Source of the DNA: Camelus ferus
Lineage: Eukaryota
DNA: 64,000 nt
Assembly: GCF_009834535.1 (NCBI RefSeq)
Contig: NC_045696.1
Location: forward strand, 59,584,001-59,648,000
Reading direction: 5' to 3'
Under the pieces are notes generated by a model. The model was not told the DNA's origin. It did no database searches and saw only the letters and a program-made list of their open reading frames with translations. Positions 1 to 64,000 of this stretch are shown here, one piece after another. Within the stretch, counting starts at the first letter, position 1. Each line of letters opens with the position of its first letter. The position numbers and the translations under genes were made by a program.

Positions 1-99
1 TACCAATTTCAAAATGAAGGAGCACTTCAAACCTTCCCTCTGTCTTCTAGTGGGAACTGGAGATGGCTCGTATCAAAAATATCTTAAATATCATAATAC

Positions 100-500
100 T
101 TAGCACTTTATGTAGCACTTATTAAATACCAGGCACTGTTTCTAAGTGATATACATATATCTGTGTGAGCATGTATGTGTGTGTACAGATAACCATATGC
201 ATATGTGTATATATATATATATATGTTTTTATAATTTACATAAATACTGAGTATATATACATATACACAAATACACACTTATATCTCACTTATTTGTGTG
301 TGTATACACACAGACATAACACACACATATATATCAACTTATTAGTGATCTTTACAACTCTGGGGGGGTAAAAACTATTATTATTCCCACTTTACTGATA
401 AGGAAAACTGAGGTGCAAAGACTGTAGGTTACTGACTCAAGGTTATATAGGTAACGTGGTAAAACTGCAGTTTGAAACTCTTAACCACTATGCTATATTG
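100..500 (-). mobile_element. MIR SINE interrupted by a TA/CA low-complexity tract (~150-335)
   Basis: Reverse-strand MIR motifs ccaggcactgtttctaag, attattcccactttactgataaggaaaactgagg and ctcttaaccactatgct. Confidence 0.8.
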
Positions 501-2336
501 CTTCTCCATACGGTAATTTTTCAGGGAATTCATTATCTCATACCCAAGGGTTAAATACATTTGGAAAATGTCTTTGCTCTTTAGGCAAAATGACAGCCGG
601 AAAGAATGAAGTAGCTTTAAGTTATAGTGACCAATATCCTGAACTTCCTAATTTCATACTGATTTGAAATAAATACATTCATACCTTTAAGAATATGAAT
701 CCCAGCTTATATGGTCTAGAAAACTTGTGTTTTACAACAAAAGGTTTATTTGTAAAGAAAGGAAACTGAACTAATTACAACCAGAAGCAAGCTGCTACAT
801 GACAGGGACACTGAATAATAACAATTTGTATTCCTCATAGCTATAATGACAATACTACAGTCTTATTAATAATCATGTATATTTATGTAAAGCATTGATA
901 ACGTAAATAATTTATTTCTCATAATTTTTGGAGTGAGCAGGGCAAATATTATTCTTCCCATTTTGTAGATTAGGAGACACAGGCTTAGAGAGGTTCTCAT
1001 CTATCCAAAAAGAACATTTGTTAAAGCCCTTTATTTACTATCTCCAGGGCTTTTTAATCTTGTTAACCCAACCTCTTCTGCCGCATTTATGGCCTTTCCT
1101 GTCTAAAGAACAAAGAATGACTTGTCCAAAATCTGAAGACTATTTTTTGTCTCTCTTTATTGTCTCTTTTCTTACCTCTTTTTACAAAGGCTATACCATG
1201 ATTTACTGTACTGAGAATCAGCAAGATGAAATAATATTCTTAAGGTGGATATTTATCCATGTTTGTAACATGGAGGACTTACAGAACGCTAGATCCATAA
1301 GGTCACTAACCATTTTATGCTGTGCTTTCCCCAGCCTATGTTACATACGAAGTCTTGGTGAGCAAAGGGTATAGTGATTTACTCAGAGGCGCCACAGGTT
1401 ATAGGAAGAGCACAATCCACATCTCCTGGCTTCTTCTACCAGATTTTTCCCCCTGGTGGAGCCATGAGCTTATCTTTCCTGCTGTCCAGATGAAGATTCC
1501 TTGTTTCTAAGATAATGTCAGACTCATCTTTGCCTCCATCATTCATGAAAATGCCCACTGAGAGCAGTTAGAAGAGGAGCACTGTGGTAGGCCACTGGAG
1601 ACCTATGTTCAATATGAGGAAGAGGTATCAATAAATGGATTTTTAGGAATTCAGCTCAATTCCTCATCATTTCCAGTGCTTGTTCCATTCAAAACACTAT
1701 AATTAGCTCCTTTCAAGTTGTCTGACCAGTAATATCATCCTGACTACATTTCATCATCTTGAATATCGTGAGGGAAATGTTTCATATTTATATTGAAATT
1801 AAGCTATGTCTCTAGCATTCAACTTTCTAACCAACTGAGCAATCCTGAAAAGAATAAAATAATTTAGCCTAGCACATATTTACTTAATCTTCATTTGGTT
1901 CTTTTTGAGCATCACATTCTTTTTTGCATATTTGTAAAATCATGATAGGTTTCTAGGAACCAGCATGAGTGGTGCTTTCCAGTGGGAAATGCCTTGGACA
2001 GTATCTTGGATTAGATGCAAGATAAGTCATAATATCCTGGTCTTGGGTCAGCTGCCTGAAGGAAGTGTGCAGAGCCCTACTTTATGAAAGATGAAATAAG
2101 ATTTGTCCATCACCAGTTTCCTATTCTTCCCAGTCCCTCAAAGATGAGGCAGCTCCCAGCTCTAAGACCACAGTTTCCCTAAGCCACAGGGAAGTAAAGG
2201 TGAGGGTGGTTCTGTCCTTAGGGAATGCCAGCACTAAGGGAGTAGACTTAGCAGAGATGGATAATGAATCAAAATACAGAAATGCAAACTGACCCATCAG
2301 TGTGCTGATGAGCAAGACAGTCTGCTATCTCATTGA

Positions 2337-2702
<366 letters not shown>

Positions 2703-5700
2703 TAAGTCATCATGTCCTGGTCTTGGCTCAGCCACAGCCAGCTTTGTGGTCTTGTGTGAGCTTCAGTTTCTCCATCTGTCAGATATACAAATGCTTGCAC
2801 CCAACTTGCATTTAGAATGAAATAGTAAATGGAAAAGCGCTAATGTTTCAAAGCATTATGTATGATTGAAGATGCTATTCAGCATCCAACAAGCAATACG
2901 AATACAACAAAAATTTAACAACATTCAATAGAAAATAAGCAGCATCTTCATTAAGAATTATGGCATATTTGGTCATGTGGAGAAATAGCCATTATGGAAT
3001 GTCATGTTATTTGGCATCTGTTCTCAGGCTACTCTGAATTCCAGTGCTCCAGTCAGAAAAATGTAACCCCAAATGGTGCCTGTGGCCCCATGAAAATGTA
3101 GAGAGTGTGTGATGTTTTCTCCCTCTACTTTCCACCACCGACATACAACCTTTCCACCATTTCCTGCTGCCCAGAAAATAAAACTCTTTCTATATCATTC
3201 TAAACAAATACAGCTTAGAAGGACTCTTAGAAAACCCTGTCTGATGCCTTACATTCATTTAGAATCATCCACACCATTGCCTCCTTTCTCTTGGCATCAA
3301 TGTCTGGTTTCCTGTCCCTGTCAAGGGCATCGGCTCCTCAGATAAAGTGTCATGAGGCCTTGAGCAAGCCCTCAGCAAGCAGCCCTGTGCCCAGGTGCTG
3401 TGTAAATAGGATTTGATGGGGCTAATGATGTCTGCCTGTGGGAGCTTGTTCCTATCCCCAGATCACTGAGCACCAGAACCTCTGCCAGCTCCGGACAGAA
3501 ATAATCTCATCAACACGTCCCAGGACAGTCCTGAGGCTGGAGGGAATTACTTCAATTGGAGAGGGCTTTCCCCCCACCCATACTAGTTGTCCAATTAAAA
3601 AGCAATGAGAACTTACCTTGGGATGGCCCTGGCATGTTTTCCTGTTAGATTAATCATTTCTATTCTGAACATGCAGTTGAGATTTTCTGAGTCCTCTTAT
3701 TGCTTACTAACGAGACAGCCTCTTTCCCTTCTTCCCCCAATTCATCCTCATGAATATATAATACATGACAGTTGTGTCTGCCTATCTAGGAAACCCCACT
3801 GTTACTTGCTTCTGAAGAAAACTCCAAATGGTGGGCAGTCTAACCTTTCTGGGCCTCAGCTGCTTCGTCTGTGTCATTAAGGGGTTCACTCTAGGAGCCT
3901 GTCAGCTCGAGAATTTTGTGATGGCTTTGCCTTTCCCCTCCAGATAATTTACACAAACTTGTCTGGCCTCCCTGTGGGGCAGGGTCTGTGGAGATGCCAC
4001 ATGCTCTTACCCACTGCCGACCTTGCGCCACGCCTGAGGGCTGCAGGCTGCTCAGTGATAGTGAAGGCAATGAGATGGCTGATGCCTGTCCTGCAAGTTT
4101 AAGTTTCATGGATTTCACAGGGGACTATAGGCAAGTGACAAGAACCACTGCTGACTGTTCATTCTTCCCCAAGCCTGATGCTAGCCTCCCTGATATCAAG
4201 ACCAGTCAAAGAAAAAGAGTGGATGATGCCTGGTGGACGTTGGCCGGATGCCTCACACACACCGGCGCACACATCTTCCTAGGCCTCCACGTCTCTTCCG
4301 CTACTCATCACCGAAGTACCTAAAGTCATTTTACATCATCTCTGCGATTCCTAGCCAGTGTGCCACTGACATAGGTGCTGTACAAAATGGCCAGAAATCC
4401 TCCTCTTTCTTCTGGAAGCTGTGATAGAGAAAGACAGAGGGGAGCCGTCAGAAAGAACAGTCATATCCTCCCAGCAGCAATATTCTCAACAGATGCAGAA
4501 GGCATAGTGTTGAGTGCAGCTCTCGTGTTCTTCTCGTGGTTGGGTGATTCTGCGCCATGGTGGGCTTTTGTGCCCGAATAGGCCAGGGTGAGGAGGTTGG
4601 GGTTGGAAGCTCCCTGGATGACAGAAGGAGAGACTGTGGACAACTGACCTTATGCTCCCTTCAGAATCAGTATGAGCTCAGATCCCATTGCTTCTGGATA
4701 AAGACCAGCTTCAAGGCCCTGGTTTTCAGAAAGGCTGCTGAGGAAAGCATTCAAAACTAAAGATTTTCCCCTGACCTCTGACTTCTTAAGTTATATAAGA
4801 AACCAAGACATCACAAGATAATGAATATGCCTGTTTATTTCAAGTTTCAGGGCTCTAGCTTACTCACTGAAGGCCCTGTGGAATCTAAACTTCTTCAACT
4901 CCACAGTTGTCCCATGATAATGGTCTCTTTGGAGGTGTCATCACCACCTCACTTGTCTGAGCAGATCACAGTGTTTATCTCTTGGTTGTCTCTATGACAT
5001 GTCGCCTCCCCTTGCTAGTTTTGTTTAGATGCTCTCTGCTCAGAAAGCCCGCCCCTCCCGTCTACTTGGCTGGGTTCCTCTTTTTCTTCTAACTCCCAAA
5101 TTAGAGCTCATCCTCTTTGAAACCTCTGTTGGTTGTCCAGCCTCTTGTGCCCTAGCTTCTACTCTCCCCAGTGGGACCTGTGCCCTAGTCAGCACTTGAC
5201 ATTTCGGTGTCCTTTCAGGATTAACATTCATTGGTACAGCATGTTCCTGGTCACAAAACATGTTCACAGACACTGTCTTATTGAACAGCAAACCGTGATG
5301 GGAGCAGGCTGGGGATTATTAAGTGCACTTTACAAGAGGCACCTGGGCCTCAGGGAGGTGACTTCCCAAGGTCACCAGCCCATATATGTCAGAGCAGGGA
5401 CTTAATCCAGACTTACAGCCCCAGACCCCATGCTTTCCGAGCTACAGCTTAAAGGTAGTAACACAAGCCCAGAACTTTGGCATAGCATTATAAAGTGGAT
5501 GAATAATTTTGGTAGCCATGATCTCATTTTATTTAAACAATAATCCTGTGAGGTAAAACTAGGAAGAGCTCCCCCCTCATATGCCTTTAATTTGTCTACT
5601 CTTATGTATTGTATTTGTGTTTGTGTGCATGTGTGTATTGAAACTGTACACATTAGACTACATATATGTGTGGAACCATCCCATTCCTCTAACATTTGTG

Positions 5701-5890
5701 GAATCCTTTCGCATGTATTCATTTGATATCTGTCACAATTCTGTCTGAAGAACAGGATAGCAGCTAGTCTTGGAGCTACTGTGCTGTGAACTCAAAGAGG
5801 ATACGTGTATCTTTGGTTCACCTACTAAGCAGATGGTGCCAGGCTCACACTAGGAGTTTGATTAAGATCTGTCAATTATGAGTGACTTAA

Positions 5891-6307
<417 letters not shown>

Positions 6308-8131
6308 TAGGAATCAGCAAATTCACATTCCACCATATTGTATTCCTTCCAGTCCCTCTCACCCCCACCGCCAAGCAGAGCCCCTCTGCTCGCTTCCTGT
6401 GTGGGATTACTCCATTGAGAAGGGTTTTGTTGGTATGCATTGGACTCTTCCTTGGTACTTTGGTTCCTGAAAGACCATGGAGCTGGCTGTTGGGTGGTTG
6501 TGGTAGAGTCGTTGGATTCTATAGCCTTGTGAGGAGGTAGGTGTTAAACTTAGGTGGTCTCCGCTGGTGACTGTAGATCAGGGATTAGACAAACTCACAC
6601 AGCAGCCAGGAACTCAGGAGCCACAGGAAGGAAGACGTGTATCCTCAGTTTGCTTTCTGCTCATTAAGAAAGTGAGCCACTTTGAACGCCGTTTGCTGGT
6701 TCATCTCATTGACTCCTCAGTTCATTCTGGAAAGGTCAGAATCAGGTGTTCTGGTTATTTATGCTCCCTTTGTGATTGATACCTGTTAATATTGTCCACC
6801 CTGCATAATATCCACCTTTTATTATTTTCTGCTCTGACACAGGAACTAAAGCCAGACCAGTAGGGTTTCTGGGGTATGGAGAATATTCAATACCTATAGC
6901 GCATTGTCCTTTTCAGGGATAGCAAAGAGTTAAATTAAAAGCTCTGTCTTCTCTTTGCTCCTGACTAGTGTGGTATGAAGGAAAACCAATTCTCCATCTA
7001 CCATTTGTTAAAACTTTACTTTGCGTTCCAACCATCTCCTCTGAGTTGGGACTTCTAGGGGCCTGGGATTGATTTCCCAGAAGTATCTGTTTTAAACTTC
7101 TGTGGAACTAGTTTGAAAGGAAAATTATTATTTTTTCAAATATTGAAAGCTCCAATATCCCCGTCCCAGTCCCATCCCCAGCCCCATGCAGGACCAGAAA
7201 ATGGTCCTGGCAGCAGGTGCCCTCTCCTTCAGTCCTGAGACCAAAAATATTTATAATGAGAATCAGAAATATACAAGAAAAGCAGTGCTCAAGCAGTCCT
7301 TCCTACCCCTTACTCTCGTGTGAGCTTTCTCTTCCCCTCTACCCTGACTTCCCGGAAGCCACGGCAGTTTCTTGCTTAAAGATATCATGTTCTCAAAGGT
7401 GCTTTCTAGACAGTTTCTGAAACAAAGGAAAAGATATGCCTTTAAATCTTGATCTTGATTATCCCTCCAACTCATTCCATAACTTTAAGTGAATTTATTT
7501 ATACTGTTTATTTATAATTTACTTCGAATCTATACTCAAAAGCATTTCAGGTGGCAAACAGTATTAAAACATATATTGAAAGAACAATGGAAATGCCAGT
7601 GGAAAAGTAGAGATATTGGCATGTGGTGAGGAGTGACTGTGGGAAATTTCATAAAGGTGAGGTGACAAAGGTAATAAAGAAAGGAAAGAGGGGGTGGGAG
7701 TTATTATTCTTTGGTAATGGGGAGTGAGACGCAGAAATAAGCAGAGGTTAACGTTTGGTTGCAGCAGCAGTGGCCCCAGGCACTCCCACAGCCGTCCCTC
7801 GGCTCCATTTCACCCACCGAGAGTGACTACATCCCCGGGGGAAGTTACATTAGCAGGTGTGGGAATTCAGCTGTTGTATTCTTTATTGACTCTCCTGTCA
7901 TTCCAGATCCACATCAAAAAATGCTTAAGGAGGAGGAAGTAACCTGAGGGTTTGGATGCTTAAGATGTATTCAATTAGATGGATGGAGTTTTGAGGTCAG
8001 GGTTGCTGGTTTAGTTCTGGAATAGATCAGTCAGCTTTACTTTGCCACTCGGACTGGACACCTGACATCAGCTGGGGCATCACTGTTTGCTTGCAGTGTG
8101 ATTCTGGGAAAATCCATTTCCAGTCCAAAGC

Positions 8132-8171
8132 ATACACACACACACACAAGTCCTTTTTTTTTTTTTTTTTT
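8132..8171. repeat. (CA)n followed by a poly-T tract
   Basis: Directly visible. Confidence 0.9.
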
Positions 8172-9149
8172 ACAAAGGAAGTTGACTGTAAATCAAATAA
8201 TTTAAAATTAGATCCTATTTAAACGTTGTGATGCGCTTGATATGTAAATTGTAGGATTTGCATTCTTCGGAGATTGTACTGTATAAAAATTCCCCTTCCC
8301 ACCCTGAATACTAGACAAGTTGGACAGCTTGGTGTGCAGCAGAACAGAAGTAGGGAAGTACAATGAGGGTCTAACAAAATGAGGGAGATAAAAATAGTAA
8401 GTAGATCAAATGAGAGAGATAAAAACTTGGCTCTGCCCCCTCTGGTTTAGGCAGTGACACCCAGGTTTTAGAAGGAGTCTTGTTCCCCATTTCAAGTGTG
8501 GCCCAAAACTTGAGGAAATGCTGTAATTCATCTTAGATAGAAATGGAAATCCTGCCAGACCTATGGAAAGTTTCTCTTTCAAGTCAGACTGTCAGAAGTT
8601 ATTTTTGAGGGTGAGGAGATTATTTCAAATACCAGCAAGTGTTTCACTGTGGAGATGAAGGGCAAACTTCTAGAGAAGATTCAGAGTGTGAAACTGAGGG
8701 TGGTTTCTGTAATGAGAGATGTGTCAGAGCTGACATAAGCCAGGGCAGAGGCTGTTACTGATCTACAGCAATGGTTTCCTTCCCCAAAGGAAGGCATTTG
8801 ATGGACATACTCAGAATTCCTAGGGATTACTGAAACCCAGAGCAGGCCTGCTCCCCTGACGTCTGGGGAATCTGAGTGTGACTCCTTAACCATATCACTG
8901 ATGGCTGGCATGGATGAATTAATTTTAAAATTAGGGTAACACATGAATTGCTGCACCAGTCTCCTTTTACTCAAGAATATGGCTCCCACAGTATACCTGG
9001 GGTAGGGTCAGGGGTACTTCCACTGAGGGTGAAACTTATCCCAAATGTATGAGGCAGATGTTCAGAAACCAGGACTACAGCTGCATTCCTGACATGCCTG
9101 AGGCTCCCTGGAGACTAGGCAAAGTGACCCATAGCAGAACATGATGTTC

Positions 9150-10107
9150 TCTAAAGTTTTTTTCCTGTAAGTTCAGCCTCCTTCTATGAAAAATATGTTA
9201 CAGGAAACAGTTACGATAGAAGGGACACTTCACCAAATGCAAACAATGTTTATTTTGTGGTGTTAAGCATATAAGTAACTTTTTCTTGTTTTTGATGCCT
9301 CTGTGCATTTCACCTTTCCTACCATTAATCAGAATGATCAGAAAGAAATAAAAAATATTTTTAGAAGCAAGAACAAGATAGTGGTCTCTAAACTCTTGGT
9401 TGTATACTCTCAATAAAATATTTTTGAACTTGCAACCCCCTCTACCTGCGTCTATATTAGTTTATAAATTATACATATGTTCTGCTATCACTAATAATCT
9501 CAAAACTCACTGAGCCCTTAGGGTAAAGTTTCGCTTTTTCATTAGACGTTGTGGTTCCATATTTCAAATAGTCTCCTTGATAATTTTCAGTTATTTTTTG
9601 CTTCTGGTTTCCTGACAGATCTGACTGGATTGTCACTGTTTCTTTACCCCATAATGTGGTTGCCAAAGAGTTCAAAGTTCCCTTGTGCTTTCATGATTAG
9701 AATTATCTTCAAACTGCAGTTTCTTTGAGGAACCTTGTTAAGCCACATGTCCTTTTGTGAAGGTTAATTTAGTTAAAACTAGATAATAGGTAAGTTCATT
9801 TAGCTAGGCACATGAACAGAGCAATAATTTGAAGTATGCTGAAAGCAACTGGATGAATGAACCCCTCTGCATTGTGGTCTTTCCAGCGTCCCTGAGGAGC
9901 CCTCCCCTGCCACACCATTTGACATGTGGTCCGAGTGAGACTCCAGCATCAGTATACTAGTGAAAGTCCAGGGAAATATCATACCTTTTCTATTGTTTTG
10001 ATCAGATATGTGTACAGGTCAGTATGTATATGTACACATACATATGCATATTTAAATACAGATAATTTTCCTCTCTGTTTTCAACAGTTAATCTTGGGCA
10101 TCCCCTG
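9150..10107 (-). mobile_element. Degenerate hAT/Charlie-like DNA transposon relic
   Basis: The minus-strand peptide KQKITENYQGDYLKYGTT...PKGSVSFEIIS resembles the Charlie/Buster BED-finger N-terminus with the cysteines lost. TIR-like CAGGGGATGCCCAA on the minus strand at 10094-10107. Boundaries uncertain. Confidence 0.45.
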
Positions 10108-10509
10108 AGGTGAGCATACAAAGGTTGGAGAGTACTAGAAATGACACCAAGAAAGCCACTCTGTGCAAGGGGCATTATGAAAAATGGGCTGCAGTTATGG
10201 TCTTTCTTTTAAATCTCTGACTCCATAATTACAATGAAAGTTTGCTTAATGCACCTGAAAATTAATCTGCATAATTAACCCAAGTAAGGAATGGAAGAGC
10301 CAACTATAAACCCATGGGGTTCATTTTAGGACCAGCTGGGGCCAGGCTGAGGCTTGGGGAAAATGGCCCTCAAGGAGGAAAATTCTGCCTGGATGAGAGA
10401 AGGCTGATTGTAGTTTACTGTGGTCTCAATTCTACAATTGGTTGTATGCAGAGACCCTTAGCATTTTATACATGAAAGAGATCCTTCAGGCAGCCTTTCA
10501 CCTGATAGA

Positions 10510-10715
10510 AGTTCATCTCGTAAACATTTAACGAGCACCTACTATGTACCAAAAACTGTGTTGGGCATTGAGGATAAAACAATCCCTGCCATTAGGGGTC
10601 TAGTTGGGGAGAACCACAGCAACAAAATCATCCCATAATGTGATAATTCTATGGTAGAGAGAGACTCACAGTTTGATGAGAACACTGAGGCAGGAATGCT
10701 TAGCTTTGTCAGGCT
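10510..10715 (-). mobile_element. L2 LINE 3' end
   Basis: aaacatttaacgagcacctactatgtacc...ctgtgttgggcattgaggata matches the reverse L2 tail. Confidence 0.75.
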
Positions 10716-10869
10716 GCCCACAGAAGGTTTCCCGATGAGACAACCCAGGGAAGAGGGGTCAAAGTTGGTGGCCAGGATTTGGCATTTCTGAAGGATGCCA
10801 TATAGCCTCTCCCAGATTATCTCCAGAGCCCAGAAGCAGGGATAGGGTAGGGGTGGGATGTGGGGAGAG

Positions 10870-11950
10870 ATGAGAAGTCAGGATCTCATTGTATTGAACC
10901 AAAATCTCCATCCTTCTACCCTTTGGTCCTAGTTCTGCTCTCTGGAAAAATGGAACAAATCTGCTCTTTCTTATTTGGCAGCTTTAAAAATATTTGAAAA
11001 TGGTCATCATAGCCCTCTTTCCTTTATCTGAAAAATGTTGTGATGTGTAAGTTATTTCTACAGTCCCCTCTGACTCTAAAACTCCGGTAACTATTTCTCT
11101 TCATTGTCAGCCTTCTCTGTAGTACAAGTCTCCAATATATTCACCGCTTTCTGGGTGTGTTTTGACCTCTCCTGGTTGCCCCCTGCTGGCAGAACTCTAG
11201 TTAGCCACGCCCGGCTTCCACACACGCCCCTGGGAGCTGTGCATCCAGGATGCTGGTACTCTCCCAGCACAGCCCAAGGAGACAGGACCCTTTATGGTGA
11301 CTCCATCACTTGCCCTGCTGAGGCTTGTGCTTCCTTAAAAGCCCCTGGGTTTCTTTGGTTTTTTTTTTCTTTCAAGGTAAGTGCTTCCAATACATTGACC
11401 TTTTTTTTTTTTTAACTTAAATGCAAAATTTTTATATATTTTTCCTCTCAAATTTTACTTTGTTTTTGGACCCAGTTCTTCAGCCCATCAAAATGCATTT
11501 ATTATTGCTATAAATATTTCAACAATTTGAAATATCGGCCAGGTCAGGCAGCGCCCTGTGGTGCTTCACTGAAAGTTCTCATTCAGGTGACACAAAGCCA
11601 TCAGCCTGCACAGGCATTCCTGCCAAGGGCCACATCATCTTGTGCAATTTCATAACCTTTTCCTCCGCAGATACAGTGTGAGGCTCTGCAGAGCCTTGCT
11701 GTTCTCCATGTTTGTAACATGCCTCCAATCCACCAACATAGTAACTCTACCAAGAAAGAAAATGAGACCTGTTTGAGATCAATCTTCATGAGTTTGTCCT
11801 GGGGTCCCTGTAGCTTTTTCTAAATGTACCCCCAGATCTTTTGTGAAGGAAATGCAGGATAAATACAAGTAAACCAAAATTCTCACAAAATATTTATTTG
11901 ATAGTTTCTTCTAGACTTTTGTCTGATTGATTTCAGGATCATTGGGGGTT
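10870..11950 (-). mobile_element. CR1/L3 LINE ORF2 fragments
   Basis: ctttggtcctagttctgctctctgg and tagtaactctaccaagaaagaaaatgagacctgtttg, the latter being the reverse of the RT-region motif QT.LISF..RVT. Confidence 0.65.
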
Positions 11951-13228
11951 TCCTCTACCATATTCCTTTAAAAAATAAAAATAAAAGGGATTATTCACAC
12001 AGCTTTAGTATTCCAACAAGTCACTTGTTTTTGGTAGGTCATCAAAGATCCCTGATGGAACTTTTCAGATCATCCTGTAATAGGGTGGGTAAGGAGCTGT
12101 GAGCCTGAAGTCAGGTTATGTTATCAAAGTTCAAATGCTATCTGCTTCTTGTTTCTGGTAAAGATGCAGGGAACTCGGTAGAAGGAAATGATGTAAGGTC
12201 CAGCACTGGGTGTTTAGCCTTCACAGGAGAAAACCCATTCTGAGCCTAAAGCATTGATAAGTTCTGGAATGGGTAAACAGTATATGTCATAGGAGCTCTT
12301 CAACAGAGGGGAGATCTTTTGAAAAGAATAGATTCCTAAATGTCTCAAACTGATTAAGAGGCAAAAATACAGACAAGATAAACAGCCAAGATCCCCTCAA
12401 GATCAGTCATAATTATATCAAAGATCTCAGTTTTCATCATGATGATAATGAAAAAAAATAACATGAACTTGGTCATAAAAGTTGTGTTCAATTATCCAAA
12501 TTATCTAATTGGAATAGAAATTCAGTAACTGAACAATTAGAACTCATCAGTTACAGTGTCGCAATATGTTCTTACATTTTTTTTTTGCCAGAAATCAAAA
12601 AACTAAGTGGATTTCTTTAGTGTTAAGTCCTTCTTTTCTAGAAAACTCTTGCAATATCCTCAAAGGTCTTCATATAGCTACGTAAATAAACAGTTTAACT
12701 CTTTAGAAGGTTATATACATTTCCAAAACAGATGAAATTCTATTATATACTTTTAAAATAATCTGTATTAGAATTCACTAAATCTCATCATTTAATAAGT
12801 TATGATTAACAGAAAAGAACACTTGACTAGACAAGAAAAACAAATGACTATGGTAATTTCTTTTAGTTTCACAGTGGTGACTTACACCAATATACATACT
12901 CACTATAGATAAAATGGCTCTTCCCATGCAATGGGACTGTCTCTTTAGCTGCCGTATGTCTTTCCCTATCAGCCAGCACTTGTAGATCAGTGAGAAAATT
13001 TAGCTTTCACTTTTCTCATCTTAATACAAATAATGACATTATGAAAGGGAAAGGTGTTCATTTGCAACTGACAGCTCATGTATTTCAGAGCATCTTACCA
13101 CAATGAAATGCCTTGGATCCTTCCTCCTCACTGTTAATTGGAATGGAATTGGACCTTAATATACATAACATATGTAGTGTTTATACACACGCACATGTAC
13201 ACACAGTCACACACACCCTTTGCTGAGA

Positions 13229-13488
13229 AGCAGTATAGTACAGTTATTGAGTGTGCAGTATTTTGAGTTAGACTGTCTGGGTTTGAAACCTGTTTCACTG
13301 GCTATACTAATTGTGTGATTGTAAGCAAATTACTCCCTTAGTTTCCTCATCAGAGAAATAGGTATGAAAATAATAATTCCTAGTGCATAGGATTATTAAG
13401 GATTTAGCGAGTTAACACATAGAGCATTTTTAGCAAAGCTCCTAACAATAAACACTTTAATACATTGTAGTCAGCATTATTATTATTA
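13229..13488 (+). mobile_element. MIR SINE, near full length
   Basis: gcagtatagtacagt...agactgtctgggtttgaaacc...agtttcctcatc...cataggattattaaggatt. Confidence 0.8.
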
Positions 13489-14179
13489 ATGAAATACCTA
13501 AATATCTAAATAATATGTATGAATATACTATATATACATACACGTGTATATATAGATATGTATATATATTTGCTTCCAGATTTTAAGCAAACTTCCCATC
13601 TTACTCTCCCCCATTGTTTCTCTCTGAATTTGTTACCTAATCATCATTAGACGATCCCTGAGTGTTCATGTAACCGCTGTGAGAGCCATGGCATTTGCTC
13701 TTGTCATTCAGAAAACATGCCCACACAGAGGGCACTTACACTTCTCTTTGCTACAGCTTTTGTCCCAGTGTTTACACCCCAATGCCAGATTGCACATATG
13801 TCTCTTGTTCATGCCAAAGGCCCCTGGGGGACCAGAGAATTCTAGATAGGTTAACGTGGCCCTTTATACTGAGGATAAATACTCAATTTTTTAAAATTAC
13901 TGAAGTCTTAAACAAAAATATCCTATTGGAGGAGAGCTGTGTTTTTTCGAAAGGCATTATATAAGGCTACAAACACAATTTATTGATCTGTTCAGGGAAC
14001 ATATGGTTAATTTAAAAGGGTCACATGAGATGAAGAAAATGGAGTTATCATATGTTTATGGGGGTTTTTTAGAGAAGAAAACAGGGGAAAGGTTAATCGG
14101 GCACTTCCTCAAGTGAGAAAAAAAGAAAGAAAGCTGTCCCCTGAAGTTTGTTCTTGGACCAGCTCTATGCATATGACAC

Positions 14180-14350
14180 TGTGGTTGAGAGCACTGGACT
14201 TTGTAGTTGAATGCTCAGCTCTGCCACCACCAGCTCTGAGACCATGGGGCAAATGATCTGACCTCTCTGTGCCTTCATTTCCTCCTAGAGTTGCTATGAG
14301 GGTTAAATAAAAGGAAATCAAATGCTCAACACTGTTCCACGATAAATGCA
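14180..14350 (+). mobile_element. MIR SINE
   Basis: gtggttgagagcactggac...ctctctgtgccttcatttcctc...gttgctatgagggttaaat. Confidence 0.75.
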
Positions 14351-15606
14351 TGAAACAGGGTAAAATACCTTCTTTTAACCAGTGATCCTCATCTTTATCA
14401 TGATCACCAGCACCTAAAAATGGTCTGAAGAGAAGGACCACACAGTGAGATTTCCAACTTTGCAGCTGATAATAAAGAGCTAAGTTGATGGGGGTAGACC
14501 ATTAGAAGTGAGAAGAGAAGGGGCAGGTGAGTTTTGTTTCAGGCAGGTACACTTGGGGGTGAGGGGCAAAAGTGTTCTTTATAAAAACTACTGGGAAGGA
14601 CCCAGAAAATGGGAGGAGACAGTGAAGAGGGCTCTTGAGAACCGAGCCCAAGGCGGCTGCTAAACTCTGTCCCTAGGGTCAGTTTTTGGCAGCAGAATAC
14701 TGGACTGAATGAGTCTCATCTGGCAGCAAAGTCTTGGGCTTCTTTTTGAAGTGCTCCTCATTTCCCCCTGCCTCTTATCCTTTCTGAATTCCTGTTTAGC
14801 TCCTTCTCCGATTTCCCTTATGGCTGTGGCTCTAGAGTGGATAGTTGCTAGAATAGAAATACTGCCAGTGTATCTCTCAGAGAGGTCATGGTATCCTAAC
14901 ACTCCAATTAATTCAGAAGAGTGAGGCAGAGAGAGGCCACCTGAGCCAAGAGAGGAACTGAGTGAGCCCCGAGCTGAGATGGAGCTAACTGAGTGGAGGG
15001 AGAAAGCAAAATAGGTTGATTGAAGGCTAATGCCCTGTGGGTACTTTGTGTTCCATCTTTCGCTCATTTGGTTCAGGCCCTGGTTTCTGCCCAGAACAGA
15101 TTCTTCCAGGTTTCTTTTCCAAATGGAGTTAGATCACCAGATTAATCCCCTAGGCAGGTTTTTCTTTTCATGGCCTTGTCTCTGTTTGCAAACTAGCCCA
15201 TGTCACCTGTTATGAGATAAGCCAGAGAAAACGTCAGGGTCTGGGGGTTGTCATGAAGTTCTTCAAGCCAGAAGGTTGACTCTGAAGGACGGTGAGGACT
15301 TGAGCAGATCGGAAGGATGGATAAGGGTGTTTCCGGGCTGCTGGACTCGGGAAGGTGGCTGGAGAGGGCAGAGCTAACTCTCAGGGTCAGGGAGTAAAGG
15401 AGATGACTGATTCATGGAACAAAAGAGTGTGAGATGAAGTTGGAAAGCTAGGTTTGTTCATGAGCAGTAAAGTAAGCTTCAGGTTTGAAGACAAGTTTTT
15501 TTCTTTAAAGAAAGAAAAAGAGCCCCCTCTATGTATGTGCCAGCCTTGTGCTCTGGAAAGAAGATGGAGAGGAGGCTCCCAATGACAGAATATTCCTTTA
15601 GAAAAC

Positions 15607-15646
15607 AGAAAATATTCAGGAAAGAAAATACTCAGGAAAGAAAATA
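15607..15646. repeat. 16-bp tandem duplication (agaaaataYtcaggaa x2.5)
   Basis: agaaaatattcaggaa agaaaatactcaggaa agaaaata, read directly. Confidence 0.85.
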
Positions 15647-16244
15647 ATTCAAACTCTAGAAAAACATAAATCAGACTATTTCAAGACTCCAGGCATCAGT
15701 GCTTGAGGGAATTGGGAGGAGAGAGTCAGACATAGAGGAAGTAAAGAGCGTATAGGCTGAGGGAGGGCAGACTTGGAAGTCAGGCTGTTGCACTGAGTAG
15801 CTCCTTGAAATTCTCTTCAGGCTTCATGACAGGCTTGGACCCTTCAGCTTAACGGTATTGGGTGCTGCAGGTGGAGAAGCGGGCAGGAAGGAATAGGGAA
15901 ACATTGGATGTAGAATCCTGGGCATATTTCACATTTGGTTTAGATCCAGATTCCCAAGACACCAGACCTCCAAGCCTCACTCCCCCAACTCAAGCACCTC
16001 CCCTTTGCTCTGCCCTAACCAGGACCCTGCACACTTGCTTTTCCATTCCACAGATTCAGGCCTGGGACCCCTGTGAGACCTTCCTGCAGCAAACAGCTTC
16101 TTCATAGACTCAGTTTCATGGAAGCAAAACAAAAACTCAAATTTAAAGGCAGACTGTTCCTTTCATACATGTTATCTTAGTTTTAGTCTTATTTCCCTCA
16201 GTTTGTACACATGGAAATGGACTAAAAATTTTGTTTGGTCTCTT

Positions 16245-17120
16245 TTCAACATATTATCTGATAAATGACTTATAGCCAACATATATTAAGAACTCTTATA
16301 AATCTATATCAAAAGATAACCTGATTTTTGAAAAATGAGGAAAAAAACACGACACTTTCTAAAAGTAGATACCAGTGGCCAGTAAGCATATGAAAATGTG
16401 CTCACCATCGTGAGTCATTAGGGAACTACAACCTAAAACCATACTAAGATAACACTTCACACCTACTAGCATGGCTAAAATTAAATAGACCAATAATACC
16501 AAATGATGGTGAGTAGCTGGAACTGTCATATGTTCCTGATGGGAATGTGAAATTCCTCTTGGGAACGTTAAATGTACACCTACCCTATGACCCTACAATT
16601 GCACTCCTAGGTGACTCTCAAGTGAAAACCTATGTCCGCAGAAAGACCTGTGTGAGAACTGTCACATCAGCCTTACTCATAATAGCCAAATCCTGGAAAC
16701 AACCCAGGAGTTCATGAGCTGGAGAATGGATAAACAAGTCACTGTGCATCTGCTCAAGGGAACCGCACTTAGCAGTAGCAAGGAATGAACTGATACAATA
16801 AGAATGAATCTTAAATATAGTGTGTGGAACACAGAAAGCCAGACATGTAAGCGTCCATACTGTATGACTTCATTCGTATGGAATCCAAGAATCTGTGAGG
16901 ATAGAAATCAGAAAGTGGTACCTGAGGTGGGAGGCAGGGGTGGGTGCAGGGGGCAGGACCTGACTGAAAAGGGGCGCAAGTAGACTGTCTAGGGTGATGG
17001 AAAGGCTCTGTATTTTGTTTTTGGTGATGGCTACCCTGGTATCTAAAATTGTCAAAACTTAATAGAACTGAATGCTTAAAATTTGTGTGTCTTATTGTAT
17101 GTAAATTATACTTTAATGCA
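16245..17120 (+). mobile_element. Old L1M (L1MB-MD type): end of ORF2 plus 3' UTR
   Basis: aagcatatgaaaatgtgctcacc...cattagggaa, ctatgaccctacaattgcactcctagg, gaatggataaacaa, ttgtatgtaaattatac. Confidence 0.9.
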
Positions 17121-17591
17121 GGAAGGGAAAACACATTTATAAGCTCTGTCTACAAAAGCCTATTCATCCTATAAAGTGATCTCTTATAAATTATAAATTA
17201 TCTCTCTTATTTTTCTCAGTTTAACTCCCTTCTCTAGTTAAAGAATGAAGTGCTTTTCAAAGCTGAGATACAACAAAAACCTGTTTGCCTGCCAATGCAC
17301 AGGTCCCCAAGGACTCCCCACAATAAGTGGATAGTAGGTTTTTGGGCAGAGCTCAGTGGATCCCTTTGTTGACCTGCAGAGAGGTGGGGGCATAAGGTGA
17401 GAACCCACAGCAGTGAAGGCAGATTTTTTCAGTTCCCCCATTTCTGCTTCAAAGAGAGCAACTATGCTTGCAATGGAGAAAAGTCTTACTGTTAGACAAA
17501 AAATGGAATCCCTTGACCCAGACGGCAGCCGCTCATGAGGGACCGCTTTCCCATCCCACCCCAGGACATATGGCCCCAGCACAGGATGGAA

Positions 17592-17610
17592 CAGCGCCAT
17601 CTCCTGGCTG
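17592..17610 (-). promoter_or_regulatory. Candidate CTCF binding site
   Basis: Minus strand CAGCCAGGAGATGGCGCTG matches the core CCASYAGRKGGCRS at 13 of 14 positions. Motif evidence only. Confidence 0.55.
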
Positions 17611-18419
17611 CATCAAGCTGGTCTTTCCATCCCTTTGTCCCCTGCTACTACTCCCCTGGGGCCAGCAGTGTTTGGTAACTGGGAAGGTTATGCCACAGTT
17701 CAGCTGGAATGAGACCCAACATGGTGAAAATCACCAAGCTGGGGCCCTAGACCATGTGCTTAGGCTGCCTGGGCCATGCTGCCACTGCGCGATCTGGGCT
17801 GAGGCTTCCGTTGGGGTAGCGTGAATAACACCTGAAAACCACTTTAGAAAAGGTTTTATCTGATTCATGAATCAGGTGGAATTATTATCCAGTTCAGTAC
17901 TTCTGAGTTCCTACTCTGTGGGTGATTGCAGCGACTGTAAAGGAAGTGTAGGATTCAGTCTCTGTTTGCAGGCACATATTTGAGAGCAAACAAGGTCAAG
18001 TCATGTGAGTGAGGGTGTAGAGCAGTAACCGAATTAGCAAGCTCATATGAAGGCAAAGTTTCCCTTCATTACATGCTTCAGTCTTCATTAGGATCATTCA
18101 TGCCTTTCAATAGAGTATAATCTGCTTGTATTTCTAGAAGCTACACATTTACACCTTGTTTAGTCACCACTTCCAGGTATTGGCCTTTGTAGTAGAGAGA
18201 ATCCTGTATAACAGAATACGGGAACCAGATTGGAACCCCTGGGTTTGGTGTGTACCGGCTCTAACTGATTGTAACCTCAGGCCCTTCACCAGGCTTCTCC
18301 AGCCCTCTGTTTCTGTCTCTTGAAGAGCTAGACTCAGCGTTTAATTTCTAAGGACCTCTCCAATTATGAGACTTTTAGAACAATGGTTACAGTATGTATG
18401 GTGGACAAAGTCTTTGCAG

Positions 18420-18630
18420 TCTGGAGAAGAACCAAATTATGTTCTCAGGTCACGCCCCTTGTGAGCACAGTGAACTCTGGCCAAACCATTCCATCTGTGT
18501 GAGTGAGCGTCAGCTTCCTCTTGTGTGAGATGGACCTGGAGATCTCCACCCTGCCTGCCTCTCTAGGTTATTGTAGGGGTGGGATGAGATGGAGTGTGCA
18601 AAAACTTTCTAAACCATAATTCATCATATA
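18420..18630 (+). mobile_element. MIR SINE
   Basis: tcagcttcctcttgtgtgagatgg...cctgcctctctaggttattgtagggg. Confidence 0.65.
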
Positions 18631-18776
18631 AGTGTTTACTGCTGCTGTAGACATTGATGCACAGGGAGAACACTTTTAAAGGCATGCATACCTGGGTGCA
18701 TGGTACCATTGCTTAAATGTGCTCTGGGGGTCAAAAAGGAGATGCAAAGCAGAGACAGATCTGAAAGTTGGATTAG

Positions 18777-19290
<514 letters not shown>

Positions 19291-20239
19291 GTACTGTGGG
19301 ATGTGGGGGAAAAACCAATGATGGAAATCAGCACAGATTCAAAAACATGGTGGTTGAAGAAACAAAGCCCAAGTGGGCTCCAAAAGCAGTCAGCCATCCT
19401 TGTGAACTGTATTCAAATGTGTAGATGTCGCTATTCCACCCTGCCCTGCCCCACCGCCCACACACACACACACATTTTCCTGCCTTGTCCTCCACCCTCA
19501 GGGCTAGCTCCTCATCTCCAGTTCATGCTTCTGAGTCTTCATTTTTCTTATCACTGGTCTGTGCGTGCATGTAAGAAAAATGCTGATAAAATTTATGGCA
19601 AGGTCATATAATTTTATAACTTCTCAAAAAACACTGGCTGAGCTACCCAGACTTGACTTCTTTTCCTGCTCAGGATTTATTCACTATTTATCTAACAGAA
19701 GCCCTTACTGTTACACCTGCCACTTTCCAAAACAGCCTTTGATGTTAGAACTGGAGAGAGCCATAGCGGTCCACTTGTCCAGCTAGTCCAGAAAAAAGAA
19801 GTTGCCGGTCTGGGCACACACCAGTAGAGTTCTAGAAGTCAGATCTCCACATCCCCACCCACCCTGGGTCCTCCAGGAGGAGGCAGACAGGGGCTCAGGC
19901 CATCAACTCGTTAAAACATGATTGGTCCATGTCCCTGTAGATCATGAAGGACATTTAGAATCCTGAGATCGTCAGGCAGACCTTAGCAATCAAACTTGAC
20001 TTTAGGGTACTATGTTTCTTTTAATGACCTGAGAGAATATATACCAGCATTCAGAGGAACTTCACTTCTCACCAGAGGAGAGACCATCTAGTAAATTCTA
20101 TTTACTTTGGTCAGCATTATCTTTCCTTGAATTTTTATTTATGTTGTGAACAGACTGCAGCTGCCTGTGAGACCCAGGCCTGTTTACTGGGTATAGACCA
20201 GGCTCCACACAGCTCCTGGAAGGACCCTCCATTTACATC

Positions 20240-20772
20240 ATAGTCTGTCTGGGGACTGTTTTCAAAACGACAATGCCCAGATATTCTGATTGAACACCTC
20301 TCAGTAGGACTTGGGTATCAGCAAAAGCTCCGCAGGTGATGCCCCCATGCAGCTAGGGCTGAGAACCACTGTTTTTCATTGCGATGGTTAAATCACAGCA
20401 GCTGATATCTATGAAATGCCCTCGGGCAGTGACTTCCAACCGCAGTGCCCAGATCAGCAACATCAGCATTACCTAAGAACTTGTTAGAAATGCAAGTTCA
20501 AGGGCCCATCCCTAGAACCTGCCACATCAGGATCTCCTGGGGGTGAGGCCCAAAAATCTGTAGTTCAGTAAGCCCTCCAGGTGATTCTGATGCACCTCCA
20601 ATCTACCGACCCTGATCTAGGACCTACTCAAAGTGTGGGCCCTGGACCAGCAATGCCAGCATCACTTGAGAGCTGATTAGAAAGGCAGAATCCCAGACTT
20701 AGTGAGTCTGAATCTGCATTTTAACAAAATCTCCAGGTAAATCTTGTGCATGTTAAAGTTTGAGAAGTAGTG
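20240..20772. mobile_element. Tandem cluster of three hAT MITEs: MER5B-like (~20240-20371), MER5A-like (~20427-20600), MER5A-like (~20620-20772)
   Basis: gggctgagaaccactg; cagcaacatcagcattacctaagaacttgttagaaatgcaa...aagccctccaggtgattctgatgcac; ctcaaagtgtgg...gaccagca...aaagtttgagaagtagtg. Confidence 0.85.
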
Positions 20773-22434
20773 TTCTTGGCCATGGCTTGTACCTTTTCAA
20801 GGCCTTATTGGGGAAGGGAGAAACTGTGACTGAGAACCTTGTCTGGACTCAGGGTTTTACCCTACAGCTTGTCCTCATGATGCTCACGTTAGCTGGCTAT
20901 CCAGCTAAGACTGGAAACCATGAGAGTGCAGACATGGTACCCAAAAAAGATGCTGTGCAGAGAAACCCTGCAGGGATGCTGATCCCTCATCCTTTCACAT
21001 ACTGATGTGTCTGGCAGGTGGAGAACCTCATCTGCCTGAAAACCTGCGGCACTTAGGACCAGGATGCCGGCAAGACCTTCAGCAAGCACATCTCTGTTTA
21101 AGTGCCAAGTACCCTTGGTAACAGAGCTGGCAGTCCTTGAAGACTGGCTGTGCTTGGCGGCCACCTTAACTGTGAGGGCTGAGTGGGTGAAAATACCCCA
21201 GGCAGATGGGCTGCTCACCCCCACAATATCCTGTTCTAGGAATGAGCTTTGTTAAAAGAGCCTTGATTGGCCTCTTCAGCCCTCTCTGCTGGGACTGGCT
21301 GTTCCCCTGCTCCTGCCTCAGCCAGCTGCTCAGGCTGACATAGCCCAGGAAGCCTCAAGGGACATGATTCCAGGGCCTCAGGGAAGCTCATTCTGCTGCC
21401 ATATACCTTGGGCATCTATCTCATCTCTGGATTGGAGGAAGGGACAGGGCAGTCACACCAGAGCTGGGGTTAGGGATTGGGGTTGGAGGTGGACCTAGAA
21501 CGGGCCTTGCCCAGGACTTGAATGGCCAAGGAATACAGGACTTCAGAGACACAGGACTGAGGGAACAAATGGGCTGGGCATTTACTTTGTATGTCTAATG
21601 AACTATATTTGAACTAAAGGTAAAGTAACTGTTGTCTCAGAAAAAGGACAATTAACACAATCAAAAAGTTGGTTGGTATTTAGCCCTCCAAGCCAAATTA
21701 ATTAAGGGCTCACGCTTTGATTTTTACAAACGTAGATGGAAGTAGGGAATTTCCTTATCTTTATTTTCAGGTATGAAGTTTTAGCATTCAGCCAGGTTCT
21801 CCTAAATCCATCTAATGTGCCAACAACCCTCACCAAAAGCAAAAGCCTTCACTTAAATCAACATCAGCCTTAGGAATAGTTGGCAAAATAGGAACAATTT
21901 CTTCACTTGCTCGTTGTTTAGTGTTACCTATTTGGGCCTCAAGTTGGGAAGTGGTAGGGTTTGCTGGAAAGAGTCAAATTGGGGAAAACATGCTGGCTGA
22001 ATCCAAGGTCCAGTTGCATCACCAACAAGCAGACTGACTTTGGAAGTCCCTGTTCTTTCTCTTTAGACCTTAGTTTCTTCTGTCTAGTGTGGCCGATGGG
22101 CCTCCATTCCCCACGTCCCCTCCAATTCTCACCTTCCGTGATGCAGCCTCATTGCCCCCATTGGTTATGCCCCAGATCTTCTCCCTGCTGTGACTTGACC
22201 ATATGACTGTTACACGTGACCTCAGGAAGAAGACAGAATCTGCGTTTCCTGTAGATATGTCACTTTTGTTGTTTCATCAAAGCATCAAGTTCTCTCTCTA
22301 AACAAGGTTTTTAAGTGAAAACTCTTTGGAGTCTGTGCCAATGATGTTTAAATTTTACTGTGCCTGGGGAGAACCCTGCCCCAGCATTTAAATAAATTCT
22401 TAAATTAGGTTGTGAGGCTCACTCTTCTCCTTAA

Positions 22435-22660
22435 ACGTAGAGGTTAAGAGTACTGGTAGGAGAGCGAGAGACTTCCTGGGTTGGCATCATGGCCACACGT
22501 CTCACTACCTGGGTGTCCTTGAGCATGTTACCTCATGTCTCCAAGCCTCACCTTCCTCTGGAAAACAGCCATCATAGGAATTCTAACCATATGGAGTCAT
22601 TGTGAGGGTGCAGTGGGGTAAAACCTGCGTGTGGTGAGAGTTCAGTAAAGCTTGTTACCT
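22435..22660 (+). mobile_element. MIR SINE
   Basis: gtagaggttaagagtac...ccttgagcatgttacc...gcctcaccttcctc...cattgtgaggg. Confidence 0.7.
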
Positions 22661-23019
22661 GCTGCACATTATCCTCGTGTTCTAGCTCATGCTGAGTTCT
22701 GCTGGGGTTATTTGTGTTCCCGTAGTTTCTCCAGCAGCGTGAGGGCAGGGTCCCTCCTTCCTTCTCTTTACATTCCCGGCATCCAGCAGAGTGGTTACGT
22801 CTTGATATTGATGTTTGCTGAATTAATCAAGGAGGAACATCAGTCCAGGGGGAACAGATATAGGGAAAAATAATGGGCCATAAATAATTGTACTGTGTCA
22901 TAAAAGGAAAGAAAAGGCCCATATTTTTCCAAAGTGGAAGCTTCTCGGGAGTGAAGGAATATGGATCTGAGGGGAAGGTAAGAGGCGCTGATTAAAAATA
23001 AAAAAAACAAGACAAAAAA

Positions 23020-23186
23020 CAAAGGTTCTCAGCCTGGCTGCATATTTGGAATCACCTGGAGAGCTTCTTAAACATACCAGTATCTGGGCCCCACCCCTCA
23101 GGGGTTCTTACTTAATTGGTCTGGAGTGGGCCCAGATTTTTTAAACTTCCCAAATGATTCTGATGTACCAGGGTTGAGGATACTGA
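23020..23186. mobile_element. MER5B-like hAT MITE
   Basis: ggttctcagcctggctgcatatttggaatcacctggagagc...gggccccacccc...taattggtctggagtgggccc...cagggttgaggatactg. Confidence 0.85.
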
Positions 23187-23589
23187 TCTAAAAACCTGAT
23201 TAAAGGACTTTGTCATTTCTGAACTGGGTGTTATATTGAGGGAGTGACACAGAAAGAGGAGTGGGAAGCGGAGGAGAAAAGAGAAAAGAAGATGTTCTCT
23301 GTCTGAAGCAGACAGATTTTTGAAGAACACACAAACTGTTCAAAGACACGTTATAAGTACAAGCAGCAGAGGCAGGAGTACCTCACTGCTACCCTAGACC
23401 ACAGCCACCTCTGTCCTTGAGGAAATTAAAGTGGTACCCTTGACCTGGCAGCAAAGGAAAGCAAAGTAACATTTTATTATTAACTGTGGACTTGAGCCCT
23501 AAGTAATGGCATTGCCGGGCATTCTGATACCAGAGTGTAGCATAAAGAATAACTCTGTCCCTGCATCGCTGACCATTGTACCCCCTACC

Positions 23590-23765
23590 CAGTGGGTTCC
23601 AGTCTTGGTTGCATGTTGGAATCACCCTGGGAGCTTTAAGACTTCCTGATGCCTGGATCCTACCCACAGAGATTCTGATGTTATTGGTCTGGGGTATGGC
23701 TAAGACATGGCAACTTTTTAAAGTTCTCTGGATGAATCTAATTTGAGCCAAGGTTGAGAGCACTG
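23590..23765. mobile_element. MER5B-like hAT MITE
   Basis: cagtgggttccagtcttggttgcatgttggaatcacc...cagagattctgat...gccaaggttgagagcactg. Confidence 0.85.
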
Positions 23766-24149
23766 GTCTAACAGCATCCAAATCAGCATAACTTCTAATG
23801 ATACACTTTGAGCAAGTTCATAAACACCTGATGGTAAGATTTTATATTTCCATTTTATATAAGCCATTCAACAGTCCCATCAGTAATCAACAAAGGATGT
23901 GTTATAATTTCCCCCAGGGAAAGGAAAAAGTGGGGACATGGATGTTTTACTAACTAGGCACTGTATATACCTTATCTCTTAGTCCTCACAACACTCATGA
24001 GGAGTCACTGTTGGGATTCCCATCTTACTCAGTCTCAGAGGGGATTCGGAGCCCAGAGACCCCCATTAACAGGCTGCAGAGCATGGACTCACACCCACAT
24101 CTGTCCCTAAAGCTCTCAGGTGACCTGAGCTTTTCCTTAAAGAGACCCA

Positions 24150-24370
24150 TGTGTTCACTAAACAGGTATTTTTAGGGGTGAGTCAAGCACTGTGTTAGGT
24201 CCTAAAGATGCAGAGATGCATAAAATACACCTGGCCCTGGCCCCGGCCCCAGGGAACCTGCATTCCTGTGAGAACATGGACTAGTTAGTAAGGAACCAAC
24301 CTCAGTGGGGCTGTTCTGACACAGGACTGTGTATAGGACTTGTGGGGGCACATCAGAAAGAAACCTCAGT
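24150..24370 (-). mobile_element. L2 LINE 3' end, preceded by a MIR fragment at ~23950-24110
   Basis: ttcactaaacaggtattt...aagcactgtgttaggtcctaaagatgcagagatg. Confidence 0.65.
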
Positions 24371-27094
24371 GCAGCTTTTTTAGAGAGATTGATGAACTAT
24401 TTCATTATGAATCTATTTCACTCCTTGATGGTAAGAACACATCTTGCATCTCTGGAGACCCTGTAAGGAAGACAGTTAGGCCTCTGATTAGATTGAGGGC
24501 AGTAATGTCAACATAAGAAAACACTATTTGCTATTGATTGATGGCACTTACCAGGTGATGGGTATTAGCTGGGACTCATGCCAATGTGTTTGGGGGCACC
24601 AGAAGAGAGAGGTGAGTTTCTATTCTTCTTGGTGTGGCTGGAGTCACTCTTCATGTTTCTCCCACTCCATCCACAACATGATGAGTGGTGAAGGAGAGTT
24701 GTAGGCATCATCTTCATCCATTTTATTTCCTGTGTTCATCTCACATAAAAAATATCTATATATCAAGCAAGATAGCTGAAAATGAAGGGCTCAAGTCTCA
24801 GGGCGGGCAGGCAGCCCGCTCTGGATGATGTTCTAAGCAGGTGGCTGGCCCCTTTGATGAGTACCAGGCTTAGAGAGCCCATTTGCATGTCATGTGGCAG
24901 AGGTGAGCCCATGAGCTTCTCCTAGAAAGACACTTTGCCCAAGCCCATCATAACAAACACCAGAGATGCATGCAGAATGAAAATGAGCTGGGAAAAATCC
25001 ACATTGTGGCAGGAAGCAGGGAAGAGCCTCTACTTCTGCAGGTGGATCTTAAATTACATTTTTAAAAAGTAAACATGGAGGTCTAGTGTCATTCCACGAA
25101 ACCTAGCACTACAGAGGTAGAAATTTTTGTATTTTTTCTTATTTTTTTATTTCAGTCAAGGAGATGCTCTACCTCATCTCCTTGTTAATTAAAAACAGTA
25201 ACTGGAGGAAGCTGACTGCCAAAAGAACAAGCCATTCTTTCCTGTGTCTTACAGATATTTCAGGAGCTGATCTTGGAATTATGAAACTGACAGAAAAAAA
25301 TAAATGTGAAAAGATACTGAAATTATTACCATGTAACACCAGAAAAAAAATTTTACACTCTCCCATATTGTCCTTATGTAAAACACTATTTTTGCCTTGA
25401 GAAGTGAATTTCCCTTATCATGTACAGACTTTCCTTATTCGCCCCCACTGTATCAGGCAGGTGTGGTGGTGGGGGGTGATAAATTTCTGATGTTGTGAGT
25501 CACAGGGAGGAGGAAGTGTCCCAAAGGGGACTGATTTTTTATGTGGCCATACGTTGAGATTGTTGGTCTCCTCTGAGAGTGATCCCCATGGAAGTACACT
25601 ACCCTTTGGTGCCCTTTGGAAGTATTTATCTTCTGGGCTTTTGAGTCTGAGCCCCATTGTTGGTTGAGACTCTATTCATCCGTATCCATAACTGCATTGG
25701 GCCATAGATTCCAGGATGTGGACCCAGGGAAAGGATCTGGACAGAACTAAGAATCAGCAGACCCAGGTGGAGTCAGGGATCAGAAGGAGGCAAGCAATCC
25801 AGAGTGAGGATTTTCCCGAAGCCAAGGCTGAAACAGAAATAGCTGGACAATAAGAATCAAGAAACAGTACGGGTTACAACTTGCATGAAGTTGGAGATAA
25901 ATAGGAACCAAGAGGGCATGAATGTCAGAAGGCAAAAAGTTGAAAGTTTGGGTCAGAAAGCGGGCCAGCCCTGGAACTAAGGAGCAAAGCGTGTTTATTG
26001 TGATCTGTGACAGACGCCTCAGATGCATCATCTCATTTAATCCTCCCAACCAGCTCCTGAAGTAGGTAGCCTTTGAGGTAGAGAGAGACTTAAAGTCCTC
26101 TTGTACATATAAGGAAAGCGAAGTTGCTGGGGATTTAGGTAACTTGCCCAAGATCATGATTCTGACTCAGGGCCGGCTCCCCACTTTCCGTGTGGTCTAT
26201 CACAGCTAAGTAAGGGATCACATTCAAGTCACTAGAGGACAGGCTAGAGGACCTAGATAACTACGCAGCACCTTCACTCTGTCTCAGAGTTTGTTAACAA
26301 CCCTTCCTGAAGCAGAAATCTGTTGGAGGAAGGCTACTACAGGTGTGCTGGTGATAATGTGCGAATCGGAGCACTGGCTTGGAGCAGAGAGCGAATGTGT
26401 TTGCTGGGAGAGGTACACACAGGAAAAATAAGACAAGGAGGTGGGGAGGGGGTGAGCAAGGAATGGAGCCACAGCTTCTGTCTGGTGGGTATTGATTCGA
26501 GGCTCCCATCACAGGTCAGATGGTTGGCAGTTTATTAATCACACTGGCAGCCCTTGTCAGCGACTGGCTGGGCTTACTATGCTTTGAATCAGTAGAAGGA
26601 TAAGCAAACTCTCCAGGTGAGGGCACAATTTCGTGTGATGGTTTTTCCAAATGGATAAGCACTCAGTACCCCTGTGACACTGCTGGGGTGTGGTTATCAG
26701 GTGTGTTTGCCTGTGTCTGAGAAACAATATAGAGAGCTAGCATGTATTTCTTAGAGTTGCTCTTTTAGGGGACCTAAACAGTTGGCTAATAAAATCACCA
26801 CTGCCCAACTATTCTCTTGAGAGTTTACTTAACATCTAATGGTAAATTGCATCTGACCAGCTAAAAGAGAGGTGCCTTGGGCAGAAGTTCCTGAGACAGG
26901 GTCTTTTGGACTTTGTATTTCCCAATATGATGAAGAGGCTTGGTTGTGAATATTCTGGTATTGGCAGTCCCCTTGTGGGGACTGCCGTGTGCCGCCTTGT
27001 CTGGGGATGGACTCCAGAAAACCACCTCTTTGACCCCAGTTGATAATTAGGTAAGCAATCATCTGTTGAAGAGTTATTCCCTGGCAAAAGATGA

Positions 27095-27478
<384 letters not shown>

Positions 27479-28964
27479 TAGCCCTCTGCCTTCAGCCTGG
27501 GCTTCCCAGCAGCTGAGTCTGACCTGAGCCTGTTCCTGGTACGGGGTAAGGCATACAGAGCCACAGGTATACCCGGAACTTAGGAAATAGGTAAGGTAAG
27601 GTGTGGTTGCATTTGTTTCTGAAAACTAGGCTGCTATCTATTGGCTCCGACAAACAGATCTAATGGTACAACGGCTCAGACTACACATGCATCATTTCTC
27701 TGCCTTATAACAATCTAAGGAGAGCATTCCAGTACTTTTCCAAGTTGTTCTTAGCCACTGAGTCCATTCTCTTCCTTTCTATCCTCAATCCTGCGCAGAG
27801 TTCATGGGAAATACAAAGCCCTTATCAATAAGCGTATGCAGGCTTTAGAGCCAGGCTGATTAATGTGGGGCACCTGTGTGCCTAGTACCGCACTTGAGAT
27901 ATAGACAGTATGTGGTAGCCATCGTTCAGTTCCCATCATTCTTTCAATGTGTGTATAGTTCTCATAAGAAAATGTTCTAGACTCATTAAAGCCACTTTTA
28001 AAAAGAGAAGAGTTCTTACCTGTATGAGACATGATACTATTTTACTAAAGAATATACCCTTACGGTTCCTAGGACTCTTTAGGAACATACATACAATGAC
28101 CAATGGCACATTTTAAAAATACTACATATTTATATTTTGAACAGACTAAGTGGGAATCATTAGCATAATGAATGGGGATTTCCTATTTAGACAAAGTGGG
28201 ATTGAAGAAATACAAATGTAATCATAATTCCATTTACTGAGTACCTGCCTTTTGTACCTATCTCTTAATCAGTCCTCACAACCATTCTCTGAAGCAGATA
28301 TTACTGTCCTTACAGAGGAGGTCTCTGAAGCTTAGAGAAGTCACCAGACAAAGGTCACACTGAACTCAACATCACCCTCCATGGGTCCAGGACGGCTTCC
28401 TGGCAGGGCAGACTCCACAGCACTTCAGTGTTTACTCCTTCCGCTCCACGCTTTCCCAAGCAACCCCATCCACCTGCTTCCTCTAAGCAGAGCCCCACCC
28501 AAAGTATCCTAAGCAGAGATACATCTTCCTCTTTTAAATGTTTTTTTCCTTATGTACAGTGACTGCTAGAGTTTTTACATTTGTCTATTAATTTAGCACA
28601 AGAAAAAAAGACATCATATTTTATTTATTTATTGCTCAGGCCCTTTTATTCAGGGTATTCCTTGCTGATGCTTCTCTTTTAGTTATTCTATATTATTTAT
28701 TATAATATGCAAAATGATCTTCCCTACCCTCCTTCTTCTCCAATCAGTGCTCAGCCAGGGCCCGCCCTCTCTGTGCTGATGATCCGTCTTGAGCTCAGGT
28801 GAAATCACTGAGCCCCAGGCAAAGCCAGACCACTGCTGCTTTTCTGTTTAATTGCCCTGGGGTCACACCTGAGTCCCTGGAGAGACCTGTTATTCATGGG
28901 GACATGGGAGGAATCCTAGCTAGCCCAGTGCAGTGATGAGTATACAAATTCTGAACCTCTTGGC

Positions 28965-29160
28965 AGTAATGATAGTCTTTATTTTCATAGGAGAAGTACT
29001 TTCTTACGTGGGATCTCACTTAAGGAGAACAGGCCCATGGGGGACTGTGATATACATTTACTTTACAAATGAGGAAACTGAGGACCAGAGGATTAGTGCT
29101 CCCAGGGCCTCTTGACTAGTTAGCTCAAAGTTGAGCCCAGGCCTCATGAATCCAAGGTCC
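28965..29160 (-). mobile_element. MIR SINE
   Basis: tactttacaaatgaggaaactgagg, the MIR core in reverse. Confidence 0.7.
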
Positions 29161-30889
29161 TACAGTTTGCCTCTGCTGGGCCCCTCTCCCACCCTGGAGT
29201 CCCGGGAGAAATAGAAAGAAGCCCTCCAGCAGAGTGCAGTCTGCTGCAGCACCGTGGCAGAGGGCCGGCGCCTGCCTGGTGAGTCAGTGGCTCCAGCAGG
29301 CCATGGGAGTTCTCCTCCATTCTCCTTTTTCACAGTCATCTGAATAAAATATCCAGATAACAGGGAAATTATTCCTAATTGACTTTGAAATGAAATATAT
29401 GCCATTGCTTTTGTTCCTGGTGTTTTATTTTATTTATTTTTCGCTACAGCACTAATAATAGGGCCAGCTTCCTAATTATGTTTTTCTTGACTGAGATGAA
29501 AATGGAAATGAAATGAATTTTCATCCTCCAAGTATACATTTTGCACAGGATGGGGAGCTGGGACGATGAAAGGTAGTTTGTCAAGTGGGGAAGTGGATCA
29601 TCCGTCCATGGATAACCCAGGCTTGACTAATATCTGTATACATTCCCATTAAGTGTTTCATGAACTGGAGGACAAAAAAAAAGTATTCGTCTGTGGGAGT
29701 GAGAACATTCCTTCTTCTCTCCATCATGGCAGGAATGATGCAAAGGGAGTTGTAGTTCAAATTGGGACTGGATGGCTCGGGTCAGCCTTTAGGAAACCCG
29801 TGAAGGCCTTTGCAAAGGACGGCGGCCCCTGGAGGCGCCGAGGTACTGCCTGCACGGTTAAGCCACCATGCCTCATTGGACAGACTTGTTTTCCTTGTCG
29901 ACATGGGCTCTTTCTTTTGGGAGTCGTCTGATGCAGTTTCAGAGAAGGTGTTTGTGTTTGATGGACGTTGGTGGAGTGGGAAATATTGATTTGGAAGCTG
30001 TTGACACTTGGAAACAGGGAGTTAATTTAGATGTCAGTATTGATCAGTGGGGCTAAATTTAGACACTAGCTCCAGAGTTTCTCTTTTGAAGTTACTCTCA
30101 AAAAAAAAAAGGGAAGAAAGAAAGAATGAAAAGACCTTATTGAAATGCCATCAGTGGGGACAGGAAGGGAGAGGACAGCAATGTGTCATCATACAGCTCT
30201 GTCATTAGAGCTCATCACTTAAAGGTTTAGATTTGGCCTTCATACCCGTAAGTGTAGTTACGCCACTTCAGTTATATAAACTGAAGCTTTGAGGAATGAT
30301 GATGTCACAGAAATTGGACTGAAAATTATTTTTAAGCATTTAGAGCAAATGAAACTGATTAATGCAAGTGGTTTTCTTTCTGAAGGGATTATACAGGACT
30401 TTGTATCTAAAATAAATGGCCTAACCCCTCCAGAGAAACACTGAGCCTTGAAGGGAAGCTGCTCTCCTGATTCCAGCTCATGGTATAGGGCCCTGGACCA
30501 CCCAGGTGCTCCCTTTCTTCTAGAAAAATAGCTTAGACCATTCTCCAGACCCCACAGAATGCTCTGATTGCTTTCCAGGAAAATTGCTACTCTGGTAAGG
30601 ATGACCTCACATTTATTAGATAATTCAGGAAGGTTTGAAAAACCTATTTAATGGGCATAAAACTAACTGAATTTCCATATGTATTCCTACAGAGCAATGC
30701 ATTTAGCAGAAAATAGGCCGAAATGGATTTATAAGATGTTGGAGCTCTAAGCTATGGAGAAAGAAATCATGCTTATTTGTCTACTAAAGACATTGCCTTA
30801 AATTACCCCCATGGACCAAATACTGGCCAAAATTTGCATGTGATCAAGATGGGAATTTAAAACAAAGAAGAACATATTACCTTCTCATG

Positions 30890-31200
30890 TTCCTCTAGAG
30901 AATATGGTGTTTTGTTCTGTTCACTGTGCATAAAAGTTAGAAAGGAGCTGGAGTAGATCCAAAAGAGAGGCAGCCAAAGGGACAAGTACTATCCATTTGT
31001 TAACAAGACTCACAGTCACAGCCTGTAAAACCATGAAGGATGAACATGTATAATCTCATAAACCGTGAATTTTTCAAACTAAGAAGCACTAGAAATGTGG
31101 CAGGCTCCCAGTTACTGTCTGAGGGGCTGATGGTTTTCCTGTGGCTGGAGTTTCAGAAACGACTGTGCCTTGTGATAAGTCATCTGCAGTAGCAGGAGTT
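30890..31200 (+). mobile_element. CR1/L3 ORF2 3' fragment
   Basis: ctagagaatatggtgttttgttctgttcac...gagctggagtagatccaaaagagaggcagccaaa resembles the CR1 motif LEYCVQFWSP...LE.IQRRATK. Confidence 0.5.
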
Positions 31201-31709
31201 AGAATCAGTGTCCCTCATAGCCTTATTGTCAGCATTACCTAGAGAACACAGCCTATGTGAGCAGCTGCCCTACCCTGCGAAGTCACAGGATCCAGCTTGC
31301 CCAGCTTCGATGGCATCATCATTGTGGACATTCACGTCCAGTTAATCACATCCATTCTTCTCCTAACACGGGATCATCTGAGCTTCCTTGGCCTGAGGAT
31401 GCAATATATCTCCATCACTCAGTTCCCCCTCTCAGCTCTGACCGAGCTGAATTTGTAGCCTAGCTCCTAAGTCCCCAAGCAGCAAGGGTCTTCCAGACCC
31501 TCATTTCTACAGAGCCAAGTTTCTCTGTTATCCTGTGGTCACAGGACAGTCTCTGAATTTTGAAAGAAGTAAGGAATGTTAGGGCTCAACGTGACCTTCA
31601 AAGACCATGTAACCTATAGGTAAACTGTTGTCTAAGGTGGATGACCAACATAAAATGTTCGTTCTAAGGGTCACGTTTTGTGGTTTGCAAAATACTTTTA
31701 TGTTAGTTA

Positions 31710-31830
31710 TTTCATTTCATCTATACCCTGTGACTTACCATATGACAGATGAGAAAACTGAGCCTCAGAGAGATTAAATGACATTTCCAAAGTCACACAG
31801 CTCAAGATCAGTAGGACCAACATTTTCTCA
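31710..31830 (-). mobile_element. MIR SINE core
   Basis: acagatgagaaaactgagcctcagagagattaaatgacatttccaaagtcacacagct. Confidence 0.8.
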
Positions 31831-32009
31831 TTCTTGTTACAAAATTTCTTCTGCTGCCTTTCACTCACTTGGATGCTCACAGAAGAATAAATCACCAATT
31901 TTATGAACCAGGAAGATAAAGGATTACAGTAATAGAGTATTTTTTAGTAAAAAGAAAACTTATTGTTATTATGCAAAGCATAATTATTTAAAGAATGCTC
32001 AAGTAATCT

Positions 32010-32350
32010 TTTTTCTTATTTAATCTTTTTTAATTGAAGTGTAGTTAATTTACAATGTTGTGTTAATTTCTGGTATACAGCATAGTGATTCAGTTATGTT
32101 TTTATATATATAGATACAGGTATAGATATAAATACAGATTTCTTTTCATATTCTTTTTCCTTATAGGCCATTACAAGGTACTGAATATAGTTCCCTGTGC
32201 TATACAGTAGGACCTTGTTTATCTATTTTATATATAGTAGTTAGTATCTACAAATCTCAAACTCCCCATTTATCCCTTCCCACCCCCTTTCCTCCCTGGT
32301 AAACGTAAGTTTGTTTTCTATGTCTGTGAGTCTATTTCTGTTTTGTAAAA
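32010..32350 (-). mobile_element. Artiodactyl-type L1 3' end (L1_Art-like), 5' truncated
   Basis: ttttaattgaagtgtagttaatttacaatgttgtgttaatttctggtatacagcatagtgattcag...aatatagttccctgtgctatacagtaggacc...taagtttgttttctatgtctgtgagtc. Confidence 0.9.
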
Positions 32351-34289
32351 GCAGTAATAGAAAATTATACCAACAAGAGTTGTCATTGATCAGAGTACAA
32401 AGAAGGATGATAACAAAACAGCTAAAGTGTCTACATCACATCAGAATAAACCAATAAGGCTCTACAAATACTAGAATAAAAATCAATATTCTTAAACTTT
32501 CTCTTCTCATTGTGAGAGGTATAAGTGAAGAATCATAGCATTACCTACCTAGCTTTGCCTCAAAACTAAAACTCACCAGCACCACCGTCATCAGTCAGGC
32601 TTTGCATTTCACAGTATGTTGCATCAACCCTGGTACAGAAGGGAAGGCACTGTTACCCTACCTTTGCAAATGAAAAAGTTGCGGTTCAGAGGGGTTAAGT
32701 GTTTTTACCAGGTTGTAACAAAGCCACGTGTTCTGCCTTTCGATTTTGTGCTCTTTCTACACTGCCTCAGTTCAGCTTCTAGGACTGAGTCCAGGACTTC
32801 AACATGGGAGATTTGATTTTGGGAAGATGAAAATGCATGGGACTTTAATCATCAGCATCTGTCCCACCCCTGAAGCCAAGCCATTGATTAAATAAACTAC
32901 CATACGTTTTTATCTTTCTAAAATCAAATCTCCCATGCTGAAGGCCTGGAATGCCTTTATAAACAGCATCTAGGAAATAAAAATGAACAAGAATATCAAG
33001 GTTATGGTATGATTTAATGAAAGATGGAGAGACTGAAACCTATAATATTTCTAAATGAACAACCTGTTAGATGGGGATCCCACAACCATAGCTCTAACTG
33101 ATGTTTTCAGTTGGCTGAGACCAGAAAGGAAATATTCCAGCAAGACTCAGGAGGCCCAGAGGGAGTCAAATTGCCCCTCAAGCATTGATTTGTGATGCAC
33201 ATTGAGAAAATGTTTCTTTGACACCTTTAAATGAATCTTGAACCAAGCAAAATGCAGTGAATCATGGCAGAAGGACTTCCATAGTTCAAAACTATAAATT
33301 GTAAGCTCCATTTTCCAAAGATGAGAAGCGTTTAGGCATGCAATTCGTGTGTGCATGTCCCCAAACTTCCAGCCAGCTTTCAGAAATCATTAGCAGCTCT
33401 AGTCAGCCAGCCACAGAACACCAGTGGCATCAGAGATTTCACACATACACTCTGAGCAGTTATTTCCTGCAACTAATTGCTTTACAGATTGGCATCTTAT
33501 CCACAATCTGCCAGGCGGCCCATGAATTAACATCTCAATCCAAATAGCCCTGCTTCAGTGGGATTTATGTCCCGATGTTATCCGTGCACAATAGGGCATC
33601 AGTCATTTTCTGCCCAAGGAGGGAATTTGAGAAATACCTGTGAGGTTTATGAAATAGGAGACCAGGCTTAGTATTTTTCTAACTGTTTAAATGAAGAAGT
33701 TGAGAGAAGGAAAAAAATCTGAAACTATTTGAAACAGATTGTGGTGTCTTCTGCTTTGCCTTGAAGTAACAGATGGATGGTATTTACTGATCTCAAAATT
33801 TCAGAAGAATTTTTATTTCCTCTCCAAGCAAACTCTCAGATGCCTTAATAAAGCAAATATTTGGCAATTTTCTGATGATCAGACACAAGGTAGATTTTCA
33901 AGGTTTAATATTTCTGGTTGGATTATTTGCACTTGACTCTATTAGCTGGATAATTGCCACGTCTCCATTTCAGCCGAGACTGTCTAGACAGTGTCAGCTG
34001 TTTCTCCTTCTATTCTAATATTCCCTAGCTGAGTTTTCTTTCCCCTAGTACTAATTAAGGTCACCTAGAAATTTTACTCAGCCTAGCCATAGCCTCTAAA
34101 TAATTTAAGTCAATTAGAACATACTCCCTCTTTCTAATGGTCCAGTGTGTAGACAATTCATACTATTTTGCTTGTTTTCCTTCTTCTCCCTTTGCGTTAT
34201 TTAACCAATCAAAGCTCAAACCTGCCTACTCTTGACTATTTTGCAAGATGTAGGAGATTGGACCCACTGCTCAGTGTATTTTCCATAGG

Positions 34290-34610
34290 TAGTCGTTCAC
34301 TCTTTTAAAAACATTACTACATACCTGTCTCACATGAGGTACTATGCTAGGAACTGGGTCAGATTAAAATATGACTAATATATCACTCTAGTCTTCTGGG
34401 AGTTTATGTTCTAAGGAGGTGGGAGGGAGGGAGAGAATGGTCAAAACAGAAGTCAAAATAACAGAATAAGGCAGGCTGTGGTGAGTGCCACAGAGGTGGT
34501 ACATACAAAATGGTCTGGTTTTAGTGGATGATGAAGAGATTGTTTCTAATGGGAGTGGTTAGGTATGGGAGATTTCAAAAAGTTGTTGATATTTGACATG
34601 GGCCTTAAAA
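34290..34610 (-). mobile_element. L2 LINE 3' portion
   Basis: acctgtctcacatgaggtactatgctaggaactggg...ggagtttatgttcta...atatttgacatgggcctt. Confidence 0.6.
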
Positions 34611-34987
34611 AAAAGAAAACGATACCAACAGATGGAATTTATTCATTTATACCTTACTATGTCCCAGAAGGAACTTCAGAAACATACATACAATGCAATC
34701 AGATAAAGTAATGTTTAAACTAAGTGGGTGAGGAAATGGACTGAGGAGTTATAAAGGTTGAAAAGAAAACATGATGCTGGGAATGAGGTTGGTACTTAAA
34801 ATAAGTCTCTTGTGGCACAGGATGCAGGCATAATTAGGGAGATTTTAATTATCTAGACCCGTCCTGTCCTCTCTTCAACTGTGGGTAGAAGATAATGAGC
34901 TCTCTGGCTGAAGGATCCATCACAGAAGGTAGCAGCTCTGTGGAAGCTCCATTCACCTATGTTCTTGTCCTGACACCTGTGTTCTAG

Positions 34988-35161
<174 letters not shown>

Positions 35162-38100
35162 TAGGCAGGATGATTCCTCAAGATGTGGGCACTTCTTTAT
35201 CTATTGAAGTCATCACTCTTTCTAGTGAAATGGGCCAGGTAGCCTCCCTGTCACCCAAGAATTGATGGAGAAGTAAATGCAGTGGTTCAGCACCCCAAGG
35301 AAGCCTGGTATTAGAAGACAAGTATTCACACTACTAATGTGGATCTTTCTTATTTATTTGTAACTTTAACCTTCAAGGCTTGCAGTGCATTGAGTTTTTA
35401 TATGTTAACGGACTACTCACCATGTGAGAAATGGGAAACTAAAAGTTCAGAAGTCACTTCTACTTGAAGATCACTCAGAATTGAGGATAAACCACTGCAG
35501 AAGTTACTAGCAAATTAGGATTCCATTTTTAAACATTTAGTTTACATGTAATATTTAGGTTCTACTGTCAGATTCTGCCTTTTAACAAGAGCAGCGCGCA
35601 TGGGAGCAGACGGCTCTAGGTAGTATGCATCACTGAACTCAGTTATTCAGTTGTGCTAATGAAAGTCATATTTAAGGATTAAACTGAAACCAGAAATTCA
35701 CCAACCAAGACTTGTTTTAAAGGCTATTTTAAAATAAAACTCCACTTAATGATAGTCTGATATAAACTTTGTCTTGCTTTAAATAATACCTTTAATTATC
35801 CTTCCTGCTAGAATATTTCCTTCCCAAAGAGACTTGAGCTGATTGCTTTAGAGTGACATGGGGAAAAGAGTAGGAAATGGGACATGGGCACTATGTTAAA
35901 AATAAAATAAGTTCAGCACCAATGGGAAAAGAGATAAATTACTTGTTCATTACTTGTGGTTTAGTATGAAACTCAGCCTACTTCTGAGTGTGTAAGAAAT
36001 GCAAAAGTATTGTTTTCTACCAGAAAAAATACAACAATGATTAAAGATTTAACTGTGTATACCAGTAAGTATATCTTTAATACAGTAATCCAACAGATTT
36101 CTAGCCATTTTAAACTAGTATTGATTGATTTCTACTAATCTTCCAAGAACTATCTCGTATGTGAAAACATTTAAACATTGTCACGAATGACATATTTCTA
36201 TAAGATGCCTGATATATTCTTAGGAACCATTGCTAGAATTAGAGTCCTGTCTGAGATTTGAGATTTAAAAATAAACTATATACCACACACGCAGCATGGG
36301 CAAATCATTTTCTAAGGAAGAACTAACCGGAGGAGAGAAGTTTTATCATCGTCAGCTGTCTCTGCTGCATTTTATTGGCATGCCCAAATATGAGAGCGTT
36401 AAGATCTATTCCTCGTAAAGGAGAAATCAGGACTGGGGTTATACTCAAGAATCAGGCACACAGTGGCACGGCCCCATAGAGAGGCAGCACTGAAGAGAAT
36501 GATGAAGGTTGGGCAGTCATACTAGAGGCAGGGCATGGAGCTGTGAGGGATGCTAGGCGGAGAGAACACAGCCCTTGGCTATACCGCCTCCTTGTTTATC
36601 TTGAATGTGAAGGTTTACCTGCTTTGTTCAGGTAATTAAATTTTCAGTCCCTTAATCAAACGTTGGGCAAGTAAAACCATGACACCCTTGAGCATCTCAA
36701 TGAGCAAGTAGAAAATAGTGGGTAAATGCATTAGCAGTGCTGTTGAAATGACTGAGTTCCACGTGACTTGTATACAAGTGCAGTGTTTGTATTAATTTGC
36801 ATTAGATGCTGTTGCATCCTTACAGAATGGAGGCTCACTAAGCATATACATGTCTGTTTAATTTCATGGGTGCAACTTGATCAAATATCCTTGAAATCGA
36901 TGTTGAGATATAGACCCCTGTAGAATTTATGTCTGTGGGCTCAAGAGGACAGAACAGGTGGGATTTCTGGAAGATCTTGGGAGTGGAAGGTAGGCAGGGT
37001 CTGCAGCATGGCTAGAATATTGAAGAGAACAGAACCGGAATTTCAACATGTGTTCCTTCTCCAGGTGGCCTTGGCCTTCTCTCTAAATGTGTCAGTTTAG
37101 ACCAGGTTCTACACTGGGGGGAAATAGGCCAGGGAGGATTTAAGCAAGTTGAAAGGACATCTAACTAGTCTGGTTTGATTTAACCCATTTTGGTGATGTT
37201 CCTGGAGGCCTTTACAGTGATCACTGATAAGGAACATAATTCGACATTTTGGGCCCTAAGAAAGAACCTTGGGCTCCAGAAGGGAAAATAAAAAGCTATG
37301 GGTAAGATGATCAGATAATTTATTGTTAAAACTGAGACACTTTTAAGAATGAAGGAGGGATTTATTAATAACTAAGCCAGAAAAATCAGCAAATGCTAGA
37401 ACTGTCATGGGCAGACCAAGATGTTTGCTCACCCTTGCTTGGGTGACATCATGAGTCTGAAGGTTTTGGTTTCCCCAGAGAAGGTCAGAATGTTTATCTG
37501 AAGGAGCCTTGGTTTCAGAAAAACTTCTCCAGGGCCATTCAGAGTGGAGAGTAGTACCCAGCACTCAGAGACATGGCTTTTTCAGCAAACCCAGGTTATT
37601 ACTTGTTAGTATCCGAGATGTTGTGGCTGATGTGTCTTCAAGGACTGTGAACATCATAAAGACAGGCTTGATTTTAAAATCCATTTTTATTTGAAATCCT
37701 CTTATGCATTTTAAGCATAAGCATTATGGCAGAAATAGTAGTTAAAACTGGATAATAAATTCAGTTGATTTGGTTCAGTTTTCTTCCATGTACTCCTACT
37801 AAATATGAACATCCTCAATAATCCGTGTCTCCAAGGTACAGCACTCAGTAGGATTAGATAATGGTAGAAATAAATGCAAAATAATGACTCAAGCTTAGTA
37901 AAGCAAAGATTATGTCATATGAAGAAGAGTCTACAGTTTAGGAAAGTAAAGGGAAGAAGGGGCTCCCAGGACTATTAGATAATAATGAGTTTCAGAATAA
38001 GGAAAAGGATTTATTATATAGCATGAATTGTAGGAAAACTAAAGTTACTCCTCCAGTCTCAGAGAAAAAGACATGGTAACGAGTTTAGGATGACAATTAT

Positions 38101-38221
38101 ATGCTGGTTTCATATACTGAGGAGAGGCCAGATAATTATCATAATGACTAATGTTCATTTGGCGAACCTTCCTCTTCATGAGAAATTGTAGATACCTTTC
38201 TAATTGCTAGAGGTAAAATGA

Positions 38222-38460
38222 TGTGGTGTGAAAGAGTGGAAAGGACATAGATTTGGGAATAGGTCACACCTGGTTTTATCACCTCCTTGGTTGTACATTT
38301 TTGGGCAAGTCACTTAACCAGCCTGAACCTCAGTTTCTTCATCTGTGAAGTGGGAATAATAATATCCACCTTGTAGTAGTGTCATGAGAACTAGAAAAAA
38401 ATATGCATAAGTACAGTGCTTTGCACGGAGTATACACCTGCTGGTTAAATGACAGCTGTT
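38222..38460 (+). mobile_element. MIR SINE
   Basis: ttgggcaagtcacttaacc...ctcagtttcttcatctgtgaagtgggaataataat. Confidence 0.85.
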
Positions 38461-38479
38461 AAAGTGATTTTTTTTTAAA

Positions 38480-39600
38480 CAGTCCTTGCCTTGAGAGTTT
38501 CACCATCTAAGTATAGAAAATCAGCCAACTGTTAGATGAGTGATAATAGGCATTTAGAAGAGGGTCGTTTTTAGTGAGTCTCAGTCTGTCCAGAAGGGCT
38601 CTTTGAAGAAGGTTGGAACTGAGCTTTGTCTCCAAGGAAGACTGGAACACAGACAAGGAGAGACTATGGGGTGTTCCTTAAAGGCAGGGAGAATGAAGAT
38701 GGCAAAGACAAGAAAGTGGTTCAATTGGTTTTGTAAGGAAGTTGTAGGTAATGATGTTATAGAAGTAATTGGGACCACAATGTGAGGGGCTTTTAATGAA
38801 ATCCTCTAAAGTTTGGGCTTGATTTCATAGCAATGTGGGATCACTGAAAGCATCTAAATTGAGAGAGGGGAGTGATACTTGGAGCATAAAATTATAGTTT
38901 TAGCTATTGGAAAGGATGCTAGAAGTCACTTAATCTAAACACTTCCTATTGCAGAGAATTAATCTGTCAGAAGTGTAAGGGATGAGTTTGGCGGGTTAGT
39001 AATAGAAAGTAAGAAGACTAGTTGGGTGACCACCACAGCAGTCTAGGTATGAAGTGAGAGCAGGACTGGGATTCGGGGTGAGGACAGCAGGCAAGGATGA
39101 TGACATGATTGTAATCCTAGGTGGCAGTGAGGAGGGCACCATCAACAGAAGGCGGACTGCAGTGGGAAGACTTTTAGGGGGAAGAGGAGTTTAGTTTTAT
39201 ATGTGGAGCTTGAGCAGGGCTGTGGGAGAAAGGTGGAGGCTTTGGTTGGGCAGTAAAGCCACTTGCATTCATTGGTGACGTTTCCTCCTCTCTCTTGGAA
39301 GATCTTTCATTTGTACTAACAATGCATCTTTGTAAGTGACTGACATGGGGCAGACAGCTAGATCATCCAAATCAGTGCTACTGACCTGGGTGAGAGGTGT
39401 GGCAGGCAGCTCACCGTCACATCCAAAGGCAGTTAAAGATGAGGGTCAGTTGTTGGGCGAGAGATAGAGACTGGAGGGTCATTTACAAAGAGGAGATGAT
39501 AGAAGCCAAGGGAATGGATGAGAACTCTGCAGTAGTGGACAGAAACCAAGAAAGGACCTTGGGGTACCTCTGCATTTAGGAGACAGTAAAAGAAATTGGT
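38480..39600 (-). mobile_element. L2 LINE fragments
   Basis: Purine-rich reverse L2 motifs gcaatgtgggatcactgaaag, gcagtctaggtatgaagtga, gagatagagactggagggtcatt, gaagccaagggaatggatgag. Confidence 0.65.
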
Positions 39601-41010
39601 CCCAATATGTAAAACAGAAAGAAGCCAGAGACTTGTACTGGGTCATTTCTGCCTGTTAGTTTACCTTTTCTAGCTTCATCCAGAAATTAGGAACCCAGAT
39701 GCTAATGTGGTCAATCAGGACTGAAGGCTGACTCAGGGGCAAAGCAAGGGAATGAGGGAGTCTAGGTTACTATAGGAGATCGTGTTAACATAGCGAATAC
39801 TGAGGACAGATTCAGGAGCAGGGGAAGGGAAGCCAGGAGGTGGCGGATAGACTGGGAAGAAGGCATAGGACTGTGTAGACTGCCGACTGGGATAAGGGTG
39901 AAGGGGGAGGTAGGGGTGAAAAGAGGAAGGGTCGTACTCCCATACGGGGAGTGCTGAATGGAGTGGCCTGGAGAATGGTCCCAGTGCTGCTGCCCACGAG
40001 GGCAGAAATCATTCAGGAGTAATTTACTGGGCTGCTAGCTGCCCTTTTCCACTGCCGGCTAAGCTATACTCTCCTCCAAGTGCAAAAGCCAAATTAGCAC
40101 TGGGCCATGGGGTTGAAATGATCCCAGCAGCTGAGGTGAGGATCATATTACCTCTTTAAAAAAAAAAGTCATATGGCTCATCCACATCAGTCCTTTATTT
40201 TAATAAATTTTAAGCCCATTTGGCTCTCTCCCTGCCACCCAGTTTTCCAGCCTGTTCTCTTCACCTTAATGTGAACTGAGAATGCAAACCACATTTAGCC
40301 TGAATCAAAAAATAAACTTTCTACAATATATATTATCATAAAGGCAAACTTAAATAATGTAATAATGCAGGGTTATGTGTTGAGCTGAATTATCTACTGT
40401 GCTGTTCTGCTCCCTTGGTGAGGTAACTAAGAGATGGTGTGAGATGCTACTCTTCTGCTTATTAACCTGCCAAATTTCTTCCTTCTACTGGAATCCTTTT
40501 AAAACTGATCATTCATGTTAAAATGATTGCATTATTGGCTGAGATTTGTTACATGGGGATGTTTTTTATGCTCTATGTTTATTTGCTCTGTAAAATGGGA
40601 CTACAGCAGTAATCTCCTTTGAAAACGCACAACGAGTTAATTTATAATTAGATTTGCAAAGGAAATTTAACTAATGTATGAATCAATCGTGGAGCATATT
40701 TATACATAACTGCATTTCACTAGCACAGCAACTGAAATGTCTTTAAAACGCAGAGTGATGCAAGTAGGAGAGAAGGAGTGGGGGCAGAAATTAAGGACCT
40801 GAGCAATTAGTTAATGAAAATGCATGATATACTTTTTCTAAATATGCTTTTAAAACAATGATATATTGAATCATCATGACAGCATGTTTGAATCAGTCAT
40901 TTAAAGCTTTTTAACTTTTCTGCATCTTTCCACTCACGCCTCACTCCACCCCTTCCCATACCACGCCTGGGTCATTCCCACGGACCTCTCTCTCCTCCCC
41001 TTGTGCCCAG

Positions 41011-41229
41011 TCCCTCTTTCATGCCACTTCCTTGCAGAAGACACACCAGAGCGCCCTGCAGGTGCAGCAGAAAGCTGAGGCACTGCTCCAGGCTGGCCAC
41101 TACGATGCCGACGCCATCCGGGAATGCGCTGAGAAGGTGGCCCTCCACTGGCAGCAGCTCATGCTGAAGATGGAAGACCGGCTAAAACTGGTCAATGCCT
41201 CAGTGGCCTTTTACAAAACTTCTGAACAG
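41011..41229 (+). CDS. KALRN: KALRN exon F (219 nt, or 192 nt from the alternative acceptor at 41038; phase 0-0): [SLFHATSLQ]KTHQSALQVQ...VAFYKTSEQ
   Basis: Acceptors ttgtgcccag (41009-41010) and cttccttgcag (41036-41037). Donor CAG|GTGAGA. Confidence 0.95.
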
Positions 41230-41511
41230 GTGAGAGAGAGGGTTGTGGACTGTGTGGGGCTGAGACTGATGGAGGGCTATTTTCTGCCTCACACTGCAAA
41301 TCTGCTGAATCTTCCTGGCAAGAAGCCAGTCCTCTGAGCCTTTGAGAGTAGAAGAATGATTTGTGGAGACACTGCAGTTTGCTTCCTTATAATCCTTTCC
41401 ATTAGAGGAGTGGACCTTGTGATTTGTTTCTTATAAATTTCTCAAATTCATCATATTTAGGCATTGAAGTGGAAACTGGGTAGGTTTACACCGAATGCTA
41501 AATTTGAGTGG

Positions 41512-41930
41512 TGTACCAGTTAGCTGTTGCCACAATGGTGGTGTGTAACAAATCACCCCCCCCCAAAACCAGTGGTATAAAACAATGAGAATTTATTTTT
41601 TGCTTAAGTATTTGGAGTTCAGCTGATCTTGGCTGAGTTTGGTAGAGCTAGGCTCCAAGCTGTAGACTGGGTCTAGATCTGTTTCCATGTCTGTTATCCT
41701 TCTTGATCAGCAGCTACTAAAGGCACATTTATAGTGAAAGGCAGGAGTGCAAGCATCCAAAATCTGCTGTGCAAGCACATTTCAAGTCTGCTTGTGTCAC
41801 ACGCTCTAGCCTCCTTTTGACGACAACTCACATGGCCAAGCCAGTATCAGTGAAACAGGGCAGCCTATGACTCCTATGAAGGTTGAGAGAGGAGAATGAC
41901 AATTTGCTGAACATAATCTAATCTACCACA
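41512..41930 (-). mobile_element. MaLR solo LTR (MLT1I/J-like)
   Basis: tgtaccagttagctgttgccacaa...taacaaatcacccc...cagtggtataaaacaa...cacatggccaagcc...aatctaatctaccaca, with TG...CA termini. Confidence 0.8.
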
Positions 41931-42469
41931 GTCAGGCGGTATGTACTGCTTGAAAAACACACAGCTCTTTTGCTCAAGGGGTTCCCAGTTTGATGGAGGA
42001 AACAGCTCTCTGTCATTGGAGAACTATGAGCCTAAATGGTAGGATGGTGCAGCTGGGGGAGAAAAGGCAAAAGATACATACAGCAGGGCCATAAAGATGC
42101 AACCCCATTACTAGTATTTCTGTACAGCAGTATGCACAAGGGCTAAGAGGATTTTTAAATGATTTGGGTGCTGTTAGGGAATTATCTTTATGAGATAGAG
42201 GTTTAAGATAGGAGTAATTTTATTCAGCATAAAATACTTTCCTCATTCAAATCAGTCCTTGATAGAAATTGATCAGAGAAACATTCTCCTCTGGGTGACT
42301 TACAGGGACCATGGGAAAGTCTATTTCGGAGCAAAGGTAACATGCCTGTTAGAGGGCCCTGCAGCCAGTGTTCATCTTACACCTTCTCTCAGACCTCCTT
42401 CCAGTAATTCAGAGAGATGATGCCTTTGATTCCACGGGAGAGGGAGCAGCAGACTAACATGACAGAGAG

Positions 42470-42890
42470 CTTCCCCAGTTGATGTATAAATTCAACACAT
42501 CCCAGTCACATCCCAGCAAGCTTCTTTTTTATTTTAGAAATTGATGTGCTGATTCTAAGATTTACATGGAAAAGCAAAGAACCTAGAATGACCAAAATAA
42601 TCTTGAAAAGGAAGAACAAAGTTGGAGGAATTACACTACTTGATTTTAAGACTTATTCTAAAGCCGCGGTGATCAAGACAGAATGGTATTTGTGTAAGAA
42701 TAGACACAGTGGAACAGGATAGAGGTTCCAGAAGTAGATCCACATATATATAGTCAGTTGATTTTTGACAAAGCAATCCAATAAGTGAAGTCGTTTCAAC
42801 AAGTGGTGCTAAAGAAGTGAATATCCATATGAAAAAAAATGAGGCTCAATCCCTGCCTAACATCACATGTGGATTTTAATTTGAGATAGT
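42470..42890 (+). mobile_element. L1M ORF2 internal fragment
   Basis: ctgattctaagatttacatggaaa...aagaacaaagttggagga...gatcaagacagaatggtat...ttgatttttgacaaag. Confidence 0.9.
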
Positions 42891-42933
42891 TGAAGATGCT
42901 GAAGGGGACAAGGCACTAGATTAAGAGTCAGGA

Positions 42934-43081
42934 GGGGGAGGCTATAACACAGTGATAGAGCACGTGCTTAGCATGCACGGGGTCCTGGGTTTGATCACCA
43001 GTACCTCTGTTAAGAAATACATAAATAAACCTAATTAGTTAGCACCCCCTGAAAAAAAAAGTAAAACAAAAATTTTTTTTT
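42934..43081 (+). mobile_element. Camelid Vic-1-type tRNA-derived SINE inserted into an older MIR
   Basis: gggggaggctataacacagtgatagagcacgtgcttagcatgcacggggtcctgggtttgatcaccagtacctc (decayed A/B boxes), then aaataaacctaatta and an A-rich tail. Imperfect target duplication aagagtcagga / aaaagtcaaga. Confidence 0.8.
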
Positions 43082-43929
43082 GAAAAGTCAAGAAATTTGA
43101 CCTTGAACTGACCTTGCCAAAGGTCACTTTATCCCTCTAGATTTTTTATTCTTCACCTATTAAATTAGAGGACTAACACTGGATAATTTTTCCATTTCTT
43201 CTAGCTCCCAAACTGATTGGTTTTAAGTCCGATACTATCATGGGACAGATGTTAAGTACTCATTTTCTTAAAGTTTTTGTGTGTACATAATCTGTTTTTT
43301 CTGAAGATATCAGCCTCCTGCGTGTTTTCATGCCTTGCCACAAGAGCAGTGTGCGGTGCTAAAGAAACCAGCTAGAGTTCAGGGACAAGCCTTCTCACGA
43401 CATAGGAAGCATGTTGGCTATGAGGGTGTTCTTCTTGGGACATCTTGCAGCTTATTTTTCAGCTCAGTTCATAACTCAGTAAGCATCCTAGCCAATGCCA
43501 CCAAAAGGGATGACTTTCTCAGACAGAGGAGGCCAAGGATAGTTAGAGCTGCTCTCCTCTGCTGTCATGGCCAGGTATGTAATTACAGCCTATTAAAGGA
43601 AGGTATAGAGATTAGTTCCTATTTTCTGCATCCTTCCCTCGACTCTGACCCTAGGCTGCCCTGGGTCTCCTACTGCCACACCTAACCTGACTTACCTTCC
43701 AAGCCTCCATTTGAAATGCTTTTAGCCTTTTGAGTATGTTTAGAGCTGAAAGACTTCTTAACCATCTTTTAGGTTAACCCAAATTTGTTATCCCTCTGAA
43801 GGAAATGTACATTTTGCAACAGCAGGCCTGGAGACATCATTGGCTTACAGCAGTACCTTGAAACACTTTGGCTGGGATATTTTTCTCCAGGGAGGGGAAA
43901 GTTAGCATTCTTTTGTAGCCTTTAAGTCA

Positions 43930-44310
43930 TACAACATAGGCAACTTCCTTCTTTACCTCTGCTTAAAGCTACTTCCTTCAAATACTGATGGTTGAACAAT
44001 CCAAGGGTCTTCTCCAAACCTCCTTTTCCTGTTCTACCTATCATAGAGGTTATAGCAATATCATATATATAAACACTTTGAACCCCCCCCAAATTACTAG
44101 TCTCTCTTCCTTTCTACCTCTGTATCCCATCACTAGGTGATGTCATTAACCCCCATAGCTTCAGCCTTCAACCATCAACTGTCAGAAGATGATTCCAAAA
44201 TCTGTATCTCAGTAGTAATTTGTCTCCCAAGCTCCAGACGCTGGATTCTTACCACCTCTTGGACTTCTCTTAGATGTCTCAGGGGCACTGCGTACCTAAG
44301 TTTACAAATT
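43930..44310 (+). mobile_element. L2 LINE fragment
   Basis: cactaggtgatgtcattaaccccca...cttcaaccatca...gatgattccaaaatctgtatctc...gctccagac...ggacttctcttagatgtctc. Confidence 0.75.
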
Positions 44311-44421
44311 GAATTTCCAATGGAAAAACATCACTTGTGCAAGAACCTCTTGGCTAAAGGTCCTCATAAAATACTTCTTAAATGATTAATTTACTGAGTC
44401 TTTTCCTCTATGATTCATTAG

Positions 44422-44571
44422 GTCTGTAGTGTCCTGGAGAGCTTAGAACAAGAATACCGGAGAGATGAGGACTGGTGCGGTGGACGAGATAAACTGGGGC
44501 CAGCGGCAGAGATCGACCACGTCATTCCACTCATTAGTAAACATCTGGAGCAAAAGGAGGCCTTTCTTAAG
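44422..44571 (+). CDS. KALRN: KALRN exon G (150 nt, phase 0-0): VCSVLESLEQEYRRDEDWCGG...HLEQKEAFLK
   Basis: Absent from the ORF track and translated by hand. Acceptor tgattcattag, donor AAG|GTCAGA. Confidence 0.96.
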
Positions 44572-44644
44572 GTCAGAGCACATTGTCATCCAAGGTCTGG
44601 GATTTTAGCCTTGTTTTTCATCTACTGTCTCCCTCTCTCCCCTC

Positions 44645-44700
44645 TCTTCACCTCCACCACCGCCACCACTACCATCATCACCTCCACATCCTCCTCCTTT
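44645..44700. repeat. (CAC/CAT)n-like low-complexity tract
   Basis: tcacctccaccaccgccaccactaccatcatcacctccacatcc. Confidence 0.85.
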
Positions 44701-46916
44701 CTGACTCTGTCTCTTTCTCTCTCTCTCCCTGCTTCATGTGGGCTTCCCACACCCCTGCTTTTTCTAGCTTATCTAAAAGGAGGCATTTGTAGAACAGATA
44801 TTGGCTGGTTAATTTGAAAGGTTGAAAGGTTACACTTGAAACATTCTTTATTCCTCTCAGCACTTTTTGTATAATTAGGCAATTCAGATGCACCATTTCT
44901 GCTGGTGCTGTGTACAAATATCCTGATATCCCATTGATGTTAAATGAGAAAAATACACAATTTTACTCAGTTATGTTTTGACTATAAAAATATTTCTAAT
45001 TGAAATAAATAAGCCTAGATAGAAAAGTATTAAAATACAACTTTTATAAATGGATGATGCAAAATTTAGGGCAGGAACTGAAGAAATAAATTTAGACATC
45101 TTACTTATCAATCTAGCAGTTATCGGTTACCAGTCAATATAACACTGTTTATTCTACTGGGTAGAGAGAGAAATACCTTATCTTGTTTGTTCTGTTTTTA
45201 AAGGACCCCTGGCTCCCCAGGGAGGAAGCACAGGCCTGCTCTGAACAGCTTTCAGCTGGTGTGGGACGGCCTCCTAAGCCTCTTTCCTCCTGCTTTGATC
45301 TTCTGTCTGACAGAGCCTTCTATGTTAAAATGTATTTAAAGGCTCCATTTACTCTCAGATTCCTTGCTTTCATGTTCTGCGTCCTCTCAGGTTACTGAAA
45401 GTACAAAAGAGAATTTTTGTACCCTGACATGTTGCCACTGATTTTCTACAATTCTGTAATTAACTAACTGCCTTTCTTTTATTAGGGATTTTCTCTACTT
45501 GACCACCTCTTTAAGTTTTATTTTCATTCTTTTTTTTAAGACAGCCTCCCCCTGCCCTTCTGCCATCTCTCTGGTATCTGCACCTGCATTTGATCAGAAC
45601 CCTTAGTAATCAGCTCTTACTCATAAGATTAAATAGAAATTCTTCCATACAGGGCTTAAGATGATTTTAAAAGGCTTCCCTATTATAAAACAAAGTTTAA
45701 AATCAAAACAATTTAAGTAGAGCATATCAAAGATTTTCAATAGAGGTATAAAGGTATTTCTTCTTAAAATTAAATATTTTTTGAAAGAAGGGGGAAAGAA
45801 AATGTTCTGGTCTGGTGTTTTCTGTATGTACCTTAAACCATAGCTGAGAAACTCCCTACTGTGGGAATGACGTGCCCAGTGGACAGAAGATCATCTCCAT
45901 TTGTATACATTAGTTCCTCTATTTTGGATTCCTTAGCTTTGGACCACTTTCCAGCTGTTAAATTCTCTTCAGAGTGGATGGACCCACCAGCAGTCTTTTA
46001 CTAGAGCATCCGGAAGCCATTATTGCTAATGCAACATTGAAAAGAATTTTTTACCATATAATTTGTATTATCAGATGCTAAGTGTAAAAAGGTTTAAAAT
46101 TTAACAGTTTTCTTTAGAGATAATTCAGTTCTGAAAACTGTGGGTTAAAAATTAATGGACTAGCACGTATTACTTCTCCAATGGAGAAAAATTCTGCTTT
46201 TTAAAGAAATTCAGAAAAATGTATGGTCTTGAGGAAAAACTAGAAGTACTTTGTCAGTGGATCTAGGTTCTAGCCCTGACTTGCTTCGTGACTCCTGCCT
46301 TTGCTGGGCCTCGGCCTCCTCCCTGGGTCCAAGAACAAGGGACAGACCTACCCTTTTTGCCACCCGCTGCTGTTGTGAGTCTTAAGCGGTGGTCCAAGGG
46401 CTCTTACTCCTTTCCATGATAGATATTTCCCAGCAATAGGATGTTTATTAGCGTTTTGATGGACAGATAAGTTTTTAAAATGTGGATACCTTCCATTTAG
46501 ATTTGGGACATATGGTTAACAGGTTTGTTTACTAAATTTGCTTTAAGTCTAAATTAAGCTAATGTTGAAGTGGCTTCCACCAGTGTTCATACATGAGACA
46601 TTGTGGTGGCCGAGGGAAGCCAGCCTGAGAGTGAACGTTAGTCAGACTGAATCAGCACGCAGTAGTCAAGGGGGCGCTGATCTGATTTTTGTCTGTGATG
46701 GAAAGGGGAGAGGCACAGGGCAAAGTTCTTCTTTACTCAGTACGAGAGTGAGTGAGCGTCCTGCATTGGAACTGGTCCGTGAACCAGAAGTGGGCCCCGG
46801 GCTCACCCACAGCTCCTGAAGCCTCATCACAGGCACCCCTTCTCCAGGGTCTTAGATCATATGCACCTGCTGGGCTGGGACTTAACGTGTGGCGCTTCAC
46901 ACCCTGTCTCTGTCAG

Positions 46917-47031
46917 GCCTGCACCCTGGCGCGGCGGAACGCTGAGGTGTTTCTCAAGTACATCCACAGGAACAACGTCAGCATGCCCAGCGCCGCCAGC
47001 CACACCAGAGGACCTGAGCAGCAAGTGAAAG
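46917..47031 (+). CDS. KALRN: KALRN exon H (115 nt, phase 0-1): ACTLARRNAEVFLKYIHRNNVSMPSAASHTRGPEQQVK
   Basis: Acceptor ctgtctctgtcag, donor AAG|GTCAGT. Confidence 0.96.
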
Positions 47032-47269
47032 GTCAGTCTGAGCCCCGCTGGCCTCGAGCCGCGTCGGCCGCCCAGACCAGCGGCTGTGTACCTGGTCTCC
47101 ACGCCACCTCAGATTTCCCGGTCCTTCTGCCTGGAGAAGAGAAAGTGTGGTGTGGGATGTATGGGCAGTGGCGAGTCATGGGCAACTTTTTAACATGCAT
47201 CAAGATTTGGAATGGAAACATGACGATAAAAATTTCCCCAAAGCTTTTCCATTTATCTTAGCATCTAGA

Positions 47270-47445
47270 GCAGCGCTAACAGAATTAATAGGACAAATAT
47301 TAATAGAATAAATGGTCTACACAGCTTTACATGCCAGTATCATAGCCACTAGTCACATGTGGCTGTTGAGCATTTGGGATGTGCCTAGTGCAACTAAGGG
47401 ACTATGACATAATAGCCAAATGTGGCTGACACTGAATAGCACAAG
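47270..47445. mobile_element. MER3/MER33-like hAT MITE
   Basis: tagccactagtcacatgtggctgttgagcattt...aatagccaaatgtggct. Confidence 0.75.
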
Positions 47446-47667
47446 ACTGAGGTATCTCACAGCCTGGGAATAAGGCAGGGACTGAGAATCATAAAACCAC
47501 ATTCTAATCCTGGGTTTATTACCTTCTGCCTAAGTTTTTAAAACTTCAGTTTTCTTTTTTAATTATTCTTAAATAATGAATTTATTTTTCACTATAACTT
47601 AATAACAGTTGCAAAATAGAGGGAAAGGTTTTCTTATTTAAAAATGAAAGACGATGTCTAGACTCTT

Positions 47668-47845
47668 GATGCTCAAAATGTGGTCCCCAGACCAGCAGCA
47701 CTGGCATCACTTGGGAGCTTGCAAGAAACATAATCTCAGGCCCCACTTAAACCTACTGAATCAGAACCTGCATTTTGGCAGGAACTACCCCATCCAACCC
47801 CAACCAGGTGATTTTTGTGCACATAAAATTTAATTAAGTGCTGGC
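47668..47845. mobile_element. MER5A-like hAT MITE
   Basis: ctcaaaatgtggtccccagaccagcagcactggcatcacttgggagcttg...acctactgaatcagaa...ccaggtgatt. Confidence 0.85.
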
Positions 47846-48772
47846 CTAGATAATCTCTAATATCTCTCTGAAGTCTATAAAGTCTATAATTGTATGGGGA
47901 AAAAGTCAGTAACCTTTAAAATTGCTCATTAGCTGACCACGTTAAGCTTAAATTATTATTGGTGGACTCACATACTCGAGACCTTGCAGAAATTAGCCTT
48001 TGAGTGGGTGAAGAATTTAACAAATGTCATCTTGACACAGCAGAGAAATGCAACCCCGGAGACAGAGGCTAGGGAGGGAAGTGACACTGACTTGGAGTGA
48101 GGAGTTCGGACAGTCTTGGAGAGCTGCGAGTGGACAATGGGAGGCTCTGATCTTGTTTAGGAAGGGCCTCTCTCCTGCTCAGAGAGCCCAGGAGGTGGGA
48201 AGATCAGAGGCCACTGGGAAGAATTAAACTTAGGAATCAAAGTTCCTTGCATAGGAGAGGGAAGCAGAATTCCTTTTCCAGATGTGCTGCCTTATTTATG
48301 GCTAAGAGGCTGGTATTATGTCACCTTCCCCTTCCTACATATTTTCAAAGCGTATGTTCTGATGTCCAAATGCAGGTGGCAGCTTGGGTGAGGCCAGCTG
48401 CCTGCTGAGAGTGCACGCCCCAGCTCCTCCCTGGTGTGCCAAGAGAGGTGACCACCCAGAGAGAGCAGGGTGTGCTACAGCTTCGTGGGGCCTGGACAGG
48501 GTTTACCCACAGGAAGCCTTTCAAGAAGGGGCAAAAGTAAAACCTGAGACTCATTAGGATTTTCACCTGAGCTGGGTTGATTCAGCCACCATAGAGGGAC
48601 CTCAATAAACAAAGCTTGGACTAGGAGGAAAAAAGACTAGAGGAAACATAGGTTCCCACTGTCTGTGCCCAGTTGAAGCCTCCACCTGAGCAGGGACCTA
48701 TAATCTCTCCTATATCCCTTTCCTTTTGCCTGTTGCCTGGGCCCAAAACCAATGCCACTTATTTTAAGTTTT

Positions 48773-49235
48773 TGTTACACGGGCAATTATTGCTATATAA
48801 CGACCACAAAAATTCAGAGGCCAACAACTGTAAGCATTTGTTGTTCAGGTGACTGTGCATTGGCTGGGGACCAGCAGTCTTGGCTGGGCTTAGCAAATGT
48901 GGTTCTGCTTGAGGCTACAGGTATGGCTGGCTTGGCTCCTTCACTGCAGGTTGGGTTCTTGTCTGCTCTGTGGAATTAATTCTGGGACCTTGCTTGAAGG
49001 GACAGCAGTTACCCAGGAGAACTTCTTATAGTGGTGATGGCAGAAGTACAAAGGGCAAGGTCACAAGCACAAGCACACTTCAAACCCCACCTGGGTCCTA
49101 TCTATTAACAACCCGTGTGACAGAGCAAGTCACATGATGGGGTCCAAGGTCAGGGGTTAATGAGTACCCTTTGTCCCTTTGGGGAGAAATTAAAAAGTTA
49201 CATGATAAGGGTGAATAATTGGGACCCATAAAAGC
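48773..49235 (-). mobile_element. MaLR solo LTR (MLT1H-like)
   Basis: attgctatataacgaccacaaaattcag...gatggcagaagtacaa...gcaagtcacatg...gggtgaataattgggacc. Confidence 0.75.
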
Positions 49236-49409
49236 TCTCAGCCTAAGAGAGGAGAGACAGATTCTATCCTTAGAGAGTCAGACTTCCATGGGGCATGAAA
49301 GGTACACAAAATCAACAAAAAACTTCTAAGTACAAGCACTGCAGTTTGGGTTGGGTCCTATTCATAGAGCACAGTAACTTGTGCTTTCGAGCTCCGGTGA
49401 CCTAGGAGA

Positions 49410-49625
49410 CCAAAGTGGCTAAGAACTCGGGCTCTGAAGTCAAGCAGCTCCACCCTTTTCTGTCTGAATGACCCTGGGCAAGGTAACCATCTTCTCTAAG
49501 CCTCAGTTTCTTCGTCTGTAAAATGGAGATAACAGTAGTACATGCATCATGAGGTGCTGTGAAAATATGCACCTGCCACATAGTGAGCACTTAATAGACA
49601 TTATTTTTCATAGCATCATTATTGT
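49410..49625 (+). mobile_element. MIR SINE
   Basis: gtggctaagaactcgggctctgaagtca...gcctcagtttcttcgtctgtaaaatggagataac...cacatagtgagcacttaata. Confidence 0.85.
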
Positions 49626-50533
49626 GTATTTTATTAGTATATAATGCACTTAACAGGAAGCAGAAGAAGACAAACAATACAAAGTAAATTTGATTGCTTC
49701 AAGCTTCGAACATACTGTTAAACCCTTAGGAAATCTGTCCATGCAGCTCCTAGAACAACAGGAGAAGTAGTGGGGATGATGACGCGCATAGCGCCTCCCA
49801 TGGCCCACCGTGGGGCTACCGGCCGACATGCACATCCTCACACTCACTGTCATTAGAGGTAACATGAGGGACAGATTTTAGCTTGTTTTATGATCAGTTC
49901 TAAAACAACATGGAAATTTGGGCCTAGAGACATGACTCCGTGGTGACATGATTCTAACACAGCTTCCCTCTGCCCACAATTCGGAAGTGTTAAGATTGAG
50001 GTTCTGATGTTAGAGTGCTGAGCGCACTGGCCTCTCGTACAGGGCAGAGAGTGTGGTCTGTGATGTGGGTCATCCATGCAGTCATCCCAGTCCTCAGCCC
50101 TCTGCTCCCTCCCTCCCTCTCTGAGAACCCCTCAGGAATGCCTGGGATCCCTGTCAGGTCCTTTCGCTCTCCGAGGCTACAGTTGAATTAGTTATTATTT
50201 TGGGAACCTACACTTCCCGAGGTCTCTTACCATCAAGGACTAGCTTTGGTGTGAAGAGAATCAGGGTCACTTTTAAGTCACCCTGGGGACATCCTCTTCC
50301 CCCTTTATTGATGGAACCTCATCACCAGGTCCTCTTCCCAGACCTCCTGATCGTCTCTCCCCTGGGAAATTCTCTCTGGACTGAGCGATTGCTCCCTTGC
50401 TTCTGGTGCCTGGATTAGTCCTGTGGGGAGGCTTGAAGGTCACAGTTATCTGGCACCTGGGATGTGGGGCTGAAGCGGTTGGTCAGATTTGTTCAGGGCC
50501 TTCCTGTGACCAGTGCCCGTCTCTGCCCTGCAG

Positions 50534-50649
50534 CCATCTTGAGTGAGCTCTTACAGAGGGAGAATCGTGTCCTGCACTTCTGGACCTTGAAGAAGCGGCG
50601 GTTAGACCAGTGCCAGCAATACGTGGTGTTTGAGAGAAGCGCTAAGCAG
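50534..50649 (+). CDS. KALRN: KALRN exon I (116 nt, phase 1-0): (A)ILSELLQRENRVLHFW...VVFERSAKQ
   Basis: Acceptor ctctgccctgcag, donor CAG|GTATGT. Confidence 0.96.
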
Positions 50650-51151
50650 GTATGTTCAGAGCTTTCCCTACTTCGCCTCAGTTCTGGGGGCCATGCAGAG
50701 GCCCAGGTGACCAAGACTGGGGCAGTCCAGAAGAGGGTCAGAGCAGAGGCGGAGTAGAGATGGGAGGTGGGGATGAGGAGAGGGAAAAACAGGCTGTCAC
50801 TGACCAGGCATTCAGCCTTCACCAAGCACTCTCTTCAGAGTTTGGTACCAGGAGTTGGGAGAAGATGCTGGGGGCAGATTGTTACTAACTCATGGGTGAT
50901 ACTGGGCCTGGCCTCGAAGATTCCCCATTAATGAACAAGACACTCTCTTTGCTGGTGGGATGTTCCAGGTCTAACAAGGGAGGGCTCATTCATAACATCA
51001 ACTTCCAGACTAAGTACTGATGGAATCATGCCAGCATTTCCCAGATCCATCATGTTGTCCCAAATCACAAACCTTCACATCAGACCATTAGCATGTTTTC
51101 CTGCTAACAGCTGGCTTTCAGGGGCACTGAGTGGATTGTTTCCTCCCACAG

Positions 51152-51274
51152 GCGCTAGACTGGATCCAAGAAACAGGTGAATATTACCTCTCAACACATA
51201 CCTCCACCGGAGAGACCACAGAGGAAACTCAGGAACTGCTGAAAGAATATGGGGAATTCAGGGTGCCTGCCAAG
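51152..51274 (+). CDS. KALRN: KALRN exon J (123 nt, phase 0-0): ALDWIQETGEYYLSTHTSTG...EFRVPAK
   Basis: Acceptor tttcctcccacag, donor AAG|GTAGGA. Confidence 0.96.
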
Positions 51275-52679
51275 GTAGGAAGCATCCCAGAGCCTTCCCC
51301 ACATCCACACAGCACTGCCCGGGCTGGTCAGTCTCACATTGTGGAAGGGAGAACAGCCTCTATATGCAGAAGGGCTTGACCACAGAGGCATGGGGGGAAG
51401 CACAGGTAGGATCATCTCCTTGGAAACCTCAACATCCAAAGAGCTGCAGCTGCTGGGCAGAGGCTCTGCAGGCAGGAAATCAGCTCCTGCATGCTGTGCT
51501 TCCAAACAGTGCTCATCTTCGTGCTTCACACTCTGGAATCTGCTGTGTTCTCTCAGACCAAATATGGCGAGGGAACGCATTTGTGTGAAATGCACATTGC
51601 TTGTGGGAAGATCTGCACCCAGCCGTGGATTCTTGGCATTTGAATGGCTTAGGACGTCCACCTTACGGGAAGGGCCAGTGGCCATGGGTGGGTTCACAAG
51701 GCAGGTGAGTTTAGTTCTGGAGCTGATGACTTCCATCTGGCCTCAGCCCTGCAGATGAGCCAGGCTGGGGTCTCTGGGGAGCAAAACACGCACTGGTGCA
51801 CATACCACACACCCTCATGCCCCTGTTCACACTGAGGGGGACAATGCTGTCATGGGAGGAAATCTCCTTTTCATCTGTTCTCACAGCCAGGATTTGATCT
51901 GAGGATGCTTGGATTTGAATGAAATCTGATCTGTCTCAGTTCCCTCTTTGTAGCATCCTTGTCCCTCATGCTGGGCTCCCAGCCACAGAGGACCTTTCTT
52001 GGCATCACTGCCACGCATGACAGATGCTCTTCCCAGGGGGAGATCTGCTTTTGTGGGAATACCTGTCTTACCCAGAGATCCTCAGACACTACAGCAATAG
52101 TCCCTCTAGTTTGCTGCAACAAAATTAGGCCTTTAGCCTCATTCCAGAGCTAGTATTTCAGAAGTGCTTATCCACTTTGTGACTCCTACACTGTGAAGTT
52201 CTGGTAGTGGGGAACCTTCCCTGCATGCTCGCGAGCTTTTGGACCTCTTCACGCAATGTGAGAAGCTGTCAGTGCAGATAAGAGACCCATCTCACTACCA
52301 GCTAGAGCAAACAGCACTAGGAAGGTGGCAGATGCACAGAACCCTTTCCAAATCCAAGTGAAAATGGTTTTGAATCACCCACTTTGCATCTCTCTTTCCC
52401 TCTCCAATTAATGTCAACAATGACCCATGCATAGGCTGAATGGAATCAGGCCCACTGGTGTTCCTACTCACAAAGGATGGATCACAGCAGATACCCAGAG
52501 CTTCCTAGGATCAGACTCTGCCCTAACCAAAGAGGAAATGTGGAGAATCATTTAGTCAGTTTAACTTATCCTTCCTTTGCAATTCATCCATCCTCTTCCT
52601 GTCTTTCTCTTTTCTACTCACATTCTTACCACCATAATTGGGTTCCATGCTTTTCCCTTTCCTTCCTTCCAATCCTTCC

Positions 52680-53165
52680 TGCCCTTCACTGGTGTTCATC
52701 TTTAAGACACTCCTTTGGGCTATGACCACCTAGCTCAAGAACTTTAATGATTCTCCGGTGCCTTCAGGCTGACACTCAACAACTTCTACAACTGTGCCAC
52801 CTTCCTGCCCCAGCTGTGTCTTCAGTTATTTGTTTGTGCAAATTTTATGCCCTCTGAGGGATCCAACATTTCCTTTCTTGTCTCTGTACCATTTCTTTTT
52901 CTCTGCCTAGAATACCCATCCCTTCCCTCTAGTTTTTACCTTTTAAAAAGATCCCACCTTTCTACCTCAGTGGCTCCTCCTGTGTGATCCTGCATACCTG
53001 CCAGGGTACCATCTGGCCTGGCTCTGTGCTGCAGCTGTGGTCGGTATAACCCTCAAGGCACCAGGCATGGACTGTCCTGTTCTCCCAGTGATCTCTGTGC
53101 AGTGTTGTCCCACAAGGACAAGAACTATGCTTTATTCACTTACCTAACAGTATCTTTTGCATTGA
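52680..53165 (+). mobile_element. L2 LINE 3' portion
   Basis: gctcaagaactttaatgattctcc...ctctgcctagaatac...ctatgctttattcac. Confidence 0.5.
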
Positions 53166-53709
53166 AGGGAGATTACAGATATTTGGGAACATAGGGGAAA
53201 TAAGTTGTGGTAGGTTTCAACAACACTTCCTCCCCAAATCTCTTCTTAGTATGATTCTTTTCCTTTGGCTCTCTGTCTGTTCTCTCTCCCTCTTAACTAT
53301 TTCCGTTAATGGGATGTCTGTCATCCTCCCAGCTATCATTTCCAAGTCTCAAGGCTATTTGTTATGAGAATATCTACAAGATAACAAACCCAGCTGGAGA
53401 GTTTCTGATGAAAAGCAATAACCTCGTGCCCCACCCAGTCCCACTTCCTCGAAGCAAATCTTTCTTAGCCAGCCATCTTTGGTTTTAGTCTTATGACCAA
53501 TAAAGTGAATTTGAAATGAAAACCAAATTGACCTTAAACCATAAGACAGTAAGTATGGTGGACCTTATGAATGAGCAAGGCAATAAAGTATACTGAGTAT
53601 ATTAAAGTATTATACTCTGCTCCAAAGAAGTAGATCAAGTAGAAGAAACACTGAATATAAAAAGGTACTTTCTATATAGCAATGCACAAATGTAAGAATA
53701 AAAATGATA

Positions 53710-53958
53710 ATACCTGAGGGTGGAATGGTTGGGTCATGTGCTGACTCTGTATTAACTTTCTGAGGAAATGCCAAACGGGTTTCCCAAGGTGTGTACCCCA
53801 TTTTACATTCCCCCTGCAGTGTATCAGAGTTCTGACTTCTCCACATCCTCTCCAGCGCGGGCTATCAGCTGTCTTTTTATATAGCCATGCTAGAGGGTGT
53901 TAAGTCGTATCTCACCGTGGTTTTTATTTACATTTCTCAGTGAGAGATGATGTTGAGA
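53710..53958 (-). mobile_element. L1M ORF2 3' fragment
   Basis: ctgaggaaatgccaaac...ccattttacattcccc...ctccacatcctc...gtatctcaccgtggttttt...gatgatgttgag. Confidence 0.9.
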
Positions 53959-54099
53959 AAACACTTTTTTAAACTGATTATTTTCTCTCTGAAATTGAAA
54001 GAAGCTCTGATATAAATGGACTAAATACTTCTTAACAAAAGAGAATTAGGTGGTAATGAAAGTGACTGGAGCCTTAGCTGAACTAAATTATGTCTTGGA

Positions 54100-54745
54100 A
54101 TTCAGATAGCCAGCAAAAGGGAACCCTGGGCTTGTCAGAGACACACTTTCTATGAGAAAAGTAGAGTCTAAGCAGTTCAGATAAAAGATGGACGTGTTTC
54201 TGTTTCTGTAGCTCCTGTGTGGTGGACATTTTTGAAAAGTTTACTTTTTCATGCTTGTATATTGACAAACTCTCTCCTGTGTGGAATGTATATGAAGATA
54301 CATCTCAAGAAACTGTTCACTCACACAGGGAGCTCAATAAGTTATACCTAAAAAGAATGTGTCAGTACATACAAGGGTCATATCGGCAATGCAAGGCCAA
54401 TTGGAAGATTATAATGAGATTATAAGAATAATATCAAAAAGGCTAAATTTTAAAGACTTAATGAGATATCCTGAAGACACCAGAAGGGCTTTTTACAAAT
54501 TGCATTCAGAGTAAGGTTCTCTGATTAGGGGAAGATGGTGTCATATTTACTGATTGAAGGAAGGAGGAGAAAGAAAAAGAAAAACAGAACTACTGAACTC
54601 GTATTTATCACCTCTGTCTTTCCCAGCAGATACCATAGAATTCAAAATGAAAGGGCAAAATACACATTAGGGGACACAAGAAGCCCAAGATAAGTGAGAT
54701 GTCAGCTCCAAATTTCCAGGCCCAAATGAATTATACCCTCCCTTT
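54100..54745 (+). mobile_element. CR1/L3 ORF2 fragment
   Basis: aagggctttttacaaattgcatt (KGFY..I), acagaactactgaactcgtattt (ELLNSYF), ccaggcccaaatgaattataccc (PGP.EL.P). Confidence 0.65.
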
Positions 54746-56619
54746 GCCCACAAGTTTGTGTCCATACTTCTGAATCTAACACACAAGCACGTCTGACCCC
54801 CCTTTATCTGTCTATATAAGTCACTCTTCCTGGTGGCAAGACTTGAGTTTCAAACTGGCTTAGGTTACGAAGGGGAAAAGCTATTGTATGGCTGTATGTG
54901 GGAATAAAGAAGACAGAAGGTATGCGGTAGGACCTCTCAGGAGCCCAGAAAAAGCTGAGTGACTCAGCCTCACGGGAAGAACAAGACACGTGGCATGGTC
55001 TCACCTCTGGAGTTGAGAACTGGGATGTCGCCCGGGACCAAGGGCAGTTCCAGCAGCCGCGTCACCTGGTCAGCTCATCGGAGGGGATCAGGGATACACG
55101 ACCACCACCCATGACTTAGCTTCCCTTCTTCCCTAGCTTTGATGTTTCAGGATATAGTTTCCTCTGATAGGGCTGCTCTGGTAGGACTGCTGCCACCAAT
55201 TGGCTTTTATAAAACTCCATCTCCTGTTCAAGTCTCCTTACCAAGAGCAGAGAATAAATATGTATTTCCAAGTCTTTTCTATAAAGCTGGATTTCTTGAT
55301 TATAGCTACAAAGGTTTACCTCTGTTTTAAGTAAATAACAAACCTAAGAAAAATTGTTTTCAGAGAGGGAAAAAAGCCCTAAATGTGCTAAGATCGAAGT
55401 CCTTGGAACACCAGATATCTTTTATTAACCAATTCCCAATGCTATTATTCTTTGCCTTTTTGTGGTTAGGGAGGTGTTTCTCCTGTCCTCACACCCACCT
55501 TCTTTCCTTCACACCAAAGCTCCTTGCCTCCCAGCCCTGGGTACCAGCCCACTGTCCTGAGAGAGGAGAGGCTGAGATGTGTTGAGTGAGTTGCTGGAGA
55601 GCTAGAGCCCTGGCCGTGTGTCAGGTCAAGTCCTCTCCGCTTGCCTCCCGTCAGAAAGCACTCACATTCTTTGAGAGGATTAATCTCTCATGAGAGGGGC
55701 TGTAGATGAGCCTGGAAAGGTGAGGCATAAAGAAAGAGAGGCTCTTCTGTCTTTTCTACTGTTGCTCCGGTGATTTTTCTGCCTCAGATTCCCTCACTTA
55801 TGCAGATTGTAGCATGATCCAAACCTTGGACCTACCTTCCCCTCATTCCAAAAGATAAAAGATTACTTCTTGGAATATTATTTAAATATTCTTTCCTTTC
55901 TCTTAAATTAAATCTATCAGGCTTTCTTGATAGGTTTTAGAGTTTCAAAACCCAAACTTAAGATGAAAGATGAGCAAGTGTTTGCTTGTTGGGACAACCT
56001 CTCCAGTTTAATATCTCACCCAGCGTGCGTCCTGCCTCCCCCCTGAGACCTTTCCTGCCCCTGTCAGCCCACCTTCGTTTTTTTCCGGTTTTAAAATTCT
56101 TGCGATGTTAACTATACATACTTCTCATTCCAATATTCAGTTACACAATGCCCTGAGTTATTTAACCACTCTGTGTGAAAATCTTGTCTCTATAGAGGTA
56201 TAGACTGTCTGCAGAAAATGAAGACCTCTTTTTCTTCTTTTGTTTACCCCCCAAGGCTGTCCCCACATCTCTCTGCACAGTGCTGTAGACAGAGTAGGTG
56301 TTAAAGACACTCTTGTTAGAAATTAAACTAACCCAATAAATGTCAGGGCTCCACTCCATTAGCCCTGTAATGGATGCTAACTTCGTTAAGTCTCTCTCTC
56401 CCACTCTCCCTCTCCCTCCTCCCCACCTCTCTTTCTCTCTCTCTCATAGTAACTAAAGACAATATCTTGGTGGTGAAAGGAACAGACTTTACCCTTAAAT
56501 CTGGTAGTTGGGTTTTTTTAGATCCTGGCATGCTAACTCACTGATGTCTAGAAAACCTGCTTCAGACCAGGACAGTGCAGGGAGAGAACGAGGAACTGTG
56601 GACCACAGGCAGACAGGCG

Positions 56620-56810
56620 CTATCACTTACAGGTTGTATGAAGTTGGACAAGCCCTAAGTCTCTAAGCCTCAGCGTTTTTCATCTGTGGTTCAGAGAGAC
56701 CCCTCACCACCTCCCTCCACCTGCCTCCTAGGGATGCTTTAAGATTCAAATGGGGCTCGGATGTGACATGAACATACTCTGTAAACTGATAAAGTATTAT
56801 ATTAGTGTAA
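56620..56810 (+). mobile_element. MIR SINE
   Basis: ttggacaag...ctctaagcctcagcgtttttcatctgt...ctctgtaaactgataaagt. Confidence 0.65.
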
Positions 56811-56837
56811 GAGGTTCTTACATCAATAGTCATACTG

Positions 56838-57066
56838 GCTAATACTTATTGCTTACTGAGTTCTTACTGTAAGCACCGTGTTCCAGACACACTCTACGTT
56901 GTCTGCTCTGGTAATGCTCATATCAACCCTACAATGTAGGTACTATTATGATCCCTATTTTTCAGATAAAGGAACTGGGGCACAGAGGGCTTAAGTAGTT
57001 TGCTCAGGATGTCCCAGCCAGTTAGTGACAGCACTGGGATATAAACCCAGGCAGTCTGGCTCTGAG
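56838..57066 (-). mobile_element. MIR SINE, near full length
   Basis: aaccctacaatgtaggtactattatgatccctatttttcagataaaggaactggggcacagag...aaacccaggcagtctggctctgag. Confidence 0.88.
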
Positions 57067-57161
57067 GTATCTCTGGCTGCTGTGAGGAAGGAAAGAGGGG
57101 TGGGGTGAAGGGCCATGAGAGTAAATGTAATCTAGTAACTTACAACTATCTTTTGGGGCAG

Positions 57162-57344
57162 CAAACAAAGGAGAAGGTGAAGCTTCTGATTCAGCTGGCC
57201 GATAGCTTTGTGGAAAAGGGCCACATTCACGCTACAGAGATCAGGAAATGGGTGACCACGGTGGACAAGCATTACAGAGACTTCTCCTTGCGGATGGGGA
57301 AGTACCGGTACTCCCTGGAGAAAGCCCTAGGAGTCAACACAGAG
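57162..57344 (+). CDS. KALRN: KALRN exon K (183 nt, phase 0-0): QTKEKVKLLIQLADSF...SLEKALGVNTE
   Basis: Weak acceptor ctatcttttggggcag, donor GAG|GTAGGT. Last spectrin-repeat segment. Confidence 0.95.
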
Positions 57345-58267
57345 GTAGGTGTGGGGGTTGCCCAGCTGGGACATCCTCCCTTCCCACTTCCCTCAGTACT
57401 GCTGCTCATCGCCATGGAGAGAAGCTGGGTTTGCAGAGGAATCTTCCCAGCTGTTGACCCCTAGAGCACTTGCCTTGTGTGGTTTTTCCCGTGGAGGGGC
57501 TGGATCTTACTGAGTCATTGGCCTCCGGCTCTCCATGACTGGTGCTATATATGTATATTGCAAAATTGGCTGGCCAGGGATGGGGCTATGGCTACAGAAC
57601 TGAGTTTTTCTTTATGTAGAGTTAACTGTTGACTTTGAGGATTAAACCCTTTATCTTGGCTTCATCAGAACAGTCTTGCATCCAATTATGTTAATCAGCA
57701 AGTGATTAGAGTCCCCAGTATGTATAATGGTGCTCTTTCAAGAATAAGGGATGTAATTTGTGTAAAGTCTATTTGACATTTCAACTGAAAAGAAGTACTA
57801 TTTGCCAGGAAGCAAGGGAAGACTGACTTTTAATCTCTTCTTTATAATAGGGGTCAGTAACCCATGAATTAAGAACTAAATATAGGCTGGAAATTTAATC
57901 CTAGGATTTCTAATTCTTTAATTTAAATAGGCTCATACTCTGAAGCAGGGCAGACTAGAGAGTAGAGTGGTCAAACCACTACAATTGGGGGAATTAACGT
58001 TTCCCCAAGGCTTTAGCCTGTGAGACTTTTTTCCTAGAGGTTTTTATCCTATATAAATACCAAACAGTGTTGAAATAAGTAGGGAAGGGTAATTAGAAAA
58101 TTCAGTAATTGTTCTATCATTTAGCTTTCTATTTCCAAAAGAAGTTGCTTGTTTTAATAAAAATATTTACTTTTATTTTTTCCCTTGGCAAATGAAAGTT
58201 TTCTTGTCTTTATATATCTGTTTCATAGCTGTTTTAACTGTTACTAAGCAATCTTGGACTAATTTAG

Positions 58268-58268
<1 letters not shown>

Positions 58269-58316
<48 letters not shown>
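58269..58316. repeat. (TG)n microsatellite, interrupted
   Basis: Directly visible. Confidence 0.95.
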
Positions 58317-58616
58317 TAGATACAATCAAGATCGAAATCCTTTGGGAAATATGACACTAATTATCAAATATGTTTGTATTTTTTTTCTTTGTTGTGGGTA
58401 TTAGCCCTAAGCATTTGACCTGAGCATTTCATACTTTTCTTATTTGAAAAAAAAATTATCCCCTGAAGAAGAGTGGGTGGCAGTTAGTGGGATTCCCTGT
58501 TTTCTCATACTTCTCCATTATATCTTTCTGTTTTTCCCCTCCACCACCTCCCCCAACTCTGGTGAGTTGCTTCCCCTGAGCATCTCCAAGGTGACCTCTG
58601 CAATCTCTCTGTGTAG

Positions 58617-58735
58617 GATAACAAGGACCTGGAGCTGGACATCATCCCAGCAAGCCTTTCAGATCGTGAGGTCAAGCTCCGGGACGCCAACCACGAGGTC
58701 AATGAAGAGAAGCGGAAGTCAGCCCGGAAGAAAGA
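58617..58735 (+). CDS. KALRN: KALRN exon L (119 nt, phase 0-2): DNKDLELDIIPASLSDREVKLRDANHEVNEEKRKSARKK(E), linker to DH1
   Basis: Acceptor ctctctgtgtag, donor AGA|GTATGT. The ORF track shows only other frames here. Confidence 0.96.
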
Positions 58736-59199
58736 GTATGTCTTGGGGGCGGGGAGGGCATCTTCTCCCAACTGGCAGGCTCTTCTGACTGTGCTTGGCT
58801 TTCAGTGCCTCCCATCCCTTTAGTCAGCTTGCTGTGTCCTCGTGACCACCTACAGAGGTTGGAATGGACAGACGTGATGCTCCCACCCACATTTCACACT
58901 AGCCAAGGACTGTTAGGGCAAATGATGAACCATGTCAATGTCACAAACCATGTCTTGATCACTCTGCTTTCTTTATATTGGTGTTGCAAACTCACACATA
59001 TCTAAGGATATGCAAGGGCTTTATGAAGAATATTTTGATAGATTCCTTTTGAATACTGCTGGGAAAAAAATAGTGTATCCTAAGATTAAGAAGTCCTCTG
59101 TAGTTGACTTTATCAAAACGAAGTAGGACCACAGGTCCCTTGAAGCTGAAGAAATTGAAGTTGGTCTGTGAAGTCAGAGCTAGTGTTTCATCTGGGAGG

Positions 59200-59620
59200 T
59201 GTATTAGTTTGTTAGCGCTGATACAACAGACTCTGACAAGCTGGGTGGCTTAAACGACAGAAATGTATTATCTCACAGACCTGGAGGCTGGAAGTCTGAA
59301 ATCAAGGTGATGGCAGGGTTGGTTCCCTCTGAGGGCTGGGGGGGCAGGCTCTGTTCCAGGCCTTTCTCCTTGCCTTACAGATGGCTGTCTTCTTGTTCAC
59401 ATGTCTTTCTCCCTGAATATATGCCTGTGTCCAGATTCCACCCCCTACCCTTTAAGGACACCAGTCATTTTGGAATGGGGGCCCGCCCTCCTCCAGAATG
59501 ACCTCCTCTTAACTGACTGCATCTGTAATGACTCTATTTCTAAATAAGGTCATATCTGAGGTACTGAGGGTTGGGATACAACATATGCATTTTAGGGGAG
59601 ACACAGTTCAACTCATGACA
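59200..59620 (-). mobile_element. MaLR solo LTR (MLT1B/C-like), full length
   Basis: TGtattagtttg...gggtggcttaaac...tctcacag..ctggaggctggaagtctgaaatcaaggtg...ataaggtcatatctgaggtact...cacagttcaactcatgaCA, flanked by gggagg on both sides. Confidence 0.92.
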
Positions 59621-60745
59621 GGGAGGGGAATGAGGAGATGACACTAGGCTGGATCTCCCTTCCAGGCTCTCTCCGCGACACCAAATAGCCAGAAGATGGT
59701 AAGGGGTAGGTAGAAAATAAAACAAAATGGGGTCGAGGGTACTAGAGCTAAATTATGAAGAAAAACAGGCAAAATTGCAGAAAGCAGATGAAGAAAAGGG
59801 AGAAGAAGGTAGAAGCATGCCACAACCCTAGGCAGTAAAATCAAAGACGACTTTGCAAAGCGTGTGGGATTACGTTCCTTCTGATCTTCCTTCTCTCCTT
59901 GTTTACCAAGCACTTACAGTGTCCTGGAAACTTTGCTTACAGGATCTTGTTTAATCCTTGCAGCAGCCCTGTGTGATCAGCTGTTTTATAAGTAAGGAGT
60001 CTGGGGCTTGGAGAAGCAAGTCCTACTTCTAGTAAACAGCAGTCGTAATTCAATTCCTATTTGTCTGACTTCAAAGCTCTTGCATTTTCCTCTCTGCCAA
60101 TGGAGTAAGAATAGTAAGAGAGTGGCTCATTAACTCCTGCAAAAGGGATTTTTTTTAATTAATACTTTAATTTTAATAGAAAGGCCCCTGCTAAAACCAG
60201 GTATTGCTTTAAGGAAAATCCCACCAAGATAAAGGTTCAGGAAAAGATGCTGCTCGTTTTAATTTTTCTTATGAAATTTCTAACAGGACACCCTTTGGGG
60301 ACAATCTTTCTCAAAAATGTTCATGTAATGAAGCGCCTTGGAAATAGGAATTCTCGTTATGAAGTACAATGAAAACTTGACATAGAAAGCCTAAGATAAA
60401 TGTATAAATATATACTTTGTGCTAAATTAGAGATTATTGCATATCACATGCCAGCTAGGAAGCACCTTTTCTAATACAAATTTGTGAAAAAAAGAAAACA
60501 GAAATGAAAATGTAGGTACACTGTGATGAAGCCACGCGTCATTAGTTTAACACCCTCTAAGTACCTTGTGTTGTTTAGGGGCCCAAGGAGGAGGGAGCCC
60601 TCTTCTTGCACATGCACAGCACAGGCTCCTCTTTATGGGAGGCTGAAGAGCAGTCACTTGGCCTTGTTAGCGTGTGCTGACACACACTCAATTTCATGCA
60701 CAGCAGTTTGTGCAGTTTGTGATAAAAAATAGCCCCATTCAAAGC

Positions 60746-61062
60746 CAGAGGTCGGTGCACTATGGCCTACAGGCCAGATCTGGCCCACTACCTGTTTTAT
60801 GTAGTCTTTAAGCTAAAAATTATTTTTTAAATATTTTTAAGGAGTTGAAAAATATCAAAAGAAGAAGATTTTGTGACATGAAAATTATCTAAAGTTATTT
60901 TCTATCCATAAACAGTTCTATTGGCCACACTGTTTTTTTAAACATATTGTCCGTGGCTCCCTCCACACACAACAGCAAAGCTGGGTGGTCGTGACAGAGA
61001 ATGAATGGCCCACAAGTGTCTACTGTCTGACTCTTTACAGAAAAAACTTTGCTAATCCCCCG
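60746..61062. mobile_element. MER58B-like hAT MITE
   Basis: cagaggtcgg...ctatggcctacaggccagatctggccca...atcaaaagaagaa...gtgacagaga...ctttacagaaaaaactttgctaatccc. Confidence 0.85.
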
Positions 61063-61538
61063 TCTCGGTGGTGGTGTCTTGCTTGGCCATCTGTTTCTGG
61101 CTTTGAAACCTGGTTTACCCTACAGTACCGTGAACTGTTTTGGTTTAATAAGTCAGCAGTTCTGCTGAACAGGAATGATCATTCTGGGAGCTGTAAGAGA
61201 AATGTGGGGACCTGAGATTCAAGCTGTCTAGTTGGTGGAAATGAGTGTGAGCAATGCTGCAAACTTGTGCCCCCATGCACACAAGCACACATGTGCCAGC
61301 AGAGAGTCACAACATGGTGGAACCGGGGTGGAGAAGGGGGAGAGCATGGAACCACTGAGCACAGACATGCTGAAGGGATACAGAGCAAATGATCAGAGAC
61401 AGGGACTTGGAGGATAATACTCAGCAAGGAGTTGTGAGAAAGGAAGAAAGGTATATTGGTAAAGTAGAAAGATAGAGCGTCCAGGATGTCATGAATACTG
61501 GGAGCAGGGGGCTGTGAAGTTTGAAGGAAGGGAGATAG

Positions 61539-61676
<138 letters not shown>

Positions 61677-62143
61677 TAGAAAACGATGTGCTTGCCACAT
61701 CAAGTCCTGGAGAGGAGCTCAGTCCTCTCTGTCTTCTCCCAGAGCTTGGAGAATAAAAAGCCAACCAGAGGACATCTTTTTCCTAGAGTCAGTAATAATT
61801 GCATGGGAGTTTAAAGTGCTTTGGAAAAGAAAACTTTTCTCAGACTGGAACTAGACTCAGCAAAGAAAAGCATGTAAGACACTTGAATTCAAAATAAAAA
61901 CCATGACACAGTCAGTGAACTTAAGTGGAGTCTGAAAGTCTGCATCCTCCCCCGACACACACATTTAATAGATGAAAAGGGTGTGGAGTTGTGCTCTTGC
62001 TGAAGTCCAGGATGGGAGTTTCCCCAGCAGCAGTTCAAGATGATGGGGCATTCAGGTTTTCCCCTTCCCCTTCTGCTCACTTACCATCGCACTTTTTACT
62101 CTCTGTATGTGTCCCCAGTCCGAGCCTTACCCCACAGGGTTGA

Positions 62144-62323
<180 letters not shown>

Positions 62324-63117
62324 TAGGTTGGTGGAGGGTTTCAGTGGAGCACTCTTAGGGCCAAAAGTACCCAACAACACAGCTGCCCCACTAGTGGACC
62401 AAAGCTGGTTGGGAAGGCTCTCCCGGTCAAGTGTTGCTGGTTACATTTTCTAAGTCACTTGCTGTCAGACTTCTTTCTCACTCACCCTTCTTTCTCCACA
62501 GTAGTCCTAAATTCCTAGCGAAGGGTGAAGTCATGTATTCAGCAGTGTCCCTACCCTGATCTCCTAAGGGACCTAACATCTTTATACCCAATCAGAATGA
62601 TAGCCAGGCTTTGAGGAAATAAAAGTAGCTTTTCCTCGTTGGAACTGTGGGGAATTCTGACAATAGAATTCATCCGAGGCTAACCGTTCCACCCTGTGGG
62701 CCTTAGGTTTCAAATTCCATTGAAGTTTTCTTTCAACCTATTTCCTCCATCCCCAACTACCTGATCATCCTCACCCTCAAGCAAAACAGCTACAGAGAGA
62801 GAGAGAGAGAATCAAAATACCTCATGGAACATATTTTTTGACAGCTTATAGGCTAGAGCATCCATCGACCCTGTATGTTTTGTTGAAATAAGTAGAATCA
62901 TAAAGCCCTAAAACCTCACAACTCATTTCTTTCCAGCCCCTAACTTGATTTAAGTATCTTTCTACAGCATGTTAAACAACATATTCCGTCGTTAACAAAG
63001 GGTCAGCCAGAACATTGGTTGGTTAGTTATATAACCAGCTAATGGTACTCAGTTTCCAAAGTACAAAGAGAGGGAACCTCAAGACACAAGACATAACGTT
63101 GACATACAGCAGTCACC

Positions 63118-63300
63118 CCGCACTGTGCAGTGGCGCTTTCTGCAGGGAGGGAAATGGTCCACATCTGTGCTGTGCTCTACAGGAGCTGCTGGTCATGTGC
63201 GGCTGTTGGACACTTGAAGTGTGACTAGTGCTACTGAGAACTGAATTTTTGACTTTATTTAATGTAGATGGCAAGTGGCTGCCATGTCGGACAGCCCAGC
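63118..63300. mobile_element. MER3-like hAT MITE
   Basis: ctttctgcagggagggaaatggtc...catgtgcggctgttggacacttgaagtgtgactagtgctactgagaactgaattttt...ggacagc. Confidence 0.8.
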
Positions 63301-64000
63301 TCTAGAAAATGAGACGTCAGCGTGGCCCTTTGCTAAGAATGACCAAGAGGCAAGTAAGAGTGGGTATAAAAGTATCTTGAGTTCTGAAAGGTCTGAATAA
63401 GGGGTGGAGAGTCACTCCTTTCTTATCAACTCCTGATAATTAATCCCCTGGAATGTCATCAGATGGCATTAGTGTAAAGGGAACATAGAATACATAGTTC
63501 CCATGACATATTAACCTTGTCAGATTATGAAGGCCTAGGGTGAAAATACCTTCTGACTCTCTGGAGTACTTAATCAAAGTTCCCAGTATTTCTTTTTTTA
63601 ATCCAAATTTTAACACTTTCCATATGGTGTGTCTAGAAATCTCCAGACATAGAAATATTCTTTCCTCTTGCCTATATAGTAAGATCCCGTAAAGCCATTC
63701 TTGACCTTTGATCCCAAATTCTGTCAGCTGAGCCCAGCTTAGCATTATCCTGTCTCCTGCAGGGTATCTGGGAAGACGTGGGCCTGGAAAGCAGTAAATT
63801 ACACTACTTTTCTTTTCTGATTTATGATCTCTAGGATTTAGTCAACAAGTCTCACTTTCCTCATATCCTTACCAAACTGACAAGGTATAAAAATAGAGAT
63901 CGCTATGTGCACCTCCTCTGAGACCTGTTTTTGCCAGGTCGGTGTATAAGGGGAAAGACTGTTCATCTCAAAACTGACCAATTGTAACAAAATATCTAGC

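What the first reader, a model, noticed from the sequence alone, without database searches (positions are those of the whole stretch)
40871..41040. Dense YCAY (NOVA-type) cluster over a double 3' splice site that toggles a 9-aa spectrin-repeat insert
Seen: two in-frame acceptors 27 nt apart (AG at 41009-10 and 41036-37) add or remove SLFHATSLQ, and CAG-AAG at 41035-40 also forms a NAGNAG. Eight YCAY tetramers fall within 40930-40981, two more lie inside the 27-nt insert (41019, 41024) and three are at 40871-40900. That is 13 in about 160 nt, where roughly 1 per 64 nt is expected by chance. A TGCATG (RBFOX element) is at 40821-26. Known: NOVA1/2 bind YCAY clusters and usually repress the 3' splice site they overlap; as I recall, kalirin cDNAs exist with and without this insert and TRIO lacks it. 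Inference: this is a neuron-specific switch in which NOVA blocks the upstream acceptor and alters a spectrin repeat one or two repeats before the GEF1-autoinhibitory region.
Basis: partly seen in the sequence, partly recalled or inferred. Interest (0 to 1): 0.7.

Follow-up and report, generated by a model that had tools for sequence, protein, structure and literature searches.

The report
Kalirin brain-versus-artery 9-residue splice switch

Summary
In detail: 13 YCAY motifs at 40871-41027, acceptors at 41009-10 and 41036-37, and an in-frame insert SLFHATSLQ in the KALRN spectrin-repeat-7 exon. TRIO has only the downstream acceptor. Both forms occur in kalirin records from fish to mammals.

The variant is already published (PMC11630257), with no obvious tissue preference claimed and no effect on RAC1 activation. 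Yet that paper's top-ranked coding sequences carry the insert in 5 of 5 brain isoforms and lack it in 4 of 4 aorta isoforms (tissue partly inferred).

The 90-nt flank is conserved in a distant amniote, with 4 of 8 intronic YCAYs aligned. It sits in a 102-nt AG-free tract laid out like DCC exon 17, where NOVA promotes the long form. KALRN is on a NOVA2-target gene list, with the event not named.

NOVA control of this site is untested. PTBP1/PCBP action on the pyrimidine tract and unregulated competition remain open. The RBFOX motif is not conserved and NAGNAG use is unsupported. No junction reads from this species were obtained.

The parts
34988..35107 (+). Upstream KALRN exon (first part of spectrin repeat 7, ends ...QLAIE); its donor is shared by both forms
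40821..40826 (+). TGCATG (RBFOX-type motif); not kept in L003, likely incidental
40871..40900 (+). Three outlying YCAY motifs, outside the conserved flank
40907..41008 (+). 102-nt AG-free, pyrimidine-rich zone before the upstream acceptor; the longest of the 12 acceptors scored in the window
40930..40981 (+). Core cluster of eight YCAY; those at 40930, 40934, 40946 and 40956 align with YCAY in L003
40933..40937 (+). CTCAC, predicted distant branch point (A40936), kept in L003; a second CTCAC at 40940-44 and TTAAC near 40914. No YTNAY lies 18-40 nt before the upstream AG
   Evidence: branch-point role is inference
40985..41008 (+). CU/C-rich polypyrimidine tract of the upstream acceptor, similar in L003 and fish; candidate PTBP/PCBP site
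   Evidence: factor motifs recalled
41009..41010 (+). Upstream acceptor AG (long form)
41011..41037 (+). 27-nt alternative segment coding SLFHATSLQ; doubles as the pyrimidine tract and AG (41036-37) of the downstream acceptor and holds two YCAY
   Evidence: 26 of 27 nt identical in L003, 20 of 27 in fish L004
41038..41229 (+). Common part of the exon (rest of SR7), donor GT at 41230-31

Best explanation
This is a vertebrate-conserved alternative 3' splice site in KALRN that adds or omits SLFHATSLQ in spectrin repeat 7, and brain likely favours the upstream (long) acceptor, most likely because NOVA bound to the intronic YCAY cluster promotes it, as it does at DCC exon 17. Shown: the two acceptors, both protein forms, conservation of the insert and the flank, absence from TRIO. 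Inferred: the upstream acceptor uses a distant branch point in a long AG-free tract; NOVA on the YCAYs 33-81 nt before it, and on the two inside the downstream acceptor's own pyrimidine tract, tips the choice to the upstream AG; cells with little NOVA, such as arterial smooth muscle, use the downstream, TRIO-like AG more. The insert is predicted to break the middle helix of SR7 with a short flexible bulge. Any function would more likely lie in partner binding or fine tuning of SR-GEF1 contacts than in switching RAC1 exchange on or off.
For: Both forms: 51 long and 17 short kalirin-type records among 120 listed homologues, with pairs from one species in fish and tortoise, and both junctions in human cDNAs. 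Tissue direction: 5 of 5 brain and 0 of 4 aorta top-ranked coding sequences in PMC11630257 Fig. S2 carry the insert. Conservation: flank 63 of 94 columns identical to L003, score 77 against a maximum of 54 in 2000 shuffles, while control stretches score 14 and 26; 4 of 8 intronic and 2 of 2 insert YCAYs are kept; three further records read through a similar flank. Paralogue contrast: TRIO has 2 YCAY, cluster score 0 and a 27-nt AG-free zone. Precedent: an intron-16 YCAY cluster is needed for NOVA to promote DCC-long (PMC4930329 passages); in this genome DCC has YCAYs at -131 to -26 in a 169-nt AG-free zone and next to the downstream AG. KALRN is among NOVA2-target genes with CLIP support in E18.5 cortex (PMC4930328). 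Structure: insert residues 356-364 of P0020 split the helix and have pLDDT under 50 at 356-363.
Against: PMC11630257 states that the spectrin hot spots show no obvious tissue preference; my 5-against-4 count uses top-ranked isoforms from the same RNA pools, which are not independent, and I could not see the figure. The NOVA2 list names the gene, not this event; KALRN has other alternative events (13-aa SR5 site, exon 37). Kalrn was not found in the readable supplements of three other NOVA papers (several large files could not be read). In L003 the YCAY count is not above its base composition (6 against 5.2, p = 0.42), and one conserved YCAY lies in the predicted branch point. NEO1 has the same layout here but its homologous site did not change in Nova double-knockout spinal cord. 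Fish kalirin keeps the two acceptors with only a weak cluster (score 6), which fish TRIO equals. Kalrn is also on a Qki target list. Low pLDDT over the insert partly reflects that only 30 of 60 alignment rows cover it.
Confidence: 0.45

Rival explanations
1. The brain/artery bias is real but is set by pyrimidine-tract proteins. PTBP1 on the CU-rich tract would repress the upstream acceptor in non-neural cells, or PCBP-type proteins on the C-rich tract would enhance it. The YCAYs are then largely a by-product of a C-rich, AG-free tract with a distant branch point.
For: The CU/C tract is kept in the window, L003 and fish (6, 4 and 7 CTCT/TCTT/TCTC words in the last 60 nt), while the close YCAY cluster is weak in fish. 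YCAY in L003 is at composition level. Long AG-free zones with distant branch points, and PTBP1 loss in neurons, are recalled knowledge.
Against: In this window YCAY exceeds the composition null, and four intronic YCAYs are position-conserved. A search for KALRN with PTBP1, splicing and smooth muscle found 0 papers.
Confidence: 0.25
2. The two acceptors simply compete in all tissues, giving a fairly stable mix kept by selection on the protein forms. No tissue-specific factor decides it.
For: The authors of PMC11630257 report no apparent tissue specificity and equal RAC1 activation by both forms. Both forms are recorded in many species.
Against: All four matched amplicon pools switch top isoform between brain and aorta at this site, whereas the 13-aa SR5 site is deleted in only 2 of the 4 aorta sequences. 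The flank is conserved far above neighbouring intron.
Confidence: 0.2
3. One reading: NOVA bound over the branch point and tract blocks the upstream acceptor, so neurons make the short form.
For: The cluster covers the predicted branch point. YCAY clusters spanning a 3' splice site act as silencers at Neo1 exon 27 and Stxbp2 exon 3 (PMC2014790 passages). It could hold in a subset of neurons with the most NOVA, hidden in bulk tissue.
Against: Brain top isoforms are long and aorta top isoforms short. The closest layout with a tested mechanism, DCC exon 17, goes the other way.
Confidence: 0.1

Closest known systems
Human KALRN SR7 9-aa splice hot spot (Mould et al. 2024, PMC11630257)
   Same: The same event: the human long junction carries the identical 27 nt and the short junction omits them.
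   Different: The paper gives no cis-element or regulator and calls the site not obviously tissue-biased. The YCAY cluster, the AG-free zone, conservation to fish and the brain-long/aorta-short pattern of its top isoforms are not discussed in the sections I read.
DCC exon 17 long/short (Leggere et al. 2016, PMC4930329)
   Same: In-frame alternative 3' splice site, intronic YCAY cluster in a long AG-free zone before the upstream AG, further YCAYs beside the downstream AG.
   Different: 60 nt rather than 27 nt; a U-rich tract with the cluster further up (-131 to -78) rather than C-rich at -81 to -33; NOVA control shown by knockout and minigene, untested for KALRN.
NEO1 site homologous to DCC exon 17
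   Same: Same layout in this genome: YCAYs at -104 to -31 and a 166-nt AG-free zone.
   Different: Reported unchanged in Nova double-knockout dorsal spinal cord, so layout alone does not prove regulation.
TRIO spectrin repeat 7 exon
   Same: Paralogous exon, 81% identical over 203 nt; its acceptor matches KALRN's downstream AG. SR6-9 inhibit Trio GEF1 and SR7 cross-links to GEF1 (PMC9467883 passages).
   Different: One acceptor, a near branch-point motif (CTGAC at -32), no cluster; 0 of 50 TRIO-like records have the SLFH-type insert. Autoinhibition was shown for Trio, not kalirin.

Membership tests
Conserved alternative 3' splice site | Two acceptors share one upstream donor and both junctions occur in transcripts | tested here: met
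   Human cDNA junctions and protein records with and without the insert. No reads from this species.
Conserved alternative 3' splice site | Both AGs and the reading frame kept in distant species | tested here: met
   L003, L004 and L005 keep both AGs 27 nt apart.
NOVA-regulated splicing event | Cluster of three or more close YCAY (score 0.6 or more, PMC2014790) | tested here: met
   log score 1.45 in the window, 1.0 in L003, 0.78 in fish. The threshold is lax: 63 + strand and 78 - strand loci of the window pass it.
NOVA-regulated splicing event | Cluster conserved at the orthologous position | tested here: inconclusive
   4 of 8 intronic and 2 of 2 insert YCAYs align in L003, but the L003 count is at composition level and the fish cluster equals that of fish TRIO. 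One amniote and two near-identical fish contigs only.
NOVA-regulated splicing event | NOVA CLIP tags on the cluster | not testable with these tools
   Gene-level listing only; no peak table naming Kalrn in the supplements read.
NOVA-regulated splicing event | Ratio changes on NOVA loss or gain | not testable with these tools
   KALRN is among 540 NOVA2-target genes, event unnamed.
NOVA-regulated splicing event | Brain differs from non-neural tissue | tested here: inconclusive
   5 of 5 brain long and 4 of 4 aorta short among top isoforms, against the authors' statement of no obvious preference.
   Top brain isoforms are long; bulk tissue only.
RBFOX-regulated site | Conserved (U)GCAUG near the site | tested here: not met
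   No GCATG in the 300 nt before the L003 acceptor.
Functional NAGNAG | Both AGs 3 nt apart are used | tested here: not met
   0 of 120 listed homologues lack the K/R; records are mostly gene models, so rare use is not excluded.

The most novel reading that the evidence does not exclude
After the TRIO/KALRN duplication, kalirin turned the ancestral pyrimidine tract of this exon into nine coding residues. Amniotes then built a distant-branch-point, NOVA-driven switch in front of it, so neurons make an SR7 with a helix break that changes how SR6-9 hold down GEF1 or bind partners, while smooth muscle makes the TRIO-like repeat. It would be an overlooked neuron-versus-vessel control point in a neuropsychiatric and vascular disease gene.
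Probability: 0.15. Interest if true: 0.6.

Novelty: new member of a known kind. Interest (0 to 1): 0.3.

Why it matters
The splice variant is on record, so the value lies in the proposed regulation and its direction. Kalirin is the main Rac GEF of dendritic spines and is also abundant in arteries. The insert sits one repeat before SR8, where TRIO disease variants release GEF1 inhibition. If NOVA sets this ratio, cDNA choice in kalirin experiments matters, NOVA2 disorders gain a candidate target, and KALRN becomes a second case of the DCC-type layout in which an upstream cluster promotes the acceptor instead of silencing it. Existing knockout RNA-seq and GTEx junction tables can test this quickly. 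The one functional comparison so far found no effect on RAC1 activation, which limits expectations.

Tried and rejected
RNA reads: the run search listed 24 runs with no tissue given for this species' own RNA runs. No reads were laid, so junction use in this species is open.

Solved structures: only distant beta-spectrin repeats and one unrelated weak hit, nothing for kalirin SR7. A single-sequence fold was too weak to use (mean pLDDT 55.5).

RNA fold of 40900-41060: not more stable than shuffles (z = -1.07); no structural switch is proposed. No tandem repeat was called at the site.

L007 (33% identity) was dropped as unrelated. The next exon of the L003 contig could not be reached, so the second cluster is untested in amniotes.

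Literature: 'Kalrn Nova YCAY' 0 papers; 'KALRN PTBP1 splicing smooth muscle' 0. The listings showed no title on NOVA control of this site; most were not opened. The library lacks most subscription papers, including the main NOVA target lists, so this does not show that the link is unpublished. Supplements of PMC6092797, PMC10287156 and PMC11836289 gave 0 hits for Kalrn; four files of the last were too large to read, and tables keyed by gene ID would be missed.

The scan's earlier findings gave nothing. Rejected: an RBFOX role, NAGNAG use, and the raw Poisson figure as the measure of chance.

Full report
OBSERVATION. There are 13 YCAY between 40871 and 41027, eight of them in 40930-40981. AG dinucleotides lie at 41009-10, 41036-37 and 41039-40, and TGCATG at 40821. 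Bases 41011-41229 translate to SLFHATSLQ followed by KTHQSALQ..., in frame with the upstream exon 34988-35107.

CHANCE. The window holds one YCAY per 57 nt, and a Poisson test gives 8e-6. The tract is 77% pyrimidine, so I used shuffles of the same bases without AG: 8 seen against 3.8 +/- 1.6 over the 102-nt AG-free zone (p = 0.016), and against 2.7 in the hand-picked 61-nt core (p = 0.0006). With the cluster score of PMC2014790 (methods section read) the site scores raw 28. That is second on the + strand, above all antisense loci (best 24) and well above the 11 other acceptors scored in the window (0-8). The cluster is real and moderately unusual.

THE GENE AND THE TWO FORMS. The exon is identical to mammalian kalirin records, and tblastn places a run of kalirin exons across the window. 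Of 170 hits, 120 were listed: 51 are kalirin-type with an insert (SLFHATSLQ 24, SLFHANSLQ 17, SLLHADSLQ 7, three single variants), 17 are kalirin-type with the clean short junction, 50 are TRIO-like with no SLFH-type insert, and 2 are unclassed. Named long records span mammals, birds, reptiles, frogs, coelacanth and teleosts, and long/short pairs come from single fish and tortoise species. These are mostly gene models, some are intron read-throughs, and the query favoured the long form. Human cDNAs show both junctions directly. None of the 120 lacks the K/R that NAGNAG use would remove. The TRIO exon of this genome has only the downstream acceptor, a near branch-point motif and no cluster. The hagfish record also lacks the insert. 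I infer that kalirin gained the upstream AG and turned the old pyrimidine tract into coding sequence.

CONSERVATION OF THE FLANK. A metagenome scan (5 confirmed of 165 candidates) gave a distant amniote kalirin locus (L003; bird- or reptile-like is my inference from its divergence), two near-identical fish kalirin loci (L004, L005) and a fish TRIO locus (L006). L003 matches the insert at 26 of 27 nt against 164 of 192 in the rest of the exon; third positions are 8 of 9 against 40 of 64, which is not significant (p = 0.11). The 90 nt before the upstream AG align at 63 of 94 columns (score 77; 2000 shuffles reach 54 at most; control stretches score 14 and 26). Four of eight intronic YCAYs align, one of them beside a gap, and both insert YCAYs are kept. 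Three further unnamed records read through a similar flank. Against this, L003's six YCAYs are what its composition predicts (p = 0.42), and the fish cluster is weak and equalled by fish TRIO. TGCATG is not kept in L003. The AG-free zone measures 104 nt here and 127 nt in L003, against 18-61 at the other acceptors, 32 in fish kalirin and 27 in TRIO (this measure includes the AG). The only YTNAY motifs within 100 nt are at -68, -75 and -97, and the one at -75 is conserved. A distant branch point is therefore predicted, not shown.

WHAT IS PUBLISHED. PMC11630257 (read: sections 19 and 22, part 1 of section 20, part of the methods, passages, and supplement part 1 plus passages; figures not seen) reports 13-aa and 9-aa deletions in SR5 and SR7. 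It says they show no obvious tissue preference, and that brain and aorta Kalirin-9 activate RAC1 equally. Its Fig. S2 lists the top-ranked isoform of each pool. Isoforms 268, 515, 245, 149 and 427 carry the long junction; 4061, 4031, 838 and 1358 carry the short one; the two exon-37 deletion derivatives of brain isoforms are long and were left out of the count. I matched junctions to isoform names by their order in the file. I assigned tissue from the text: the derivatives come from brain 268 and 515, 1C-KALRN-7 is brain-selective, and Fig. 5 marks deletions in aorta proteoforms. That gives 5 of 5 brain long and 4 of 4 aorta short (nominal Fisher p = 0.008; the pools share RNA and are not independent). 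The SR5 deletion is in only 2 of the 4 aorta sequences.

NOVA EVIDENCE. PMC4930328 (section 8, passages and supplement rows) lists KALRN among 540 genes with NOVA2-dependent, CLIP-supported events, without naming the event. PMC6429586 (passages) lists Kalrn among Qki targets. PMC4930329 (passages) shows that an intronic six-YCAY cluster is needed for NOVA to promote DCC-long, and that the homologous NEO1 site is unchanged in double-knockout dorsal spinal cord. I located both sites in this genome. Each has YCAYs in a long AG-free zone before the upstream AG and near the downstream AG, as KALRN does. PMC2014790 (passages) gives the opposite precedent, silencing by clusters that span a 3' splice site. 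Supplements of PMC6092797, PMC10287156 and PMC11836289 gave no Kalrn hit; unread large files may bear on this.

PROTEIN. In an AlphaFold2 model of P0020 built on 60 homologues (mean pLDDT 79.5), the insert (356-364) splits one helix into 337-356 and 362-382 and falls below pLDDT 50 at 356-363; only 30 of 60 rows cover it. That this is the middle helix of the repeat is my reading from recalled spectrin anatomy. PMC9467883 (passages) shows that SR6-9 inhibit Trio GEF1, that SR8 variants release this and that SR7 cross-links to GEF1. This was not tested for kalirin in what I read.

VERDICT. A known, ancient splice variant with a real and partly conserved YCAY-rich, AG-free flank. The best reading (0.45) is DCC-like promotion of the long form by NOVA in brain. 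No junction reads, CLIP or knockout data for this site were seen. Interest 0.3.

Noticed in passing
window 44648-44690: The strongest YCAY cluster in the window (raw score 56; nine motifs in 52 nt) lies about 75-120 nt after the donor of the next, 150-nt in-frame exon (44422-44571), where a NOVA enhancer would sit. It is low-complexity CAC/CAT sequence and has no counterpart in TRIO or fish kalirin. Conservation in amniotes was not tested.
   Followed up: partly
window 2613-2651: Two identical CAG|GTCAGC donors 39 nt apart give the known 13-aa SR5 variant ([13 protein letters not shown]) of PMC11630257.
   Followed up: partly
window 51146-51286: A 47-codon stretch matches 89% to the C-terminal part of the short human kalirin record P0007 (1198 aa) but not the two other kalirin queries; possibly an alternative terminal exon.
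   Followed up: no
window 24646-24745: A third YCAY-rich patch (10 in 100 nt, raw score 20) deep in an intron, next to TGCATG at 24884 and 24967.
   Followed up: no
L004 219-436; L006 1112-1229: Fish kalirin and fish TRIO each have an extra intron inside this exon, at different positions.
   Followed up: no
L008 1313-1481; L009 1312-1478: The DCC and NEO1 long-form acceptors both have AG-free zones of about 165-170 nt holding their YCAY clusters; a long AG-free zone may be a shared mark of such alternative acceptors.
   Followed up: partly
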